Below are positions 1-64,000 of a stretch of DNA of 64,000 nucleotides, piece after piece. Below the pieces are notes generated by a model. It ran no database searches and had not been told where the DNA came from. It worked only from the letters and a program-made list of their open reading frames with translations. The stretch comes from an uncultured Oscillospiraceae bacterium (GTDB taxonomy: Bacteria; Bacillota; Clostridia; Oscillospirales; Acutalibacteraceae). The stretch spans positions 13,559-77,558 of the forward strand of contig UQAZ01000002.1 of assembly GCA_900539165.1 (NCBI GenBank). Direction: 5' to 3'. Numbering within the stretch: the first letter of the stretch is position 1; every line of letters starts with the position of its first letter. A program made the translations under genes and the position numbers.

Positions 1-232
1 GAGTACGATAATGGTCGCCTGTCGGAGCAAGAAACACCTGGGTTTTATGTTTTAATCTTCTAAACGACTGAGAATGAATAATTCTGTCCCTGTCACGCTG
101 AAAGCAGGTGCGAATGTCACATTCTGCCTCGTCTCTCTGTCTACCCCGAGAATTTACCGAAAGGGCAGCATAGGGAGAAAGAATTTTCTTTTCGTTTTCT
201 TCCGTAATTTCTCTAATCAGCTTTTGCGTCAT
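1..232 (-). CDS. dGTP triphosphohydrolase-like HD-domain protein, N-terminal fragment; gene runs off the left edge of the window
   Basis: Minus-strand translation from the ATG at 230-232 gives [77 protein letters not shown]. The [21 protein letters not shown]...GDHYRTR segment is the conserved N-terminus of the dGTPase/Dgt family. It is absent from the ORF track because there is no stop codon inside the window. An AAAGGGG RBS lies upstream. Confidence 0.6.
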
Positions 233-315
233 AAATTCCCCTTTCGTCAAAAATATACCAATTTTGCTTTCTATTTATTATATACTGCATTTTATACATA
301 TTCCCTTTATTTTTC

Positions 316-344
316 TTGACTAATTTTTTTAATTGGGATATGAT
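316..344 (+). promoter_or_regulatory. Sigma-A-type promoter for the metallophosphoesterase gene
   Basis: TTGACT at 316-321, a 17-nt spacer, then TATGAT at 339-344. An AAAGAGGTG RBS precedes the ATG at 361. Confidence 0.4.
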
Positions 345-360
345 AAAAAAGAGGTGTAAA

Positions 361-1212
361 ATGGAACATATCTTTATAATAATCTTGGCAATGGCAATAA
401 TAACGCTCATAGCCATATTTTTATATCTGCAAAACAACATAATAGATATTACTCAATACGATTTGAAAAGCGATAAAATCAAAGGCAAAGTAAAAATCGT
501 ACAGTTAAGCGACCTGCATTCCAAGCCTTTTAAGAAAGTTTTGAAAAAGCTTGACGAAATAAATCCCGATATAATTTGCATTACGGGTGATTATATCAAC
601 GACCACGAAAAAAACAAACAAAAAATGCTTATCTACGGCAAAGAGCTTGTAAAACGGGCAAGGGTTTACTATATAACAGGAAATCACGAACGCAGGCTGA
701 GCGATTTCGACGGACTTATGGACGAGCTTAAAGATACAGGGTTTATTGTACTGTTAAACAGAATGAGCGTTTATGACTCGGAAAACGGTGAAATAGACAT
801 ACTCGGACTCGACGAAAATCAGGCGGATTTTGAGGATTACAAGGCAAGGAAAAACGGCACATTTGAATACAAGGATATGTCGGAATACTTTAACGAATTA
901 AACAAAGGCAACGGCTACAAAATCGTAATGTCACATTTCCCGGAAAACTTTGAGGGTGTAAAGGAAATGAATTATTCTCAATATGATTTTGACATACAGC
1001 TATCGGGACATGCACACGGCGGTCAATTCTGCCTGCCTTTTATAGGTCCGATTTTTTCGCCCGGTCAGGGTTTCTTGCCCAAATACGCAAAAGGCTCATT
1101 TGGCAGCAGACCTATGCTTATAGTATCGAGAGGACTGGGCAATGCGGAATTTCCGTTTAGATTATTCAACCACCCCGAAATAAATGTAATTAATATAGAA
1201 AACGATAAATAA
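361..1212 (+). CDS. Membrane-anchored calcineurin-like metallophosphoesterase (YkuE-like)
   Basis: N-terminal TM helix. Phosphoesterase motifs are present: LSDLH, GDYIND, GNHE, GHAHGG. The start is moved to 361 because the predicted promoter lies inside the 316 ORF extension. Confidence 0.8.
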   Translation: MEHIFIIILAMAIITLIAIFLYLQNNIIDITQYDLKSDKIKGKVKIVQLSDLHSKPFKKVLKKLDEINPDIICITGDYINDHEKNKQKMLIYGKELVKRARVYYITGNHERRLSDFDGLMDELKDTGFIVLLNRMSVYDSENGEIDILGLDENQADFEDYKARKNGTFEYKDMSEYFNELNKGNGYKIVMSHFPENFEGVKEMNYSQYDFDIQLSGHAHGGQFCLPFIGPIFSPGQGFLPKYAKGSFGSRPMLIVSRGLGNAEFPFRLFNHPEINVINIENDK

Positions 1213-1219
1213 AAAATGA

Positions 1220-1257
1220 AACGGTGAGGACAATCCAAATTGCTCTCACCGTTTTTT
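1220..1257. terminator. Bidirectional intrinsic terminator between the phosphoesterase gene (+) and yigZ (-)
   Basis: Stem AACGGTGAG / CTCACCGTT with a 14-nt loop. It is followed by TTTTTT on the + strand and preceded by an A-run, which gives a U-run for the - strand. Confidence 0.55.
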
Positions 1258-1271
1258 AAGTAAGCGTATAT

Positions 1272-1895
1272 TTACAAAACCTTAGAAAATTCATTTCTAA
1301 GAAATTTAAGGCTATACCGACCGTTTGACACATCGGTCAATTTATCACTAAGAGGCTGTACCCTGTCATCTCTGACGGAAAATTCAACAACTACATTATC
1401 CGAAAACTGAGTATCACGAACAATGGCAGAAAAATCCGACAGCAAAATATTCAGTCGCTCATAAAACGAATAATCAACGCACACAGACATAATACTGCAC
1501 TGAGCCATAGTGATAATGCCTGCCGCATCAACGGCAATCTTTGAGGTGTGGCTGTAAGCTCTGACAAGACCGCCTGCACCTAAGAGTGTTCCGCCAAAAT
1601 ATCTCGTAGCGACAACGCAGACATCAACCAAGCCTTCCTTGAGCAAAACATCCAAAACGGGAACACCTGCCGTACCACTCGGCTCGCCGTCGTCGCTGTA
1701 ACGCTGTATATTATTTTCACGCAGAACATAGGCATAAACATTATGCGTTGCGTCCCAATGCTTTGATTTAATTTTTGAAATAAATTCGGCAGCCTGCTCC
1801 TGAGTTTGCACAGGCTTTGCATAGCCGATAAATTTCGATTTCTTTTCAATAAAGAAATCATCCGCTTCAAGCTCGACCGTCTTATACTCCTGCAT
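1272..1895 (-). CDS. yigZ: YigZ/IMPACT family protein
   Basis: MQEYKTVE...FIEKKSKFIGY...HNVYAYV...SDDGEPSGTAG.P.L..L...GL.DV.VVATRYFGG.LLG.GGL.RAY is the typical UPF0029/IMPACT N-domain. Probable start is M10 of the ORF. Confidence 0.8.
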   Translation of the reverse strand: MQEYKTVELEADDFFIEKKSKFIGYAKPVQTQEQAAEFISKIKSKHWDATHNVYAYVLRENNIQRYSDDGEPSGTAGVPVLDVLLKEGLVDVCVVATRYFGGTLLGAGGLVRAYSHTSKIAVDAAGIITMAQCSIMSVCVDYSFYERLNILLSDFSAIVRDTQFSDNVVVEFSVRDDRVQPLSDKLTDVSNGRYSLKFLRNEFSKVL

Positions 1896-1957
1896 AAAGC
1901 CTCCTGCTAAAAAACAAGGCAACAGAAGTGTTACCTACTGTTGCCGTTATTCTTTGA

Positions 1958-2163
1958 TTAGCCCTTTTTAGCAAATCTCTTGTTGAATCTCTCAACTCGT
2001 CCACCTGTATCTACAAGCTTTTGCTTACCTGTATAGAATGGGTGACACTTTGAGCAGATATCTACCTTCATATCGCCTTTAGTGCTTTTAGTCTCAAATG
2101 TTGCACCGCAAGCACATCTAACTGTACATGTTTGATAATCCGGATGGATTCCTTCCTTCATAA
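1958..2163 (-). CDS. rpmE: 50S ribosomal protein L31
   Basis: [10 protein letters not shown]...C.CG..F.T.ST.....[27 protein letters not shown] matches the L31 signature, including the Cys zinc ribbon. The 92-aa ORF carries a spurious N-terminal extension. Confidence 0.9.
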
Positions 2164-2193
2164 CTTTCACCTCACTTAATCTCATAACGCAAG

Positions 2194-2222
2194 AATTATA
2201 ACAAAGATTGAAATAAATTGCA
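2194..2222 (-). promoter_or_regulatory. Sigma-A-type promoter for rpmE
   Basis: On the minus strand: TTGCAA (2222-2217), a 17-nt spacer, TATAAT (2199-2194), about 30 nt upstream of the rpmE start. Confidence 0.45.
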
Positions 2223-2237
2223 AGAGTTTTTTTCAAA

Positions 2238-5200
2238 TTATTTGTAAATACACGGTTTATTTAGATAAAAAGAATACAATGCTGCCTCTTTAACCGGTTT
2301 TTTGAGAGATTTTTCTATTGCGTACCTATAAAATGCTACCTGATTTTTATACTTATCAAGAAGCTCTGTCTCGCTTTCAGCCCTGTCGGTTTTATAGTCA
2401 ACAAGTACAAGCTCTCCGTTTTCCTCGAAGACGCAATCGGCAATACCTTGAATCAAAACCTCATCATCAAATTCGGTATTTTCAATATTGCACACGGGAA
2501 CAAACGCAGATATTTTGTATTCCCTATATACCCTGTCGCCGTTAAATATTCTATGTGCAAGCTCCGAATTGAAAAACTCGTTAAGTCTGTCCTTATTTAA
2601 CACCTCTGCCTGTTGCAAAGTGATATACGACAGCGACACGAGCCTGTCAATTTCGTTTTGCAAATTCCGTCTTGCATTATCATAATCGCAATACTGCATA
2701 AATGTATGCATTGCGGTTCCCTTTTGAGCCGATGTCATATTTCCCTCTGTTAAAAAGGCGGGCTTTGACGAGGTTAAATACTCATAGCTTCGGTGTGCCT
2801 CATCAAGTGAGGAGGCGGTAAGCTTCGACGGATAATTTGCAAGGGAAAGCCTATCGTACCTAAACGACAGTCTTTTCTTTATTTCTTCAAGCAAAGCAAT
2901 ATCAGCCTGCTGTTCGGGTTTTTTAACTGCCTCGGCCTCTTGCAGAGCATTATCGGAGGTTATGATATTTACAGACATATCAAAATCGTATGACTGCATA
3001 TCCACCTTAACATCAACATCGCACATATCACGGAGAACCTGTCCGTCTTTATGAAGAAGAGCAGCCGTAATAATAAAGTCGCCGTCACTGCGAACCTTTT
3101 GAACGGAAAGAGGCGAAACAGCACCGTCATTAATCATACTTGCTTTTTTATTGACGGTATCATGAATGTTCTTTGTTGTATAAAATGTAACGAATTGTTC
3201 TCTTGCTCTTGTAAGCGCAACATAAAGAACACGAAGATTTTCGCTCATCAATTCACGAGAATTTATTTCTTTCAAAGCGGTATACTGCAAAGAATCATAT
3301 CTGCTGAGCGTATCCTCGTTATACACTTTCAAGCCGATACCAAAGCGAGAATTAAGCTGTATTCTTTTCTTAGTGTCATCGGTATTGTACTGATGACTGC
3401 TTCCCGCAAGAATACAGACAGGAAATTCAAGTCCTTTTGATTTATGTATAGTCATAATATTGACTGCGTTACTGTCGGTATGGGTAACTGCCGGACTTTC
3501 AATATTAAACTTATTATCAATAATGGCATCAACATATCTCAAAAACGAGGTCAAACCGACATTATCCCCGCCGTCAAACCTCTTTGCTATATCGACAAGC
3601 TTCATAACATTAAGCACTCTTTGCTCGTGATTGCCCATTGCCGAAATAACGGAAAGATAAGAGGTTTCGGATATAATTGTTCTGATAAGGCTTTCGACAC
3701 TCATTGAGCTTGCATACTCTCTGTACCTCTTCAAATCATTTACAAACACGGAGAAATCCAAATTATCAATAATTGAATTATACAGATTTTTAGCGTTACG
3801 CTTCAATTTTGCTCCGGCAAGGTCATCCGGTGTAAAGCCGTAAAAAGCAGACATAAGCGTTGCCAAAAGAGGCACGTCCTGCAACGGATTATCAATACTT
3901 CGCAAAAGGTTAAGAAGAATAAGCACTTCATTAGCAGAAAACAAATTTGACTTGTTATTAAAAACAGTCGGTATGCCGTACCTTGAAAACACCTCTGCAA
4001 ACACAGGTACTTTATCCTTATCGGAACGCATAAGAACGGCAAAATCACCGTACTTGATAGGTCTGTATCCGTTCTTATCCATAACAAGTTCTGCGCCTTG
4101 AACCTTAGATATAATGTATTCGGCAACCTTTTCTGCCTCATACTCATTTGCGTCCTTATCCTCGGGCGTTTCAAGCAGATAAAGCGAAGCAGACGGAATA
4201 TCGGTTTTTTCATATTCCAAACCGTTATTGAGTCGTTCGTTACCGTCATAGTTTACCTCACCGACCTTTGAGGACATAAAGTGGGAAAAGACGAAATTAA
4301 CATAAGAGCATATTTCAGCTCTTGAACGGAAATTTGTATCAAGATTTATTTTATAGCTTTGTTTATTACCGTTTCGCTCAAAATCAGCATACGCTTCCTT
4401 TTTAGCATTAAAGATTTGAGGCATAGCAAGTCTGAAACGATAAATGCTCTGCTTCATATCACCTACCATAAATCTGTTATGACCGTTTGAAAGCATCTTA
4501 AACAATGTATCCTGAGCCGAATTTGTATCCTGATACTCGTCAACAAGTATCTCATAAAAATTATCGCTAAGCTCTTTTGCCAAATCGGTTTTTACAACAT
4601 TGCCGTCGTTATCTCTGTAAAACAAAAGCTCGATTGCAAAGTGTTCAACATCGGCAAAGGTGTAAGAATTTAGCTTTCTTTTTTCCTCTTTTACTGCCAA
4701 AGAAAATTCCTTAATAATCTTACAAAGCAGACAAATCATAGGATAAAGCCTTTTACAATCCTGCTCATACTCATCGGCAGACACAGAATAAAGTGCTTTA
4801 AGCTTCTTTTGAAACAGCTCCTTATATATCGCTCTGTTGGCAGTAACGATAGCTCTTGACGGACTTGTATAACCTCTCTTGGTAGGCATTCTGATATAAG
4901 TAACATTATTTACAGCGTCGGTGATTTTATCCCACTGCCTTTGCTCCAGCACAGTTCTTACATATTCAACATAATCTTTCTCGCTCAAAAGCATATCCTT
5001 GTACTTATCATAAAGCAAATCGTCTGTAACAAGGGACGAAATAGAATTGTTAATAAGCTCGACTGCGTAATCAAGGGATTCTTCGGTTCGTTCATATGCG
5101 TGCTGTGCAACAAACGAATCGGAAAGCTTTACACTCGGATTATACATCTCGCAAGCCTCATCAAGCCAAGTATCGGGGAAAGCCTGCGACGAGGTAAACA

Positions 5201-5750
5201 AATTAATTTGGCGGATAAATGCGGAAAGGTCGCTGTCATTTTTAGATGATGAAAACATTTCTACGAGGTCATAAAAGTTATTATCACCGCTTTCGTAATA
5301 GCTGTCAATTATCTCATCAAGGACAGTCTGCTCCACAAGCATACGCTGCGAATCATCCATAATGCTGAAATCCTGCTGAATATCAAGCTTAAAGAAATTT
5401 TCTCTTACAAGATTTATACAAAAAGAGTCGATAGTGCAAATCATAGCACCGGGCAAAAGCGAATACTGTCGTTTCGCCCTTGAAATAATTTCATCCGAGT
5501 TAGGCTCATTTGCGGCGGTGCTTATCACTTCACGCAGTTTTTTTGCAATTCTGTTTCGCATTTCAGAAGCGGCGGCATTGGTAAAGGTAACTATCAGAAG
5601 CTTATCAATAGGAACACCGTCATCAATAACCGTTTTGATAACTCGTTCAACAAGGACGGCAGTTTTACCCGAGCCTGCCGCAGCGTTTACCAATATATTT
5701 GAATTTTTTGCATTAATCGCATTTTGTTGGGGGACGGTCCATTTAGTCAT
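2238..5750 (-). CDS. addA: ATP-dependent helicase/nuclease subunit A (AddA, UvrD-like helicase plus RecB-type nuclease)
   Basis: Walker A GSGKTAVL and UvrD-family helicase motifs. C-terminal RecB-family nuclease motif GIADCV...LVDYKTD. 1170 aa. The start overlaps the addB stop by 8 nt. Confidence 0.9.
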
Positions 5751-8700
5751 TATTCACATCCTCCTTTAAGGCTTTAATTGCATCTTCAAAATCCATATCG
5801 TTAAACGAATTTGGTATAATTTCTTTCTTGTTTTTACAAACATCCTTATAATCGCAAAATTCACAGGTCTTATTGTGCTTTTCGGAATTTGCAGGCGACT
5901 GCGGAATGTTTCCGTTATGAAGATTATCGCCCATAGAAACAATGAGTTCGTCTATTTTTGCAGAAATTCTTCCAAGGTCGGCAAGAGAAACAATATTACC
6001 GCCAAGGCCTTTATTTGTTAATGAAACCGGAATATATTTATTACTCCACTCTCTGTCCATATGCTCGGCAATGCTATGCTCTTCGTCATTTAAGACAACG
6101 CCCTTCATACAAAATTCTTTATTTTCCTTAGAAGATAAATCCTTAGCATTTCTTTCAACGTTGAAAACGCTTCTTGCAGAATGCATATAAAGCACGCCTG
6201 CCTCAACACCCGAAAGCTTATTATCCGACGCACAGAGTGTAAACAGATAAATGAACATCTGCAAATTTAAGCCGTGCAAAATATCGCTGAGCTTGAATTC
6301 TTTGCTTCCGCTTTTATAATCGACAACCCTTACATACTGAACGCCGTTTTCTACATAGGTATCAACACGGTCTATTGAGCCTTTGATTTTTATGGTACCT
6401 CCGTCCGAAAGCTTATAGGTCTTTGACATAACCTCTTCATTTTCACTTCCGTCGCCGATAGATAGTTCAAATGCTTTCGCTTCAAAGTCGCTGTTAAGAA
6501 ATTCATCACGCAATCTGATAACAACCTCTGTAAGCATTTTAGACAGTCTCATAAACTGATACTTAAATCTTGCGCTTTGCTTTTCGCTGTCGCCCATTTT
6601 GGTATCAAAATAGATTTTCAAATATTTTTCTGTAAGACTTGCAATTTCATTTTTATCAAGCTGAACAAGTCTTTTTGTAGACACATCCTTAATCAGATGT
6701 TCGAGTACGAAATGGATAACCGTACCGGTTTGCATTGCGTTCATTTCTGCCTTTGTTCTCGGTCTGACATTAAGTCCGAATTTGCAAAAATACCTAAAAG
6801 CACAATTATAATAATCCTCAATTCTTGATGCTGACAGGTACATATCCTTCTTAAACAGTTTTTCTGCAAGTTCCTTGTTTTTAATTTGCATTTGGGGATT
6901 TTCGCAAAGAGCGTTTACTGCATTAAGTCTGTATTCGTAATCCTTTTTTTCTGAAAAATACTGCTTTAGAGTAGCAATTATTTCGCTGTCAGCGTCATAA
7001 TCCGACGCAAGATATTCAAAGGCATTTGCATCACTTTCAAGGCAGTCTAAAGTAATATCGTTTGGTGCGTGTTCAACGGTTAATTCATTTAACGCATCCT
7101 TTATTTCACTTACAAGGGAGCTTTCACATGTATCGTCAACAGAATTTCTGTAAGAAACGAACAGCATATCAGTGGCACACGAAGCAGCCATATATGCAAA
7201 AAATCGTTCCTGAGCATTCAGCGTTTCTCCGTAAGAATAAAGCTTAAAATCATCGTCGATAAGCCTTACTCTGTCTGCCTCGCTGAGAAGTCCCGAGGAG
7301 GAAACATTTTGAGGAAATTCGCCCTCGTTCGCCCCGAGGACAAAGCACGCATACGGATTATTACAGCGTATTCTGTCGGCAGAGCCGAACTGAACATTAT
7401 CAAGTCCTATCGGAACATTACCCAAGTCCTCGTTTGCAATCATAAGATTGAAAAGCTTTGCGTATTCCTTAATACTTATTTTCTCTCCGTCAGAGAGCGT
7501 GGCAAGCTGATTAAGAATATCCATCAGCAAATCCCAAACTCTGCCCTGTTCCAATGCAAGAGCTGATTTTCCGTTTTCATCAAGTGCAACTGCCAACTGC
7601 TTTATATTCTTATCTACCGAAAAATCAAGCAGCGTATAATAAATAGCAGTCGAAATGCCCTTAGCATCTGTACTCTTTACTCTATGCGAAAAATTTTCAA
7701 GTCGAGAGGAAACATACTCCCTGTATGTATTGATTTTTTCAAGTGCCTTTTTATCGGAATCGGTGATTTCCTCTACAAAACCCTTAGTGGATTCAGTAAA
7801 CGGTGACTTCCATTTATTACCGTTAATATTCCACATAAAAGCGTAATTTTCAAGGCTTGAAATACTTTCTGTATCAAGCTGAGTAAGTCCTGTTTTAAGA
7901 AGCGAGAAAACATCGTCGGAGCGAAAATAATACTCACACACTCTAAACAGATAATTAATAAACATAACACAAGGCTGTGAGGATATATTTTGTCTTTCGT
8001 CGTCAAAATACGGAATATTATATTTTGAAAACGCAAACTGAAGCTCTCTGCGATACTTTTCTGCATCACGGCAGATAACGGTAATATCGCAAGGGTTTAT
8101 GCCTCTTCTGAGAAGCTTTGATATTGAAGATGAAACATAATCGCATTCATCAACAATATTTTTTGCACAATAAACAGACACATTGGATACCGCACCCGAA
8201 TACGGAGCTTTGGTATCGGCATAAATATTTTTTTCAAGGCAACGAAGCTCGTCATTATTTGCCCTGTGATTTTCCGTCAAATAAACAGGCGGCAATATTT
8301 CAACACCCTGCTTTTTTGCAACAGAGGTCAAAATATCAATATTAGAATTAACATATGAAAAGAGGCTGTACTTATCCCTGTTTTCGATGAGTTGTGAGCA
8401 AAATGTTATATAAACAGCGTCAGCCTGCTTTAATATAATTTCAAGAATTTTATATTCCTGTGCAACAAAGCCTGAAAAACCGTCGATATAAACGGTTTTG
8501 CCCTTAAAATAATCAAGAGTCAGCAAGCGTTCATAAAGATATGTGAGTTCCTCGGCAGGGTCTGTATATTTATCCTTAATCAGTTCGTCATATGCGGACA
8601 TTATAAGTGCTATATCGTGAAGCTTTTGCGACAAGGTAAGCTTTTCAGCATTTTGCGAAGCCGAAATAATGTCGTCACAGGAGACACGACAAGCCTTCAT

Positions 8701-9078
8701 TTCGTCATATATTCTTATAGCAGAAGCGATAAAGGCATTATTATTTACATTTTTAGAAAAAAGCTCAAGCTCATCCTTACATAAATCACAAGCCTTCTTA
8801 AACAACACAGCCTTTGCACCCTTTGAAAGCATAGGAAGTGTAAAAGACCCGTATTTTTTTGCTATATCGCCCGAAAGCCTTGAAAACGAGCCGTTTTCCA
8901 CACAATTAACCTTATCTTCTCCCAAGTCCTTCAGCAGTCTTCTTTCGCTGATAAATGAAAATTGCTCAGGAGTAATAAGCAGGATGCTGCCGTCACCCTG
9001 CTCTACTCTGTTTTTTATACTGTTAAACACATATTCGGTTTTACCGCTTCCGGCTCTGCCGATAATCATTTGAAGCAT
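5743..9078 (-). CDS. addB: ATP-dependent helicase/nuclease subunit B (AddB)
   Basis: N-terminal IIGRAGSGKT. C-terminal nuclease/Fe-S region with RVVDYKSG and the cysteine cluster CEFCDYKDVC. Roughly 1110 aa, immediately upstream of addA. The start is chosen at ATG 9078, preceded by a GGAGGT RBS. Confidence 0.9.
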   Translation of the reverse strand: MLQMIIGRAGSGKTEYVFNSIKNRVEQGDGSILLITPEQFSFISERRLLKDLGEDKVNCVENGSFSRLSGDIAKKYGSFTLPMLSKGAKAVLFKKACDLCKDELELFSKNVNNNAFIASAIRIYDEMKACRVSCDDIISASQNAEKLTLSQKLHDIALIMSAYDELIKDKYTDPAEELTYLYERLLTLDYFKGKTVYIDGFSGFVAQEYKILEIILKQADAVYITFCSQLIENRDKYSLFSYVNSNIDILTSVAKKQGVEILPPVYLTENHRANNDELRCLEKNIYADTKAPYSGAVSNVSVYCAKNIVDECDYVSSSISKLLRRGINPCDITVICRDAEKYRRELQFAFSKYNIPYFDDERQNISSQPCVMFINYLFRVCEYYFRSDDVFSLLKTGLTQLDTESISSLENYAFMWNINGNKWKSPFTESTKGFVEEITDSDKKALEKINTYREYVSSRLENFSHRVKSTDAKGISTAIYYTLLDFSVDKNIKQLAVALDENGKSALALEQGRVWDLLMDILNQLATLSDGEKISIKEYAKLFNLMIANEDLGNVPIGLDNVQFGSADRIRCNNPYACFVLGANEGEFPQNVSSSGLLSEADRVRLIDDDFKLYSYGETLNAQERFFAYMAASCATDMLFVSYRNSVDDTCESSLVSEIKDALNELTVEHAPNDITLDCLESDANAFEYLASDYDADSEIIATLKQYFSEKKDYEYRLNAVNALCENPQMQIKNKELAEKLFKKDMYLSASRIEDYYNCAFRYFCKFGLNVRPRTKAEMNAMQTGTVIHFVLEHLIKDVSTKRLVQLDKNEIASLTEKYLKIYFDTKMGDSEKQSARFKYQFMRLSKMLTEVVIRLRDEFLNSDFEAKAFELSIGDGSENEEVMSKTYKLSDGGTIKIKGSIDRVDTYVENGVQYVRVVDYKSGSKEFKLSDILHGLNLQMFIYLFTLCASDNKLSGVEAGVLYMHSARSVFNVERNAKDLSSKENKEFCMKGVVLNDEEHSIAEHMDREWSNKYIPVSLTNKGLGGNIVSLADLGRISAKIDELIVSMGDNLHNGNIPQSPANSEKHNKTCEFCDYKDVCKNKKEIIPNSFNDMDFEDAIKALKEDVNND

Positions 9079-9079
9079 A

Positions 9080-9790
9080 CTATACCTCCGGTGTAATAAG
9101 TCCCTGTGTAAGCATTCTCTCATAAGCTTCGAGTAAAAAATCGTACATCGGCTCTGCTACATCAAACGCAAGCTTCATTTCGTTAATAATAGCAGGAGAG
9201 GCTATGACGCTCAAATCATTACTGTTATACGAAAAGCCAAAGCTTTTTGCATTAAGATAGGGCTTCAGCTCCTTTGGCGCATCGGGGTACCTATCCTTTT
9301 TATAGGTATCGTATGTTTCAAAGGTAAAGCCTGCCTGCTCGCAAGCCTTTAGTGCAGACTTAAAGCGACGAGGCTGTTCAATAATCATATCATGCACAAC
9401 CTTAATAGAAGAAGCCTTCCAAGTCCACAGCACCAAACCGTAGCCGTATGAGTCGGGATAAAATTCAAAATAATAAAACGGTGCTGAGGGATATTCCTTT
9501 TTATACCGTCTGAAAAACACCCACATATTTTCTCTGTATTTAATTTTAGAGCGATTACCACGGGTATCACGATAAATACGAGAAACGGCACGAACGGGGT
9601 CAAGATACATCTTATCGTCTATTTCAAACATAAGCTCTGACATATCAAGAACCATTTGACGAAGCGGAACGGTAATGCCCTGCTTTAATTCTTCTTTATG
9701 TTCCTCATAAAATTCCTTTGAGTCATTAAATCTGTTTAGGCACAAGAGTTCAATGCTCTCGGGTTTAATACCTGTATAATTATGCTTCAT
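9080..9790 (-). CDS. DUF2461 (TIGR02453) family protein
   Basis: The RIYRDTRGNRSKIKY.ENMW segment resembles the DUF2461 signature (RIyRDtRFskDKtPYK). Length is about 236 aa. The stop lies 1 nt from the addB start codon. Confidence 0.7.
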   Translation of the reverse strand: MKHNYTGIKPESIELLCLNRFNDSKEFYEEHKEELKQGITVPLRQMVLDMSELMFEIDDKMYLDPVRAVSRIYRDTRGNRSKIKYRENMWVFFRRYKKEYPSAPFYYFEFYPDSYGYGLVLWTWKASSIKVVHDMIIEQPRRFKSALKACEQAGFTFETYDTYKKDRYPDAPKELKPYLNAKSFGFSYNSNDLSVIASPAIINEMKLAFDVAEPMYDFLLEAYERMLTQGLITPEV

Positions 9791-11051
9791 TTTTCAGCAA
9801 TCCCTTTCTAAGCATAGATTGTGCGGCAAGCTTTGCACAAATCTTTGCCGAATGAAAATTAAGTCCGCCTTGAATCCAAGCGTAAAACGGCTCTCTGATA
9901 GGAGCGTCTGCCGAAAGCTCTATTGACGAACCGAGAGTAAATGCACCTGCTGCCATAACAACCTTACTGTCGTAGCCCGGCATATCCCAAGGCTCAGGCA
10001 AAACAAAACTGTCAACAGGACTTCCGCTTTGAATACCCTGACAAAAAGCAACAAGGCTTTCCTCATTTTCTAAACCGAGGCACTGGACAATATCGCCTCT
10101 TGTTTCGTTATATCTCGGAGTTACATCATAACCAAAGCCCTCAAACAATGCAGCTGTGTAAACGGCACTTTTAAGAGCCTCGCCGACCGTATGAGGAGCA
10201 AAGAACAAACCCATATATAATTCTCTGTTCATTCCGACAGTACAGCCGACCTCTTTACCGAGACCCGGAGTCGTAAGCCTATAAGCACATTTTTCCACAA
10301 GGTCGTGCCTACCGCAAATATATCCGCCCGTTCTGGCAATACCGCCGCCTGCGTTTTTAATAAGAGAGCCTGCTATAAGGTCTGCTCCGACCTCGGTAGG
10401 TTCTTTAGTTTGAGTAAATTCACCGTAACAGTTATCAACCATTACGATAACATTTGGATTTTTAGCCTTAGCCACCTTAACAATATCCTCAATGACATCA
10501 ACGGTGAGCGACGGTCTAAGCTCATATCCACGGCTGCGTTGAATGTAAACCATAGTAACGCTGTCGTCAACGGCATTTGAAATAGCCTCTAAATCAGGCT
10601 TATCGTCCTTTAATGCCACCTCATCATACGCAATGCCGAAGTCCTTTAGAGAACCCATCCCCTCGCCTGTAATACCGATAACGCCGTGAATCGTGTCATA
10701 AGGCGTGCCGGTAACGCAAAGCATTTTATCACCCGGACGAAGAACGCCGAATAATGCGGTTGCAAGGGTGTGAGTTCCGCAAGTGAAGTTATGTCTTACT
10801 AACGCATCCTCTGCACCGAAAATCTGCGCCCACATTCTGTCGAGTGCTTCTCTGCCACGGTCGCCGTAGCCGTATCCGGTTGAGGATACAAAATGGCTTT
10901 CGGAAATACAATTATCAATAAAAGCCTTTTGCACCTTTAACTGATTAAATTCTGTAATTCTTTCTATTTCATCAAAGGCATCTTTACAAAGCTCCACTGC
11001 ACTTTGTGACTGCGCCTCTATTCGTTCGTCAATTTCAAAAAACGGATTCAT
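9780..11051 (-). CDS. Methionine gamma-lyase family (YnbB-like, 'aluminium resistance') PLP-dependent protein
   Basis: 423 aa with a PLP-fold layout of the Met_gamma_lyase family (DUF/PF06838-like), e.g. GYGYGD.GR..LD...A.IFGAE.ALVR...GTHA and ...KN.GGG.A..GGYI.G. Overlaps both neighbours by 4-11 nt. Confidence 0.7.
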   Translation of the reverse strand: MNPFFEIDERIEAQSQSAVELCKDAFDEIERITEFNQLKVQKAFIDNCISESHFVSSTGYGYGDRGREALDRMWAQIFGAEDALVRHNFTCGTHTLATALFGVLRPGDKMLCVTGTPYDTIHGVIGITGEGMGSLKDFGIAYDEVALKDDKPDLEAISNAVDDSVTMVYIQRSRGYELRPSLTVDVIEDIVKVAKAKNPNVIVMVDNCYGEFTQTKEPTEVGADLIAGSLIKNAGGGIARTGGYICGRHDLVEKCAYRLTTPGLGKEVGCTVGMNRELYMGLFFAPHTVGEALKSAVYTAALFEGFGYDVTPRYNETRGDIVQCLGLENEESLVAFCQGIQSGSPVDSFVLPEPWDMPGYDSKVVMAAGAFTLGSSIELSADAPIREPFYAWIQGGLNFHSAKICAKLAAQSMLRKGLLKNEA

Positions 11052-11782
11052 CTATACATTCTCCAAATTCCTATATTCTTAAAGCCGAGGTCGGTATAAA
11101 AATGCTCGTTAAGCTCGGCATCTCTCATAAGGTAAACAGTACCCTTAATATCGTTGCAGATATATGAAACCAAATATCCGCCATAGCCCATTCTTCTGTA
11201 ATCCTCGCCTGTGCGAACAGCGGTAAGTACGGCATCATCGTCATAAATCGAGGACAAAATCGAGCTTGATACAACATTTCCCGCAACATTAAGAGTATAT
11301 GCCTTAGCAGTATTATGCCTCACTCTATGGCTTATATCAACATACCACGACTTAAAATCCTGATTATCATAATCAATAAAATTATATAAATCCATAAGTT
11401 TAGGGTACTCGTCTACGCTGATACCTATCATACCCGCACCCATAACATTCAAATCACGCTTTACATCGCAAGACATAATAACGCCCTCATCATATTTTGC
11501 ACCGATTTCAAAAATCGGGTCACACAAAATGGTGCCGTGTCCTGTAATGCAAAAGAACCTGACAAGCTCATAATTATCAAAGCCGTCGTCTACTGCCAAG
11601 GTTATATCGTTATCAAGCTTTGAAAGAATCGCTGTGATTTTGCCATCTAAAATCTGACGGTAAAAGGTAGCGAAGCGATAAGCCGTGCCATAGGATTTAA
11701 GCAAAGCCAAAATTCTGACGGTATATAAATCCCTCTTTTGCCATTCGTCAAAAAGTTCAGGGCTTTCAATTTGTTCAATCAT
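11048..11782 (-). CDS. Hypothetical protein with a C-terminal GNAT acetyltransferase-like motif
   Basis: C-terminal RTGEDYRRMGYGGYLVSYI then FYTDLGFKNIG matches GNAT motif A (R/Q-x-x-G-x-G/A) and motif B. The N-terminal ~150 aa is unrecognised. Confidence 0.4.
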   Translation of the reverse strand: MIEQIESPELFDEWQKRDLYTVRILALLKSYGTAYRFATFYRQILDGKITAILSKLDNDITLAVDDGFDNYELVRFFCITGHGTILCDPIFEIGAKYDEGVIMSCDVKRDLNVMGAGMIGISVDEYPKLMDLYNFIDYDNQDFKSWYVDISHRVRHNTAKAYTLNVAGNVVSSSILSSIYDDDAVLTAVRTGEDYRRMGYGGYLVSYICNDIKGTVYLMRDAELNEHFYTDLGFKNIGIWRMYR

Positions 11783-12791
11783 AAATCTTTTTTAATAATT
11801 CCTTTATTAATTTTCTTGTGTTATCAATATCCGACTGCTTTACAACGCTTGCACCCGAATGAATATATCGGCAAGGAAGTGATATTGCAAGCACCTTTGC
11901 ACCCTTGCCCGAAGTTTGAATAGCACCTGCATCATTTCCGCCTGCGACAGCGGTTTTTGTCTGCACGGGAATGTTGTTTTCTGAGGCGGTATTCATTGCA
12001 AGTTTATAAAGGTCTCTGTCATAAACAGTTCTGTTATCCATAAACGAAACAACTGCTCCGTTACCCAAAACACAAACTCTGTCGGCTCCTGTTACACCGT
12101 CCAAATCGGCGGCTGTTGTAGCTTCAAGGACGAGTGCCACATCTGCCTGAACGGTAAAAGCAGTACATGCCGAGCCACGAAGGCCAACCTCCTCCTGAAC
12201 ATTAAAGCAAAAGACCGTGTCATATTCAAGTTCGCTCTTAATAAGCTCAATCATAAGCATACAACCTATTCTGTCATCAAGAGCCTTAGCCTTTATATAA
12301 CCGTTTCCAAGTTCGGTATAGTCGCTGTCAAAATAAGCGAAATCACCGAGCGACACGACCGAAAGAGCCTGCTCCTCATTTTCTGCTCCGATGTCAATCA
12401 AAAGCTTATCAAAATCGGAAGCGACATTTTTTTCGCTGTCCGAAAGCAAATGAAATGCTTTATCTGCAATTACACCCTTAACACCCTCAGCCCCTACGGT
12501 AACGGTTCTGTCAAGGCACACCTTACTGTCAATTCCGCCGACACAGGAAAACCTAAGATAACCGTCGGGTGTAACACCTGTGATAATAAAGCCTACCTCG
12601 TCCATATGGGCATTAACGGAAACAATTTTATCAGGCTTTTTTCTTCCCTTTTTATAAGCGATAATCGAGCCTAAATTATCCTTTGTACAGGTGCAATAAT
12701 CCTTAATTTCATTAATGATATATGCACTTACGGCAGCCTCGTCACCCGATGTGCCGTTTAAGAGACACAAATCTTTAAGCATTATCATCAC
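11775..12791 (-). CDS. M42 family metallopeptidase (FrvX/YsdC-like aminopeptidase)
   Basis: LNGTSGDE...AHMDEVGFII..V...GYLRF..VGG fits the M42 glutamyl aminopeptidase/'cellulase' fold. 338 aa. Confidence 0.8.
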   Translation of the reverse strand: MMIMLKDLCLLNGTSGDEAAVSAYIINEIKDYCTCTKDNLGSIIAYKKGRKKPDKIVSVNAHMDEVGFIITGVTPDGYLRFSCVGGIDSKVCLDRTVTVGAEGVKGVIADKAFHLLSDSEKNVASDFDKLLIDIGAENEEQALSVVSLGDFAYFDSDYTELGNGYIKAKALDDRIGCMLMIELIKSELEYDTVFCFNVQEEVGLRGSACTAFTVQADVALVLEATTAADLDGVTGADRVCVLGNGAVVSFMDNRTVYDRDLYKLAMNTASENNIPVQTKTAVAGGNDAGAIQTSGKGAKVLAISLPCRYIHSGASVVKQSDIDNTRKLIKELLKKIYD

Positions 12792-13809
12792 CTACTCTCT
12801 GCTTAATATACTCTGCAATAAGGCAAGCGGTTGCCTCAATATCATTTACATTAACAACCTCAACAGGCGAATGCATATATTTTTGCGGGATTGAAAGAAG
12901 AGAGGTTTTTATTCCGCAACGGCTGACGGAAATAACATCCGCATCCGTTCCGGTATGACCGCCTCCCATAATTTCCTCTTGAAAGGCAATTCCTTTTTTA
13001 ATTGCGACATTCTTCATTGCTCGGCTCATATCGTTACTGAGTATCGGAGAAAATCCAATCATAGCGCCTTTACCGATTTCGCCACATTCACTCTTTTTGC
13101 AGGACGGGGTATAAGCAAAGGAAACATCAACGCAAATTGCCTCGTCCACACCGTCAATAAATGAACCTGTTTTTGCACCACGAAGTCCGACCTCCTCCTG
13201 AGAGGTAAAGAGAACGGTTATTTTAGCATTAACACCCATTAGCTTTTCCAAAGCCAAAAGCACGGCACAAACACCTGCTTTGTTGTCGAGCGAATTAGAG
13301 CAAATTTGATTATTCATCAACGGAGTAAACACACGCTTAAATGTTGCTCTGTCACCGAGCGAAATAAGCTGTTCGGCTTCTTGCTTCGTCATACCTACAT
13401 CGACTGCAAGGTCATCAAGTGACGGAACATTTTTCTTATCATCCTTTGATTGAAGATGAGGAGGCAAAGAGGAAATGACTCCCCTGACCTCTTTTTTGCC
13501 CCAAATGCTGACTTCGCTTGCTGTGAGCATTCTGTTATCTATTCCGCCGCACTTATCGAGCTTAATAAAGCCGTCGTCGGTAACAGCCTTAACAATCATA
13601 CCGATTTGGTCAATATGAGCGTCAAGCAGAAAATGTGTTCCCTCGCCAAAGGTACAGCTTACATTATTAATTGAATCTATTTTTGCTTTGCCGAAAGGAG
13701 TAAGCATATCGCTGAGTAAATGCGCAAAATCGCTTTCACATCCGCTGACGGCAGGTACATCAGTAAGCTTTTTTAACAGCTGTATAATTTCTTTATTATT
13801 CAAATTCAT
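12775..13809 (-). CDS. M42 family metallopeptidase, second paralog
   Basis: VSGCE...DAHIDQIGMIV..V.DDGFIKL...GGID, with HSPVE at the C-terminus. It is a paralog of the adjacent gene. Confidence 0.8.
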   Translation of the reverse strand: MNLNNKEIIQLLKKLTDVPAVSGCESDFAHLLSDMLTPFGKAKIDSINNVSCTFGEGTHFLLDAHIDQIGMIVKAVTDDGFIKLDKCGGIDNRMLTASEVSIWGKKEVRGVISSLPPHLQSKDDKKNVPSLDDLAVDVGMTKQEAEQLISLGDRATFKRVFTPLMNNQICSNSLDNKAGVCAVLLALEKLMGVNAKITVLFTSQEEVGLRGAKTGSFIDGVDEAICVDVSFAYTPSCKKSECGEIGKGAMIGFSPILSNDMSRAMKNVAIKKGIAFQEEIMGGGHTGTDADVISVSRCGIKTSLLSIPQKYMHSPVEVVNVNDIEATACLIAEYIKQRVGDDNA

Positions 13810-15223
13810 TCACCAATCTTTTATATTCTCTGCCCCTGTATTCAAAAGTTTTGAACTGGTCGAAAGCAGGACACGCAGGACAAAGTGTTACTATATCTCT
13901 GCTGTGTGCCTTTTCTCGTGCAATACCTACGGCATTTTTTAGGACATCTGTTTTTATGATTTCCAAGCCCGAGGATTCATAGCCGTCGCTGTTTACTATG
14001 CAATCATAAATTTTATCGGCTGTTGCGCCGTTTAGCACGAGCGTTTTTACATATTTCAAAATGTAAGGCACCATTTCGGTCATATCGTTGCCCTTATCGC
14101 TTCCGCCCATGATAACAATGATTTTTCTGCCGAACGCTTTTAAGCCGCTGATAACTCGGCTGGGTGAGGTTGCGATAGAATCGTTGTAATATCTGACTCC
14201 GTCAAGCTCTCTGACAAATTCTATTCTATGCTCAACACCGCCAAAAGTCTGAGCGACCTTTTTAATATTCTCAACGCTTACGCTGCCCCAAACGGCGGAA
14301 ATTGCCGTACAGTAATTTGCGACATTATGCATACCCGGAATTTTAATATCGTCTTTATTCATAACGGTTGTGATTTTTCCGTTTTCTGCAAAGAAAATAT
14401 CTCCGCTTTGTGTATCAAGATAAGCACCGTTTTCAACAGGATGCTCAATCGAAAATTCATAAAGCTTACCTCTGACATCATATCTCATATCGTGATAAAC
14501 CGTATTTCCGATAGAGTAATCACAATCGGCATTAAGCACAGTACGCTGTGAAGAATTTTGATAAATAAGAATATTTCTCTTTGCATCTACATATTCGTCA
14601 AGGCTGATATGATGGTCCTGATGGGTGCATTCGATATTTGTAACGACTGCAACATCGGGTCTGTTGACCATATTGCCCATAGTCAAAAGTTGAAAAGACG
14701 AAAGTTCGACAACCGCTATATCATTTTCGGTTATTTCATCAAGGCACGGCATTAAAGCCTTACCGATATTACCGCCGAGGATAACTTTATATCCCTGAAG
14801 TGCAAGCATTTTTGAAATGAGGGTTGTTGTAGTGGTTTTACCGTTTGAGCCTGTTACGGCATAGATTTTTGCAGGACAATACTTAAAGAAAACTTCCATT
14901 TCGGTTGTAACGGTTTGTCCTCTTCTTATGCACTCGCCAATCCACGGATTTTGAAACGGCAGAATACCGTGCGAGCGAAAAACAATATCCATTTCGGGTA
15001 AAACATCGAGATAACTTTCACCGAGGCAGAGAGTTACGCCCAAAGCCTCAAGCTCGTCGCAAGCTTCCTTGCCGATATATTCCCTGTCTCTTTTATCACA
15101 GGCATAGGTTTCTATTCCGTGCTGAGCCATAAATTTTGCACACGGAAGATTTGCAACGCCCATACCGACGAATGCAACCTTTTTGCCTTTAATTTCTTGT
15201 ATATATTTTTGTGCATATGTCAT
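13796..15223 (-). CDS. murD: UDP-N-acetylmuramoylalanine--D-glutamate ligase
   Basis: KVAFVGMGVANLP...VTGSNGKTTTTTLI...GGNIG is the Mur ligase P-loop and domain order. 475 aa. Confidence 0.9.
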   Translation of the reverse strand: MTYAQKYIQEIKGKKVAFVGMGVANLPCAKFMAQHGIETYACDKRDREYIGKEACDELEALGVTLCLGESYLDVLPEMDIVFRSHGILPFQNPWIGECIRRGQTVTTEMEVFFKYCPAKIYAVTGSNGKTTTTTLISKMLALQGYKVILGGNIGKALMPCLDEITENDIAVVELSSFQLLTMGNMVNRPDVAVVTNIECTHQDHHISLDEYVDAKRNILIYQNSSQRTVLNADCDYSIGNTVYHDMRYDVRGKLYEFSIEHPVENGAYLDTQSGDIFFAENGKITTVMNKDDIKIPGMHNVANYCTAISAVWGSVSVENIKKVAQTFGGVEHRIEFVRELDGVRYYNDSIATSPSRVISGLKAFGRKIIVIMGGSDKGNDMTEMVPYILKYVKTLVLNGATADKIYDCIVNSDGYESSGLEIIKTDVLKNAVGIAREKAHSRDIVTLCPACPAFDQFKTFEYRGREYKRLVNEFE

Positions 15224-15244
15224 AATATCTTCTCCTTTGGCAGG

Positions 15245-16081
15245 TCAACGAATGTAAAACGAGCCTTTATTAAAATCCTTTAGATTAAAATCTTTCATTT
15301 TTTCCTCAAGCTGTTGCTGATAAGGAAGTCTTTGCTCGGCAACATACTTTTTATCAACAGGAACTTCGCAACCCATAACATAATTTGCAATCATTTGCTG
15401 ATGCTTTACGGGTTTATTTCCCAGGAAATAACATTTACCGCTGTCGGTTTCAACAATCGCATTCGCAAATATAAGTTTTTCTTTTTTGTCTATGGGAGTG
15501 ATTTCCTTAGAATAGGCGTATGCCGAATCGTCCGCCGTATCCGTAATGAAGAGAACAACATTTGTGCCTCGTCTGCGAACATTAACAGCCGTTACATCAT
15601 AAACAGCCGATTGCAAATATGCTATAACATCGTTTTTGTCAAGATTCTCAACGCATACGATATAAAATGCTTCCTTGCCTTTAACAGCCTTAGCGTTAAA
15701 CTCAAAGCCGTCAATTTCCACATTGTTGCTGACTGCAAATCCGTTTGATTTAAGGTCGCTCAAAACAGCATCATAATAAGATTTAACATCCCTCTGTTCT
15801 CTTGCCGTAAAATAAGCGCCTGCGTCTTGAAGTTCATACTCTATCGCTTCGAGAAGCTTATCGCTTTTTGAATACTTTGAGGTATAGAAAAAGAGAACTG
15901 AAAGCGACACCAAAATCAAGGCATAGCCGACATATGCGGCAGCTATTGCCGCACCGCTTCCCAAATCCTCGGCAATAATCGGCTGTAATCCGATATAAAC
16001 AAAGAAATATATTCCCGTTATGATGAACAAAGTGTTCATCAGTTTTTTTAATTTTTTTTGCTTTAATCTGAATTCTCTCAT
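15245..16081 (-). CDS. Hypothetical membrane protein: two N-terminal TM helices and a cytoplasmic domain
   Basis: Hydrophobic segments at about aa 15-35 and 40-65. No recognisable motif. Sandwiched between ligA and murD with 2-nt and 21-nt gaps. Confidence 0.45.
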   Translation of the reverse strand: MREFRLKQKKLKKLMNTLFIITGIYFFVYIGLQPIIAEDLGSGAAIAAAYVGYALILVSLSVLFFYTSKYSKSDKLLEAIEYELQDAGAYFTAREQRDVKSYYDAVLSDLKSNGFAVSNNVEIDGFEFNAKAVKGKEAFYIVCVENLDKNDVIAYLQSAVYDVTAVNVRRRGTNVVLFITDTADDSAYAYSKEITPIDKKEKLIFANAIVETDSGKCYFLGNKPVKHQQMIANYVMGCEVPVDKKYVAEQRLPYQQQLEEKMKDFNLKDFNKGSFYIR

Positions 16082-16082
16082 A

Positions 16083-18053
16083 TCACTTTATCATTTCGTT
16101 AAATTCGTCCTCGTTAATAACAGGTATGCCAAGGCTGTTAGCCTTATCAAGCTTTGAACCGCTTGCTTCACCTGACAAAACATATGAGGTTTTTTTACTT
16201 ACGGATGATGAGGTCTTTCCGCCAAAAGATTCGATAATTGCGGCAGCCTCGCTACGCTTATAATTCGGGAGCGTACCCGTTAATACAAAGGTCATTCCCT
16301 CAAAACGATTATCCTTAACAACAGACTTGCTTTGAGTATTAACGCCAAAGGATTTAAGGTCGGCGATGAGTTCCCTTGCACTCTCGCTTTGGAAGAAATC
16401 AAAAGCGGATTTTGCCATAATATCGCCAAAGCCGTCAATATCACATATTGCCTCGAACGATGAATTCATAAGATTATCAATATTCTTAAACTCGTCGCTG
16501 AGAAGTTTCGCCGCTTTAGCACCGATATGCCTTATGCCGAATGCAAAAATAAGTTTTGACAAATCATTATTCTTGCTGTTTTCCACCGACTCGATAATAT
16601 TATTTGCGCTTGTCTGCTGAAATCCGTCAAGGGAGGCAATCTTCTCTTTATCAAGGCGATAAATATCGGTTACGGTTTTAATCATACCCTCGTTTACAAA
16701 GGTTTCTATAATACTTGGACCTAAGCCCTCTATGTCCATAGCGTCACAAGAACAGTAATGAATAAGGTTACGGAGAAGTTGTGCGGGGCATTCGGGATTT
16801 ATACAACGAATATCGCTCTCGCCCTCTTCTCGCACTACCTTTTCGTTACAAGACGGACAACGCTCGGGATAAACAAAGTTACCGTCGCTTCTCTTTTCAT
16901 TAACGCAAAGCACCTCGGGAATAATATCTCCCGCTTTTCTGACTGTAACTATATCGCCTATATTTACTCCCTTTTCGTTTATAAAATCCTGATTATGGAG
17001 CGTTGCTCTTGATACGGTTGTACCTGCAAGATGTACCGGACTGAGTACCGCTGTCGGAGTAAGCTTACCCGTTCTGCCGACAGTAATTTCTATATCGAGT
17101 ATTTCGGTCTGCTTTTCCTCAGGGGGATACTTAAACGCAACAGCCCACTTTGGAAACTTAGCAGTTGAGCCGAGTTGTTCTCTCTCGGAAAAATCGTCAA
17201 CCTTAATAACCGCACCGTCTATATCAAACTCAAGTTCTCCACGCTTTTCGCCGATTTGAAGTACCTTTTCAAAAGCGGTCTCTATATCGTCAACACGCTC
17301 GTAATACGGAATTGTATTAAACCCGAGTTCTTTCAGATAATCCAAGCTTTCTTTATGCGAAGTGAGTTCCTTGCCCTCAATCTGCTGAATATTGAAAACA
17401 AAAATGTCAAGTCCTCTCGTTGCGGCAACCTCGCTGTCCTTTTGTCTAAGCGAGCCTGCCGCCGCATTACGTGGATTCTTAAACGGTTTTTCGTCGTTGA
17501 TAAGCTGACGGTCTACCACCCTGTCAAAGCTTTTTTTCGGCATATACACTTCGCCTCTTACTTCAATATAAGGCAATGCGTGATTAAGCTTTAACGGAAT
17601 GTTATGAATAACACGGAGATTGCCCGAAACATCCTCGCCCACATTTCCGTCGCCTCTCGTTGAGCCTCTGAAAAATTCGCCGTTTACATATTCAAGGCTG
17701 ACAGAAAGTCCGTCGATTTTAGGCTCGACAACATAATGAACATCTGATACATTTTCTTTTACCCTGCGGTCAAAGTCGAAAATCTCCTCTTTTGAAAATG
17801 CGTCCTGAAGGCTCTCCATACGAACGGTATGCTCAACGCTCGCAAATGAATTATCAGCCTTACCTCCGACCCTTTTTGTGGGAGAATCGGCAGAATCGAA
17901 CTCAGGGTATTTCTCCTCGAGACCTTTAAGTTCACGCATCATCATATCATACTCGTAGTCCTCAATTTCCGGTGCGTCATCGTTATAATAACGGTCGGAA
18001 TGATACCTAAGCGTAGCTCTTAAATTTTCGATTTTTTCCTTGATGTTTTGCAT
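16083..18053 (-). CDS. ligA: NAD-dependent DNA ligase
   Basis: Adenylation motif KIDGLSVSLEY, the Zn-finger cysteines CPSC...C.NPEC, HhH repeats and a C-terminal BRCT domain. 656 aa. Confidence 0.95.
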   Translation of the reverse strand: MQNIKEKIENLRATLRYHSDRYYNDDAPEIEDYEYDMMMRELKGLEEKYPEFDSADSPTKRVGGKADNSFASVEHTVRMESLQDAFSKEEIFDFDRRVKENVSDVHYVVEPKIDGLSVSLEYVNGEFFRGSTRGDGNVGEDVSGNLRVIHNIPLKLNHALPYIEVRGEVYMPKKSFDRVVDRQLINDEKPFKNPRNAAAGSLRQKDSEVAATRGLDIFVFNIQQIEGKELTSHKESLDYLKELGFNTIPYYERVDDIETAFEKVLQIGEKRGELEFDIDGAVIKVDDFSEREQLGSTAKFPKWAVAFKYPPEEKQTEILDIEITVGRTGKLTPTAVLSPVHLAGTTVSRATLHNQDFINEKGVNIGDIVTVRKAGDIIPEVLCVNEKRSDGNFVYPERCPSCNEKVVREEGESDIRCINPECPAQLLRNLIHYCSCDAMDIEGLGPSIIETFVNEGMIKTVTDIYRLDKEKIASLDGFQQTSANNIIESVENSKNNDLSKLIFAFGIRHIGAKAAKLLSDEFKNIDNLMNSSFEAICDIDGFGDIMAKSAFDFFQSESARELIADLKSFGVNTQSKSVVKDNRFEGMTFVLTGTLPNYKRSEAAAIIESFGGKTSSSVSKKTSYVLSGEASGSKLDKANSLGIPVINEDEFNEMIK

Positions 18054-18082
18054 ACAATCACCTTAAAACAATAATTATAATT

Positions 18083-18111
18083 ATTATAACATTATAGTGA
18101 TATTTTATCAA
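18083..18111 (-). promoter_or_regulatory. Sigma-A-type promoter for ligA
   Basis: On the minus strand: TTGATA (18111-18106), a 17-nt spacer, TATAAT (18088-18083). An AAGGTGAT RBS lies before the ligA ATG. Confidence 0.4.
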
Positions 18112-18122
18112 CCTACACGGCA

Positions 18123-18155
18123 TAAAAAAATACCACTTCATTTCTGAAATGGTAT
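18123..18155 (-). terminator. Intrinsic terminator downstream of the 18165-19217 gene
   Basis: Stem ATACCACTTCA / TGAAATGGTAT with 10 of 11 bp paired and a loop TTTC. A 7-A run on the + strand gives a U7 tail on the minus-strand transcript. Confidence 0.55.
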
Positions 18156-18164
18156 TTTGAATTG

Positions 18165-19217
18165 CTAATTAGTTTTTGATTTGAAATTATCGGTATTTTG
18201 GTCGTAGTCCATTGCTGTCAAAAGCTCATTGATTTTGCCTTTTGTATCCTCTTTTGACTGTGCAATAACAACAGTATTTGACACACGGACTATCTCGGAA
18301 TAATAATCGTTTTCCAAATGATAAGTCTTGCTTGTGTAGTTATTATAAAAAGATTCGCCGATGACGGTATTGTATATATGTCTGTCCCAAAACTGGTTGT
18401 GAAGTGAGGCAAACAATGATTTTGCACTTTCGGTTGAATCCATTTCAACAAACATAAAATCAATATACGGATAAGCACTTGTGCATTTTATGCTGTGTTC
18501 AACAGATGAATTTTGAAGTTTCAATTCCTCTGTATTATCTATCGAATCGTAACCGTAACTTTGCATAACCTCTGCAACCTGTTCGACGGTATAAGGAGTT
18601 TTGCGTCCGGTATTGATAAACATATTACCGAATATCAAAGCCAGCAGTGCAACACATAAAACAGTAATAATTACAGCACCTTTATTACTGTAAACAAAAA
18701 GCCTTTCAAAAAGCGTTGCGTCCTTTGGCACATCGTGCTTTGTATATCCGTATTCGGCATCTATATGGCGCTCGTATTCGGATACATCTTCTCCCTTTAA
18801 TCTTTCGACAAGGTAATCTGCAAAATCATATTTTACAGGAGAAACGAGCATTTTACCGTTTCTACCGTCTTTTGTGACATAATGAAAATAATATCCGAAG
18901 GTACCTCTCACAGAGAGCTTTTGTTTAATCCAAGCGTCCTCAATCTCGTAATCATTTACAATAACATCCTTAAACGGTGATTTCCTATGAACAAAATAAT
19001 CGTCATAAATATAGATTTTATTAAACAGCGTTCTGTAAATCGAAACAACAAAGATTACCGCACAAAAGCAGGCAAGACAGCAAGCCGGTACAAAAGCACC
19101 GCTGCCCTGTCTGTGCAATAAATATGCAATTATTCCGAAAAATAAGGTTGCAAAAGTTATCGCAATATTATCCTTTACACCGAATGAGATAACATATTTA
19201 CATTCATTGTTTTTCAT
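18165..19217 (-). CDS. Hypothetical polytopic membrane protein
   Basis: Three predicted TM segments (aa ~20-40, ~45-65, ~180-200). No known motif. Start is 2 nt after the stop of the upstream PepSY-like gene. Confidence 0.45.
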   Translation of the reverse strand: MKNNECKYVISFGVKDNIAITFATLFFGIIAYLLHRQGSGAFVPACCLACFCAVIFVVSIYRTLFNKIYIYDDYFVHRKSPFKDVIVNDYEIEDAWIKQKLSVRGTFGYYFHYVTKDGRNGKMLVSPVKYDFADYLVERLKGEDVSEYERHIDAEYGYTKHDVPKDATLFERLFVYSNKGAVIITVLCVALLALIFGNMFINTGRKTPYTVEQVAEVMQSYGYDSIDNTEELKLQNSSVEHSIKCTSAYPYIDFMFVEMDSTESAKSLFASLHNQFWDRHIYNTVIGESFYNNYTSKTYHLENDYYSEIVRVSNTVVIAQSKEDTKGKINELLTAMDYDQNTDNFKSKTN

Positions 19218-19218
19218 A

Positions 19219-20055
19219 TTAATCCCCCATCATTGAATTAAAGATTAAATCGCCTGTTACGGCATCAACGCAGTAGTAATAATGGTCTGCAACAGAATCA
19301 TTATCAAAATATGTTACGCCGTAATATTTATGTCCGCTTGGGTTTGGATTATATTGGGTATTAAAGCCGTAATACTGCACGGCTGCACCTTTTAACACCG
19401 CTTCTTCAAATGAGAAATTTAAGTCAGGATATAATTCTTTATGTTTTTGTAAAGCAATCTTTGTTGCCTTATCTTTAGAAATGAGATAAGATTTATACAC
19501 GGCGGGATTTTCTATGTCGCTGATACACCAAACCATGTCTTTACCGTCATTTCCCTGATAAACAAATCCCAAAAGTGACGGCTCGTTATCTAAATAATAT
19601 ACCTTATACTTACAATCCGAATCGGCGTTTTCTTCGGCTATCGAATCAATTTTTATATCTTGATATAAAGTAAAATCTATCGGCGAAATATCGGTTAAAT
19701 CAAAGCTATTACAATAATCGTAAAAATTGTCTCCGCTTATATGCTCGGTATTTGTAACAACGCCGTTAAAATCGGGCAAGTCTTTATTATACAAAGTCAC
19801 CTTATCGTCAACAATTTCTATTCCATCAACGGTATTCGGGTTCATAGACTGCTTTTCGTCCAAATAAAGAGGCTCGCCGACGGGCAAAGCATTAGGGTTA
19901 CTTTCAGTCTCTGTGACAGCAACGGTATCGGAGATATTATTTTCATTTGCGCTTTTCTTACCGTTAATTGACTTTACGGCAAATCCGACCGTTATGCAAA
20001 GGCAAATTACTATTATGACAGATATTATAATCGTTATAACTTTTGAGCGTTTCAC
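19219..20055 (-). CDS. Membrane-anchored protein with a C-terminal PepSY-like domain
   Basis: An N-terminal signal-anchor (KVITIIISVIIVICLCITVGFAV). The C-terminal ...KIALQKH...FEEAVLKGAAVQYYGF...YYYCVDAVTGDLIF fits the PepSY pattern (...yeVe...VDA.TG.il). Confidence 0.5.
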   Translation of the reverse strand: MKRSKVITIIISVIIVICLCITVGFAVKSINGKKSANENNISDTVAVTETESNPNALPVGEPLYLDEKQSMNPNTVDGIEIVDDKVTLYNKDLPDFNGVVTNTEHISGDNFYDYCNSFDLTDISPIDFTLYQDIKIDSIAEENADSDCKYKVYYLDNEPSLLGFVYQGNDGKDMVWCISDIENPAVYKSYLISKDKATKIALQKHKELYPDLNFSFEEAVLKGAAVQYYGFNTQYNPNPSGHKYYGVTYFDNDSVADHYYYCVDAVTGDLIFNSMMGD

Positions 20056-20121
20056 AAAAAGACCTCCGTTAAAATTATTTCAACTTCATCATAACATAAC
20101 GGTAATATTTAATCAACAACT

Positions 20122-20149
20122 AAAAAAGAGAGGCTCAAATGAACCTCTC
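20122..20149 (-). terminator. Intrinsic terminator of tyrS
   Basis: Minus-strand hairpin GAGAGGTTCATTTGAGCCTCTC (9 of 10 bp paired) followed by TTTTTT. Confidence 0.5.
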
Positions 20150-20164
20150 AACAGAAAACATAAA

Positions 20165-21388
20165 TTATGCAAGGGTGAATTTATGGAATACCTTTTTGCC
20201 TTTCTTAACGATAACGCTGTCTTTAAGCTCATCGGCTGAAACAGATGTGAAAACATCGCTGATTTTTTCATCATTAACGCTGATACCGCCCTGCTGAATA
20301 AGGCGTCTGCCCTCGCCGTTTGACTTAATCATACCTGCCTTAATCATAAGTGAAAGGACTGTAATTTTACCGTCCTCAAGGTCTGATTGCTCTACCTCTG
20401 TGGTAGGCATATTACTATCGTCTGCGCCGCCTGCGAAAAGAGCCTTTGCGGCAGCCTGAGCCTTGTCAGCCTCTTCCTTACCGTGAACAAGTTCGGTAAG
20501 AGAATAAGCAAGTGCTTCCTTAGCCTTATTAAGTTCTGCGCCCTCAAGCTTAGCGTACTCGTTAATCTCACTCATAGGAATAAAGGTAAGAAGTTTCATA
20601 CATTTAATAACATCGCCGTCATCGACATTACGCCAATACTGATAGAACTCGTAAGGGGTTGTCTTTTCTGCATCAAGCCATACAGCACCCTTTTGGGTTT
20701 TACCCATTTTCTTACCCTCTGTATTGGTAAGAAGAGTGATTGTCATAGCGTTTGCTTCCTTACCGAGTTTACGGCGAATAAGTTCCATACCGCCTATCAT
20801 ATTGCTCCACTGGTCATCGCCGCCGAACTGCAAATTACAGCCGTACTTTTGGTAGAGTGAATAGAAGTCGTAAGACTGCATAATCATATAGTTAAATTCA
20901 AGGAATGAAAGTCCCTTTTCCATTCTCTGCTTATAACATTCTGCTGTAAGCATTCTGTTTACGCTAAAACAAGCGCCGACTTCACGAAGCACCTCGACAT
21001 AGTTAAGGTCAAGAAGCCAATCGGCATTATTAACCATCATAGCCTTGCCCTCACCAAAGTCGATAAATCTCGACATCTGCTTTTTGAAGCATTCGCAGTT
21101 ATGGTCAATCATTTCTTTAGTCATCATTTGGCGCATATCTGTTCTGCCCGACGGGTCACCTATCATTGCAGTACCGCCGCCGATAAGAGCGATAGGCTTA
21201 TTGCCAGCCTCCTGAAGTCTTTTCATAAGAGTAAGCGCCATAAAGTGTCCTACATGCAGAGAATCGGCAGTAGGGTCAAAGCCGATATAAAACACAGCCT
21301 TACCGTTATTAACCATTTCTCTGATATGTTCCTCATCTGTTACCTGAGCGATTAATCCACGCTCAACGAGTTCTTCGTAAACTCCCAT
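20165..21388 (-). CDS. tyrS: Tyrosine--tRNA ligase
   Basis: Class I HIGH motif HVGHF, KMSKS-like KMGKT, and a C-terminal S4 domain. 407 aa. Confidence 0.95.
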   Translation of the reverse strand: MGVYEELVERGLIAQVTDEEHIREMVNNGKAVFYIGFDPTADSLHVGHFMALTLMKRLQEAGNKPIALIGGGTAMIGDPSGRTDMRQMMTKEMIDHNCECFKKQMSRFIDFGEGKAMMVNNADWLLDLNYVEVLREVGACFSVNRMLTAECYKQRMEKGLSFLEFNYMIMQSYDFYSLYQKYGCNLQFGGDDQWSNMIGGMELIRRKLGKEANAMTITLLTNTEGKKMGKTQKGAVWLDAEKTTPYEFYQYWRNVDDGDVIKCMKLLTFIPMSEINEYAKLEGAELNKAKEALAYSLTELVHGKEEADKAQAAAKALFAGGADDSNMPTTEVEQSDLEDGKITVLSLMIKAGMIKSNGEGRRLIQQGGISVNDEKISDVFTSVSADELKDSVIVKKGKKVFHKFTLA

Positions 21389-21479
21389 TATTATTTCCTC
21401 CGTCTATGTAAATGTAATTGTAATTAATCTTTAATACTCGACTAATCAACAAGTACCGTTTTTCACTTTTTGTTCTACA

Positions 21480-23147
21480 TTAATTCCCATCTTTAAGCAT
21501 CTCCTCGGCAGACCTAAGCAATGAAGCCGTTATATCAAGTCCGCCCATAATTCTGGCAAGCTCATATTTTCTGCCATCAAAGTCAAGCGGTTCAATCTGT
21601 GTATAAGCGGCAGATTGAGTATATTCCTTTTTAATAAGGAAGTGAGTATCCGCAACAGAAGCAATCTGTGCAGAATGAGTTACGCAAATAACCTGCGCAT
21701 TTTTGCTGACATCTCGAAGCTTCAAGCCGATTTTTCTGCTCGCCTTACCGCTTACACCCGTATCAATCTCATCAAAAATAAGCGTTGCGATACTGTCATT
21801 TCCCGCAATAATGCTTTTAACCGCAAGCATAATTCTTGAAAGCTCGCCGCCCGAAGCAATTTTTGCAAGAGGTTTAGGCTGTTCGCCCGGGTTGGTTGAT
21901 ATTAAGAACTCTATCCTATCCGTTCCGTTTGACGATAGATTACCCTTAGAAAACGAAGTCGTAAACCTAATTGCCGGCATATCCAAAAACTCAAGCTGAG
22001 CGCAGATTTCAGAGCCAAGCTTTTGCGCCGCTTCTTTTCTTACGGCACTCAATTTTTCGGCAAGCTGTTGAGTTTTTGCAAAAGCCTCGTCATATTCTGC
22101 ATTAAGTCTTTCCAACTCCTGCTCGGAATTATCAAACGACTCTCGCCTTTTTACAGCGTCTGCAAGGTAGTATAACATATCCTGCTCTGTTTCGCCATAC
22201 TTATTTGAAAAAGAATATAGAATATCAAGTCTATCCTCAATTTTTTCAAGCTCGTCGGGCTGATAATCGAGAGCGTCAAGCCGTTCTTTCGCCTTATCTT
22301 TAATTCTTTCAAGCACATCCTCGGCGCTGTCAAGTTCGTTTTTTATTTGCACAAGACCGTCATCATAACCGACAAGCCCCGATATTTCCTTATTCGACTG
22401 AGCAAGGACAGCTTCTATACCCTGATTTTCGTCATCACCGTTAAGAGCAGTAAGAAGCGTATTCAAGCCGTTTAATATCGCCTGAGAATTCAAAATAACA
22501 TCTCTGCGTTTTTTAAGCTCGTCCCATTCGCCCGGTTTAATATCGGCAGAGGTAAGCTCCTTAATTTGATAGTCAAGCAATTCTGCTTGCTTATCCCTCT
22601 CGTCGGCATCCAAAGTAAGTTCTTTGAGCTGTCTGCGAACGCTCAAAAGGTGCTTAAAGTTGAGCTTATACTCCTGCAAAAGTTCACCGCATCCCGCATA
22701 AGCGTCCACAAAGCGATAATGCTGTTCGGGATTCAAAAGTGCCTGAGAATCGTGCTGTCCGTGAATATTGACCAAATCGGAGCCTATATTTTTTAATATA
22801 GATACGGTCACGGGAGTACCATTTATACGGCATACGGATTTTCCCTGCACGCTTATTTTTCTGCTTAAAAGAAGCGAATTATCCTCCTCACAGGGTATGT
22901 CATATTCTGCCAATTTTAACTTTACATCTTCATTTATATCCTCGAAATACGCATTAACAAGGGCAAAATCACTTCCTGCTCTGACAAGCTCACGGGAAGT
23001 GCGCTCACCCAAAATGGCATTAATGGAGTCAACAACTATTGATTTACCTGCACCCGTTTCACCGGTAAGGACATTCAAGCCGTCTGAAAACTCTATTTCA
23101 GCCTTTTGTATTACTGCGATATTTTCGATACTGAGTGTTTTAAGCAT
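21480..23147 (-). CDS. recN: DNA repair protein RecN
   Basis: N-terminal SMC-like Walker A (LNVLTGETGAGKSI), a long central coiled coil and a C-terminal signature/Walker B region. 555 aa. Conserved position next to argR. Confidence 0.95.
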   Translation of the reverse strand: MLKTLSIENIAVIQKAEIEFSDGLNVLTGETGAGKSIVVDSINAILGERTSRELVRAGSDFALVNAYFEDINEDVKLKLAEYDIPCEEDNSLLLSRKISVQGKSVCRINGTPVTVSILKNIGSDLVNIHGQHDSQALLNPEQHYRFVDAYAGCGELLQEYKLNFKHLLSVRRQLKELTLDADERDKQAELLDYQIKELTSADIKPGEWDELKKRRDVILNSQAILNGLNTLLTALNGDDENQGIEAVLAQSNKEISGLVGYDDGLVQIKNELDSAEDVLERIKDKAKERLDALDYQPDELEKIEDRLDILYSFSNKYGETEQDMLYYLADAVKRRESFDNSEQELERLNAEYDEAFAKTQQLAEKLSAVRKEAAQKLGSEICAQLEFLDMPAIRFTTSFSKGNLSSNGTDRIEFLISTNPGEQPKPLAKIASGGELSRIMLAVKSIIAGNDSIATLIFDEIDTGVSGKASRKIGLKLRDVSKNAQVICVTHSAQIASVADTHFLIKKEYTQSAAYTQIEPLDFDGRKYELARIMGGLDITASLLRSAEEMLKDGN

Positions 23148-23610
23148 CTAACATCTTCCTTAATTTATCGGTAAAATCGGAGGCTCTTTCCTCGCTTCTG
23201 CAAAGAATAAAAATAGTATCGTCACCTGCTATTGAGCCTAATATTTCCTCATGCTCCATTGAATCAATAGCTGCACATACGGCATTCGCCATACCGGGGA
23301 AACATTTTATTACGATAGTGTTCAAGGCATAATCCATACTGATAATCGCCTCATTAAAAATACCGCCAACTCTTTTTGTGACATTTTCTGCAATCTTATT
23401 ACCCTCGGAGTAAATATATCTGCCCTGAGCAGACAAGTCCTTAACAAGTCTAAGTTCCTTAATATCGCGTGAAATTGTTGCCTGAGTAACATCATAGCCG
23501 TGTTCCTGAAGAAGCTGCTGAAGCTCCTCCTGAGTTTCTATATCATTTTGAGAAATAAGTTCAATTATTTTCGCCTGTCTACGCTTTTTCAAATTAATTT
23601 CTCCTTTCAA
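23140..23610 (-). CDS. argR: Arginine repressor
   Basis: Winged-helix N-domain (Q.EL...L...G..VTQATISRDI.EL.L.K) and the C-terminal arginine-binding domain GDDTI. Confidence 0.9.
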   Translation of the reverse strand: MKGEINLKKRRQAKIIELISQNDIETQEELQQLLQEHGYDVTQATISRDIKELRLVKDLSAQGRYIYSEGNKIAENVTKRVGGIFNEAIISMDYALNTIVIKCFPGMANAVCAAIDSMEHEEILGSIAGDDTIFILCRSEERASDFTDKLRKMLDA

Positions 23611-24448
23611 GAAGCTTTTTATTTAAGATTTCATAAAAGCTTTCCGGCTTAATCTTAATAAGTCTTGCAGCGTATTTGCTTTTTGAAATAATGATTTTTG
23701 CGCCCTTTGAAACAGGTATTGATTTTTCGCCGTCAACGCAGAGATATGATGTATTGTTTTTGTCATTTTCAACGGTGATTTCAAGTTCCTTATCGGAAGA
23801 AAACACAATACTTCTGTTCACAAGCGAATGAGGGCAAATCGGAGTTACTACAAAACACGAATTGTCGGAGCTGACAACAGGGCCTCCCGCAGCCATAGAA
23901 TATGCGGTTGAGCCGGTCGGGGTTGCGACAATCATACCGTCCGCCCTGTTTTTTGTAATAACTCTGCTTTCGGACTTTACAGTTACATCAATAAGTCTTG
24001 CCAAATCGCCACGGGTAATTACCGCATCATTAAGGCAGGTGTAATTATGCTTACCGTTTTCATCAATCAGGCAAGCGTTAATCATCATACGGTTTTCAAT
24101 CTCGTAATCACCGCTGACAAGTCGATTAAGCATAAAAAGCTCATCTCGCTCCAAGCCACTCATAAATCCCAATCTGCCTGCATTTATGCCGAGAGTAAGT
24201 TTATTATGAACGGAAGCCGCCTTTGCAATATTAAGCGTTGTGCCGTCTCCTCCGACAACTATTGCAATATCACATTCGGATATAAGCTTATCGGAATCAT
24301 AGAAAAGCGGCAAAGCGCCGATTTCGTCCTTTTCGTTACATCTTGCAACGCTGTACTGCACTCCGAGCCTTTCAAGTTCGTGGCAAATTTCTTTAGTTGT
24401 CTGTGATACTCCGTCATTATTCAAATTAGGAAAAACTGCAATTTTCAT
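23594..24448 (-). CDS. nadK: NAD kinase
   Basis: GGDGT motif (VVGGDGTTL) and the NAD-kinase C-terminal beta-sandwich region. 284 aa. Confidence 0.9.
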   Translation of the reverse strand: MKIAVFPNLNNDGVSQTTKEICHELERLGVQYSVARCNEKDEIGALPLFYDSDKLISECDIAIVVGGDGTTLNIAKAASVHNKLTLGINAGRLGFMSGLERDELFMLNRLVSGDYEIENRMMINACLIDENGKHNYTCLNDAVITRGDLARLIDVTVKSESRVITKNRADGMIVATPTGSTAYSMAAGGPVVSSDNSCFVVTPICPHSLVNRSIVFSSDKELEITVENDKNNTSYLCVDGEKSIPVSKGAKIIISKSKYAARLIKIKPESFYEILNKKLLERRN

Positions 24449-24457
24449 AATCTACCT

Positions 24458-25264
24458 CTAATCAAGAACTGTGTGTGACCGACCTACAAGTTCCTTAGCA
24501 TTAACGCTGTCGGATAAAGTAGGTTCATTGCTTTTTTTAAGATAAATCAAATATTCTATATTTCCCTCAGGTCCTTTAATCGGTGAAAACTCAAGTCCGA
24601 GAACATCAAAGCCGTTTTCAAGTGCAAGACCTATAATTTTTTCAACAACCTCGAGGTGAACATTCAAATCACGAACAACCCCCTTTTTGCCGACCTTTTC
24701 CCTACCTGCCTCAAACTGAGGTTTAATCAGACAAACAGCCTGTCCGTTATCTGAAAGCAAGGCATTAAGCACGGGCAAAATATGCGACAAAGAAATAAAC
24801 GATACATCGACAGATGAGAAATCAATTTTGTCGGGGACTTCTTTTTCGGTAACATATCTAAAATTCGTTCTCTCAAGATTTACAACACGCTCGTCGGTAC
24901 GAAGCTTCCACGCAAGCTGACCGTAGCCGACATCGACAGAGTAAACCTTTACTGCACCGTTTTGGAGCATACAATCCGTAAAGCCTCCCGTAGAAGCACC
25001 TACATCCATACAAATTTTTCCCTCAAGCGTGATAGGAAACTCCTGCATAGCCTTTTCAAGCTTCAAGCCTCCACGAGATACATATTTAAGAGCTTTTCCT
25101 CGCACCTCGAGAACATCGCCCTTTTTAAGCTCAAAGCCTGCCTTATCCGCCTTTTGGTTATTAACATAGACAAGACCTGCCATAATAATAGCCTTTGCCT
25201 TTTCTCTGCTTTCGGCATAGCCCTGCTCAAACACGGCTACATCAAGTCTAATTTTCTTTGCCAT
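24458..25264 (-). CDS. tlyA: TlyA family rRNA (cytidine-2'-O)-methyltransferase
   Basis: S4 domain at the N-terminus (RLDV...G...SR..A), then the FtsJ-like MTase motif VSRGG.KL.....F......DVGASTGGFT. Confidence 0.85.
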   Translation of the reverse strand: MAKKIRLDVAVFEQGYAESREKAKAIIMAGLVYVNNQKADKAGFELKKGDVLEVRGKALKYVSRGGLKLEKAMQEFPITLEGKICMDVGASTGGFTDCMLQNGAVKVYSVDVGYGQLAWKLRTDERVVNLERTNFRYVTEKEVPDKIDFSSVDVSFISLSHILPVLNALLSDNGQAVCLIKPQFEAGREKVGKKGVVRDLNVHLEVVEKIIGLALENGFDVLGLEFSPIKGPEGNIEYLIYLKKSNEPTLSDSVNAKELVGRSHTVLD

Positions 25265-25273
25265 AACAAATTC

Positions 25274-27112
25274 CTACATCTCTTCGTTTATAATATCCAA
25301 TACAGATTGTTCATCAAGACAATATTTTTTAAGCTGAGAAGTAACTCCCGCCTGCTTAACGAACTCGTCATTTATACAAATATGTTTATATTTTACATTT
25401 ACGCTATGTTCAAGAAGCAAATCGGCAAAGCACTCGCCTACACCACCGCTTTTAATTCCCTCTTCAAAGAAATAGAGAGATTTAACATTACCCAAGACAT
25501 TAATCACATCGGGTGAAATCGGCTTGATTTTATTAAGTTTAATTACAAATGCGTTACCGCTTTGCTCAGCGGCACGACAGCAAGGGGCGGTTTCTCTGCC
25601 GTAGGTCACGATACATTTATCTAAGTCGGAATTCCCGATTACATCAAAGTCGTGTCTTTCGTATGTATAGCCCTCGGGCAGAGCAGTTTGTCCGCCTCTT
25701 GGGTAGCGTATAGCGACAGCCTTTTCTTCCTTATATGCAGCCTGATACATCATTGAGGTAAGCTCGTCAAAGGTTGCCGGAGCAAAAACGATAAGATCGG
25801 GAACGCTCATCAAGTAAGCGGTATCAAACACGCCCTGATGGCTTTCTCCGTCCTCGCCCACAAAGCCTGCACGGTCAATACAGAAAATAACCTTTAAGCC
25901 CTGCATTGCGACATCGTGAATAAGCTGGTCATAAGAACGCTGTAAAAATGTAGAATAAACCGCAAAGAACGGAATCATACCGTTTTTTGCAAGTCCCGAG
26001 GCAAAGGTTACTGCGTGCTGTTCTGCAATACCGACATCAAAAAACCTCTTAGGATATTTTTCGCTGAACGCTACCAATCCCGTACCGGTAGCCATTGCGG
26101 CGGTTATTGCACAAATTCGGCTGTCATTATCGGCAAGGGATAACAGGTTTTCGCCAAAAGAATCGGAAAAAGTTTTTCCCTTGGAAAGCGGTTCACCTGT
26201 TTCGATATTAAATTTTCCTATTCCGTGAAACTTAGACGGATTCTTTTCGGCAAAATCATAGCCCTTACCCTTCAGAGTGCTGACATGAATAAGCACGCTG
26301 TGGCTGTGTGCCTTTGCGACAGTCAAAACATCAATGAGCGCATCCATATCGTGTCCGTCGATAGGACCGTAATATCTAAGCCCCAAATCCTCAAAAAAGG
26401 TGCTGTGATAAAGCTTCTTTCTGATTCTTTGATTTGTGCTTGTAATCATTCTTGTTATCTGAGCGCCCAACTTTGGAATTTTTGCTAATCCTCTGCTGAC
26501 CTTAGACTTCAATCTGTAATATTTAGGTGAAGTTCTGATATGAGTCAAATTTTTTGCAACAGAGCCGACATTCTTACTGATAGACATATTATTGTCATTG
26601 AGTATAATAATCAGGTTATCTGTATCTACGCCGGAATTATTAAGCGCCTCGTACGCAAGACCGCCCGTAAGCGCACCGTCACCGATAACGGCAATAACCT
26701 TGCCCTTATCTCCTTTAAGTGCCTTAGCTCTTGCAAGTCCTACTGCGGCTGAAATAGAGGTTGAGGAATGTCCCGACGAAAAAATATCGTGAGGCGACTC
26801 AACCGGACGGGTAAAACCGCTTATTCCGTTCTCGGTTCTGAGAGTAGAAAACGCCTCTTTTCTGCCTGTCAATATCTTATGAGTATAGCACTGATGACCT
26901 ACATCAAATACTATTTGGTCAGTCGGTGAATTAAAGACCTTATGTAATGCAACAGTCAGTTCAACAACACCTAAATTAGAAGCGAGATGACCGCCGTTTT
27001 TTGAAACGACCTCAATCATAAGAGAACGAATTTCCTCACAAAGCTGTTCAAGCTCGTCGTTATTCAGTTTTTTTATATCCTTGGGTGAATTTACCCTTTC
27101 GAGATAAGACAT
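25274..27112 (-). CDS. dxs: 1-deoxy-D-xylulose-5-phosphate synthase
   Basis: N-terminal GGHL.S.LG.VEL..ALH, the ThDP-binding GDGA...G...EA.N motif, then transketolase-like pyrimidine-binding and C-terminal domains. 612 aa. Confidence 0.95.
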   Translation of the reverse strand: MSYLERVNSPKDIKKLNNDELEQLCEEIRSLMIEVVSKNGGHLASNLGVVELTVALHKVFNSPTDQIVFDVGHQCYTHKILTGRKEAFSTLRTENGISGFTRPVESPHDIFSSGHSSTSISAAVGLARAKALKGDKGKVIAVIGDGALTGGLAYEALNNSGVDTDNLIIILNDNNMSISKNVGSVAKNLTHIRTSPKYYRLKSKVSRGLAKIPKLGAQITRMITSTNQRIRKKLYHSTFFEDLGLRYYGPIDGHDMDALIDVLTVAKAHSHSVLIHVSTLKGKGYDFAEKNPSKFHGIGKFNIETGEPLSKGKTFSDSFGENLLSLADNDSRICAITAAMATGTGLVAFSEKYPKRFFDVGIAEQHAVTFASGLAKNGMIPFFAVYSTFLQRSYDQLIHDVAMQGLKVIFCIDRAGFVGEDGESHQGVFDTAYLMSVPDLIVFAPATFDELTSMMYQAAYKEEKAVAIRYPRGGQTALPEGYTYERHDFDVIGNSDLDKCIVTYGRETAPCCRAAEQSGNAFVIKLNKIKPISPDVINVLGNVKSLYFFEEGIKSGGVGECFADLLLEHSVNVKYKHICINDEFVKQAGVTSQLKKYCLDEQSVLDIINEEM

Positions 27113-27132
27113 AATATTTCTCTTTTCATCAA

Positions 27133-28017
27133 CTATTTTTCTCTGTTTACGAGATACTCGGAAAGTGCCTTCATAAAATCGTTATTATCAAATTCATCGA
27201 GAATACCGACAGCCTTATCTGTCAGCGTTTTAACATCCTGCTGTGCCTTTTTAGCGCCGACAAGAGTAACATATGTTGTTTTATCATTATCTGCATCAGA
27301 GCCGATAGGCTTACCGAGAATTTGCTCGTCGCCCACAATATCAAGCAGGTCGTCTCTGATTTGAAACGCAGTACCGATAAGGTAGGCATACCTTGAAGCG
27401 AGTGCAATTTTTTCTTCGTCTGCGTTTGCGGCAATGCAACCGAGAATACAAGCGGCAGAAATAAGCGCACCTGTCTTTAGGCGATGAACGGTAAGAATAT
27501 CCGATATTGACGGGTCACCCTGCTCAAATTTCAAATCAATTACCTGACCGCCAATCATACCGCCCACACCTGCATTTTGTGAAAGAAGCAAAACGGCTCT
27601 AACATTTTGAGAATCGCTGAGTTCTGCCTCGGCACATATTTCAAATGCGTGGGTAAGCAAAGCGTCACCTGCCAAAAGTGCGGTAGCCTCACCGTACATT
27701 TTATGGCAAGACGGTTTACCTCTGCGCATATCGTCATTATCCATACAAGGCAGGTCGTCGTGAATAAGCGAATAGGTATGCACATATTCTATTGCGCAAG
27801 CATAAGGCATCGCTTTTTCGACATCGCCGCCGCACATTTTACAAAATTCAAGAACGAGAATGGGTCTAAGCCTTTTTCCGCCGTTTGAAAGCGAATACTT
27901 CATTGCTTTAACAACATCCCCCTGACCGTCATTTGCCACAGGGACAAGCTCGGTAAGTTTACAATTTACAGTGGTGCAATATTTTTCAATCTGTGACTTA
28001 AAATCAAGAGAATACAT
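27133..28017 (-). CDS. ispA: Polyprenyl diphosphate synthase (farnesyl/geranylgeranyl diphosphate synthase)
   Basis: First aspartate-rich motif LIHDDLPCMDNDDMRRG and second motif FQIRDDLLD. Confidence 0.9.
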   Translation of the reverse strand: MYSLDFKSQIEKYCTTVNCKLTELVPVANDGQGDVVKAMKYSLSNGGKRLRPILVLEFCKMCGGDVEKAMPYACAIEYVHTYSLIHDDLPCMDNDDMRRGKPSCHKMYGEATALLAGDALLTHAFEICAEAELSDSQNVRAVLLLSQNAGVGGMIGGQVIDLKFEQGDPSISDILTVHRLKTGALISAACILGCIAANADEEKIALASRYAYLIGTAFQIRDDLLDIVGDEQILGKPIGSDADNDKTTYVTLVGAKKAQQDVKTLTDKAVGILDEFDNNDFMKALSEYLVNREK

Positions 28018-28020
28018 ATA

Positions 28021-28209
28021 CTACTCCTTTTCTGCTATTTCTATTCTTGCTCGTGCATTTTTAAGTTTTTCGGAGCAAAAGGCAGTAAGCCTTGTACCCT
28101 CCTCAAAAAGCTTTAGAGACTCATCAAGCGTTATATCGTTTTTTTCAAGCAAAGCAACTATTTCGTCAAGTCTGTTCATTGCCTGCTCATATGTTAAATT
28201 ATCATCCAT
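28021..28209 (-). CDS. xseB: Exodeoxyribonuclease VII small subunit
   Basis: 62-aa protein with the XseB helix pattern LTYEQAM.RLDEIV..LE......L.ESL.L.EEG..L. Its end overlaps the xseA stop. Confidence 0.9.
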   Translation of the reverse strand: MDDNLTYEQAMNRLDEIVALLEKNDITLDESLKLFEEGTRLTAFCSEKLKNARARIEIAEKE

Positions 28210-29401
28210 TTTTATTTACCTCACAAACGACAGACTTAATACTGCCGTCAACAAATTCGGTGCATATCACATCATCGGTATTAAGAGCCGTAACGCTGTT
28301 TACGGGACGCTCATCCTTTTTTGTTATAGAAAAGCCTCTCGACAAAACAGAAAGCGGATTAACGGCATTAAGCAAACCGACGCTGTGCGAAAGCGATTTT
28401 TGCTTATCGTCAACAATGCGTGAAAGATTAGTTTTAAGTTGAGACATCAATGCAGTGATTTTATCCTCTCTTGCATTAAATATTTCGTCAATATTTGACA
28501 AAGGAGATGACGACTTAATTCTGTCAAGCTTTATTTCCTCACCTGAAATACGATGTTCAAGCGTTCTGAGCAAAATCGAATAGGTTGAATCAATTTTTTG
28601 CATTTCGCTGTTAATATCCGGAACTACAAGTTCTGCCGCCGCACTCGGTGTAGGCGCTCTTAAATCTGCCACAAAGTCGCAAATTGTAAAATCCGTTTCG
28701 TGGCCGACAGCCGAAACAATCGGAGTGCTACAATCATAAACAGCCTGAATAACGGGCATAGTGTTAAACGCCCACAAATCCTCCATAGAGCCGCCGCCTC
28801 TGCCGACAATAATAACATCGACACCGATACTGTCCAAATATTTTACAGAAGAAGCTATATCCTCGCCTGCTCCGTCACCCTGAACGAGAGTGGGTACGAT
28901 AATAATTTTTGCAGGCGGAAACCTACGGGAAATAATATTTTTAATATCTTCAACCGCCGCACCGTTTGCCGAAGTGGCAACACCGATTTTTTCGGGATAC
29001 TCGGGAAGCTGTTTCTTATGCTCATCGCTGAAATAGCCCTGCTCCTGAAGTCGTTGCTTTAGCTGTTCGTAAGCTACGGCAAGCGCTCCTATACCGTTTG
29101 GCTGCATACTGCTGACATAAAGCTGATACTGTCCGTCACGCTCATATGCGGTAATTCTGCCAAAGCAGACAACGCTCATTCCGTCCTCGGGAGTGAATTT
29201 CAGGCTGCTGTTATTACCTGCAAACATCACACATTTGAGCTGAGACAAATCGTCCTTTAATGTGAAATACATATGACCGCTTTGTCTGTAATGCTTAAAA
29301 TTAGAAATTTCTCCCATTACATAAACACGATTAAGCGGTTGAGCCTCATCAAGAAGTGCTTTAATATATCTGTTTACTTGTGAAACTGTTAATGTGTTCA
29401 T
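28202..29401 (-). CDS. xseA: Exodeoxyribonuclease VII large subunit
   Basis: An N-terminal OB fold (VSQVN.YIK.LL...V.GEIS....H.SGH.YF.LKD), then the catalytic domain with IVGRGGGS.EDLW.FN. 399 aa. Confidence 0.95.
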   Translation of the reverse strand: MNTLTVSQVNRYIKALLDEAQPLNRVYVMGEISNFKHYRQSGHMYFTLKDDLSQLKCVMFAGNNSSLKFTPEDGMSVVCFGRITAYERDGQYQLYVSSMQPNGIGALAVAYEQLKQRLQEQGYFSDEHKKQLPEYPEKIGVATSANGAAVEDIKNIISRRFPPAKIIIVPTLVQGDGAGEDIASSVKYLDSIGVDVIIVGRGGGSMEDLWAFNTMPVIQAVYDCSTPIVSAVGHETDFTICDFVADLRAPTPSAAAELVVPDINSEMQKIDSTYSILLRTLEHRISGEEIKLDRIKSSSPLSNIDEIFNAREDKITALMSQLKTNLSRIVDDKQKSLSHSVGLLNAVNPLSVLSRGFSITKKDERPVNSVTALNTDDVICTEFVDGSIKSVVCEVNKNG

Positions 29402-30318
29402 ATTCCTTTATTCTTCAAATACGCATATACGGCAACACCTGCCGCATTATCAAGCGAAAACTCGCTGTCGGCAAAATATGCGTCAAAATCTTTAGCTATA
29501 ATTTCTCTCAAAAGCGAATTAGAAGAGACACCGCCCGAAAATACAATGGGAAGCTCTCCATACTTTTCTGTCACCCTACGAAGCATTTCTGCCACCGACT
29601 CACAAACATAAGTCAGAGCAAACTTAGCAATATCCTGAGAGTCGATATTGTCATCAAGCATTTTTTTAACCTTATTTTCAACACCGCTTAAAGAACAGTT
29701 AAGTCCCTGCATAGACGGTCTTACCTTAAACTCGGCATTACTTTTCCCTGCCAAAGCATCAAGTTCTTTTCCGCAAGGAAAGTTAAGACCGAGCAGTACA
29801 CCCGTTCTGTCAACTGCCTGTCCCGCCTTCAAATCACTTGAAGCGGCAACAAGCTCGCACTTTACAATATCCTCGCTGTCGGGTGTAACGATAAGAGCGT
29901 CGGTAGTTCCTCCGCTTAAATGAAGCGCTATAAATTCTTGCTCAATCAAATCAAGCCTACCAACGGAAAACAACACAGCCAATATATGACCTACCTGATG
30001 CGATGTTCTGTAAATAGGCGCATTACCTGCTTTTGAAGCGGCAACGGCAGTTCCCTCGCCAACTAAAAAGCACGGCATATAGCTGCCGTCTACACTTCTC
30101 GGGCGTGTGCTGACACCTACTGCCTGAATAGGGTAATCAAACGAAAATTCGCTAAAAAGGCGGGGCAGATTAATCGTATGTTGAAACACGGCGTCACTCT
30201 GTCTCAATCCCCTTTCGCCTTTTTTTACCGTCAAAAGTTGTTTCTTTTGAACAATCTCGTTTCCGTCAAAAACTGCAAGTGAAGTGGTATAATTGCTTGT
30301 ATCAATTCCGAGATACAT
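29398..30318 (-). CDS. TsaD/Kae1/Qri7 (peptidase M22, ASKHA-fold) family paralog; atypical and shorter than canonical TsaD
   Basis: Block-wise similarity to TsaD: YLGIDTSNYTTSLAV (vs LGIETSCDDTSVAI), SHQVGHILA (vs HHMEGHLLA, with H-x-x-x-H retained), ALHLSGGTTDALIV (vs ALLVSGGHTQLI), IVFSGGVSSNSLLR (vs LVMAGGVSANRTLR), SLDNAAGVA (vs CTDNGAMIA). It occupies the slot between nusB and xseA where folD normally sits. Confidence 0.5.
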   Translation of the reverse strand: MYLGIDTSNYTTSLAVFDGNEIVQKKQLLTVKKGERGLRQSDAVFQHTINLPRLFSEFSFDYPIQAVGVSTRPRSVDGSYMPCFLVGEGTAVAASKAGNAPIYRTSHQVGHILAVLFSVGRLDLIEQEFIALHLSGGTTDALIVTPDSEDIVKCELVAASSDLKAGQAVDRTGVLLGLNFPCGKELDALAGKSNAEFKVRPSMQGLNCSLSGVENKVKKMLDDNIDSQDIAKFALTYVCESVAEMLRRVTEKYGELPIVFSGGVSSNSLLREIIAKDFDAYFADSEFSLDNAAGVAVYAYLKNKGI

Positions 30319-30713
30319 TATTCTGCCGCCTCGCCCTTAACGAGCGCACCCAGCACTCCGTTGATAAACGAATAATCGGACTCACCCGAATACTTCTTTG
30401 CAAGCTCTACCGCCTCATTAATCGCTACACTTGCAGGTACTTCGTCAACATAAAGGATTTCGTACACGGCAAGTCTTAAAATAGCAAGATTAACCTTTGG
30501 CAATCTTTTTACTTTCCAACACTTTGAATACTTTTCGATAAGGTTGTCCAAATCGTCTGTTTTAAGCGATACTCCGTCTGCGACACTTCTTGCGTACTCG
30601 CCGACAGACGCTATGTTTTCTTCATAAATTTCCAAACTGCTGTCAGAGTTAAACATTGACTGAAAGACCAAGCAGAATGCCTGTTCTCTCTCTTGGGACC
30701 TTTTCATTACCAT
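30318..30713 (-). CDS. nusB: Transcription antitermination factor NusB
   Basis: RS.ARE.AF...Y......L.......AILRLA.YEI.Y.DEVP..VAINEAVELAK.Y is the NusB helical fold signature. 131 aa. Confidence 0.9.
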   Translation of the reverse strand: MVMKRSQEREQAFCLVFQSMFNSDSSLEIYEENIASVGEYARSVADGVSLKTDDLDNLIEKYSKCWKVKRLPKVNLAILRLAVYEILYVDEVPASVAINEAVELAKKYSGESDYSFINGVLGALVKGEAAE

Positions 30714-30726
30714 AAATATTCTCCTA

Positions 30727-30760
30727 AATAAAAATACCGACTCCTTATTAAAGAGTCGGC
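30727..30760 (-). terminator. Intrinsic terminator downstream of asp23
   Basis: Minus-strand hairpin CCGACTC-loop-GAGTCGG followed by the T-rich TATTTTTATTT. Confidence 0.4.
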
Positions 30761-30769
30761 AACAAATAA

Positions 30770-31162
30770 TTATTCTTCACTTGTTAAAGGTGCTTTAGAG
30801 TCGCCGGACTCGGGAAAATCAATTCCTGCAATAATAACATTAACCTTATCTACCTTTTTGCCGGTCATATTTTCTATTGCCTCACGAACTGATGACTGAA
30901 TATTCTCGCTGACGGTTTTAATCTTCTTATTAGGGAGAAGATTAATATAAATGCTGACATCCATACTGTCACCGTTTTGAGTAATTCTGACAGGACTCAT
31001 AACCTTTAGGCTGCCTTTTTTAATTGTGCTAACCATATCAAAAGGTTTATTGGAAAATGAGCCGACGCCGTCGACATCTTTAGCTGCATTAATAGCAATG
31101 GAGGAAAGAGCCTCCTGCGATATAATCAAATTACCGTTTTCGCTGTTTTTAATAATTTCCAT
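30770..31162 (-). CDS. Asp23/Gls24 family alkaline shock protein
   Basis: The I.I...AL..IA..AA..V.GV segment and overall length (130 aa) match the Asp23 family. It is the conserved neighbour of nusB (yqhY position in Bacillus). Confidence 0.85.
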   Translation of the reverse strand: MEIIKNSENGNLIISQEALSSIAINAAKDVDGVGSFSNKPFDMVSTIKKGSLKVMSPVRITQNGDSMDVSIYINLLPNKKIKTVSENIQSSVREAIENMTGKKVDKVNVIIAGIDFPESGDSKAPLTSEE

Positions 31163-31186
31163 AGGTACAACTCCTTTAATGCTGTT

Positions 31187-31215
31187 ATTATAACATAAAA
31201 GGAATATTTATACAA
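31187..31215 (-). promoter_or_regulatory. Sigma-A-type promoter for asp23
   Basis: On the minus strand: TTGTAT (31215-31210), a 17-nt spacer, TATAAT (31192-31187). An AAGGAG RBS lies before the ATG at 31162. Confidence 0.4.
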
Positions 31216-31246
31216 GTGTTAATTATAATAATAAATACAAACCGGA

Positions 31247-31936
31247 TTATTCCTGTGCCGAAGTCTTTGAGGACGACTGAACTATGGAAACATTATCAAA
31301 GCTGCAACCGCTTTGCGCCATTGCAATATCTTTAATCTGCATAATCAGCGTATCGCTCAACTCGTCTACATCAACAATTACATCCACCCTGCTCGAATCC
31401 TCATTGATTACAGCCAAGCAGTTTTTCACACCCTTAGCGCAAACAAGAGTTTCGATTTTGTTTTCATTTGCGATACAGGCGGAAATCTTAGCAATTCCTT
31501 GTGCCGCTTCTTTTTTGACCTCTTCGCTCTCGTCTGCGTTATCAAGCAATGCCTGAAGTTTTTCGAGAGAAGCATCCCTTGTACTTTGACGCTCCACCCT
31601 TGCAGACGAAAAATAACTGCTCTCCTCGCTCACTGAGGTTGTGGCATCGACAAGCTCTGCTTTACCGAGAGTTTTTTGTGCGGCGGAATCCAACAGGGGT
31701 TGAATCGGAGAGGACGCGTCTGTGTTTTCATAATACCAATTACCCATTACTCCGACAGCAAGCACAAATGCAAACGCCAATACTGCGCCTGCGAATTTTC
31801 TGCGTTTTTTTCTATCCTTTTTATCGTCCGGATTTTCTCTGAGTGTGTTTTCCTCGTCAAAAATTGACTGCGTGCTTTCGTTTTCCTGCATAGTCTGCAT
31901 TTCAAGCTCGTAATCGTTTAATTCTTCATTTGCCAT
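31247..31936 (-). CDS. spoIIIAH: Stage III sporulation protein AH
   Basis: Last gene of the eight-gene array. It has an acidic N-terminus, one TM helix (AGAVLAFAFVLAVGVMGNWYY) and a C-terminal YscJ/FliF-like domain. The call rests on position and architecture. Confidence 0.65.
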   Translation of the reverse strand: MANEELNDYELEMQTMQENESTQSIFDEENTLRENPDDKKDRKKRRKFAGAVLAFAFVLAVGVMGNWYYENTDASSPIQPLLDSAAQKTLGKAELVDATTSVSEESSYFSSARVERQSTRDASLEKLQALLDNADESEEVKKEAAQGIAKISACIANENKIETLVCAKGVKNCLAVINEDSSRVDVIVDVDELSDTLIMQIKDIAMAQSGCSFDNVSIVQSSSKTSAQE

Positions 31937-31940
31937 AAAA

Positions 31941-32468
31941 TCACCTATTCATCCTTGAAACAGAAATTTTTGTGGTGGGTAATCCAAACAGGGCTGATAC
32001 GCTCGAAATTACCCGTTCTCTTACAACAACATCATCTGCGCCCGCACAAACAATGGCAACACCCTTGACCTTGGGAAAATACTGCTTAATCAAAACAGGC
32101 GTATCGTTGTTATTGTCCTCATATAATACATATTCACTCTTTTTTGAATAAGAACCGGAAGATGCGTTTTCATCGGTATTTTTTGCAAAAACGCTTTCAT
32201 CGGTCTGCTCCAAGGTTATCATAACCTTGCATTTTCCGACCCCGTCAATTGAGGAAATTATTTCGGCGGTTCTGCTCTCAAGCTCAGAAGCATAGGTGCT
32301 GTAATCCACCTCATCGGCGGTTTTTTTTGCCTTTGCGTCCGAGGAAGCGGGTACAAATTCGGAGAGCAAAATAAGTGCAATACCGAGAAAGCCGACAATC
32401 ATAATTATTTTTTTCTTATCCGCACCGTTAGTAATTGATTTTAGAATTTCCTTAATTTTATTCACCAA
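31941..32468 (-). CDS. spoIIIAG: Stage III sporulation protein AG
   Basis: N-terminal TM helix, and the C-terminal pattern GVGK..VMI.......VFA.N...............VKGV.IV..GADD..V...I...V..LFG....KISV typical of SpoIIIAG. Confidence 0.75.
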   Translation of the reverse strand: MVNKIKEILKSITNGADKKKIIMIVGFLGIALILLSEFVPASSDAKAKKTADEVDYSTYASELESRTAEIISSIDGVGKCKVMITLEQTDESVFAKNTDENASSGSYSKKSEYVLYEDNNNDTPVLIKQYFPKVKGVAIVCAGADDVVVRERVISSVSALFGLPTTKISVSRMNR

Positions 32469-32904
32469 TATGTATCACCCTTACATTCAATGAAAGTTCA
32501 TCGTAAACAACCTGCTTTATTTCTTCACAATCGTAATCATCACCCACCGTAACGGTCACATCGTCAAGCACGATTTCATTATCCGCATTAGCCTGCGACG
32601 AGCATAACACCCTTGCGTTATCAATGCCTCGCTCTGATAAAACCCTTTTAATTTCCCGTTCGACGACAGAATTCGCTATACTGTTTGTATTATCGACAAC
32701 CACGGCAGGCACATTTTCAAAATCAAATTTAACATCAGACAAATCGAAATTTGAAAACGGATACAAAAAAGAAGCAAAAATAAAAACAGAAATGACGGTC
32801 TTATACATTCTGCCGCTGCTACCCGACGGAGAAAGCATAGAAAGGATAACGCAAAGAATGACGGTTGAGCAGACACAAAAAGTCCATTGTTTAATTATAT
32901 TCAA
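32458..32904 (-). CDS. spoIIIAF: Stage III sporulation protein AF
   Basis: Two N-terminal TM helices and a small soluble domain. Its position between the AE and AG homologs supports the call. Confidence 0.6.
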   Translation of the reverse strand: MNIIKQWTFCVCSTVILCVILSMLSPSGSSGRMYKTVISVFIFASFLYPFSNFDLSDVKFDFENVPAVVVDNTNSIANSVVEREIKRVLSERGIDNARVLCSSQANADNEIVLDDVTVTVGDDYDCEEIKQVVYDELSLNVRVIHIGE

Positions 32905-34031
32905 TTCGCACCGCCTCCTGCCGCAACCAAAATTCCTATGGAAATTACGGTAGTAACCATAGTTAAAATCAATATAACATTTGTCAGCAAAAGTGCCTGT
33001 TCAAAGGCATCAAGCACAGATGAAACGGAGCCGTCGGAGAAAACTTGGGCAATTATAGAGCAGAGAGAAAGTGCAATTCTCCACACCACCACCTCAATCA
33101 ACGCAGGCAAAAACACAAGCACGACCGCAACAATTCCGACCACTCCGACGCTGCTTTTAATAAGCGAGGAATACGCTTGAATAGACAGTAATCCCTCGCT
33201 TATTGACGAGCCGATAACCGGCACGACAGAATTAACGGCAAAGCGAATTGACCTAAGACCGAGCATATCCGCCCGAGAGGCTACGGCGGTTTTAACAGAC
33301 AAAATCGAAACAAAAACTCCGCAGAGAAAAGATATACAAGTTGTAATAATTCTTTTAAGCGTTGAAACGAGTTTGGTAAGGTGAAGTTCATATCTGAGTG
33401 ACGAGCAAACACCGAGAGCCAAAAAACAATTAACGCACGGCATAAAGACATTTGACGCAAGAAAAGACATTCCCTGAGAGAGCGTAAGGAGCATAGTGTT
33501 TGTTGACAAGCCTACTGCTCCCGAGCCTGAGGCAACGACAATCATACAAAACACGGGAACAAAAGCATAAATGAAATTACCCGCAACCGAAACAGAGCCT
33601 ACACAAGCGGCTATGGTAGGGGTTAATTTCGACAAAACTACCGTCGTTATAACCAATGCGCTGACTGTGGAATAAGCCTTTGCAGTAGAACCGTTATCAC
33701 CCTCTGTAAAGGATTGCATAAAGCAGGACAAAATAACGAATATCAGCACCGTAATGCAAGACTTGAGAGGAACGGCAGACCTATCCTTAATCACTGTGCC
33801 TATCATTTTGAGAGCCTTATCAAATGAAAGTGATGTGATTGAGGTGTAGTCGAAATCGGCAAATCCGAGTTCTTGCAATGTATCGTATGTATCGGAGTCT
33901 AAAGTCTTTTCAAAAAACGAAAAATCATACTCCGAGAGCGTTTCGTCATATTCCCGTGCATTGAAATCCTGAGCCGTCACAGTACAGGGTATGAGCAAAA
34001 AAAGCACAAGAGAAAATAAAAATTTTTTCAT
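32901..34031 (-). CDS. spoIIIAE: Stage III sporulation protein AE
   Basis: Signal peptide plus a polytopic membrane protein of 376 aa in the AE position, with overlapping start and stop codons on both sides. Confidence 0.75.
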   Translation of the reverse strand: MKKFLFSLVLFLLIPCTVTAQDFNAREYDETLSEYDFSFFEKTLDSDTYDTLQELGFADFDYTSITSLSFDKALKMIGTVIKDRSAVPLKSCITVLIFVILSCFMQSFTEGDNGSTAKAYSTVSALVITTVVLSKLTPTIAACVGSVSVAGNFIYAFVPVFCMIVVASGSGAVGLSTNTMLLTLSQGMSFLASNVFMPCVNCFLALGVCSSLRYELHLTKLVSTLKRIITTCISFLCGVFVSILSVKTAVASRADMLGLRSIRFAVNSVVPVIGSSISEGLLSIQAYSSLIKSSVGVVGIVAVVLVFLPALIEVVVWRIALSLCSIIAQVFSDGSVSSVLDAFEQALLLTNVILILTMVTTVISIGILVAAGGGAN

Positions 34032-34408
34032 TTTACCAGTCCAATTACTACATTAAGCACCGCCTCGAAAAGAGGCATAATCATTGAAATTATAACTATC
34101 CTGCTCCCCGTTTCAACAAATGATGCGAGCGCATTTTCCCCGTTATCACGACAGGCATCACAGGTAAAGGCGGTTATCAAAGAAACGCAGAGTATTTTAA
34201 GCATCAGTCTGACATACGAAACAGAAGCAGGGGCAAAATCGCTGAGAGTGATGATTTTGGAAAATAAATCATACACCTTGTCCGATACGCACAGAAAAGC
34301 CAAAACGCCTCCTGCGAGCGACAGCACAAAAGAAAAAGCTTTATTTTCCTGCTTCAGCATCACGCTGCAAAGCAAAACGCAAAACGAAATTCCTATCAGC
34401 TTAGCCAT
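34028..34408 (-). CDS. spoIIIAD: Stage III sporulation protein AD
   Basis: 126-aa protein with four TM helices in the AD position. Confidence 0.7.
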   Translation of the reverse strand: MAKLIGISFCVLLCSVMLKQENKAFSFVLSLAGGVLAFLCVSDKVYDLFSKIITLSDFAPASVSYVRLMLKILCVSLITAFTCDACRDNGENALASFVETGSRIVIISMIMPLFEAVLNVVIGLVK

Positions 34409-34410
34409 AA

Positions 34411-34605
34411 CTATAAATCGAACAAGTCCTTGACGGTTGAAAACAAATCTTTAATCTGCGGTACAAGCATCATCAGCACAACCACAACTCCGGCAAGTGT
34501 TGTAAGCATCGCTTGGTCGTCTCGTCCCGAGCGAACAAGGAGAGTATTCAGCACGGCAACGATAATTCCTATTGCCGCTATCTTGAAAATAAAATTAACT
34601 TCCAT
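34411..34605 (-). CDS. spoIIIAC: Stage III sporulation protein AC
   Basis: 64-aa protein with two TM helices, MEVNFIFKIAAIGIIVAVLNTLL.RSGRDDQAMLTTLAG, which is SpoIIIAC-like. Confidence 0.8.
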   Translation of the reverse strand: MEVNFIFKIAAIGIIVAVLNTLLVRSGRDDQAMLTTLAGVVVVLMMLVPQIKDLFSTVKDLFDL

Positions 34606-34615
34606 ATGTCACACC

Positions 34616-35089
34616 TCATATCAGCATAAGCGATACCACGCAACCGACTGAGAGGCAGAGCGTGAAATAAAGCCTTGATTTTGATTTACATACATATTCA
34701 TATTCCTTTTTTCTTTCCTCTATGTATGAAGAAAAAAAGTCGATTTCGTCAAGCTGTGCCTGAACATCAAAGCTGCCGAGATTTGAAAGAAAATCACAAA
34801 TACGCTTATTATCGTCACCCTTTAGCACGCAACAGCAAATGTCACCGTCTTTATAAAAATCGGATTTAATAAACGAAATATCGCAAAGAGACGGATTGTC
34901 TGCAAATTCAGATATAAGTACATCAAGCGGTGTTCTGCGAGTTGAAATATCCGTTTTTAACAAATTACAAAAAATCAACAGTTCCTCACAAATTTTCACT
35001 CGTTCACGGGCAAGCGTCACAAGATATATCCCACTCATTACCGATGAGCCTATTATCATCAACGCACCTATTATCTTCAAAAAATTCAC
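34616..35089 (-). CDS. spoIIIAB: Stage III sporulation protein AB
   Basis: The N-terminus MNFLKIIGALMIIGSSVMSGIYLV...ERVKICEELLI aligns position-for-position with Bacillus SpoIIIAB (MLKLLGAVFIV...G.E.AK.Y.ERPRQIRQL). Confidence 0.8.
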   Translation of the reverse strand: MNFLKIIGALMIIGSSVMSGIYLVTLARERVKICEELLIFCNLLKTDISTRRTPLDVLISEFADNPSLCDISFIKSDFYKDGDICCCVLKGDDNKRICDFLSNLGSFDVQAQLDEIDFFSSYIEERKKEYEYVCKSKSRLYFTLCLSVGCVVSLMLI

Positions 35090-35996
35090 CGTCCGTTATT
35101 TTACAAATTTTATATTTGAAACCCTTATCAATAAAAATTATGTAGCTGAATTCGCCGTATGACAAAAGCTCGGCAACGGCTTTTTTTCGTCTCAATTCAT
35201 CTATACTTCCTGCGTGCAGAGACAAAATAAATTTAACACCGCAGGAAAACGCATATGAAATTGCTCTTAGTTTCGACTGCTTTGACACCTCGTCAAGTAT
35301 TATCACATCGGGAGACAGCGTTCTTGAGGCAACTTCAATGCCTGCCGTTTTAGGAAAACAAGTAAGGACATCGGTATTATCTCCGACATCGGCAGTAAGC
35401 ACATTGCCTTTTTTTGCACCTATTTCGTTACGCTCGTCAACAACGGCAACCTTATACATCTTGTCCGACAAATTGCGGGCAAGGTCACGAAGCAGAGTGG
35501 TTTTTCCGCCGGAAACGGCAGAGGCAACTATTACACTTTTAACTCCGTCACTAAACAAAGCATTGCAAAGACTGTTGCTGCACCCTTTAACCTGACGGGG
35601 TATTCTGATATTCAAAGAAACAGCGTCCTTTACCGAAATGACACGCCCCTCGTCTGCTACGGCTGTAAGACAGACACCCACCCTTGCGCCGTTTGACAGA
35701 GTAAGATAGCCCCGTCTTAAAGTATCGGCATTTGAATAAAGCGAATAACTGCAAAGCTTCTTAAACACCGAATCAAAATCACGCTCGTGAATAAGCACGG
35801 TATTTTCTTTAGGGCAATCGGACAAAGCACCGTTATTCAAAAGATAAAAGCATTTGCCGTTAAGGCACAATATAACCGCCTTGTCCCTCCTTAGTCTGAG
35901 TTCAAAAACAGACCGTTTGGCTTCTTCGTCCATATTTTTTAACGCAGTACATAAATCGAACGGCAGATATTCGTAAAGAAAGTCAATATCGTTCAC
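35004..35996 (-). CDS. spoIIIAA: Stage III sporulation protein AA (secretion-type ATPase)
   Basis: Walker A motif SAVSGGKTTLLRDLAR and a Walker B-like VIILDEV. 330 aa, first gene of the array. The ORF start is GTG at 35996 behind an AGGTGAT RBS. The 3' end overlaps spoIIIAB by 86 nt. Confidence 0.8.
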   Translation of the reverse strand: MNDIDFLYEYLPFDLCTALKNMDEEAKRSVFELRLRRDKAVILCLNGKCFYLLNNGALSDCPKENTVLIHERDFDSVFKKLCSYSLYSNADTLRRGYLTLSNGARVGVCLTAVADEGRVISVKDAVSLNIRIPRQVKGCSNSLCNALFSDGVKSVIVASAVSGGKTTLLRDLARNLSDKMYKVAVVDERNEIGAKKGNVLTADVGDNTDVLTCFPKTAGIEVASRTLSPDVIILDEVSKQSKLRAISYAFSCGVKFILSLHAGSIDELRRKKAVAELLSYGEFSYIIFIDKGFKYKICKITDGEFFEDNRCVDDNRLIGNEWDISCDACP

Positions 35997-36015
35997 GCTA
36001 TCACCTACACAAATC

Positions 36016-36050
36016 TATGAGGTAAAAAGTCAAAATATTACAATGCGGTA
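36016..36050 (-). promoter_or_regulatory. Candidate sporulation-sigma (sigma-E-like) promoter for the spoIIIA operon
   Basis: On the minus strand: GTAATATT, a 14-nt spacer, then CATAGATT. This resembles the sigma-E consensus (ATATT, 14 nt, CATACA-T) and lies about 25-55 nt upstream of the spoIIIAA start. Confidence 0.3.
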
Positions 36051-36129
36051 AAAAAACAGATTAATTCATTGAACGAGGTGACATAATATGTTAAAATAAG
36101 ATAATTTATAATAAAGGTGACAGCACTAA

Positions 36130-39100
36130 ATGAATAACACAAATCAATTAAAGCAAGTAAAATCAAACAAGTACATTAATCCGCTGAGTGTCGGTTATAC
36201 ATTTTTCTTTATAATTTCGTTTTTTGTATTTTTAGTAGCAAAGCAGATAATGAAAACCGGCTTTGGCGCAGACGCAAAAATCGCATTACCGATTTCTGCG
36301 CTTATCGGAAGCGTTTTACTTTATCTGTTTGAGAAAAAATATGTTTTCAAATCATTAAACAAAAACAAAATACAAAAGCAGATACCGATGCTGATATTCA
36401 GAATTGCTGTTAGTTTCGGATTTTATAAAATTCTCGGTTTTCTCTTGACAGATTTAATGAAAGCCGACGAAACGATTGCTTTTGTAATATCAACGGCTTT
36501 GATTTATTTATTTAGCTATTTCTTTGACAGCGTTGTTTTATTCGATTCACGGCTTGATTGGAGCAATGCGCCTGCGACACGACTTTATAACACATTTTAT
36601 GAAAACAGATACATTGTGCTTTCGGGTGCTATGGCTTCGCTGATTATTTCTGTTACTTATATTATTTTCAACATCTTTCCGTACGGCGACATCAGCGTTT
36701 TGAAAATGGATTTATACCATCAATACGGTCCGTTGATGATGGAATTTTTTGACAGAGTTATTGAACATAAGAGCTTTTTATATTCGTGGGAGTCGGGCGG
36801 CGGCTCATCATTTTTGGGCAATTACTTCAACTATCTTTCAAGTCCGCTTTCTTTTTTAATCTTTCTTTTTGACAGAAACCAAATTGGTGATTCTATCAGC
36901 ACGATAGTTGCCATAAAGGCTGTTTTAAATGCGGTTGCATTCACCTACTACATTAAAAAAAGCCAAAATTCACACTCGGTAGGCAGTGCTTCATTTGGCG
37001 TTTTCTACGCATTTTCGGCTTATTTCTTTGCTTACTTTTGGAACATTATGTGGCTTGACGGAATGATATTCATTCCGCTTATCGCTCTCGGAATTGAAAA
37101 AATTATCAACGACGCAAAAAGCAAAACATACCTTATATCATTAGCATTGCTCTTTTATTGTAACTACTATATGGGATATATGGCTTGCATTTTCTCGGTT
37201 GTATATTTTCTCATTTACTACTTTTCAAAATACGATATGTTCAGCAAAAGAAGCACGCTTGACGAAAACTCAAACGGCTTAAAAGCAATTCTTAACAACA
37301 GATTTTTGGGCAGCGGATTACAATTTGCGTTATATTCGCTTTTGGCAGGCGCTCTTTGTGCATTCTTCCTGCTCCCTATTTACAATATCTTACAAAACAG
37401 TTCCGCAACCTCCGGCACATTTCCTAACGAAATGAAGGGATATTTTGACTTATTAAATCTGTTCACTTCGCATTTGGCAGGACTTGAAGCTACAATTCGT
37501 TCCTCGGGCGATGATGTGCTTCCTAACATCTACTGCGGTATTTTACCCCTGCTTTTAATGCCTTTATATTTAATCAACAGAAAGATAAGCATAAAAGAAA
37601 AGGCATCATATGTAATTATGCTTGTGTTCTTCGTGTTCAGTTTTGATAACAACTGTGCGGATTACATTTGGCACGGCTTTCATATGCCGAACGACTTACC
37701 GTTTAGATATTCGTTTATGTATGTGTTCATATTCCTGACAATGGCATACAAGGCATTTTTGAGAATAAAGGATATTGAATACAAGGATATAATGACAGTT
37801 GGTTTAATAGAGGTAGGAATAGTAATTTTACTTCAAAAATATCAAACAAACAAAATGACCTCATTTACAATCTATCTTTCGATAGCGTTGATAATAATTT
37901 GGACCTGTATGCTTTTGATTATCAGAGAAAAGAAAGCATCAAAAACATTTTTAAGCTTTGCTTTGATTTGTTTAGTATTCTCCGAATCATTAATTTGCGG
38001 CTGTACCGCATATAAATTCAGCGTACCGCAAACGCCGTACACAGATAATTTGCCAACCTACAAGCAAGCGACAAAATATCTTGACGACAACGATGACGGG
38101 TTTTACAGAACGGAGCTGACCGACCTCAAAACGAGAATGGACCCCTGCATTTACGGCTACAACGGAATGAGCGTATTTTCATCAATGGCATATGAAAATT
38201 ACAGTCAATGTCAGTATTCTCTCGGCTTATACGGCAACAGAATCAACTCATACACCTATAATCCGCAAACCCCTGTTTACAATATGATGTACGGATTAAA
38301 GTATCTTATCAAAGCGAGAAGCACGCAAGACCTATCGCCGATATACTTTAAGCACATTTACACCACGCAGGATTCAAAGGAAACGGAAATTTACGAAAAC
38401 AGATATTTCTTGCCTATCGGATTTGAGGTAAGCGAAGAAGTAAAGAATTGGGACAACTCGGAGGGTAACCCGTTTGATGTTCAGGAGGATTTGATTGACA
38501 AAGCCGCAGGTGTAAGCAATGTATTTGTTCCTGTCAAATACACAGGCACGCAGACAATTTCGTCAGTCTGTGAGGACATTACGGAAAACGGCATATACCC
38601 GATAGCGACAACAGGCTCGGGAAGCATTGATGTTACCTTTGAGGCTCAGACCGATTCAAATGTCTACATTTACATTAAATCGGACGCAATAAAGAATGTA
38701 AATTATTATTGGGACAAGGGCGAGGAATCTGCTAACCAAAACATTGAGCAACCGTATATTTACGACCTCGGCTACCACAAAGCAGGCGAACAAATCAAGG
38801 CTTCTCTCGACCTTGCAGGCTCGGACGAGGGCGGTGCTTCGCTGAACGTTTACGCATACAGCATAGACAACGATGTTCTTCAAAGCGCATATGATACACT
38901 AAAGGAGTGCCAGTTTGATGTAACAAAGCTCAGCGACACGAAGCTTGAGGGTACAATAAACGCAGGATATAACGGATATATTTACACATCAATTCCATAT
39001 GACAGCGGATGGAAGGTGTATGTTGACTCACAGCAGGTAACTCCCGAGGCATTGGGCAAGGGCAGAAAAGAAATGAGCGACACCGACACCTGCCAGCTTA

Positions 39101-39240
39101 TCATTCCGATTACTCAGGGCGAGCATACGATTAAGTTAAAATACAGTCCGAACGGCATCTGGCAAGGTGCATTAATAAGTGCAGGTGCTTTAGTCGTTTT
39201 GATTGTGATTGAAATGATAAAAAGAAAGCGAAAAAATTAA
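36130..39240 (+). CDS. Fusion protein: an N-terminal GtrA-like 4-TM domain plus a YfhO-family (GT-C fold) membrane glycosyltransferase
   Basis: aa ~20-140 form four TM helices with a GtrA-like motif YLFEKKYVF (vs Y..N+.WTF). The rest (~900 aa) has the many TM helices and large C-terminal extracytoplasmic domain of YfhO-type proteins. 1036 aa in total. Confidence 0.65.
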   Translation: MNNTNQLKQVKSNKYINPLSVGYTFFFIISFFVFLVAKQIMKTGFGADAKIALPISALIGSVLLYLFEKKYVFKSLNKNKIQKQIPMLIFRIAVSFGFYKILGFLLTDLMKADETIAFVISTALIYLFSYFFDSVVLFDSRLDWSNAPATRLYNTFYENRYIVLSGAMASLIISVTYIIFNIFPYGDISVLKMDLYHQYGPLMMEFFDRVIEHKSFLYSWESGGGSSFLGNYFNYLSSPLSFLIFLFDRNQIGDSISTIVAIKAVLNAVAFTYYIKKSQNSHSVGSASFGVFYAFSAYFFAYFWNIMWLDGMIFIPLIALGIEKIINDAKSKTYLISLALLFYCNYYMGYMACIFSVVYFLIYYFSKYDMFSKRSTLDENSNGLKAILNNRFLGSGLQFALYSLLAGALCAFFLLPIYNILQNSSATSGTFPNEMKGYFDLLNLFTSHLAGLEATIRSSGDDVLPNIYCGILPLLLMPLYLINRKISIKEKASYVIMLVFFVFSFDNNCADYIWHGFHMPNDLPFRYSFMYVFIFLTMAYKAFLRIKDIEYKDIMTVGLIEVGIVILLQKYQTNKMTSFTIYLSIALIIIWTCMLLIIREKKASKTFLSFALICLVFSESLICGCTAYKFSVPQTPYTDNLPTYKQATKYLDDNDDGFYRTELTDLKTRMDPCIYGYNGMSVFSSMAYENYSQCQYSLGLYGNRINSYTYNPQTPVYNMMYGLKYLIKARSTQDLSPIYFKHIYTTQDSKETEIYENRYFLPIGFEVSEEVKNWDNSEGNPFDVQEDLIDKAAGVSNVFVPVKYTGTQTISSVCEDITENGIYPIATTGSGSIDVTFEAQTDSNVYIYIKSDAIKNVNYYWDKGEESANQNIEQPYIYDLGYHKAGEQIKASLDLAGSDEGGASLNVYAYSIDNDVLQSAYDTLKECQFDVTKLSDTKLEGTINAGYNGYIYTSIPYDSGWKVYVDSQQVTPEALGKGRKEMSDTDTCQLIIPITQGEHTIKLKYSPNGIWQGALISAGALVVLIVIEMIKRKRKN

Positions 39241-39369
39241 ATTTGTTTATATTATATAAATTTCATAAGATATAATTGTAAAATATCTATAAGGAATTTG
39301 TCAGTAAACGGTTTATTTTTGCGGTAAAATGTTGTAAAATGTATATACAAATCAGAGAGGAGCATCAAA

Positions 39370-40545
39370 ATGCCAAGAATCACAGCAGAAGAAGTACAAA
39401 CAATCCCTTACGGACCGCTGGGTATAATTGCCTTACCGGGAACAGAAGCACTTGCAGAGAAAATCAACAAGTACCTTGTTAAGTGGAGAGAGGATCAAAT
39501 CCGCAGTCACAAGGAAAACATTGCCTTTTACGGCTATCAGAGAGACAATTATCTCATTGATACCACAGTCGCTCGTTTCGGCAGCGGTGAGGGTAAAGCA
39601 GTAATTAACGACACAATCAGAGGCTATGACCTTTACATTTTGGTTGACTGCTTTAATTACAGCGTAACCTACAATATGTACGGCAAGGAGGTTCCTAAAT
39701 CTCCGGATGACCACTTCTCAGACTTAAAGAGAGTTATCTCGGCAGCATCAAGTAAAGCAAAGAGAATCAATGTAATTATGCCTATGCTCTATGAGGGCAG
39801 ACAGCACAAGAGATCCTCCCGTGAATCTCTCGACTGTGCAATGGCATTACAGGAGCTTACTGCATTAGGAGTTGAAAACATTATTACATTTGATGCTCAC
39901 GACCAAAGAGTACAAAACTCAATTCCTCACAAATCATTTGAAAATGTAATGCCTACATATCAAATGATTAAGTCTCTCGTAAACAGCGTTGATGACCTTA
40001 TCATCGACCCCGACCACCTTATGGTTATTTCTCCTGACGAGGGTGCAATGCACAGATGTATTTACTTTGCAACACAGCTCGGAGTAAACCTCGGTATGTT
40101 CTACAAGAGAAGAGACTACACAAGAGTTGTAAACGGAAGAAACCCTATCGTTGCTCATCAGTATCTCGGTGACAGCGTTGAGGGCAAGGACATCATCATC
40201 GTTGATGATATGATAAGCTCAGGCGAAAGTATGCTTGAGGTTGCAAGAAAGCTCAAGGAGCTTAAAGCAAAGAGAATCTTCGTCTGCACCGCATTCGGCC
40301 TTTTCTGCAACGGACTTGAAATATTCGACAAAGCAAACGAGGAGGGCGTATTTGAGAAGGTATTTACCACAAATGGTATTTATCAACCGGAGGAGCTTCT
40401 AAGCCGTGACTGGTACGAAAGTGTTGAACTTTCAAAGTATCTTGCATACTTCCTTGACACCATCAACCACGACCTTTCCGTATCATCACTTCTCGACAAT
40501 TCGGATAAGATTGACAAATTATTAAAGAGCAGAGGTTTGAAGTAA
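39370..40545 (+). CDS. prs: Ribose-phosphate pyrophosphokinase, long form (391 aa)
   Basis: PRPP-binding motif IIVDDMISSGESM and the Prs N-domain (RGYDLYILVD...). About 75 aa longer than classic Prs. Strongly optimised codon usage. AGAGGAG RBS. Confidence 0.7.
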   Translation: MPRITAEEVQTIPYGPLGIIALPGTEALAEKINKYLVKWREDQIRSHKENIAFYGYQRDNYLIDTTVARFGSGEGKAVINDTIRGYDLYILVDCFNYSVTYNMYGKEVPKSPDDHFSDLKRVISAASSKAKRINVIMPMLYEGRQHKRSSRESLDCAMALQELTALGVENIITFDAHDQRVQNSIPHKSFENVMPTYQMIKSLVNSVDDLIIDPDHLMVISPDEGAMHRCIYFATQLGVNLGMFYKRRDYTRVVNGRNPIVAHQYLGDSVEGKDIIIVDDMISSGESMLEVARKLKELKAKRIFVCTAFGLFCNGLEIFDKANEEGVFEKVFTTNGIYQPEELLSRDWYESVELSKYLAYFLDTINHDLSVSSLLDNSDKIDKLLKSRGLK

Positions 40546-40546
40546 T

Positions 40547-41044
40547 ATGAGCAAAAAGTCAGGCAACTCAAAGTTGAAAGTAGTTTTGGCAATAGTTATA
40601 TGCATTGTTCTTGCAATAGTTGTGCCGACAGGTATTTACTGTGCCGTTAAGCAGGAAAGCCCTGCAAAGGTTATAAGAAGCATTGTTGTTTCAAACGAGG
40701 AAAGAATTATCGGAAAATGGCAGAACGAGGCTCGCACAAGCGCATATGAGTTCAAAGAGAACGGCACTTATGAAAGCTTTTTCAGCACATTTTCATACAC
40801 AGGTGATTATTCGGTAAAGGGCGACGAGCTTACACTTTCAAACCCGTCAAGTGACAGTACCGTTACCTATAAAATAAAGGTAAACAAGAATGAACTTACT
40901 ATGATTGCAATTAAAGAAGCGGGACTTGATACAGATGAAAGTCAGGAATCATCAAGCACCTACAAGAGAGTAGACAGGATTCAAACAAAATCTATTTCAC
41001 AGATTTTTGAGGACGTCACATCGCAATCATCGAAAAATAATTAA
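40547..41044 (+). CDS. Hypothetical membrane-anchored protein (N-terminal TM plus a small beta-rich domain)
   Basis: TM helix LKVVLAIVICIVLAIVVPTGIY, then IGKWQNE...YEFKENGTY...GDYSVKGDELTL..., which is lipocalin-like/DUF-type. Starts 2 nt after the prs stop. Confidence 0.45.
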   Translation: MSKKSGNSKLKVVLAIVICIVLAIVVPTGIYCAVKQESPAKVIRSIVVSNEERIIGKWQNEARTSAYEFKENGTYESFFSTFSYTGDYSVKGDELTLSNPSSDSTVTYKIKVNKNELTMIAIKEAGLDTDESQESSSTYKRVDRIQTKSISQIFEDVTSQSSKNN

Positions 41045-41093
41045 GTAATAGACGGATAAGCTTGGTCATATTAATTACAAAGGAGTAGTTAAT

Positions 41094-41348
41094 ATGACCA
41101 AAAATGTTCAAGACAGATGTGAGATGCTGGGAGAATACATAGCAAGCAACAAAGCCACCGTAAGGCAGGCGGCTGCAACATTCGGAATCAGCAAAAGCAC
41201 TGTGCATATTGATGTTACAAAAAGGTTGGCTCAAACCTCGCCTATTCTTGCAAGCAAGGTTGCCCGAGTGCTAAAGGAAAACAAAGAGCAACGGCACATA
41301 AGGGGCGGAGCAGCCACCAAAGAAAAATACAGGAAGTTAAACAGGTGA
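41094..41348 (+). CDS. spoIIID: Sporulation transcriptional regulator SpoIIID
   Basis: The 84-aa HTH protein ...ATVRQAAATFGISKSTVHIDVTKRL....P.LA..V...L..NK..RH.RGG.ATK.KY aligns with Bacillus SpoIIID (TVR.IAKEFGVSKSTVHKDLTERL...RHLRGGEATK.KY). Confidence 0.85.
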   Translation: MTKNVQDRCEMLGEYIASNKATVRQAAATFGISKSTVHIDVTKRLAQTSPILASKVARVLKENKEQRHIRGGAATKEKYRKLNR

Positions 41349-41352
41349 TATT

Positions 41353-42150
41353 ATGTCTATCGGATTTATCGGATGCGGAAATATGGCAGGTGCTATACTT
41401 TCGGGACTTTTGAGCAGTAAAACGGTAAAGGAGAATGAAATAAATGTTTTTGATATTTACTCCCCTGCCGTTTCAAAGCTGAAGTCACAGTACGAAATAA
41501 ATGCCTGCGTAAACGAAAACGATGTTGTAAACAAAAGCGATATTGTTATTCTCGCCGTAAAGCCGAATGTATTACTTTCGGTTCTTGAAAAAATAAGCAA
41601 GGCGGTAAAGGAAAGAAATCCGCTTCTCATCTCCATAGCGGCAGGCAAGACAACGGATTATATAGCAGAGCCGTTATCATCAAAAGCGAAAATTATCCGT
41701 GTAATGCCTAACATTAACGCAAAGGTTGGCGAAGCAATTTGTGCATATACTGCCAATGCTTACGCTACAGACGAGGACAAGGCTCTGACCGAAAAAATAT
41801 TTACTTCGGTCGGTGAGGTTATATATCTTGAGGAGAGCTACTTCCCTCTTTTTGGAGTTATCGGCGGTTGCACACCGGCACTTGCATATATGTTCATAGA
41901 CGAGCTTGCAAGAGCAGGCGTTAAGCACGGAATGAAAAAAGACATTGCGCTGAAAGTTGCGGCACAGGCTGTTTTGGGAAGTGCGAAAATGATATTGGAG
42001 TCTGAGGAACATCCTTATGCCTTAATTGACAAGGTATGCTCACCCGGCGGAACGACAATTGAAGCTGTAACATCATTACAGCACGACGGCTTTGAAGCGG
42101 CTATACACAACGCCGTTGACAAGGCAGTAGAAAAAGACAAGTTATTATAA
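41353..42150 (+). CDS. proC: Pyrroline-5-carboxylate reductase
   Basis: Rossmann motif IGFIGCGNMAGAIL, the ...VKP... segment, and the C-terminal dimerisation domain with SPGGTT. Confidence 0.9.
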   Translation: MSIGFIGCGNMAGAILSGLLSSKTVKENEINVFDIYSPAVSKLKSQYEINACVNENDVVNKSDIVILAVKPNVLLSVLEKISKAVKERNPLLISIAAGKTTDYIAEPLSSKAKIIRVMPNINAKVGEAICAYTANAYATDEDKALTEKIFTSVGEVIYLEESYFPLFGVIGGCTPALAYMFIDELARAGVKHGMKKDIALKVAAQAVLGSAKMILESEEHPYALIDKVCSPGGTTIEAVTSLQHDGFEAAIHNAVDKAVEKDKLL

Positions 42151-42154
42151 AACG

Positions 42155-42199
42155 AAAAGGTCGATGATTATTCATAAAGAACAATCACCGACCTTTTTA
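42155..42199. terminator. Bidirectional intrinsic terminator between proC (+) and the 42211-42927 gene (-)
   Basis: A 15-bp stem AAAAGGTCGATGATT / AATCACCGACCTTTT with one mismatch. T-rich sequence follows on both strands. Confidence 0.5.
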
Positions 42200-42210
42200 A
42201 TTTATGCGCT

Positions 42211-42927
42211 TTATTTTTTATCTTTCGACAAGGACGCTTTTTCCTTAACCTTGTCAGCATTTTCTTTTATATGCTCATAAGTTTCTTTGAGTTCTTTTTT
42301 CTCAACAACACATTGGCACAAAAGACCGCAAAAGCCCATTACTATTGCAAAAATCATAGACAAATTATGATTAAACTCAAAGTGCGATTCTATCATATCC
42401 CAAAACATCATTGAACCCGAAAATGCAGTTGTTACGATTACCGCAAGGTACTTATATTTAGCTGCAAGTAACGCCGCAATAACAGCAACGATAATTCCAA
42501 AAAGAACGGCTATTCCCTTTCCCAGTCCCAAAAGATAACCCGAAACGGCAATATATACCATCAACAGAGTAGTTATAAAAAGTTTTGTTTTATGCAACTT
42601 ATGCGAATAAACTGCACACAAAACTCCTATTACCGCAGACAATAAAACAAGAACCCAAAAGAAAGCACCTGTCGGTTTAAGAATTACAAAGGAAGCAAAA
42701 AGAGGCACGAAAAAGCCTATACCGAAAAAGAAAAATATATTCCACACCTTATGCATAAAATGCCCTGCAAAAGAAGTAGTAACAGTCAAAAGTCCGAAAA
42801 GCCAAGGTAAAATATTTTCACAAGCAGTTTTTAACTGTTGAAAATCAGCAGGCACATATGACACAAGCTTTTCAAAAAATTCGTAAAATTCCATAAATAC
42901 TCGCAGTTGAAAAATCAACCTCTGCAT
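42211..42927 (-). CDS. Hypothetical polytopic membrane protein
   Basis: About six hydrophobic helices and a lysine-rich C-terminus. No recognisable motif. Confidence 0.45.
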   Translation of the reverse strand: MQRLIFQLRVFMEFYEFFEKLVSYVPADFQQLKTACENILPWLFGLLTVTTSFAGHFMHKVWNIFFFFGIGFFVPLFASFVILKPTGAFFWVLVLLSAVIGVLCAVYSHKLHKTKLFITTLLMVYIAVSGYLLGLGKGIAVLFGIIVAVIAALLAAKYKYLAVIVTTAFSGSMMFWDMIESHFEFNHNLSMIFAIVMGFCGLLCQCVVEKKELKETYEHIKENADKVKEKASLSKDKK

Positions 42928-42947
42928 ATAAATCTAAATCTGACATT

Positions 42948-42982
42948 CAAGAAAATCCGCACCAAATAAAGATGCGGATTTT
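42948..42982 (-). terminator. Probable intrinsic terminator downstream of metK
   Basis: A 9-10-bp stem AAAATCCGCA / TGCGGATTTT with an 11-nt loop. The U-tract is partly inside the stem, so this is a weaker call. Confidence 0.35.
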
Positions 42983-42994
42983 ATCGTATTTTAA

Positions 42995-44173
42995 TTACAT
43001 ATACTTTTTAATTTCGTCAACCTTATTTGTTCTTTCCCAAGAAACATCAAGGTCCTCTCTGCCCATATGACCGTAAGCGGCAACATTCTTATAAATCGGC
43101 TTTCTCAAGTCGAGAGCCTTAATAATTGCATAAGGGCGAAGGTCAAATACCTTATTAACGATTTCGCTGATTTCGTCATCAGACTTCTTACCTGTGCCGA
43201 AAGTGTCAACCATAATTGATACAGGCTTTGCAACGCCGATAGCGTAAGCAAGTTCAACCTCGCACTTATCGGCGAGACCTGCTGCAACGATATTCTTAGC
43301 AACCCATCTTGCGGCATATGCTGCGGAACGGTCAACCTTTGTAGGGTCCTTACCCGAGAAAGCACCGCCGCCGTGACGAGCGTATCCGCCATATGTATCA
43401 ACGATAATCTTTCTGCCGGTAAGACCCGAATCACCCATAGGTCCGCCGATAACAAAACGGCCTGTCGGATTAACATAAAATACGGTATCCTTGTCCATAA
43501 GCTCTGCGGGAACTGTTGTCTTAATTACCTTTTCGATAATATCTTTTCTGAGTTGCTCGAGTTCAACATCTGCGCTGTGCTGTGATGAAACTACAACAGC
43601 TGTAACCTTAACCGGCTTGCCGTCATCGTATTCAACAGTAACCTGAGTTTTACCGTCTGAGTAGAGATAAGGAAGAGTTCCGTTTTCTCTAACCTCTGTA
43701 AGCTTCAACGCAAGCTTATGAGCAAGAGAAATAGGAAGAGGCATAAGCTCCTCGGTCTCATTGCAAGCATAACCGAACATCATACCCTGGTCGCCTGCAC
43801 CGTTAAGGTTGTCCTCGTCGTCCTCATTATTTTTAAGTTCATATGACTTATCAACGCCCATAGCAATATCGGGAGACTGATGGTCAAGAGCAGTCAAAAC
43901 GGCACAGGTATTGCCGTCAAAGCCTTTCTTTGCATCATCATAACCGATGTCAATTATAGTCTTACGAACTATTGATGTAATATCAACATCCGCCTTAGTT
44001 GTGATTTCGCCCATTACGAGAACCTGACCCGTTGTGCAGGTGGTTTCGCAAGCGACACGGCTCATTGGGTCCTGCTCGAGCATTGCGTCGAGAATTGCGT
44101 CAGAAATCTGGTCGCAAATTTTATCGGGATGTCCCTTAGTTACAGATTCACTTGTAAACAAAAACTTTGACAT
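42995..44173 (-). CDS. metK: S-adenosylmethionine synthetase
   Basis: The N-terminal [24 protein letters not shown] is the MetK signature, with GGGAFSGKD present. 392 aa. Confidence 0.95.
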
Positions 44174-44200
44174 AATCTATATCCTCTTTTACTTAATACT

Positions 44201-44336
44201 AAAAAAATAAGCATACGATACTGTACCGTATGCTGAAACTCATCATTCGGTAATACCGACGGTATTAGCACCTTACTGTCAAAGCAGGTTGCTGTGATTT
44301 CAACGGGCCGTTCCCTCAATCACTCTTGATAACGCA
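44201..44336 (-). promoter_or_regulatory. SAM-I (S-box) riboswitch with an intrinsic terminator, in the metK leader
   Basis: Minus-strand RNA reads gUUAUCAAGAGuGauuGAGGGAacGGCCCguuGAAaucaCAGCAACC...AAGGUGCUAAuaCC...ugaugag, which matches the SAM-I core (AUCAAGAG.GG.GGAGGGA.UGGCCC.AUGAA...GCAACC...GGUGCUAA). The expression-platform hairpin AGCAUACG-loop-CGUAUGCU plus U8 ends 28 nt before the metK ATG. Confidence 0.8.
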
Positions 44337-44493
44337 TGTTCATTTTCTGTGTAATAATCATACTACAAATACATTACAAAGTCAACCGTAAAATTATTAA
44401 AATAAGTATTGTATTTTGTTTAGAAATAGTTTATAATTAAATACGAAATATTTTGCTCGCATGTCGAGCGTTGCTGTTTAAGGAGGAAATAAA

Positions 44494-46056
44494 ATGGCAA
44501 AGAAAACAGTATTCCTTACCGGCGGTACCGGTAACATGGGTTGGGCTGCTGTACAGGAAATGCTCAAGCATCCAAATGAAATCAACATTAAGATGCTCGC
44601 AAGAAAAAGCCCTAAGAACGAAGAAAAGCTCAAGGACCTTATGGCTAAGCCAAATGTTCAAATCGTATGGGGTGACCTCGGCGACTATGATTCAATTCTT
44701 GAGGGTGTAACAGGCTCTGACTATGTTCTTCATATCGGCGGTATGGTATCTCCGACAGCTGACTGGAAGCCATACAGAACTCAAAAGACAAACATCGGCG
44801 CTGCTCAGAACATCTGTAAGGCAGTTTTGGCTCAGCCAAATGCTGATGACATTAAGGTTGCATACATCGGTACTGTTGCTGAAACAGGCGGCAGAAACTA
44901 TCCTATCCACTGGGGCAGATGCGGTGACCCGATTAAAATTTCTATCTATGACCACTATGCAATTTCTAAGGCAGTTGCAGAGCGTGTATTCGTTGAAAGC
45001 GGTATCAAGAACTGGGTTGTAATGCGTCAGTCAGGTATCCTTTATCCAAACATTCTCAAGAATATGGATCCAATTATGTTCCACGTACCGATTAACGGTG
45101 TTCTTGAGTGGTGTACTGTTGAGGATTCAGGTCGTCTTATGTGCAACCTTGTTCTCGAGGACGAAAAAGGCACACTCGATAACGGCTTTTGGAATCACTT
45201 CTTCAACATCGGTTCAGGTGAGCAGTACAGAATTTCTAACTATGAATTTGAGTGTCTCCTTCTCGGTACTCTCGGTCTTGCAGGCCCTGAAAAGCTCTTC
45301 GAGCCTAACTGGTTTATCACAAAGAACTTCCACGGTCAGTTCTATGCTGACGGTGACAAGCTTGAAGAATTCCTCCACTTCAGAGAGAACCTCCCTGTTC
45401 AGGATTACTTCAACAGACTTGCTGATCATGTTGAATTCTACTTCAAAATACCAAGATACCTTCCAAAGAATCTTGTTGCTGCTTGCGCTAAGCCATTCAT
45501 GAAGAAGATTGCTATGACTAAAGACTTCGGTACTCTTGACTGGGTTGCAACAAAGAATCAAACAAGACTCTCTGCTTACTACGGTACATATGAGGATTGG
45601 ACTAAGATTCCTTCAAAGTGGGAAGACTTTGAAATCAGAAAGTTCAACAAGAAGACTGAGGACGCTGAAAACTACAAGCTTGACCACGGTTATGATGAGA
45701 CAAAGCCTGAATCAGAGCTTGACATCGAGGATATGAAGCAGGCTGCTAAGTTCCGTGGCGGTGAGTGCCTCAGCGAAACAATGACTAAGGGCGATATGGC
45801 TACAAAGCTCAAGTGGAAGTGCGGTTACTGCGGTGCTGAATTTGAGGCTTCACCTGCTCTTATTCTTCTCGGCGGTCACTGGTGTCCTGAATGCTACATT
45901 CCGCAGAAGCAGTGGGATTACGACAACATCGCAAGAACAAATCCGTTCTTCGCACAGGTTTGGTATCCAAGCCACACCAAGGAAGAGACAAACGTTTACA
46001 AGTTTGACGATTTGTTCCAGATTGACGGCGTTAAGTGGGACGACATCAAGAGATAA
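44494..46056 (+). CDS. NAD(P)-binding SDR/epimerase-fold protein with a C-terminal ~250-aa extension ending in a Cys4 zinc-ribbon; function unknown
   Basis: Rossmann motif VFLTGGTGNMG and catalytic YAISK (YxxxK). A long C-terminal region then carries KWKCGYCG...HWCPECY. AGGAGG RBS. Codon usage is strongly biased towards optimal codons (gct, ggt, cgt, aag, ctc), unlike most neighbours. Confidence 0.6.
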   Translation: MAKKTVFLTGGTGNMGWAAVQEMLKHPNEINIKMLARKSPKNEEKLKDLMAKPNVQIVWGDLGDYDSILEGVTGSDYVLHIGGMVSPTADWKPYRTQKTNIGAAQNICKAVLAQPNADDIKVAYIGTVAETGGRNYPIHWGRCGDPIKISIYDHYAISKAVAERVFVESGIKNWVVMRQSGILYPNILKNMDPIMFHVPINGVLEWCTVEDSGRLMCNLVLEDEKGTLDNGFWNHFFNIGSGEQYRISNYEFECLLLGTLGLAGPEKLFEPNWFITKNFHGQFYADGDKLEEFLHFRENLPVQDYFNRLADHVEFYFKIPRYLPKNLVAACAKPFMKKIAMTKDFGTLDWVATKNQTRLSAYYGTYEDWTKIPSKWEDFEIRKFNKKTEDAENYKLDHGYDETKPESELDIEDMKQAAKFRGGECLSETMTKGDMATKLKWKCGYCGAEFEASPALILLGGHWCPECYIPQKQWDYDNIARTNPFFAQVWYPSHTKEETNVYKFDDLFQIDGVKWDDIKR

Positions 46057-46067
46057 TTCAATAATGC

Positions 46068-46101
46068 AAAAAACCGTAAGCGTTAAGCTTACGGTTTTTT
46101 T
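46068..46101. terminator. Bidirectional intrinsic terminator between the SDR-like gene (+) and rmuC (-)
   Basis: Perfect 11-bp stem AAACCGTAAGC / GCTTACGGTTT with a loop GTTAA. It is followed by T7 on the + strand and preceded by A6, which gives a U-run on the minus strand. Confidence 0.6.
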
Positions 46102-46137
46102 AGTAAAAAATCAAAGTTATCTAAAACAAATTAAAAT

Positions 46138-47259
46138 TTAGTCGAGATAATTCACTTCGGTACTGTCGAGTGAGTTTACGGATTTCAGGTTTTTTTGGAT
46201 AATGTCGTTACGCTTTTGTGCCTGTTGGATAGTCGAGCCTGCCTCGTCGATTTTTTTCTTCGCTTTGATAAGCAAGTCGCCGAACATATCATACTGTTTC
46301 TTTGCGTTGCCCAAAATCTTAAACACCTCATTAGCCTTTTTATTGATTGCTACTGTACTGAAGCCGAGCTGTAAGGAATTAAGCAATGCGGTAATTGTGG
46401 ACGGTCCTGCAATCAAAATACCCATAGACCTGAGTTTATCGGGCAGACCATTTTTATTATTCATAACCTCGGCATAAAGTCCTTCGGTCGCAAGATACAT
46501 AACCGCAAAAGGAGTGGTATACGGCTCTGCAATATAATTTTTAATTGCCTTTGCTTCCTCTTTAACTCGTACTTCAAGTGCCTTTCTTGACTGCTCAACG
46601 CCTGCCGTATCCCCTGCTTCACCGGCAGAAACAAGCCTTGAATAATCCTCCATAGGAAACTTTGAATCAATAGGAAGATAGATAACCTCGTCATTTTCGG
46701 AATTAGGAATTTTAACAGCGAACTCTACCCTACCGTTATATTTCGGATTAGTAACAACATTCTGCTCGTACATACCGGGAATTATTTGTTCAAGAATATT
46801 ACCGAGCTGTGCTTCTGCCCAAGTGCCTCTGATTTTGACATTGGACAGCACACGGTTCAGACCTGCCACGCCATCGGAAAGCTCTTTCATTTCGCCCAAG
46901 GATTTATACACGCTGTTAAGCTGGTTTGAAACCTGTTCAAACGACGAATTAAGTCTTTTATTCAGAGTGCTTGAGAGCTTTTCGTCAACCGTTTCACGCA
47001 TTAAATCGAGCTTTTTTTCATTACTTTCCTGCATTGAATTAACTGCTCTTGATACTGCTTCCGTCTGTTGTGCATTATTTTGATTAAGAGTTTCAAGGAT
47101 GCTTATTTGCTGTTGATAATTTTTTTCTGTAAGCTCCGACATCTGACGAGAAAGCTCCTCAAGTCGCTGTGAGCCGTCCGATTTAGAGCCGTGCAATGTA
47201 AGTACAATCAATATAACAAGCAATATCACGCAAACAATTAAAAGTATTTGTGTCAACAT
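46138..47259 (-). CDS. rmuC: DNA recombination protein RmuC
   Basis: N-terminal TM helix, a long coiled coil, then the RmuC C-terminal domain (...RVEFAVK.P......IDSKFP.E.Y...). 373 aa. Confidence 0.8.
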   Translation of the reverse strand: MLTQILLIVCVILLVILIVLTLHGSKSDGSQRLEELSRQMSELTEKNYQQQISILETLNQNNAQQTEAVSRAVNSMQESNEKKLDLMRETVDEKLSSTLNKRLNSSFEQVSNQLNSVYKSLGEMKELSDGVAGLNRVLSNVKIRGTWAEAQLGNILEQIIPGMYEQNVVTNPKYNGRVEFAVKIPNSENDEVIYLPIDSKFPMEDYSRLVSAGEAGDTAGVEQSRKALEVRVKEEAKAIKNYIAEPYTTPFAVMYLATEGLYAEVMNNKNGLPDKLRSMGILIAGPSTITALLNSLQLGFSTVAINKKANEVFKILGNAKKQYDMFGDLLIKAKKKIDEAGSTIQQAQKRNDIIQKNLKSVNSLDSTEVNYLD

Positions 47260-47281
47260 ATCATCACCTCGATTACATTAT

Positions 47282-47323
47282 AAACAAAAGCCCACCGAAA
47301 TTCAACGGTGGGTGTCGTTTTTT
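47282..47323 (-). terminator. Hairpin terminator between the 47332-47859 gene and rmuC
   Basis: Stem CCCACCG / CGGTGGG with an 8-nt loop, flanked by an A-run and a T-run. Confidence 0.4.
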
Positions 47324-47331
47324 GGACTTAA

Positions 47332-47859
47332 TTATTTAATGACTTTTGAAATTTTACTTTTTAGTTTACTGTTATAAATCAAAACGAGCAAATCAAAGGT
47401 ATAATCGTACAAAATGAATATTACATTAAGCGCAACAAAGAACAGCGTTATGCCGATTTTGCCGAACATGTTATCAAACGGTATACCGAAAACATAAATC
47501 AAAATAAGCTGAATGCCTGCCATAGCGATATTAAAAATCACAAGCTTTATCAGCAATCTTATCGGCTTTGGCTTAATTTTTGAAAGCTTTATTCTGAGTA
47601 TCGGATAATAGCCAAAAAACATAATATAAAACAGCACCGATTCCTTACCGCCCAAAAGAATAAATGCTAAAAACGAAGTGGAAAAATAAGTAAGCACAGC
47701 AGACTTAACCGACACGGATTCCAAAAGCAAAATCATCAGCAAACCCGTGGCAATAGGCAAAACATACGACAGCGAAACGCTGACAGCACCCAAGAACAGC
47801 AAAACAACGCTGAGTGCGGATATAACTCCGGCAAAGGCGGAGGCTTTAGCATTTTTCAT
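47332..47859 (-). CDS. Hypothetical small polytopic membrane protein (5-6 TM; possibly an ECF-S-component-like substrate-binding membrane protein)
   Basis: 175 aa, almost entirely hydrophobic helices. No motif I can assign. Confidence 0.4.
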   Translation of the reverse strand: MKNAKASAFAGVISALSVVLLFLGAVSVSLSYVLPIATGLLMILLLESVSVKSAVLTYFSTSFLAFILLGGKESVLFYIMFFGYYPILRIKLSKIKPKPIRLLIKLVIFNIAMAGIQLILIYVFGIPFDNMFGKIGITLFFVALNVIFILYDYTFDLLVLIYNSKLKSKISKVIK

Positions 47860-48031
47860 AAAATCACCTTCAATAATAATATACTACCACATTAACAACA
47901 AGTTGTGAATTAAAAGTGAACATTATTACAGAAATATAAATTATATAATTTATTTACATCTTGTCTATTTACAAAAAGAATGTAAAAATATATAATTGAT
48001 TTATAGTATAAATGTAGTAAGAGGTATTATT

Positions 48032-48895
48032 ATGAAAAAGGCTATTGCAGTATTTCTGGCAGTTGTAGTTGTTATATCTGCTGCTATGATTGGATGCTCT
48101 AAAAAGTCAGATGATGACGCAGACGCTTCTCAAACTGTCGGTTTAGGTGGTAACGAGGATGTTTATGACCTTGACGGTGATGACGAAAGCGGTGACGAAG
48201 AGACAGAGGTTGTCACCGACGAAAACGGAGAAACCGTAACAAATGAAGACGGAAAACCCGTTACCAGAAAAGTAACAAAGCACGCCAAAAAACCAAGCGG
48301 AACAACCACAACAATGAAACGCAAGGGTAATGAAGGAACAACGGCAAGTGAAGTCACCACTAAGGATGTTAAGGACGACAAAGTACCTACAACAAGTGCC
48401 AAGGGCGACCCTGTTGAATTCAGCGCCGAGGACCAAAACATATTAAAGCAAATGCTTGAAGTACCTTATCTTTACAATGCAAACTACGAGAATGCAGACG
48501 GTGTACCTACCGACATAGCTTCTCATGTTGCTATTTGGATGTCACAAAGAGACGGACTTAACACAACAGCGTTTGCAAGCGGTACAATCGTGCTTGACTT
48601 ATTCAAGTATTTCGGTCAAACCGTTGTAAACTTCAAAACGAACTGCAACGACTCAAAGGGTAACGCTGACATTACATACAACACCGCAAGCGACACCTTT
48701 ACCATTCCCGACGGAGAGGCTGAGAGACAAAAGGTTTCTCTTACATCAATCGAAGCACTCGGAAACAACAATTACTACAAGGTAACGGCAAAAGTTGAGG
48801 CTGCCGGAAGCATTTCAAAAGTAGTTGCGGTAGTTCAAAGAAACAAGCTTGATCCTTCGCTCGGCTTTAGTATCAAAGCACTTAAATGGTCATAA
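48032..48895 (+). CDS. Lipoprotein with an acidic D/E/T-rich linker and a C-terminal globular domain
   Basis: Signal peptide with lipobox MKKAIAVFLAVVVVISAAMIGCS. A low-complexity acidic stretch (DDDADAS...GDDESGDEETEVVTDENGETVTNEDG...) is followed by an ordered ~150-aa domain. AAGAGG RBS before the ATG at 48032. Confidence 0.6.
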   Translation: MKKAIAVFLAVVVVISAAMIGCSKKSDDDADASQTVGLGGNEDVYDLDGDDESGDEETEVVTDENGETVTNEDGKPVTRKVTKHAKKPSGTTTTMKRKGNEGTTASEVTTKDVKDDKVPTTSAKGDPVEFSAEDQNILKQMLEVPYLYNANYENADGVPTDIASHVAIWMSQRDGLNTTAFASGTIVLDLFKYFGQTVVNFKTNCNDSKGNADITYNTASDTFTIPDGEAERQKVSLTSIEALGNNNYYKVTAKVEAAGSISKVVAVVQRNKLDPSLGFSIKALKWS

Positions 48896-48924
48896 GAAAC
48901 CTACAAATTTAATATTACAATTCA

Positions 48925-48958
48925 AAAATCCACGGATTGCTTCTGTGGATTTTTTATT
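48925..48958 (+). terminator. Intrinsic terminator of the lipoprotein gene
   Basis: Stem AAATCCAC / GTGGATTT with an 11-nt loop, followed by TTTTTATTT. Confidence 0.45.
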
Positions 48959-49011
48959 TATATAAAAGTAAAAACGGCATAGCAACGCTACACCGTTTGA
49001 ATTAATAATTT

Positions 49012-49461
49012 TTAATATAATTTTTCGCCGTTTTCGATAGCCATAATCTGCTCAACACGAGCCTGATGTCTGCCGCCCTCAAATTCGGTATTAATAAACA
49101 CATCAACAAGCTCACAGGCTGTACCTGCTCCGATAACTCTGTCGCCCATACAAAGGCAGTTTGCATCGTTATGAAGTCTTGTATATTTTGCGCTGAAATA
49201 ATCGCTGCAGCAGCAAGCACGGATACCCTTTACCTTATTTGCAGCCATTGAAATTCCGACACCTGTACCACAACAAAGGACAGCAAGGTCTGCTTCACCC
49301 GAAACAACCTTATCACAAGCCTTTTGTGCGGAGATAGCATAATCAAATCTCTCCGGAGAATAGCAACCGACATCAATATAATCTACTCCCTGCTCCTCAA
49401 GGTGAGCCTTAATTGCTTCTTTAAGCGGAAAGCCTGCGTGGTCTGAACCTAATACTAACAT
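49012..49461 (-). CDS. rpiB: Ribose-5-phosphate isomerase B
   Basis: GSDHAG...CGTGVG.S.AANK..GIRA is the RpiB/LacAB signature. 149 aa. Confidence 0.9.
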   Translation of the reverse strand: MLVLGSDHAGFPLKEAIKAHLEEQGVDYIDVGCYSPERFDYAISAQKACDKVVSGEADLAVLCCGTGVGISMAANKVKGIRACCCSDYFSAKYTRLHNDANCLCMGDRVIGAGTACELVDVFINTEFEGGRHQARVEQIMAIENGEKLY

Positions 49462-49471
49462 AATGTTCTCC

Positions 49472-50137
49472 TTATTTTTTTAATTTTAATTCTCTCTCAG
49501 CCTGACTAAGCCTCAAATAAACGGGCATTAGTGACTTTGGAGAAATTGGTTTAATATTTTTTGCGGCGGCTGCAACAGAAACTGCGTTTTGATAAACACG
49601 CTCGTCATCTGCAAGAATACAATTATCAAGAGCCAAGCCCTCAATGCAAAGCTTTGCACCGTCGCCTGCTACAACGACCTTGTCGTACTCTGAAAGCTCT
49701 TTTCTTAAATCGTCGAGAGAAATTGCTCTATCATCACAAATGTGGCTTACAACGCCGTTCTCGACACGAAAGAGAGCGTTATAAAACTGCATTCTTCTTG
49801 CATCCATTACGGCACAAACAACCGTATCTTCATCTGCAAAATTATATGCAATCGCCTCAAGCGTGGAAACAGAATAGCAAGGAATGTCATTATTAAACGC
49901 AAGTCCCTTAACCGTTGCAACACCGATTCTTACCCCTGTAAACGAACCCGGACCCGCCGTTATTGCTATACCGTCAAGCTCATCATAGCTATGACCGACC
50001 ATAACATTTTTTATCATAGGCATCAGCGTTTCGCTATGCGTTAAGCCTGAATTTACAAATTCACTTTTTATTACCTTATCGCCGTCGGTCAATGCCACGG
50101 AGGCAGTAACGGCAGACGAATCAAGAGAAAGTATCAT
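49472..50137 (-). CDS. tsaB: tRNA threonylcarbamoyladenosine biosynthesis protein TsaB
   Basis: ILSLDSSAVTASVAL, ...DGIA...GPGSFTGVRIG.A..KGLA. This is the YeaZ-type inactive Kae1 paralog, 221 aa. Confidence 0.85.
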   Translation of the reverse strand: MILSLDSSAVTASVALTDGDKVIKSEFVNSGLTHSETLMPMIKNVMVGHSYDELDGIAITAGPGSFTGVRIGVATVKGLAFNNDIPCYSVSTLEAIAYNFADEDTVVCAVMDARRMQFYNALFRVENGVVSHICDDRAISLDDLRKELSEYDKVVVAGDGAKLCIEGLALDNCILADDERVYQNAVSVAAAAKNIKPISPKSLMPVYLRLSQAERELKLKK

Positions 50138-50578
50138 TCAATCCTCCTCTTTATAATCATACTTATGCTTGATTATAAAATGTCTTTCGTTCTCGGAAAG
50201 CTTTTCAATCTCGATAATTACTGCATCATCGGGAAGCGCTCCGAATATATTTTCGCTCCACTCTGCAACGATATAAGCATCGGTTTCCAAATAATCGAAA
50301 AAGCCTGTCGAATAAAGGTCATCCCAAGAATCGATTCGATACATATCGTAATGATAGACTTTATCGTTTTCACCGATATACTCGTTACAAATAGCAAAGG
50401 TGGGAGACGAAACATCGGCATTTATCCCCAAACCTTTTACAAAGCCGGAGGTAAATGCGGTTTTGCCCATACCAAGCCCTCCGAGAAAACCGATAACAGT
50501 TCCCTTAGGGCATATTTTTGCAAACGAAGCAGCCTTTTGCAAGGTGTCCTCATAGCTTTTACTAACAAATTCAGTCAT
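50138..50578 (-). CDS. tsaE: tRNA threonylcarbamoyladenosine biosynthesis ATPase TsaE
   Basis: P-loop GGLGMGKTAFTSG followed by SPTF...Y......YH.D.YR. 146 aa. Its stop abuts the tsaB start. Confidence 0.85.
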   Translation of the reverse strand: MTEFVSKSYEDTLQKAASFAKICPKGTVIGFLGGLGMGKTAFTSGFVKGLGINADVSSPTFAICNEYIGENDKVYHYDMYRIDSWDDLYSTGFFDYLETDAYIVAEWSENIFGALPDDAVIIEIEKLSENERHFIIKHKYDYKEED

Positions 50579-52247
50579 CAGAAAAGTCCCACCGTATTTC
50601 CGTTTTCGTCAATATCAATACGATATGCGGCAGGTGATTTTGAAAGACCCGGCATAGTCATAATCGAGCCTGTTTGGCACACAACAAAGCCTGCACCGTT
50701 AGAAAGAGACGCTGACGAAACGGTTATTCTAAAGCCCTGAGGCCTACCGAGAAGAGATGGATTATCTGAAAGGCTATACTGAGTTTTTGCCATACAAACA
50801 GGCATTTTGTCAGCACCAAGCTTAATAAATTCATCAAGTGAAGCCTTTGCCTGCTTGGTATAATCTACACCGTCTGCGCCATAGATTTCACGGGCAACAG
50901 TCTCGATTTTATCATAAAGCGGCATATCAATATCATAAAGGCAATGAAAGTTATTTTGTTTTTCACAAGCCTCAACAACCTTTTCGGCAAGTTCGATTGA
51001 GCCTGCTCCGCCCTCGGCAAAGCATTTTGTAACGGCAAAGTCTGCGCCTCTGTCCTTACAATACTGCTCGATATAATCAATTTCAGCCTGTGTGTCTGCA
51101 TAGAAATGATTAATTGCGACAACAACAGGAACGCCGAACTTTTTAAGATTATCAATATGCGCACCGAGGTTTGCACTGCCCTTTTTAAGAGCCTCTAAAT
51201 TCTCCTGCTTTAATTCATCCTTTGCAACACCGCCGTTATATTTCATAGAGCGAACGGTTGAAACGAGAACTATACAGGACGGAGCAAGCTGTGCAAAGCG
51301 ACATTTAATATCAAGGAATTTTTCTGCGCCCAAATCCGAACCGAAGCCTGCTTCCGTGATTGCATAATCTGCTAACTTCAATGCAGCCTTTGTGGCACGA
51401 ACGCTGTTACAGCCGTGCGCAATATTTGCAAAAGGTCCGCCGTGCATAATTGCAGGAGTGTTTTCCAAGGTTTGAACAAGGTTAGGCTTAATAGCCTCCT
51501 TTAACAAAACGGTCATTGCACCGTTAGCTTTAATATCCTTACAATAAACAGGCTGACCGTCATATGTGTAGGCAACCAAGATATTGCCCAATCTTTCCTT
51601 TAGGTCGAACAAGTCCTTACTCAAGCACAAAACAGCCATTACCTCGCTGGCAACGGTGATACAGAAATGGTCCTCACGAGGTACGCCGTTAATAGTACCG
51701 CCGAGAGATGAAATTATATTTCTGAGCGCTCTGTCGTTCATATCAAGGCATCTTTTTACCTGTATTCTGCGCGAATCAATATTAAGCTCGTTGCCCTGCT
51801 GAATTGAATTATCAAGCATGGCACACATCAGGTTATTTGCAGAAGTAATGGCGTGCATATCACCGGTGAAATGCAAATTGATATCCTCCATAGGTACAAC
51901 CTGAGAATATCCGCCTCCTGCCGCACCGCCCTTAATACCGAAAACAGGTCCGAGTGACGGCTCTCTGAGAGCGACAACAGCTTTTTTACCGATTTTATTC
52001 ATTGCCTCACCCAAGCCGATAGAAACCGTAGTTTTTCCTTCGCCCGCAGGTGTAGGATTAACGGCAGTAACCAAAACAAGCTTACCGTCCGGTTTATCCT
52101 CAAGGCGTGACATTACGCTATCGGAAATCTTTGCCTTATAATGACCGTAAGGTTCGAGTTCTGAGGCAGATATACCGAGCTGTGAAGCTATTTCGGTAAT
52201 ATCTTTCATCTGTGCATTCTGAGCTATTTCAATATCACTTAACATAT
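50578..52247 (-). CDS. fhs: Formate--tetrahydrofolate ligase
   Basis: MLSDIEIAQ......[16 protein letters not shown] and the full FTHFS length. The start is set at MLSD, preceded by a GGAGGG RBS. Confidence 0.95.
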
Positions 52248-52382
52248 AACGCCCTCCAATATTGATAACAAGATGATTATAACACATAAAGAGAAACATT
52301 CCAACAATAAAATTATATATTTATATTGAAAAAAAAGAAAATAAATAATATAATACATATATTACATTAAGGGAGGAATAAA

Positions 52383-53561
52383 ATGAGCGATATATCTACA
52401 TATCAGCCGCCCGAAAAGCGACAAAATATTCTGACGCTGTTAAAAGGCACCGACTTTTTTACGCTCTTTACTGCAATAGCAGCATCCGTTTACGGACTTA
52501 TCTGTGTTTACAGTGCCACATATTCCTCGCTGAAAACAGGACAAGTTATATCAAGCGATGTAAGAACAATGATTGTATCGGTCTTAGGTGGCTTGATAGT
52601 TGCGATATTTATATCGAATATTGACTACGAATCTATTTCTAAATTTTGGCCGATAATTGCGGCAGGCTGTGTAGGTTTAATGATATTTACATTGTTTTTC
52701 GGTGTTGCACCGCCTGCACGACCCGACTCAAAATGCTGGATAGACCTAAAAGTGTTTTATTTTCAGCCGTCGGAGCTGTTAAAGGTAGGATTCATAATTT
52801 CATTTTCCTACCATTTGGATTTAGTAAGAGACAAGATTAACAAAATCAAGACGATTATTCCGCTTGTTATTCACGGAGCGATACCGGTAGGCTTAGTTGT
52901 GCTGACGGGTGACGCAGGCTCTGCGTTAATCTTTTTGATTATGTTTATAGGAATGCTGTTTTTTGCAAGGGTTAATGTAGGATACTTTATTGCAGGATTT
53001 TGTGCAATATTTGTAAGCTTTGTGCTTGCATGGAAAACCGGAATAATCAGCGGTATTCAAAGACAAAGAATCATTGCTTTATTTTATCCCGAGCAATATG
53101 CAGACGCTATGTATCAGCAGACTAACGGAAAAATTGCAATGGGTTCGGGCGGATTATTCGGTCAAGGCTTTTTGCAAGGAGGAATGACGCAAAGCGGTGC
53201 CGTACCCGTAAACGAGAGCGATATGGTACTGAGCGTTGCCGCAGAGGAATTCGGATTTGTCGGAGTTTGTGCAGTGCTGTTGCTGTTATCATTTTTGATT
53301 TTAAGAATGATAAACATAGGAATGCGTGCAAAAGACAACGCAGGATATTTAATGTGTGCGGGAATTGCGGTAATGCTGTTTGCACAGGTACTGGTTAATG
53401 TCGGAATGGAGCTGTCGCTTCTTCCGTGTATAGGTATTACGCTTCCGCTGTTTTCTGCGGGAGGAAGCTCGTCGCTTTGTATTTACTTAGCGCTTGGCAT
53501 TGAGCTGTCTGTTTACAGATTTTCAAAAACACCGAGAGAAACGCTGTTCTATACAAGATAA
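52383..53561 (+). CDS. SEDS family peptidoglycan glycosyltransferase (FtsW/RodA/SpoVE)
   Basis: Ten-TM SEDS pattern: ...DLKVFYFQPSEL.K..FII......GDAGSALIF...M....G.....PE...D.....GE.GF.G. 392 aa. The specific subtype is not assignable. Confidence 0.85.
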   Translation: MSDISTYQPPEKRQNILTLLKGTDFFTLFTAIAASVYGLICVYSATYSSLKTGQVISSDVRTMIVSVLGGLIVAIFISNIDYESISKFWPIIAAGCVGLMIFTLFFGVAPPARPDSKCWIDLKVFYFQPSELLKVGFIISFSYHLDLVRDKINKIKTIIPLVIHGAIPVGLVVLTGDAGSALIFLIMFIGMLFFARVNVGYFIAGFCAIFVSFVLAWKTGIISGIQRQRIIALFYPEQYADAMYQQTNGKIAMGSGGLFGQGFLQGGMTQSGAVPVNESDMVLSVAAEEFGFVGVCAVLLLLSFLILRMINIGMRAKDNAGYLMCAGIAVMLFAQVLVNVGMELSLLPCIGITLPLFSAGGSSSLCIYLALGIELSVYRFSKTPRETLFYTR

Positions 53562-53591
53562 AAAAATTTTTCAAAAACTATATTAACAGTC

Positions 53592-53627
53592 AAAAGCCTT
53601 TTGAGCAAATGCTCAAAAGGCTTTTTT
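53592..53627 (+). terminator. Strong intrinsic terminator of the SEDS gene; the hairpin overlaps the cca stop codon
   Basis: Perfect 15-bp stem AAAAGCCTTTTGAGC / GCTCAAAAGGCTTTT with a loop AAAT, followed by TTTTTT on the + strand. The right arm encodes the last four codons and the stop of the convergent cca gene. Confidence 0.6.
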
Positions 53628-54944
53628 ATCTGCAAGAGAAATCAAATACTCTTTATTATTACAATTTTTATCCTCAATCACTCTGTCAAGCAAGCGGTCA
53701 AGTTCGTGTTTAATTTCGCTGCCCTTGTATCCAAGCTTAATCAAATCGTCACCGTTTACTGCAAGGTGTGAAAGCTTATACGGCTCGTTTGAATTAATAA
53801 TCTGCTCGCACATTTTTCGTGTAACTTCGAGAGAAACGCAGGTATCACGCACTTTTTCGGGGTTATGAGTAAGCATATCCGCTGTTTTAACATCTATAAA
53901 ATCAAGCGTCATATCCTCACCGAGAAGCTTCAGCCAACGCTTAATACTCACGGGGTCGGGATAGATATGTTCATCGTGAATTTTTACAAGTAAAGTAGTT
54001 TTATCATAAACCTCACGGCTTACCTTTAACCGTTTAAGCACGGTGCAGGCAATATCGTAGCTGACCGTCGGGTGCGTCTTAAAATGGTCGATACCGTGGG
54101 AATCCGTCTTTTTGACAAACGGCTTACCCGAATCGTGAAGAAGCATTGCAAGTCGGATATAATCCTTTTTTGGCGCAACAGCTACGGATTTAACGCTGTG
54201 GGTATAGACATCCCAAATATGCCACGGACTGTTCTGTTTGCAATCAAAGGACGGCACAAGCTCGGGAATGACCTGTGCGATTACTTCCTTATATTTCAAC
54301 AGGACTTTGTCGCAGGAGTCGCTCAAAAGAAGCTTAACAAGCTCAACATAAACCCTTTCAACTGCGATATTAGACAGCAGGGATTTATTATCAAAAATAC
54401 TCTTTGCCGTATTTTTTTCAATATCAAAGCCCAAAGCAGAGGAAAATCTGAGCGCACGCATTATACGCAGAGCGTCCTCGTTAAATCTAATATCGGGATC
54501 ACCCACACAGCGAATTATACCTAAATTTAAGTCTTCCCTACCGCCAAAGCAATCGACAAGTCCCTCGTCATCGTTATAAGCCATAGCATTAACGGTGAAA
54601 TCACGGCGAGCCAAATCCTCCTCGATACTGCTGACAAAGCAAACCCTTTCAGGGTGGCGATTATCCTTATATTCGCCGTCAGTACGAAAAGTGGTTATCT
54701 CATACGGGATATGATTAACTAATGCGGTGATTGTGCCGTGCTTCAAGCCTGTCTCAATAAACCTGATACCGGCAGACTGCAAAACCTGCTCCGTCTGCTC
54801 GGGAAGTGCCGAAGTGGTTATATCCACATCCTTAGGCTCTGCCCCCATAAGCGAGTCCCTGACGCAACCGCCGACGGCATAAGCCTTATACCCCGCAGAA
54901 TGCAAGAGCGATATTAATTTTTTTGCATCCTGTGATAATTTCAT
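53613..54944 (-). CDS. cca: CCA-adding tRNA nucleotidyltransferase with an HD domain
   Basis: Pol-beta NTase motif YAVGGCVRD...DVDI and RRDFT.NA, and a downstream HD phosphohydrolase motif (LHDSGK). Confidence 0.85.
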   Translation of the reverse strand: MKLSQDAKKLISLLHSAGYKAYAVGGCVRDSLMGAEPKDVDITTSALPEQTEQVLQSAGIRFIETGLKHGTITALVNHIPYEITTFRTDGEYKDNRHPERVCFVSSIEEDLARRDFTVNAMAYNDDEGLVDCFGGREDLNLGIIRCVGDPDIRFNEDALRIMRALRFSSALGFDIEKNTAKSIFDNKSLLSNIAVERVYVELVKLLLSDSCDKVLLKYKEVIAQVIPELVPSFDCKQNSPWHIWDVYTHSVKSVAVAPKKDYIRLAMLLHDSGKPFVKKTDSHGIDHFKTHPTVSYDIACTVLKRLKVSREVYDKTTLLVKIHDEHIYPDPVSIKRWLKLLGEDMTLDFIDVKTADMLTHNPEKVRDTCVSLEVTRKMCEQIINSNEPYKLSHLAVNGDDLIKLGYKGSEIKHELDRLLDRVIEDKNCNNKEYLISLADKKAF

Positions 54945-54980
54945 TTTTCTTCCTCAAAATAGGACTGTAAAATCCAACTG

Positions 54981-57917
54981 TTACAAATCTCTTTTTATTC
55001 CGAGAGTTACAATTTCAAACGGCGAATAATCAATAACATCCGTCTTATATTGCTCTCGTTCAAGCATATCAAGAACGGTAGCTTCAAACGGAAGCTTAAT
55101 ACTTCCTCGAGAGCCATTCTGCTCACTAAGTCTAAGAACAATCATTGTGCCGTCCTCGCTGAATTTTGCCGCCTGAAGAAACAATCCTTCAAATTTCTCA
55201 AGCGACCATTCAGCATCGGTTTTAACAAGCGGAACATTATATTCCAATGATATATTATTAATTCTTGCGGACACAGCATCTTTTTCGTGCGGCAAAATCA
55301 TATAGCAAAAGCTGTGCTGTCCCATATCGGAAGTGACATCGGGTCTGACGGTTGCACGAAGCAGAGACAGCGACATCGTATTATCCTTAAAGCCTACACC
55401 GTATTTGCAATCATTAATCAACGCAATACCGCCGTCGGTTTCTGACAGGTCGCACCAATTATGATGGCAAACCTCAAAACGAGCCTGCTGCCACGATGTA
55501 TTGGTATGGGTATCACGCTCTATATAGCCTGCGCTTATATCGCAAAGGGCTTTACGAGTAAGAACATTACACGCAAACTCTGCCTTTGCAAGTCTGTGTT
55601 TTTCGTGCCAATCAACATTATTTTCCACCTCAATGCCCCTGCTCCTCTTAAAGAAGCGAACGAACATAGTCCAGGTGGATTTTTCTGTTTTAAGCACAGT
55701 CTTGAGTTCTAAGCATTCATTATCCGCACGACTGAAATCAAGCGGAGACGACACGGTGATTTCTGCCTGTTTATCCTTATAATTAGGCAAAATATCCCAC
55801 GCATCATAATTACCCGGCTTATCAACATAGAGTTTAAGCTTATTAAACTCGCCCTTAGCCCAATCACGGCAAAGTTCCTTATCAAACAAACAGGCAAAGG
55901 AGCCGTCGGGATTAAGCTCTGCTCTATAATACGGAGTTTCGACCACGCCGTCGGCAAAGCTGTACCAGTCGCACTCGCCTTTTGAAGCTCTGAGTCTTTT
56001 TGATTCAAGGGCGGGAATATTAGGACAAATCCAATTACCCTTTTTACCGAAACGCACCGAGCTTCCGTTTTTGGAAGGAACAAAGGTAAGCGAGGTTCTG
56101 TCAAAATTAAGAGTATTAAAATAGAAATCACCTGTGCCGATAAGGCTGTCGAGCTGTGATTCTATATATTCATAATCCTTAACAGCATCCTCATATACGG
56201 GATGAATATGCGAGCCGGGGATAATATCGTGAAACTGATTAACCAAAAATCTTTTATAAAGTTCCGTGATTTTATCCTGATTATTTTCATTTTTCATCAC
56301 ACCGAGCATTTCTGCGGTGCGGAATTTATATTCAAGGCGTCTGTTTATCTTTTTAAGTTCAGCCTTTGTAGTGAATGTGCCACGGTGCATTTCGAGATAA
56401 AGTTCACCGTCCCAAACCTGAAGATTTTTATTATTCTTTAGGTTTTTCTCCAAAAATTCGGCAGCGCCCATATGCTCACATTTCGGCATAACGGAGAGCT
56501 TTTCAAAGCGGTGCATAAGCTCAATCATTTCGTCGGTGCAGCCTGAGCCGCCGTCACCGTAGCCAAACATATTCATAGTTTGACCGCCTAAATCCTTATC
56601 TATGTACGCTTCCCAATTTTCCTGAATTTGAGACGGAGCATTCCAAGTGATAAAATGAGTGGGCGGAACGCAGGCAAGAAGCTCGCTTCCGTCAATACCT
56701 CGCCAAATGAAGTTATTATGCGGAAAACGATTTGTGTCATTCCATGTTGACATCTTATTAGATACGAAATAATCCACACCGCACTTTTTGAAAATCTGCG
56801 GCAAAATCCAACTATTACCGAAAACATCGGGAAGCCAAGCATTATTTACGAAAGAGCCGAACATTCTCTTATAAGTCATCTGACCGTAAAGGCATTGACG
56901 AATGAGGCTTTCGGCAGACGGAATGTTACAGTCAGGTTCTACATACATAGCTCCGACAGGTTCAAACTGACCGTTCTTAACCTTTTGCTGAAGTTCGCTG
57001 AAAACATCGGGATAGTATTTTTCCAATGTTTCATAAATATACGGTTGAGTATGGGTATACTTAAAGTCAGAGTACCTATCCATAAGGCGAAGCTGAATTA
57101 ACACGGTACGCAAATTCTTTTGAACAGCGTGAATTCTGCGCCAATAGTAGGCTATATCAAGATGAGAATGGGCAATAAAAGCGACATCACCGCTACCCTT
57201 ATATGTATCGTTTGCATAAATTACTTCGTCCACATATTTCTTTGCATCAGCCAAGCCGTCAAGGTCGTCGGATTCAAAGTCGATAAGAGACATCGCCTTA
57301 TCAAGCTCACGATTAAGAAAAGCTCTGTAATCCTCATTAAAAAGCTCTGATTTTGCCACATCCAAAAGAAGTTCAAAGTCCCACACAAGCTCCTGCACGC
57401 TGTGATTAACGGTGCAAAGATAAGCGCCCTCAAAAATTTGGCGGCAGCCTCTTACGCGCAGGCTTTCGGGATTACGCTCATCATCGGGTTTTGAGCGATT
57501 ATAACCCATCATTTCGATATGAAGCGTATCTGCGGTATCAACATACGGCGACAAAAGCATACGCTCTCTGTTTGGGTCAACTCCGCCGACATATTTACCG
57601 TTAATCTTAACACAGATTTCAGCGGCGGTTTTCAGCGACAGCCAAAGTTCCTTATCTCTAAGCTCGGCAGGCACGTCAACATCAGCCTTAATGAATGCCG
57701 TGCCGTCGGGAGTAAAATACATATCTCCCCTATTTAGAGGGCGGTAATCGTCGCTGTAATATTCAAATTCCATTTCGGATACCTGACGGGCATCCCTAAT
57801 CATTAAATTTTTAATTTCCCATTTTGAGGAATAAATATGCCTTTTAAGCCAGCCAAAGCGTAAGTCTGTCCATTCTTCGGGACGCATTGAGCGTCTGACA
57901 ACCTTAATATGAGCCAT
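54981..57917 (-). CDS. Glycoside hydrolase family 38 alpha-mannosidase (cytoplasmic; no signal peptide)
   Basis: The GH38 catalytic N-domain motif AHSHLDIAYYW (H-x-H-x-D...W), plus the central and C-terminal beta-sandwich domains. 978 aa. Confidence 0.85.
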   Translation of the reverse strand: MAHIKVVRRSMRPEEWTDLRFGWLKRHIYSSKWEIKNLMIRDARQVSEMEFEYYSDDYRPLNRGDMYFTPDGTAFIKADVDVPAELRDKELWLSLKTAAEICVKINGKYVGGVDPNRERMLLSPYVDTADTLHIEMMGYNRSKPDDERNPESLRVRGCRQIFEGAYLCTVNHSVQELVWDFELLLDVAKSELFNEDYRAFLNRELDKAMSLIDFESDDLDGLADAKKYVDEVIYANDTYKGSGDVAFIAHSHLDIAYYWRRIHAVQKNLRTVLIQLRLMDRYSDFKYTHTQPYIYETLEKYYPDVFSELQQKVKNGQFEPVGAMYVEPDCNIPSAESLIRQCLYGQMTYKRMFGSFVNNAWLPDVFGNSWILPQIFKKCGVDYFVSNKMSTWNDTNRFPHNNFIWRGIDGSELLACVPPTHFITWNAPSQIQENWEAYIDKDLGGQTMNMFGYGDGGSGCTDEMIELMHRFEKLSVMPKCEHMGAAEFLEKNLKNNKNLQVWDGELYLEMHRGTFTTKAELKKINRRLEYKFRTAEMLGVMKNENNQDKITELYKRFLVNQFHDIIPGSHIHPVYEDAVKDYEYIESQLDSLIGTGDFYFNTLNFDRTSLTFVPSKNGSSVRFGKKGNWICPNIPALESKRLRASKGECDWYSFADGVVETPYYRAELNPDGSFACLFDKELCRDWAKGEFNKLKLYVDKPGNYDAWDILPNYKDKQAEITVSSPLDFSRADNECLELKTVLKTEKSTWTMFVRFFKRSRGIEVENNVDWHEKHRLAKAEFACNVLTRKALCDISAGYIERDTHTNTSWQQARFEVCHHNWCDLSETDGGIALINDCKYGVGFKDNTMSLSLLRATVRPDVTSDMGQHSFCYMILPHEKDAVSARINNISLEYNVPLVKTDAEWSLEKFEGLFLQAAKFSEDGTMIVLRLSEQNGSRGSIKLPFEATVLDMLEREQYKTDVIDYSPFEIVTLGIKRDL

Positions 57918-57929
57918 CGTTTTTTCTCC

Positions 57930-58184
57930 TTAAATATCCTGAAAATACGGTTTCTTGCGAATAGGATTAACTGTCAAAGATTTATGACAATCATTTTTAA
58001 TTTGCTCCTCAATCCAAGCAACGCACCTATCCAAAATCAAGCATTTTGAACATTCGCCACGAAAAATCAGGCTAAGCTCATTCCCGTCAAGCGAGGAAAA
58101 CTCTACCCATCCCCCGTCACCTTGAATTTTAGGTTGTAAAACATTTTCTACATAGGTTTTAATATCATTCATACTAAGCCTCAC
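57930..58184 (-). CDS. NifU-like (Nfu-type) domain protein
   Basis: 84 aa with GGWVEF...L.L.F.GEC..C, which resembles the NifU C-terminal CxxC scaffold. Overlaps the phosphoglucomutase stop. Confidence 0.65.
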   Translation of the reverse strand: MRLSMNDIKTYVENVLQPKIQGDGGWVEFSSLDGNELSLIFRGECSKCLILDRCVAWIEEQIKNDCHKSLTVNPIRKKPYFQDI

Positions 58185-59857
58185 GCATTAATTACAGAAG
58201 AAATAATATTCCTCAAGGCATCAAGACGAGTTTTCGCCTGAGCCTTGTTTTCATCAACGATTGAATAGTAAACCTTTATCTTTGGCTCGGTGCCACTTGG
58301 TCTGACAGCCATCCAAGAGCCGTCGGTAAAAATATACTTTAGCACATTTTCTTTTGGCAAATCGCCTACACCGACAGAATAATCAATAACTCTCTCGACT
58401 CCGTCAAAAGCATTGTTCCCCTTTGCACGAAATTCGCTCATAAGGCGAGAAATCTTTTCAGCACCGTCTTTACCCTTTAGGACAAAGGAATCGAGGTAAT
58501 CGAGATAATAACCGTATTCATCATAAATTTCGTTAATTCCGTCAACAAGCGTCTTGCCCTGATTTTTATACCAAGCTGCCATTTCGCAAATAAGCAGAGA
58601 GGAAACAACTGCATCCTTATCACGAGTATGAGTGCCGATAAGATAACCGTAGCTTTCCTCATAGCCGATAACAAATTCCTGCTCGCCTGTTCTTTCGTAC
58701 TTATTAATCTTATCGCCGATATACTTAAAGCCTGTAAGCGTTTCATCGACACGCAAGCCGTATTTTCTTCCTATATTTGCACCCAAATCCGATGTTACGA
58801 TAGTCTTAACAAGTGTAGATTTAGAATTAAGGCTGTCCTTTCTCATAGTCAAGACAAAATTAACAAGCAACGCACCCGTTTGATTTCCCGTGAGTAAAAT
58901 ATATTCACCGTTTTTATCTCTGACAGCAACACCCACTCTGTCGCAATCGGGGTCTGTGCCGAGTACAATATCCGCATTTTTCTTTTTAGCAATCTCTATG
59001 CCCAAAGTAAGAGCCTGTCTGTCCTCGGGATTAGGCGATTTAACCGTCGGGAAATTACCGTCAGGGTCTTCCTGCTCCTTTACAACATAAACAATCTTAC
59101 CCTCAAGTACCTTTCTGACAGGGACATTACCCGTGCCGTGAAGCGGAGTATATACAATTTTAAGCTCGCTGTGGTTATCATAGACGGACTGAGTTTTTAC
59201 AGCCTTGATGAATTCTTCAAAAAGTTCCTCGTAAACCCCAACAATCATTCCGTTTTTAATATATTCTTCTACATTCAACACGCCGTCATAAATCTTTGAG
59301 TAATCGTCTACGGCTTCGATATATGACATTGCTTCTTTTGCGTCATCGGTACAAAGCTGGCAACCTGTATTATCATAAACCTTATATCCGTTATATTCCT
59401 TTGGATTATGAGACGCCGTAATCATAACGCCTGCATTACAATGCAAATATCTCGTTGCAAAGGAAAGCATAGGAACAGGAACTTTTTGAAGATAAGCAAA
59501 AACTTTAATGCCTTGAGAAGCAAACACTCTTGCAGCATCCCACTCAAAGCCGTCAGAATTAAGCCTTGTATCGCAAGCAATAGCAACGCTTATCTCGCCG
59601 TCGTATTTATTTTTCAAATATTTTGCAAGCCCGAGGGTTGCCTTACCCACGGTGTACTCATTCATACGATTTGTACCTGCACCCATAATGCCACGCAAGC
59701 CGCCTGTTCCGAATGCCAAATCCTTATAAAATCTATCCTCAATTTCCTTTTCGTCAGTTAGAGACGAAAGTTCATTTCGTGTGTTTTCGTCAAAAGTCAG
59801 CCAATGGCTGTATTTTTCATTTACTGTCATACCGCACCTCCGAGAAATATATTTCAT
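58181..59857 (-). CDS. Phosphoglucomutase/phosphomannomutase (alpha-D-phosphohexomutase)
   Basis: Active-site serine loop TASHNPKEYNGYK, a metal-binding DPDCDR and the GEESYG sugar-binding loop. 558 aa. Confidence 0.9.
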   Translation of the reverse strand: MKYISRRCGMTVNEKYSHWLTFDENTRNELSSLTDEKEIEDRFYKDLAFGTGGLRGIMGAGTNRMNEYTVGKATLGLAKYLKNKYDGEISVAIACDTRLNSDGFEWDAARVFASQGIKVFAYLQKVPVPMLSFATRYLHCNAGVMITASHNPKEYNGYKVYDNTGCQLCTDDAKEAMSYIEAVDDYSKIYDGVLNVEEYIKNGMIVGVYEELFEEFIKAVKTQSVYDNHSELKIVYTPLHGTGNVPVRKVLEGKIVYVVKEQEDPDGNFPTVKSPNPEDRQALTLGIEIAKKKNADIVLGTDPDCDRVGVAVRDKNGEYILLTGNQTGALLVNFVLTMRKDSLNSKSTLVKTIVTSDLGANIGRKYGLRVDETLTGFKYIGDKINKYERTGEQEFVIGYEESYGYLIGTHTRDKDAVVSSLLICEMAAWYKNQGKTLVDGINEIYDEYGYYLDYLDSFVLKGKDGAEKISRLMSEFRAKGNNAFDGVERVIDYSVGVGDLPKENVLKYIFTDGSWMAVRPSGTEPKIKVYYSIVDENKAQAKTRLDALRNIISSVINA

Positions 59858-59865
59858 TATATAAC

Positions 59866-59893
59866 AAAAGAGGTGAAAAAATCCACCTCTTTT
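59866..59893 (-). terminator. Hairpin terminator downstream of the transporter gene
   Basis: A 10-bp stem AAAAGAGGTG / CACCTCTTTT with an 8-nt loop. The U-tract is partly within the stem. Confidence 0.4.
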
Positions 59894-59917
59894 ACTTAAA
59901 AATTATATTTTTTTCAA

Positions 59918-62476
59918 TTATTTCTTAGAAGCTTTCTTAGCAGCCTTTTCTGCCTTGCGGCGTTCAAGCTCTGCCTTTTCTTCCTCAACAAGTCTTGCTT
60001 CCTCTTCAGCCTCTTTTGCTTCAGTTATGGCAACATTTTCCTTAGCCTGCTCATAGAGAGCCTCGATTTCGTCGAAGTGCTTGAAGTTTTCATTCTGATT
60101 AAGAAGCTTCTTAGCGTCAACATAAGGCTTAGCTGCACGGTTAAACTGTGCGTGCTTATCCATTTCGTCCTTAGAAAGCTTACGAACCTGCTTACGCTCC
60201 TCGCTGTACTTCTTAATCTCTGCCTTGAGTCTCTTGTACTCTTCGGTGTCTTTGTCCTTCTTAGCGATGTGGCTAAGCTTTGCAAGCTCTGCAATCTTAT
60301 CGTCAAGCTCGTCCTCTTGATTAAAGTACTGCTCGATTGTGTCGAAGCTAAGTTCCTCAAATGTATTTGTTGAGCCAAAGAACTTGATATATGACTTAAC
60401 AGCAGAAATCTGTGATTTAGCAAGCTCGATATAGAACTTTCTGATTTCCTTTTCTTCCTCTGTATGGTTAGGCATAGCCTTTGACTTAGCAAGCTGAGCC
60501 TTTGCCTCATCGAGAGAAGTGTTCTTAATTCCGTCAAGACCTGCCTCAAAAATCTTTGTGTAAGCCTCAAGCTTATGCTTACCTAAGTTAGAATCGAACT
60601 TATTAAGCTCGTCAACAACAAACTTTGAAACTTCGATTTCTTCGTTATATTCGAGAGCCTCTCTGTAAGCCTTTTTAGCTTCCTTGCGTTCCTTCTTGTC
60701 GGAAACGTTTTTATACATAGCCTTGCTTACTTCTTTAGGAGTAGCAACAGCCATTTCTTTAGCATTATTAACAAGGTCAATCATCTCTACGATGTCCTTG
60801 TCCTTCATAGCGTTATTACCGTAGTCCTCGAATACTGCACGAACCTTGAGTACACGAACATAAGACTTTTGCTTCTTCTCTGTCAAGTCATAGAAGAAGA
60901 ACGGAATAACATTAAGAGTAGCACCGAGAGCTGCAACAAGTACCAATACCTTGAGCAACGGAAGCAAGATTCCGTTTACATCATAAAGAGCAGATGAAGC
61001 ATTGGTAAAGTTATTCTGACCGTTTGCAAGCTGGTCGGTAAGCATCTGGGAAATTGTCTGATTTGAACCCGGGAGCATTCTTGACATCAAAGCCGGGTTG
61101 CTTGTAACCTCAGCGGCTCTTGCAGCTGTCATACCGTACTTCTCCTGAAGTGCAGGAAGAACACCTGCTGTGATAAGAGTGATAACGCTGCCGATAGCTG
61201 CCACAGCGGCAAACATACCGTCGATACGCTCGCCTGTCTTATACTGCTGATAGTCACGAATATCTGCCTGAATAGACGGGTTAAGAATATGAGCAAATGC
61301 ACCGACGATACCGTTAAGGTAAAGACAAGCAAGAACTGCCCAAATTACATAGTTTTTAATGTTTCCGGCTTCGTTGGCAGAACCCATAAAGAACGGATAC
61401 ATACAAAGAATAAATGCGATGTTAAAGAGGTTTGTAACAATCTGTACCTTTTTCTTACCCCATTTTCTGATACAGAACGGAGCAAGAAGCATACCCCAAA
61501 GGGAAGCGTTACCGTATACGGTAGTAATGATAGCGTATGTACCCTGTGAGCAAGCACCGCCATAGTTACAAATCCAATAAAGAATATTAGAATAGGCTGT
61601 TTCAAGGAAGCCGATCCAAGAAGCAAGAGAAATAATCCAGAAATACTTATTCTTAGCTACTTCTCTGAGCGCGTCTGTAAACTTAATTTGAATAACGTGA
61701 GTCTTTGCCTGAATAATCTTCTCCTGTGTATTTGCATAAACGATAAATACAAGCAATGAGCCGATTACACCGATAACAGGGAATGCAATTCTGTAAACCT
61801 TAATATCGGTTTGGTTAGTGTGAAGTAAACCTGCAATAATAGGAATAATGAGGTTATACACTGTTGGGCCGAAAGAATAAACAACGCTCTTGATAGAAGC
61901 AACATCGGCACGCTCCTGTGAGTTAGGAGAAAGTACATGGATAAGATTTTCGTAAGCGTCATAGAAGAAGTTATAGAAGAACTGAAGTGCGATATTAAAT
62001 GCAAGAATTACTACGCACTTAGCAACATACTGAGCTTCTCTGCCGAAAATCTGTCCGTCGCCAACGATGAGATGAAGCTTATCGTACGGGAACCATACCA
62101 TCGTTACAAAAATAACGGCACAAGGAATACCCATCCTTAAAAGATACGGTCTGTACTTACCTGCTTTATTTCGGGTGTTATCGACAATGTTTGCACGAAC
62201 ACCTGTAAGCGGGATACCCGAAAGAATTGCGATAACATACAAAATGTACATATCTGTGAGACCGATACCAATAGTACCGGACAAGAATACGTTTGTTGCA
62301 CCCAAGATACAAGGGTAACTCATACAAACGATTAAATAAGCGCCTATACCGCCAAAAGCGTATGAGGCAATTTCCTTAAAGGACATATATCTGCCCTTTG
62401 CCGGCTTTTTCCAATAGTACTTAACATTATTAATTAATGTTGAAGCCTTTTCGGAAAGCCCTGATTTTTCAGCCAT
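59918..62476 (-). CDS. GPH-family (MFS) glycoside:cation symporter with a ~310-aa K/E-rich coiled-coil C-terminal cytoplasmic extension
   Basis: N-terminal MSFKEIASYAFGGIGAYL and 12 TM helices typical of MelB/GPH transporters, ending near ...NVIPFFFYDLTEKK. A continuous in-frame ~310-aa tail (KKAYREALEYNEEIE...EAKEAEEEARLVEEEKAELERRKAEKAAKKASKK) has no TM segment. Start reassigned to MAEKSG (62476), behind an AAGGAG RBS. Strongly optimised codon usage. Confidence 0.7.
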   Translation of the reverse strand: MAEKSGLSEKASTLINNVKYYWKKPAKGRYMSFKEIASYAFGGIGAYLIVCMSYPCILGATNVFLSGTIGIGLTDMYILYVIAILSGIPLTGVRANIVDNTRNKAGKYRPYLLRMGIPCAVIFVTMVWFPYDKLHLIVGDGQIFGREAQYVAKCVVILAFNIALQFFYNFFYDAYENLIHVLSPNSQERADVASIKSVVYSFGPTVYNLIIPIIAGLLHTNQTDIKVYRIAFPVIGVIGSLLVFIVYANTQEKIIQAKTHVIQIKFTDALREVAKNKYFWIISLASWIGFLETAYSNILYWICNYGGACSQGTYAIITTVYGNASLWGMLLAPFCIRKWGKKKVQIVTNLFNIAFILCMYPFFMGSANEAGNIKNYVIWAVLACLYLNGIVGAFAHILNPSIQADIRDYQQYKTGERIDGMFAAVAAIGSVITLITAGVLPALQEKYGMTAARAAEVTSNPALMSRMLPGSNQTISQMLTDQLANGQNNFTNASSALYDVNGILLPLLKVLVLVAALGATLNVIPFFFYDLTEKKQKSYVRVLKVRAVFEDYGNNAMKDKDIVEMIDLVNNAKEMAVATPKEVSKAMYKNVSDKKERKEAKKAYREALEYNEEIEVSKFVVDELNKFDSNLGKHKLEAYTKIFEAGLDGIKNTSLDEAKAQLAKSKAMPNHTEEEKEIRKFYIELAKSQISAVKSYIKFFGSTNTFEELSFDTIEQYFNQEDELDDKIAELAKLSHIAKKDKDTEEYKRLKAEIKKYSEERKQVRKLSKDEMDKHAQFNRAAKPYVDAKKLLNQNENFKHFDEIEALYEQAKENVAITEAKEAEEEARLVEEEKAELERRKAEKAAKKASKK

Positions 62477-62506
62477 AAAATCTACTCCTTTATAAATGCT
62501 TTGATA

Positions 62507-62535
62507 ATCATAACACAAATTGTTATTAATTACAA
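62507..62535 (-). promoter_or_regulatory. Sigma-A-type promoter for the transporter gene
   Basis: On the minus strand: TTGTAA (62535-62530), a 17-nt spacer, TATGAT (62512-62507), about 25 nt upstream of the RBS/ATG at 62476. Confidence 0.4.
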
Positions 62536-62690
62536 GAAAATTAGCAAAAATTACAAGATTTTATATCATTTGACATATCAATGTAATTTTTGCCGTTAAA
62601 ATTCCCGATTTTGCACAGGCAAGAGTCGGGACAGAACAAAGCTGATTTCACAAGAAATGCGAAACCAGCCTTTTATTTAATTACATTTTA

Positions 62691-63983
62691 TCAGCCGTAG
62701 AAGCCGATTGATTTGATATGAGGATTTGAACGGCTCTGACGAATTACAAACACAGCGCCTGTGTAAGTACCTCTGAGTTTAACAATCTTCTTAGCTCCGA
62801 TAACAGTACCGGAATAAACTTTTTTGTATCTTCCGCTTGCCTTTTTAAGGTAAAGGTCAAACTTTTCAACTCTCTGAGACTTACTGATGTCCTCTTGAAC
62901 AATGAAGTATTTAAGCTTTGACGGATTTGCAAACTTAAATTCAAGGTATCCCTGATCATCCTTCAGTTCGCCGAACGATTGCTCGATAATCGGATTTGCT
63001 GTAATTGATTCAATCTGCTGACCGAGCGCCTTGAGCCTTGACACATCCTTAGAGCAGATAACGCCCTTATCTGTTGGCGGAACATTAAGGAGCAATGTGC
63101 AGTTATTGCCGACCGACTTCAAGTAAATATTGAAAAGCTTTCTTACGCTCTTAACTGTTTTATCGTCTTTTTTATGATAAAACCAACCCTTACGGATAGA
63201 AACATCGACCTCAGCAGGATACCAAGCAAGATAAGCATTTTTCTCAAGTACATTACGAGAACCCAAATCCTCATCCATAGTATCAACCTTTTGGAGTCTG
63301 CCTGCGTCGCCCTCTGAGGACTGACTGTTTTTCTCGGTGGATTCACATTCCCTGAGAGATGCCGGAACGACGCTGTATTCATTTTTACGAGCCTTACCCG
63401 CCTCATTGCCTACCCAGCGAATATCCTCACCGCAGATAGCGATATTTGCATTTGGCTGAAGCCTATGAATAGTCTCATAATATCTTTTCCAATCATATGT
63501 AAAGGCTTTTGCGTTAGCTCCTTTTGCACCGTCGAACCAAACCTCGAAAATCTTGCCGTAGTTTGTTAAAAGTTCGGTAAGTTGATTAACGAAATAATCA
63601 TTATACTCCGGCGTTGCGTAACACGGCTCGTGCATATCCCACGGAGAAAGATAAACGCCGAAATCAATATCGTTTACATAGCAGGCATCGGAAACAGCCT
63701 TAACAATATCGGTATGAAGTTTAGTATTCATAACATTAAAATCGGTATACTTAGTATCCCAGAGACAGAAACCGTCGTGATGCTTACATGTAAGAATAAC
63801 GCCCGTAACACCTGCCGCTTTAACAGCCTTAACCCACTGCTCGGGATTAATCTTTGTAATATCGAAATCCTTAACAGTTTCGGTTGCTGCACCCCACTCA
63901 CGGTCGTTAGCGGTATTCATGCCGAAATGGAAGAATGCGTAAAATGGTTTTTCCTGAAGGGTGAGTTGATGTTCGTTAGGCAC
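62691..63983 (-). CDS. Glycoside hydrolase family 29 alpha-L-fucosidase (cytoplasmic)
   Basis: GH29 signatures: FYAFFHFGMNT (vs FG.FIHWG), the catalytic-nucleophile region TCKHHDGFCLWDT, WFDGA, and a C-terminal beta-sandwich. 430 aa, no signal peptide. Confidence 0.85.
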   Translation of the reverse strand: MPNEHQLTLQEKPFYAFFHFGMNTANDREWGAATETVKDFDITKINPEQWVKAVKAAGVTGVILTCKHHDGFCLWDTKYTDFNVMNTKLHTDIVKAVSDACYVNDIDFGVYLSPWDMHEPCYATPEYNDYFVNQLTELLTNYGKIFEVWFDGAKGANAKAFTYDWKRYYETIHRLQPNANIAICGEDIRWVGNEAGKARKNEYSVVPASLRECESTEKNSQSSEGDAGRLQKVDTMDEDLGSRNVLEKNAYLAWYPAEVDVSIRKGWFYHKKDDKTVKSVRKLFNIYLKSVGNNCTLLLNVPPTDKGVICSKDVSRLKALGQQIESITANPIIEQSFGELKDDQGYLEFKFANPSKLKYFIVQEDISKSQRVEKFDLYLKKASGRYKKVYSGTVIGAKKIVKLRGTYTGAVFVIRQSRSNPHIKSIGFYG

Positions 63984-64000
63984 AATAGAGATATATCTCT

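Follow-up and report, generated by a model that had tools for sequence, protein, structure and literature searches.

A spiR ortholog with a probable structural zinc module from an uncultured bacterium related to Eubacterium coprostanoligenes

Results

Organization of the locus and expression signals

The window, i.e. the whole stretch of 64,000 nucleotides that was analyzed, contains an open reading frame of 520 codons plus stop at 44494-46056 on the plus strand, exactly as claimed by a previous sequence-only reading. The gene stands alone among housekeeping genes, with metK, proC and rmuC as its neighbors. The features of the locus are as follows.

44237-44335, minus strand: SAM riboswitch (77 bits), divergent, upstream of metK
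44409-44437, plus strand: promoter with -35 box TTGTAT (44409-44414), 17-nt spacer and perfect -10 box TATAAT (44432-44437), from sequence and ortholog alignment
44454-44470, plus strand: 5'-UTR stem-loop TGCTCG-CATGT-CGAGCG between the -10 box and the RBS, from a hairpin scan
44480-44486, plus strand: RBS AAGGAGG, 7 nt before the ATG, from sequence; conserved in all aligned orthologous loci
44494-46056, plus strand: spiR ortholog coding sequence, 520 aa plus stop, ATG start; WP_177917812.1, source name "uncultured Eubacterium sp."
44494-45393, plus strand: extended-SDR catalytic domain (about aa 1-300; Rossmann fold and small substrate-binding subdomain), from Pfam, invariant residues, AF2 and Foldseek
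45394-45699, plus strand: all-helical insertion (about aa 301-402) between SDR core and metal module; AF2 helices at 302-394, no Pfam family
45700-45912, plus strand: DUF4379/CapR-type treble-clef metal-binding module (about aa 403-473), from Pfam, homolog matches and Foldseek
45820-45822, 45829-45831, 45883-45885 and 45892-45894, plus strand: codons of the ligands C443, C446, C464 and C467, from translation
45913-46053, plus strand: C-terminal tail (aa 474-520) with conserved W474 and NPFFAQVW motif, packing against the metal module, from homolog conservation and AF2
46065-46105 (approximate), plus strand: intrinsic terminator, stem-loop AAAAACCGTAAGC-GTTAA-GCTTACGGTTTTT followed by a T run, from RNA folding

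The promoter block, TTGTAA/TTGCAA...TAGTTTATAAT, is near-invariant in seven orthologous loci, while its flanks diverge. A consensus scan of the plus strand listed no promoter, because the -35 hexamer matches at only 3 of 6 positions, and also missed the terminator; both were established by other means. The terminator hairpin folds with -19.4 kcal/mol (z = -6.27), and none of 200 shuffled sequences folded as well. At the 5'-UTR stem-loop the orthologous loci differ in sequence, yet a palindrome was seen by eye at the same place in each, and the element is possibly an mRNA 5'-end stabilizer. The effective number of codons of the gene is 37.0, the lowest value in a set of 51 window ORFs with a length of 120 aa or more, of which most others fall at about 42-54, and the spiR ortholog ranked first of 31 genes for usage of AAG, GCT, GGT, CTC plus CTT, TTC, AAC and ATC. 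Thus, the codon optimization, the separate promoter, RBS and terminator, and the divergent metK riboswitch, all of which had been read from the letters of the window, were borne out. Taken together, the conserved promoter, the consensus RBS, the 5'-UTR hairpin, the codon bias and the terminator suggest high, probably constitutive expression of a monocistronic gene.

The gene order proC...metK(-)/spiR(+) is conserved between the window and the ortholog loci. Downstream, the two genes have different neighbors: rmuC in the window, but a 198-aa ORF in E. coprostanoligenes. Judged by the N-termini and sizes in the ORF table, neither an ismB-like gene (an Fe-S flavoenzyme of ~650 aa) nor an ismA-like gene was evident in the window.

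The encoded protein is an ortholog of SpiR

BLASTP aligned the window protein over its full length and without gaps to WP_242941742.1 (492 of 520 residues identical, 95%, 1012 bits), the accession published for the steroid-converting enzyme SpiR of Eubacterium coprostanoligenes ATCC 51222 (Arp et al., Nat Commun 2026, PMC13079761). An exact-sequence look-up identified the E. coprostanoligenes ortholog (L001:8001-9560) as this same protein. SpiR membership has been defined as a DIAMOND score of at least 500 bits to WP_242941742.1 (Arp et al. 2026), which the window protein passes. It shares with SpiR the length of 520 aa, the SDR triad (T127, Y155, K159) and the four cysteines C443, C446, C464 and C467 at identical positions; none of the 28 substitutions falls on a catalytic or ligand position. 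The two genes are also alike in the divergent metK, the promoter and the RBS, while their hosts are different species, that of the window protein being uncultured. As nearest genomes we found E. coprostanoligenes ATCC 51222 together with MAGs of uncultured "Eubacterium sp."/Acutalibacteraceae, i.e. members of the cholesterol-reducing Acutalibacteraceae clade. Based on this comparison of sequences, we conclude that the window gene is the spiR ortholog of an uncultured Acutalibacteraceae relative of E. coprostanoligenes.

The earlier reading, which knew of no characterized enzyme with such an architecture and gave the function as unknown, is therefore outdated. The 520-aa length, the additional C-terminal domain and C443/C446/C464/C467 were already described for SpiR (PMC13079761); the unusual architecture, although real, is not new. 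It is the literature that places the full length in a characterized family with a described C-terminal domain; Pfam and NCBIfam give generic SDR matches only.

The N-terminal part is an extended SDR

The glycine motif TGGTGNMG lies at aa 9-16, the DHYAISK motif contains Y155 and K159 (YAISK at 155-159), and FEPNWF follows at aa 268-273. On aa 3-181, Pfam reported Epimerase, 3Beta_HSD, NAD_binding_10 and NmrA, with Epimerase and NAD_binding_10 exceeding their cutoffs. Across 80 homologs, G10, G13, Y155 and K159 show little or no variation, and only Ser or Thr occurs at position 127. The AF2 model (pLDDT 96) matched RmlB- and GMD-type dehydratases in Foldseek with E ~1e-15 over ~320-380 columns. 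The protein thus shows TGxxGxxG, YxxxK and a Rossmann fold followed by a small C-terminal substrate domain, the hallmarks of extended SDRs, and the intact extended-SDR half proposed by the sequence-only reading is confirmed by motifs, Pfam and AF2/Foldseek.

Database families and structures gave generic matches. NCBIfam matches of the full protein were N-terminal and far below threshold, a PDB sequence search gave matches confined to aa 4-114, and Foldseek of the full model against the PDB found the generic extended-SDR fold only (query-normalized TM-score ~0.47). For aa 260-520, Pfam and NCBIfam returned nothing besides DUF4379. A CSP41-type RNA-binding SDR or an NmrA-like regulator was abandoned as a candidate after the orthology to SpiR became clear.

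As a side observation, the triad threonine is given as T126 in PMC13079761, while residue 126 is Gly in both SpiR and the window protein and the Thr is T127.

Steroid chemistry and proposed mechanism

SpiR converts cholesterol to cholestenone and pregnenolone to progesterone and carries out a stereospecific reduction of 3-keto steroids, yielding 3β-alcohols, as shown in E. coli cells and lysates, and is reported to act both at the beginning and at the end of cholesterol conversion to coprostanol (Arp et al. 2026, PMC13079761). In isothermal titration calorimetry (ITC) it bound cholesterol, NADH and NAD+ (Kd ~1 μM for NADH and NAD+) and did not bind NADPH, and it is a homodimer by DLS (PMC13079761). 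We infer from the 95% identity that the window protein shares this NAD(H)-dependent steroid chemistry.

In our working model, the extended-SDR domain would bind NAD(H), and T127/Y155/K159 would oxidize the 3β-hydroxyl of Δ5-sterols (cholesterol, pregnenolone and probably phytosterols), accompanied by Δ5-to-Δ4 isomerization to the 4-en-3-one (cholestenone). The 5β-reduction of the double bond would fall to a separate Fe-S flavoenzyme, after which the same SDR site, with NADH, would reduce the 3-ketone (coprostanone) to the 3β-alcohol (coprostanol). The NADH gained in the first step would be spent in the last, so that reduction of the double bond would constitute the net electron sink. Two proteins (P0126 and P0186) carry Oxidored_FMN and Pyr_redox_2 fused to the SDR family of the window protein. 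This architecture is that of Fe-S flavoenzyme steroid 5β-reductases of the BaiCD/IsmB type, and the fusions agree with published 5β-reductase/3β-HSDH-isomerase fusions, which convert pregnenolone to epipregnanolone.

Other characterized members of the family are dw0523 of Dysosmobacter welbionis, mf2052 and fp1951, which have the same arrangement of SDR, helical region and metal module, and of which mf2052 and fp1951 are 5β-reductase fusions (Arp et al., Nat Commun 2025, PMC12238238). Their chemistry on the 3β-OH/Δ5 group is identical to that of SpiR, although they were characterized on C21 steroids and not on cholesterol. SpiR and dw0523 share 39.5% identity (PMC13079761), and we recovered full-length homologs at 27-44% identity, Oxidored_FMN plus Pyr_redox_2 fusions among them. 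Genes of the dw0523 tier are often fused or adjacent to a 5β-reductase, whereas the window gene is solitary. In addition, the 27-44% tier mostly has a C-x3-H...CPxC (Cys3His) pattern (among the fusions, exemplified by P0126 only) instead of the Cys4 of the window protein.

More distantly, the tree in PMC13079761 places SpiR as sister to the eukaryotic 3β-HSD/Δ5-4 isomerase group, which includes bacterial AcmA and Rv1106c. That group catalyzes the same reaction, but shares less than 25% identity with SpiR and lacks both the helical insertion and the treble-clef module. The corresponding Pfam family, PF01073 (3β-HSD/isomerase), matches aa 8-169 of the window protein with 35.0 bits (cutoff 22 bits); the alignment is limited to profile positions 2-160 of 280. 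Of the 80 family members, 79 have a match to PF01073.

Coprostanol formation and the role of IsmA

An R-K-S type stretch after strand β2 normally predicts NADP(H) binding in SDRs, and the window protein carries R37-K38-S39 at this place; the prediction conflicts with the lack of NADPH binding by SpiR in ITC. Cofactor use also distinguishes SpiR from IsmA (ECOP170, WP_078769004.1; PMC7435688), which has been proposed to catalyze the same opening and closing steps in coprostanol formation and, within the same Acutalibacteraceae clade, is often found together with spiR. IsmA is a classical short SDR (S138/Y151/K155), 10.7% identical to SpiR, strictly NADP+-dependent, induced by cholesterol and without a C-terminal metal module. 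Cholesterol oxidation in lysate of E. coprostanoligenes is strictly NADP+-dependent, which fits IsmA and not an NAD-dependent enzyme (Kenny et al. 2020, PMC7435688). Moreover, the IsmB preprint builds the pathway from IsmA and IsmB without SpiR and argues for 5-cholestenone, not 4-cholestenone, as the on-pathway intermediate.

These findings leave room for the view that the window protein is a genuine 3β-hydroxysteroid dehydrogenase/isomerase for which coprostanol formation is not the main job, i.e. a constitutive oxidoreductase of broad range (phytosterols, pregnenolone-type hormones and other 3β-hydroxy compounds), with IsmA as the dedicated, cholesterol-induced enzyme. Besides the NADP+-dependent lysate activity, the 29-fold induction of ismA by cholesterol (PMC7435688) fits such a division of labor, as do the extreme codon bias and the conserved strong promoter, which suggest constitutive expression of spiR. 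Orthologs with 85-91% identity come from MAGs of rabbit, goat, sheep, roe-deer rumen and chicken, i.e. from hosts on plant-sterol-rich diets, and SpiR also converts pregnenolone and 5β-dihydroprogesterone. Its kcat/Km could not be measured by its authors (PMC13079761). However, cholesterol binding by SpiR in ITC was tighter than that of related steroids and also tighter than cholesterol binding by IsmA; the presence of spiR predicts the detection of coprostanone in stool with an AUC of 0.95, better than ismA; and a human isolate with spiR and without ismA still produces coprostanol. On balance, we consider a main role outside coprostanol formation unlikely and retain SpiR-type cholesterol conversion as the likely function of the window protein.

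The C-terminal Cys4 module is related to DUF4379/CapR zinc fingers

C443 and C446 lie in the motif KWKCGYCGAEFEA, and C464 and C467 within GGHWCPECY. The sequence-only reading had suggested a treble-clef or zinc-ribbon-like element, and this was supported by the four ligands and by the Pfam family DUF4379 ("probable treble clef zinc finger"), which matched aa 429-467 with 22.2 bits in the full protein and 22.9 bits in the C-terminal half, both below the gathering cutoff of 24.5 bits (PF14311). Among the family members, 47 of 80 match DUF4379 at E<=0.01, while none matches rubredoxin. With HMMER, aa 403-473 match other proteins in which 6-16 copies stand in tandem, and two such proteins scored 165 and 198 bits on DUF4379 and matched CapR too. 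The window segment shares with DUF4379 and CapR (PF21817) the pattern W-x-C-x(2-3)-[CH]...G-x-W-C-P-x-C. Elsewhere, these domains occur as tandem arrays or attached to HNH, VSR and restriction-type nucleases of phages and giant viruses; in contrast, the window protein has a single copy, just under the Pfam cutoff, embedded in a metabolic enzyme. A literature search on DUF4379 gave nothing relevant to this enzyme.

The structural predictions are compatible with this assignment. A treble clef consists of a zinc knuckle, a β-hairpin after it and a helix whose N-terminus holds the last two ligands. In the predicted model, strands 439-442 and 449-452 flank the first CxxC and a short helix (465-468) carries C464/C467, so that the second CxxC would lie at a helix start, as is typical of treble clefs. 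Foldseek matched the module to viral treble-clef zinc-finger proteins with E 3e-5, rmsd 0.8-1.9 Å over 60-72 residues and 30-38% identity, and among the matches listed the significant ones were solely such viral or phage proteins. The isolated C-terminal model gave nothing significant against the PDB, where the best match (E 0.5, 44 residues) was to small kinetoplastid mitoribosomal proteins. The tail that follows the module is modeled at high confidence in both the full-length and the isolated C-terminal model, and its residues W474, A480, F485, A487 and Q488 are near-invariant in the homolog alignment. By profile and predicted structure, the homologs of the Cys4 module are DUF4379/CapR treble-clef zinc fingers and not rubredoxin.

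Ligand variation favors a structural zinc site

In the 80-member alignment, 43 of the 46 members with >=51% identity have the four Cys. His replaces the second ligand, or this ligand is shifted, in four members at 66-72% identity, in a 605-bit homolog from a Rikenellaceae-labelled MAG and in most members at 27-44% identity, and the exchange to His reaches homologs as close as 58-72% identity; the 5β-reductase fusion P0126 has it as well. Ten of the 80 members, a distant clade in which the S/T-Y-K triad is retained, lack all four ligands. Conservation of the C-terminal Cys hence does not extend across the wider family. This and the placement of the full length in a characterized family are, in essence, the two outcomes that the sequence-only reading had named as speaking against its view. 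The swap of the second Cys to His and the loss of ligands in the distant clade favor a structural zinc site. In the C-terminal 220 aa, the helical insertion is joined to the treble-clef module, and the latter is most likely a structural zinc site, stabilizing the lid, the dimer or a partner-docking surface, and not a redox-active iron of the rubredoxin type. The strict retention of Cys4 within the close SpiR clade, taken by the SpiR authors as functional constraint (PMC13079761), counts against this reading.

The SpiR authors proposed a rubredoxin-like Fe(Cys)4 redox center, acting in catalysis or in electron transfer, e.g. to the 5β-reductase (PMC13079761). The CxxC...CPxC arrangement does resemble rubredoxin knuckles, the S-S distances in the AF2 model are tetrahedral (3.5-3.9 Å; PMC13079761), and close homologs keep the four Cys. 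A redox role would also suit IsmB, which requires a low-potential donor, as well as the frequent fusion of the SDR to an Fe-S flavoenzyme 5β-reductase and the flavodoxin and 4Fe-4S domain fusions in some distant family members. However, the published argument is drawn solely from AlphaFold geometry (PMC13079761), and a tetrahedral Cys4 site is equally compatible with Zn or Fe. Pfam rubredoxin gave no match at E<=1 for the window protein and none at E<=0.01 for the 80 homologs, and no rubredoxin was among the matches listed by Foldseek for the PDB (50) and BFVD (50). The gap between the knuckles is 17 residues in the window protein and about 29 in rubredoxins. Besides the homology to DUF4379/CapR, the ligand variation speaks against a redox center: His occupies the second position in the 605-bit homolog, which is above the 500-bit threshold of the SpiR paper, and in the 5β-reductase fusion, and ligands are wholly gone in members that keep the triad. 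Furthermore, NAD(H) is an obligate two-electron carrier and the protein has no flavin that could split the pair, and rubredoxin potentials would be far too high for a dithionite-requiring reductase. We therefore regard an iron center as improbable and keep the structural zinc site as the preferred interpretation.

Public annotation as a nucleotide-sugar enzyme

Public databases call such proteins "NAD-dependent epimerase/dehydratase family protein" or "nucleoside-diphosphate-sugar epimerase", and a nucleotide-sugar epimerase or 4,6-dehydratase would fit Epimerase as top Pfam match, PseB, FnlA and CapD as best NCBIfam and PDB sequence matches, and RmlB and GDP-sugar 4,6-dehydratases as nearest structures, but this is hardly credible given that the similarity is limited to the Rossmann half (aa 4-114) with all NCBIfam scores far under cutoff, that identity to the structural neighbors is 11-21% at the query-normalized TM-score given above, that no polysaccharide genes lie nearby and that the 95%-identical ortholog works on steroids. 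The nucleotide-sugar equivalogs (PseB, FnlA, RmlB, GalE) failed their cutoffs, the best being PseB with 48.4 versus 407.75 bits, on aa 2-114 only. RmlB, GMD, FnlA and PseB share with the window protein the extended-SDR fold (Foldseek E 1e-15 to 1e-12, target-normalized TM 0.62-0.76) and a similar N-terminal Rossmann half; they differ in having 300-360 aa, nucleotide-sugar substrates and no C-terminal extension.

SpiR-level homologs beyond Acutalibacteraceae

Homologs at SpiR level (>600 bits) were found in Tritrichomonas protists and in the Rikenellaceae-labelled MAG, i.e. outside the reported Acutalibacteraceae range. The parabasalid hosts are Tritrichomonas foetus and T. musculus; the T. musculus protein (59% identity, 674 bits) has an intact Cys4 and an extra N-terminal hydrophobic anchor. 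The contig of the MAG homolog has a uniform GC content of ~51% and housekeeping neighbors. A literature search combining Tritrichomonas with coprostanol gave nothing relevant.

Discussion

We assign a probability of about 0.88 to the explanation taken as a whole, in which the window gene is a spiR ortholog, highly expressed, working by the proposed mechanism and equipped with a probable structural zinc module. A more speculative extension, which we offer with low confidence, is that a redox-inert DUF4379/CapR zinc finger was co-opted as a docking or dimerization surface, and that genes at spiR level were transferred horizontally into Tritrichomonas and apparently Bacteroidota. Such a surface might, for example, hand the labile 5-en-3-one to the Fe-S flavoenzyme 5β-reductase, the recurrent fusion partner of the family.

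The identification as spiR adds no new biology by itself; the re-analysis sharpens the picture of the metal site, the distribution and the expression. In place of the published description of a first metal center in an SDR, a rubredoxin-like iron, homology and ligand variation point to a structural zinc finger. With respect to expression, the enzyme may be among the most highly expressed proteins of such bacteria, which fits sterols being a major electron sink. The spread into gut protists and a Rikenellaceae-labelled MAG matters if spiR serves as a taxon-restricted biomarker and, if co-option and transfer are true, gut sterol conversion would not be limited to one Acutalibacteraceae clade. 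For the window itself, recognition of the locus as spiR makes its organism a probable cholesterol reducer.

Identity of the window gene

The ATG-initiated ORF of 520 aa at 44494-46056 on the + strand, found in both the ORF list and the raw sequence, is an ortholog of spiR. Homologs of its product number in the thousands and are labelled only "NAD(P)-dependent oxidoreductase" or "NAD-dependent epimerase/dehydratase". In a genome scan that took one genome per species, the top match, at 95% identity, was Eubacterium coprostanoligenes ATCC 51222 (locus L001), and an exact-sequence look-up returned WP_242941742.1 for the L001 protein, which is SpiR (Arp et al., Nat Commun 2026;17:3495; PMC13079761). 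The window protein (WP_177917812.1, "uncultured Eubacterium sp.") and SpiR are identical at 492 of 520 positions with no gaps and score 1012 bits, 500 bits being the published cutoff for a SpiR homolog (PMC13079761). The order proC ... metK(-) / spiR(+) is common to the window and the E. coprostanoligenes locus.

SpiR is a homodimer; its 520 aa include an additional C-terminal domain with C443, C446, C464 and C467. By oxidation the enzyme converts cholesterol into cholestenone and pregnenolone into progesterone; it turns 3-keto steroids stereospecifically into 3beta-alcohols, and binds NADH and NAD+ with an affinity of about 1 uM; NADPH is not bound (PMC13079761). The sequence-only reading had known of no characterised enzyme with this architecture and had left the function unknown. 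The former statement has been overtaken by the publication of SpiR, which is 95% identical and has the same architecture, and the latter no longer holds, as this ortholog acts on cholesterol and other steroids (PMC13079761). With its E. coprostanoligenes ortholog characterised, the window locus represents a known system; the architecture was notable enough for publication as new in 2026.

The motifs reported earlier are present in the translation: TGGTGNMG at aa 9-16, catalytic YAISK as DHYAISK (Y155 and K159), FEPNWF, and two cysteine pairs, C443 and C446 in KWKCGYCGAEFEA and C464 and C467 in GGHWCPECY. Pfam assigns aa 3-181 to the generic extended-SDR families Epimerase, 3Beta_HSD, NAD_binding_10 and NmrA, and matches DUF4379 ("probable treble clef zinc finger") to aa 429-467 at 22.2 bits, slightly below the 24.5-bit cutoff. 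AlphaFold2 with the family alignment gave one compact model (pLDDT 96, pTM 0.94), whose closest solved structures are nucleotide-sugar 4,6-dehydratases, matched over the SDR part only at 11-21% identity and a query-normalised TM-score of about 0.47. We know of no solved structure for the SpiR-type SDR family. Across 80 diverse family members the SDR triad shows little or no variation, and further family-specific conserved motifs are R134, HWGR-GDP (D145/P146), D153, E163, R178 and E205.

Predicted steroid chemistry

Taken as a whole, the most likely mechanism for the window protein would begin with NAD+-dependent hydride abstraction at C3 via Y155/K159/T127 and continue with delta5-to-delta4 isomerisation; 5beta-reduction would then fall to a separate Fe-S flavoenzyme, and the 3-keto group would finally be reduced with NADH in the same SDR active site. 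Both half-reactions of the SDR, and its cofactor binding, have been demonstrated on SpiR (PMC13079761) and would carry over to the window protein by orthology. The IsmB preprint argues that the productive intermediate is 5-cholestenone, not 4-cholestenone, and its authors still seek an isomerase. E. coprostanoligenes lysate oxidised cholesterol with NADP+ only, as for the short SDR IsmA (PMC7435688). The SpiR paper gives the catalytic Thr as T126 (PMC13079761); in both SpiR and the window protein, position 126 is occupied by Gly and Thr follows at 127.

44869-44874: codons for aa 126-127 of the window protein
44602-44610: R37-K38-S39 of the window protein, after strand beta2

A pattern like R37-K38-S39 after beta2 usually marks an NADP(H)-preferring SDR. 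Its presence is at odds with the ITC data on SpiR, in which only NAD(H) was bound (PMC13079761).

Full-length relatives with as little as 27-29% identity came out of an exhaustive HMMER search. In two homologous proteins, P0126 and P0186, an Oxidored_FMN + Pyr_redox_2 enzyme, which has the BaiCD/IsmB-type steroid 5beta-reductase architecture, is fused to a SpiR-type SDR. This agrees with published natural fusions that join a 5beta-reductase to a 3beta-HSDH/delta5-4 isomerase and make epipregnanolone from pregnenolone (PMC12238238), and lends independent support to a steroid function.

A probable zinc site in the C-terminal module

Arp et al. propose a rubredoxin-like Fe(Cys)4 centre, based on AlphaFold geometry and four conserved Cys (PMC13079761). 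Such predicted geometry and conservation would suit a functional rubredoxin-type iron site in the window protein, but we consider this unlikely and favour a structural zinc treble clef (probability roughly 0.7-0.75), based on module homology, DUF4379 counts, structural matches, ligand variation and the lack of a flavin. Residues 403-473 form an independent module that occurs in tandem arrays of 6-16 copies in other proteins; two of these, when tested, gave Pfam DUF4379 scores of 165 and 198 bits together with matches to the CapR homology domain. DUF4379 is matched by 47 of the 80 family members at E<=0.01, rubredoxin by none of the 80 (Pfam). Modelled on its own with AF2, aa 400-520 (pLDDT 92) had no significant match in the PDB, with rubredoxin absent among the matches listed; the predicted fold resembles instead giant-virus and phage proteins described as "treble clef zinc finger" or "zinc-ribbon" (30-38% identity and rmsd 0.8-1.9 A across 60-72 residues, with E from 3e-5 to 4e-4), many of them joined to HNH, VSR or restriction nucleases. 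Outside the closest SpiR clade the metal ligands vary: a C-x3-H type first knuckle is found in four members at 66-72% identity, in the homolog at locus L079, with its 605 bits against SpiR, and in the fusion P0126; Cys3His is the pattern in most members between 27% and 44% identity; and 10 of the 80 retain the catalytic triad but none of the ligands. Finally, an SDR would lack the flavin needed to turn NADH's two-electron hydride into single electrons that a mononuclear iron could accept.

As the tandem-array proteins show, SpiR's metal module is a domain that is mobile and can be repeated. The probable zinc module may stabilise the lid or the dimer, or dock to the 5beta-reductase. Among the arrays, P0157 (1629 aa) contains 16 matched stretches of the aa 403-473 module; P0168, P0180 and others are arrays as well.

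Two distant members at 36-38% identity, P0151 (806 aa) and P0156 (831 aa), carry C-terminal fusions and keep a Cys3His module. The extra domains are flavodoxin_5 and a 4Fe-4S dicluster in P0156 and 4Fe-4S matches only in P0151, the sole hint of relatives that may be wired to one-electron carriers.

Promoter, codon bias and neighbourhood

As proposed from the sequence, the gene has its own RBS (AAGGAGG, 7 nt 5' of the ATG), its own promoter (TTGTAT, 17 nt, then a perfect -10 TATAAT at 44432-44437) and a perfect terminator, whose hairpin has a folding energy of -19.4 kcal/mol (z = -6.3). The divergent metK riboswitch was likewise recovered.

44409-44470, + strand: spiR promoter block and 5'-UTR, compared with L001, L002, L004, L008, L013 and L015 around 7900-8000
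44237-44335, - strand: canonical SAM (S-box) riboswitch, full length, 77 bits, upstream of metK
44210-44234, - strand: terminator-like hairpin between the SAM aptamer and the metK start
42995-44173, - strand: metK

The promoter block (TTGTAA/TTGCAA, 17 nt, TATAAT) is near-invariant in seven orthologous loci, and the flanking sequence is divergent. Between promoter and RBS the 5'-UTR sequence varies by locus, with a short palindrome or hairpin in each, judged by eye. A conserved 5' stem-loop could be present here and stabilise the mRNA.

The suggested codon optimisation is borne out by an effective number of codons of 37.0, the lowest among the 51 window ORFs of at least 120 aa (mostly about 42 to 54 in the others); spiR also tops 31 genes in AAG, GCT, GGT, CTC/CTT, TTC, AAC and ATC usage. 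From this bias, high expression can reasonably be expected.

The SAM riboswitch/metK arrangement is ordinary and lies outside the spiR unit. With proC upstream and rmuC downstream as the remaining neighbours, the window spiR is monocistronic amid unrelated housekeeping genes. Nearby ORFs without a Pfam or NCBIfam match are:

42211-42927, - strand: 238-aa ORF resembling a polytopic membrane protein, in the proC to metK interval, where E. coprostanoligenes has a 393-aa ORF
47332-47859, - strand: 175-aa ORF, also resembling a polytopic membrane protein
48032-48895, + strand: 287-aa ORF with a lipoprotein-like signal (AMIGCS) and a low-complexity acidic/Thr-rich region

Distribution of spiR homologs

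Homologs of spiR have been reported in Acutalibacteraceae exclusively (PMC13079761), and most of our 598 genome hits are consistent with this range. The many hits from gut MAGs of rabbit, goat, sheep, deer and chicken point to plant sterols as possible substrates. SpiR homologs in MAGs labelled outside Acutalibacteraceae are at 57-59% identity; such labels include Myxococcota (L065, L077) and Candidatus Enterocola (L075). The copy in a MAG labelled Rikenellaceae (L079:7995-9488; 58% identity), in which C-x3-H replaces the first CxxC, exceeds the published 500-bit cutoff with 605 bits. Its contig has a uniform GC content of about 51%, and its neighbours are housekeeping genes (folP, trmN, fabD, a plsC-like gene and a gyrB/parE-type topoisomerase B subunit).

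The gut parabasalid protists Tritrichomonas foetus (P0101 = TRFO_10534, P0102 = TRFO_37671) and T. musculus (P0109, P0114) have several SpiR-like proteins of full length, 58-62% identical, with P0109 at 59% identity and 674 bits against SpiR. S-Y-K and Cys4 are intact in these proteins, which have an added hydrophobic N-terminal extension of 60-90 aa, and the T. musculus copies lie on 3.6-Mb and 11.4-Mb contigs. This looks like gene transfer from bacterium to protist; our literature search found nothing tying Tritrichomonas to sterol conversion.

Three points of value remain: a zinc-finger reading of the metal site that differs from the published one, the strong indications that expression is high and constitutive, and the reach of the family past Acutalibacteraceae.

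Follow-up and report, generated by a model that had tools for sequence, protein, structure and literature searches.

A folded, conserved C-terminal domain on MelB-type sugar symporters of gut Clostridia

The stretch of DNA that we analysed (the window, 64,000 nucleotides from an uncultured Oscillospiraceae bacterium) encodes an 852-aa transporter, WP_177917785.1, in which a 12-TM core of the GPH family continues in frame into a large folded all-alpha domain. We conclude that this protein belongs to a lineage-specific subfamily of GPH (MelB-type, MFS_2) sugar:cation symporters of gut Clostridia, and that its tail design is common yet undescribed, on a known type of carrier. The features of the gene and the protein are the following:

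59918..62476, minus strand: complete coding sequence of the 852-aa tail-bearing GPH transporter, stop codon included (ORF list)
60890..62476, minus strand: membrane core, aa 1-529, with a 12-TM MFS_2/GPH fold (Pfam, Foldseek and AF2 model)
60971..61156, minus strand: extracellular insertion between TM11 and TM12, aa 441-502 (hydropathy; short helices in the model)
60047..60889, minus strand: folded all-alpha cytoplasmic domain, aa 530-810 (AF2, conservation and dN/dS)
60818..60889, minus strand: juxtamembrane turn and basic amphipathic helix, aa 530-553, YDLTEKKQKSYVRVLKVRAVFEDYG
59921..60046, minus strand: charged terminal helix, aa 811-852, a net-acidic E/K/R/A run followed by a polybasic tip
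62484..62490, minus strand: Shine-Dalgarno sequence AAAGGAG (direct reading of the sequence)
59866..59894 (approximate), minus strand: terminator-like hairpin with a T-run, just 3' of the transporter stop codon
62638..62672 (approximate), minus strand: terminator-like hairpin after the upstream GH29 gene

The reading frame runs without interruption on the minus strand from a TTG at 62518 or an ATG at 62476 to the stop codon at 59918-59920. The Shine-Dalgarno sequence lies 8 nt upstream of the ATG, and translation from this codon gives 852 aa, a length in line with all database homologs. The Eubacterium coprostanoligenes homolog has the same arrangement of Shine-Dalgarno sequence and ATG. The hairpin behind the gene has a centroid fold of -16.4 kcal/mol (z = -4.65; none of 200 shuffles was as good), and the one that precedes the 214-bp leader of the transporter has -20.4 kcal/mol (z = -5.61). 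By codon adaptation index (CAI) the gene ranks third of 45 in the window, so the highly optimised codon usage of the original prediction was borne out as among the best there.

The membrane core matched Pfam MFS_2 (PF13347) over aa 62-439 with E = 1.4e-32 and 113.3 bits (cut-off 27), whereas the NCBIfam model TIGR00792 (gph) gave 101.6 bits, under its trusted cut-off of 231.35. Judged by its sequence, the transporter is a divergent subfamily outside this classical gph model. Hydropathy and the AF2 model gave 12 TM helices and placed the last of them near residues 500-528. In a Foldseek search of the PDB, MelB (7l16) was the best match of the core (E = 7.4e-7, TM 0.74 normalised to the target), and MFSD2A came next; together with the Pfam and NCBIfam scores, this supports the predicted 12-TM, MelB-like GPH core. 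No solved relative was found by sequence when the core and the full-length family profile were searched against PDB chains, and these searches gave no residue-level alignment with MelB from which to read the cation site (equivalents of its Asp55, Asn58, Asp59 and Thr121). Loop 2-3 (DNTRNKAGKYRPY) resembles what we take to be the GPH signature, GK[FY][KR]P[WY]. MelB (TC 2.A.2) shares the 12-TM MFS fold but ends soon after TM12, at about 470 aa, whereas the transporter described here adds 323 residues at this point and an insertion of 60 aa between TM11 and TM12. This insertion, which refines the original prediction, is the least conserved part of the protein, with 47% mean pairwise identity among 74 species-level proteins.

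The fusion of core and tail is real and obligate. The identical 852-aa protein is present in at least six independent contigs (ENA, Logan, NCBI), and more than 100 full-length homologs have lengths of 847-858 aa. At 73 of 80 species-level loci we found one ORF of 783-880 aa, the other seven being cut by contig ends. Core and tail occurred together in 93 ORFs (ORFs of at least 380 aa, 88 loci), and there was no internal tail-only ORF among the stop-to-stop ORFs of at least 120 aa at these loci. The single gene that had been predicted thus stands: in no homolog does the transporter stop near aa 545 ahead of a second, separate ORF, and the junction shows no indel. The junction coincides exactly with a sigma-70-like TTGACA-18-TATGTT (60886-60857), and databases hold many short, N-truncated entries, but an artefact, whether through a frameshift, through two genes joined by the assembly or through a downstream protein made separately from an internal start, has a negligible probability in view of the identical ORF in independent assemblies, the in-frame junction at 73 of 73 complete loci, the selection on the tail frame seen in dN/dS, and the short calls themselves, which come from error-prone assemblies in which frameshifts split the gene within the core, never at the junction.

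Several candidates for a separate tail product were rejected. As an internal promoter, the TTGACA corresponds to codons L531-T532 and is shared by just 16 of the 74 relatives. A start at Met557, the first internal Met, would cost the most conserved helix. The shorter matches of a tail-only search all keep TM11/12 or are fragments, and the three that were examined in their loci (P0140, P0219 and P0207) arose from frameshifts that split the core; other genes in these assemblies are split as well.

The tail comprises aa 530-852 (323 aa) and follows the core in frame without any hydrophobic or TM segment. The predicted long extension lacking TM segments was therefore found, but it begins at about aa 530 and not at 545. 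With 16.6% K and 15.6% E and a polybasic tip, KAAKKASKK (RRKAEKAAKKASKK), at the very end of the protein, its composition is as K/E-rich, with a poly-K/A end, as had been stated. From the 12-TM topology and the positive-inside rule we infer that the tail is located in the cytoplasm.

The tail had also been described as a ~310-aa coiled coil, which our results do not support as such. The AF2 model of the tail, built from 87 sequences, is a confident multi-helix fold (pLDDT 92.9, pTM 0.78) of 13 helices with loops between them, and in the full-length model the pLDDT of the tail was about 80-90. We detected no internal repeats or spectrin-like duplication in the tail (hhalign probabilities <5%), and the tail contains sequence-specific, invariant polar motifs, namely FEDYGN, YNEEIEIS, F..ED, FNRAAKPY and Q.ENY. 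Conservation within the tail is highest in the juxtamembrane turn and helix, where Y529, D530, E533, K535, Q536, L543, R546, F549, E550, D551, Y552 and N554 are invariant or nearly so; in both alignment and model the junction is conserved and rigid, without a linker. Nearly all divergent family members examined keep this juxtamembrane segment (segment A), and most keep the FNRAAKPY segment, while the middle segment is variable. Among the 74 species-level proteins the mean pairwise identity was 55% for the tail versus 65% for the core, core and tail identities being correlated (r = 0.66). The dN/dS was 0.05-0.12 for the tail versus 0.08-0.11 for the core. We conclude that the tail domain is folded and under purifying selection as strong as that on the core.

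The sole long low-complexity helix of the tail is helix 808-851, in which 55% of the residues are charged. As far as its sequence can tell, this helix is not coiled-coil-like, because large hydrophobic residues make up only 14% and the best a/d occupancy is 0.23. With seven i/i+4 pairs of opposite charge and a predicted helical state it classifies as an ER/K-type single alpha-helix (SAH). At least six K/R residues were present within the last 15 aa in 61 of 74 relatives, and the terminal charged extension is absent from some subgroups.

Among species-representative genomes, those of Oscillospirales and Christensenellaceae have the tail at no fewer than 560 places; this conservation and the low dN/dS place it far beyond chance. 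The tail family falls into 155 or more clusters at 50% identity and often has several copies per genome. Tail-bearing proteins carried only MFS_2 cores, and the divergent members match MFS_2 too. Apparent tails on non-GPH proteins, P0367 (GH26 and TrkH fragments) and P0375 (GH30 fragment), were discarded as chimeric-looking singletons. The same genomes also encode conventional GPH paralogs of 457-471 aa without the tail. A large, widespread family therefore shares an undescribed and strongly constrained cytoplasmic domain, which deserves a Pfam/DUF entry. An ortholog with 84-90% identity, WP_159443397.1, is present in the cultured E. coprostanoligenes ATCC 51222, which opens the way to direct testing. 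Family members carry only "MFS transporter" as their annotation.

Searches of the tail against Pfam, NCBIfam, the PDB (by sequence with phmmer and profiles, and by fold) and BFVD gave no significant match, and full-text searches of the literature yielded no description of such a tail. The top Foldseek matches in the PDB were BAR and I-BAR bundles, which are likewise elongated bundles of long helices, but with E of at least 0.29, TM of about 0.2 and rmsd of 18-34 Å these matches were not significant.

The closest architectural precedent is provided by GPH carriers of the LacS/RafP type, whose core likewise extends in frame into a C-terminal domain in the cytoplasm. In LacS this domain has the PTS EIIA fold, a beta-sandwich, and is phosphorylated by HPr, whereas the tail described here is all-alpha and about twice as long; a PTS EIIA-Glc-like domain (PF00358) was not found in it by Pfam/NCBIfam searches even at E up to 10. 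LacS combines its GPH core with a C-terminal cytoplasmic regulatory domain of more than 150 aa, and the charged helical C-terminal extensions of ProP and BetP contact lipids, loops or the neighbouring protomer and tune activity (PMC10710835). As charged helical extensions at the C-terminus of secondary carriers, the ProP coiled coil and the BetP helix are the closest mechanistic precedent. Each of these extensions is about 50-60 residues long and consists of either a single helix or one antiparallel coiled coil, whereas here a multi-helix domain of ~280 aa with specific motifs is attached to a sugar-type GPH core and not to an osmolyte carrier. Calling the tail unusual was thus fair as to its size, but not as to C-terminal regulatory domains as such, for which ProP, LacS and BetP offer precedents among MFS, GPH and BCCT carriers (PMC10710835).

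We tentatively favour a role of the folded domain as an intramolecular regulatory or latch module that would dock on the core. TM12 leads through an invariant 5-residue turn into the basic amphipathic juxtamembrane helix and from there into a cytoplasmic bundle of ~280 residues made of long antiparallel helices, followed in most members by a charged helix of ~40 residues with a polybasic tip. Placed beneath the cytoplasmic gate, with its invariant acidic and polar motifs touching basic cytoplasmic loops, the module could tune the inward/outward cycle according to a signal from the cytoplasm, for example a metabolite, a partner protein or ionic strength. The terminal charged helix may serve as an accessory electrostatic element that binds the membrane or a partner.

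More speculatively, the ~280-aa domain might define a new class of cytoplasmic sensor/regulatory modules on secondary sugar carriers, one specific to Clostridia and comparable to the LacS EIIA domain or the ProP/BetP extensions, although we consider this rather doubtful. Such a sensor would couple the uptake of host or dietary glycans to an intracellular signal, which might be a metabolite, a nucleotide second messenger, ionic strength or a global regulator protein. Abundant gut Oscillospirales carry the domain on several paralogs per genome, which are probably highly expressed. Next to nothing is known in non-model gut Firmicutes of how sugar carriers are controlled post-translationally, and a regulatory tail would represent a new way for abundant gut Clostridia to gate glycan uptake; a structural one would still be a useful marker domain with a probable new fold.

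Alternatively, the helices could pair between protomers, as in ProP, and thereby dimerise, cluster or localise the carriers, with the tip binding anionic lipids. Several tail helices of 27-44 residues indeed have a/d hydrophobic occupancies of 0.6-0.75, the weak top Foldseek matches are dimeric membrane-binding bundles of the BAR/I-BAR type (E about 0.3, prob up to 0.75), and the conserved basic juxtamembrane helix and the widespread polybasic end, together with the ProP precedent, are consistent with such clustering. However, these helices are packed intramolecularly in the monomer model, whose confidence suggests that their amphipathic faces are satisfied internally, the BAR resemblance is not significant, and the terminal helix has no hydrophobic seam and is missing from some subgroups. 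We regard oligomerisation as an unlikely function of the tail.

Less probable still is a passive appendage that serves only the folding, insertion or stability of the divergent core, for example by offsetting its unusual loops, and does no signalling. The constant joining of tail and core without free tails, the correlation of their identities and the lack of a recognisable ligand-binding or signalling fold would fit this explanation. Nevertheless, ~280 residues with many invariant charged or polar positions and a core-like dN/dS would be a high cost for such a purpose, and the tail-less GPH paralogs function in the same genomes.

The original prediction further suggested that the tail might tether the transporter to the enzymes encoded on either side, GH38 and GH29. 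More generally, the tail could be a docking platform for cytoplasmic glycoside hydrolases (GH38, GH29), kinases or mutases that channels substrate at the exit of the transporter, which we consider improbable. A PGM/PMM-NifU-GH38 arrangement adjoins the gene in the window and at 13-15 of 80 loci, even for members such as L043 and L077 whose core identity is only 50-54%; GH38 was counted at 13 and GH29 at 7 of 80 loci, GH95, GH30 or AraC-type regulators are located near other loci, and the invariant polar motifs at the surface could serve as a protein interface. However, housekeeping genes (aminotransferase-V, CdaA, YbbR, radical SAM, SIR2) are the neighbours at 25-28 of 80 loci, and paralogs beside them have identical conserved motifs. 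We found no universal neighbour gene at these loci, the most widespread family reaching only 28 of 80. A conserved tail is hard to square with variable enzyme partners, unless what the tail binds is a common protein encoded at an unlinked locus. Since the same tail occurs on paralogs in unrelated neighbourhoods and terminator-like hairpins bracket the gene in the window, the proposed tether to GH38 and GH29 was not upheld. The variation of the neighbourhoods among paralogs points to a function that belongs to the transporter itself. Judged by the neighbourhood alone, the substrate of the transporter in the window is probably an alpha-mannoside or an oligosaccharide from host glycans.

The transporter gene, on the minus strand, has two possible start codons. 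We took the ATG as the start, since AAAGGAG lies upstream of it at a spacing of 8 nt and the resulting 852-aa product is that found in all databases (WP_177917785.1, "MFS transporter [uncultured Eubacterium sp.]").

62518 (TTG) or 62476 (ATG) to stop 59918-59920, minus strand: transporter open reading frame (ORF list)
60971-61156, minus strand: unusual extracellular insertion of 60 aa between TM11 and TM12, aa 441-502 (hydropathy and AlphaFold model)

The prediction of a 12-TM, MelB-like GPH core was borne out: Pfam MFS_2 (PF13347) covers aa 62-439 (E=1.4e-32), hydropathy and the AlphaFold model both give 12 TM helices, the final one at about 500-528, and the best structural neighbours of the core are MelB (7l16; E=7e-7, TM 0.74 normalised to target) and MFSD2A. 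The protein is thus a GPH/MFS_2 member by Pfam and fold, but falls outside the classical gph model TIGR00792 (101.6 bits versus a cut-off of 231 bits). Since the structural alignments with MelB and MFSD2A end at about 520 columns, no solved relative has such a tail. The TM11-TM12 insertion, with three short predicted helices, is shorter in paralogs of about 805 aa and is the least conserved part of the protein; it could serve as an extracellular lid or substrate-capture element.

The tail (aa 530-852) was correctly described as in frame, rich in lysine and glutamate (16.6% K, 15.6% E; C-terminal end RRKAEKAAKKASKK) and without a hydrophobic segment, although it begins at about aa 530 and not at 545. 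The expected coiled coil of about 310 aa was not supported. Instead, AlphaFold2 modelled the tail alone (87-sequence alignment) very confidently as an all-alpha domain (pLDDT 92.9, pTM 0.78) of 13 helices, 4-44 residues each, with loops between them; in the full-length model (pLDDT 80, pTM 0.68) the tail portion stays at about 80-90 pLDDT. Most of these helices are amphipathic, and their a/d occupancy of 0.4-0.75 is as expected of an intramolecular antiparallel bundle. No internal repeat was found with hhalign. In the terminal helix (808-851), 55% of residues are charged and only 14% are large hydrophobics, and a/d occupancy reaches 0.23 at best; it resembles a single helix of the ER/K type, tipped with basic residues.

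The tail is not low-complexity drift. Among 74 species-level full-length proteins, mean pairwise identity was 65% for the core, 55% for aa 530-810, 49% for aa 811-852 and 47% for the TM11-TM12 loop, and in comparisons with seven close orthologs the folded tail gave a dN/dS of 0.05-0.12, the core one of 0.08-0.11. The tail has sequence-specific motifs built of invariant or near-invariant positions: Y-D-x-x-E-x-K-Q-K...L..R..F-E-D-Y-x-N directly follows TM12, and the others are K.AKK.Y.....N..I...FV..EL.KF, GL, AK..P....K..R, F..ED and FNRAA....A...Q..N....EI...Y..AK. The polybasic tip is present in 61 of the 74 relatives, and one Acutalibacteraceae subgroup stops directly after the folded domain. 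Tail length in divergent members varies between about 180 and 395 aa; the juxtamembrane and FNRAAKPY segments are retained in most of them, and the middle segment is often missing. From the fold, the motifs and the helix composition, we describe the tail as a helical domain, folded and conserved, followed by an accessory charged helix.

No known domain matched the tail anywhere we searched: the best hits were E = 0.12 in Pfam, 1.5 in NCBIfam and 0.26 in BFVD, no PDB sequence matched better than E = 0.12 (single sequence and profile), and Foldseek against the PDB returned generic BAR-like bundles only (best E = 0.29, TM about 0.2). Precomputed Pfam annotation of every full-length homolog lists MFS_2 and MFS_1 and nothing else, and the literature searched holds no description of the tail. 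Searching 1.84 billion representatives with a profile yielded 585 matches at E ≤1e-3 and 155 at E ≤1e-30; full-length matches had 690-857 aa, with the tail always after the membrane core. Named sources were Eubacterium spp., Acutalibacteraceae, Ruminococcaceae, Oscillospiraceae, Candidatus Fimenecus, Christensenellaceae and "Clostridia bacterium". One member comes from a cultured type strain, Eubacterium coprostanoligenes ATCC 51222, whose ortholog (WP_159443397.1, UniProt A0A1T4LG02) is 90% identical in the core and 84% in the tail. The family can be multi-copy within genomes: six loci (L014, L035, L040, L041, L045, L074) carry a tandem pair of tail-bearing GPH genes, and the MAG JAIDLO01 has two separate loci (L044, L066). 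Divergent members have MFS_2 cores throughout, the sole exceptions being chimeric-looking singletons. In these library proteins (P0367, P0375, P0339, P0320) a tail fragment is joined to GH26 and TrkH fragments, to a GH30 fragment or to an internally deleted MFS_2; most likely they stem from metagenome contigs that are chimeric or wrongly assembled.

A comparison of L026, L036, L043 and L077 with L049, L064 and L080 shows that identity to the window protein is decoupled between core and tail: some proteins had 77% core and 47-51% tail identity, others 52-54% and 55-58%. L043 and L077, with 50-54% in the core, still lie upstream of PGM-NifU-GH38. Paralogs could have exchanged tails, or one paralog could have replaced another at a fixed site.

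Folded, rigidly attached and under strong constraint, the tail is an obligate domain found on GPH cores only and in any neighbourhood. We infer a cytoplasmic location from the 12 TMs and from where basic residues lie: the N-terminus, loops 2-3, 6-7, 8-9 and 10-11, and the helix after TM12. By analogy with ProP, BetP and LacS (PMC10710835), we tentatively favour a domain that regulates or latches the carrier intramolecularly. In this model, the invariant YDxxE turn would fix a basic amphipathic helix at the membrane interface. The bundle beneath the carrier would offer its invariant acidic and polar motifs to the basic loops on the cytoplasmic side and bias the alternating-access cycle when a cytoplasmic cue arrives; the charged helix, polybasic at its tip, would be an electrostatic accessory. 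LacS, a GPH carrier with a C-terminal regulatory domain, is closest in architecture, but its defining EIIA feature is not found here; ProP and BetP are closest in mechanism, whereas the present tail is several times larger, multi-helical and sequence-specific. Public databases already list tail-bearing sequences, generically named; the novelty lies in recognising that they share a cytoplasmic domain that is widespread and conserved yet lacks annotation. With a host in culture, it offers a firm, testable starting point for studying how abundant gut Clostridia control glycan uptake post-translationally. That the tail instead mediates oligomerisation or membrane localisation is unlikely, and that it is a passive structural appendage seems more doubtful still.

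A platform for docking enzymes is improbable. The transporter apparently lies inside a glycan-utilisation cluster, yet is bracketed by hairpins:

62691-63983: GH29 fucosidase, one flank of the transporter
62638-62672, minus strand: terminator-like hairpin (z = -5.61)
59866-59894, minus strand: terminator-like hairpin (z = -4.65)
58181-59857: PGM/PMM, other flank of the transporter
57930-58184, minus strand: NifU-like gene (84 aa, PF01106) between PGM/PMM and GH38
54981-57917: GH38 alpha-mannosidase, beyond the NifU-like gene

Both hairpins went undetected by a consensus scan; since they are stable and flank both sides, the transporter is probably a monocistronic unit of its own. From the neighbourhood, its substrate is probably an alpha-mannoside or host-glycan fragment. 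Only 13-15 of 80 loci have PGM-NifU-GH38 after the transporter, and 7 have GH29 ahead of it; the tail motifs are the same in all contexts, which makes the proposed tether to the adjacent GH38 or GH29 enzyme unlikely. No neighbour family is common to more than 28 of the 80 loci. In the largest paralog group (25-28 of 80), the neighbours are aminotransferase-V, CdaA, YbbR, radical-SAM and SIR2 genes; elsewhere GH95, GH30 or AraC-type regulators are close by. Members of this group (L005/L006 and 25-28 other loci, among them L021, L031, L051, L056 and L086) lie directly upstream of aminotransferase-V, followed by cdaA (diadenylate cyclase) and ybbR. Transporters are known to be regulated by c-di-AMP, though this adjacency may be mere inherited synteny. 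The NifU-like ORF, an odd partner for a mannosidase, is conserved between PGM/PMM and GH38 in 13 of 80 loci.

An artefact is practically out of the question, and the core-tail fusion is real. At least six contigs, drawn from ENA, Logan and NCBI assemblies made independently, encode the identical 852-aa protein, and more than 100 homologs of 847-858 aa share 67-99% identity. Scanning one genome per GTDB species with the tail alignment revealed at least 560 tail-encoding places; in 73 of the best 80 the protein is encoded by one unbroken ORF (783-880 aa), and a contig end cuts the other 7. Counting ORFs of ≥380 aa, the 88 loci examined contain 93 with core and tail and two ordinary GPH paralogs without a tail (457 and 471 aa). 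When stop-to-stop ORFs of ≥120 aa were scanned separately, only one stand-alone tail turned up, at a contig edge. Therefore, neither a frameshift fusing two genes nor homologs ending at about aa 545 before a separate ORF, both raised by the original prediction, explain the tail. "Short" database proteins were rejected as free tails, as they still contain TM11/TM12; three checked in their loci were frameshift splits within the core, and other genes in those assemblies are split too. A tail-only protein query matched nothing longer than 563 aa and missed the ~850-aa homologs bearing the identical tail, which suggests that its word index reaches only part-way into long proteins, so the missing long matches should not be over-read. 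A sigma-70-like hexamer pair exactly at the junction proved to be the codons of Leu531-Thr532, present in just 16 of 74 relatives.

Codon usage was, as predicted, highly optimised: with GroES, GroEL and PGK of the same species as the reference, the transporter had a CAI of 0.695, rank 3 of 45 window ORFs (neighbours 0.51-0.60). The value was high in both core (0.65) and tail (0.77), so nothing here marks the tail as a recent foreign addition. The two higher-ranking ORFs were 44494-46056 on the plus strand (0.78) and 42995-44173 on the minus strand (0.70).
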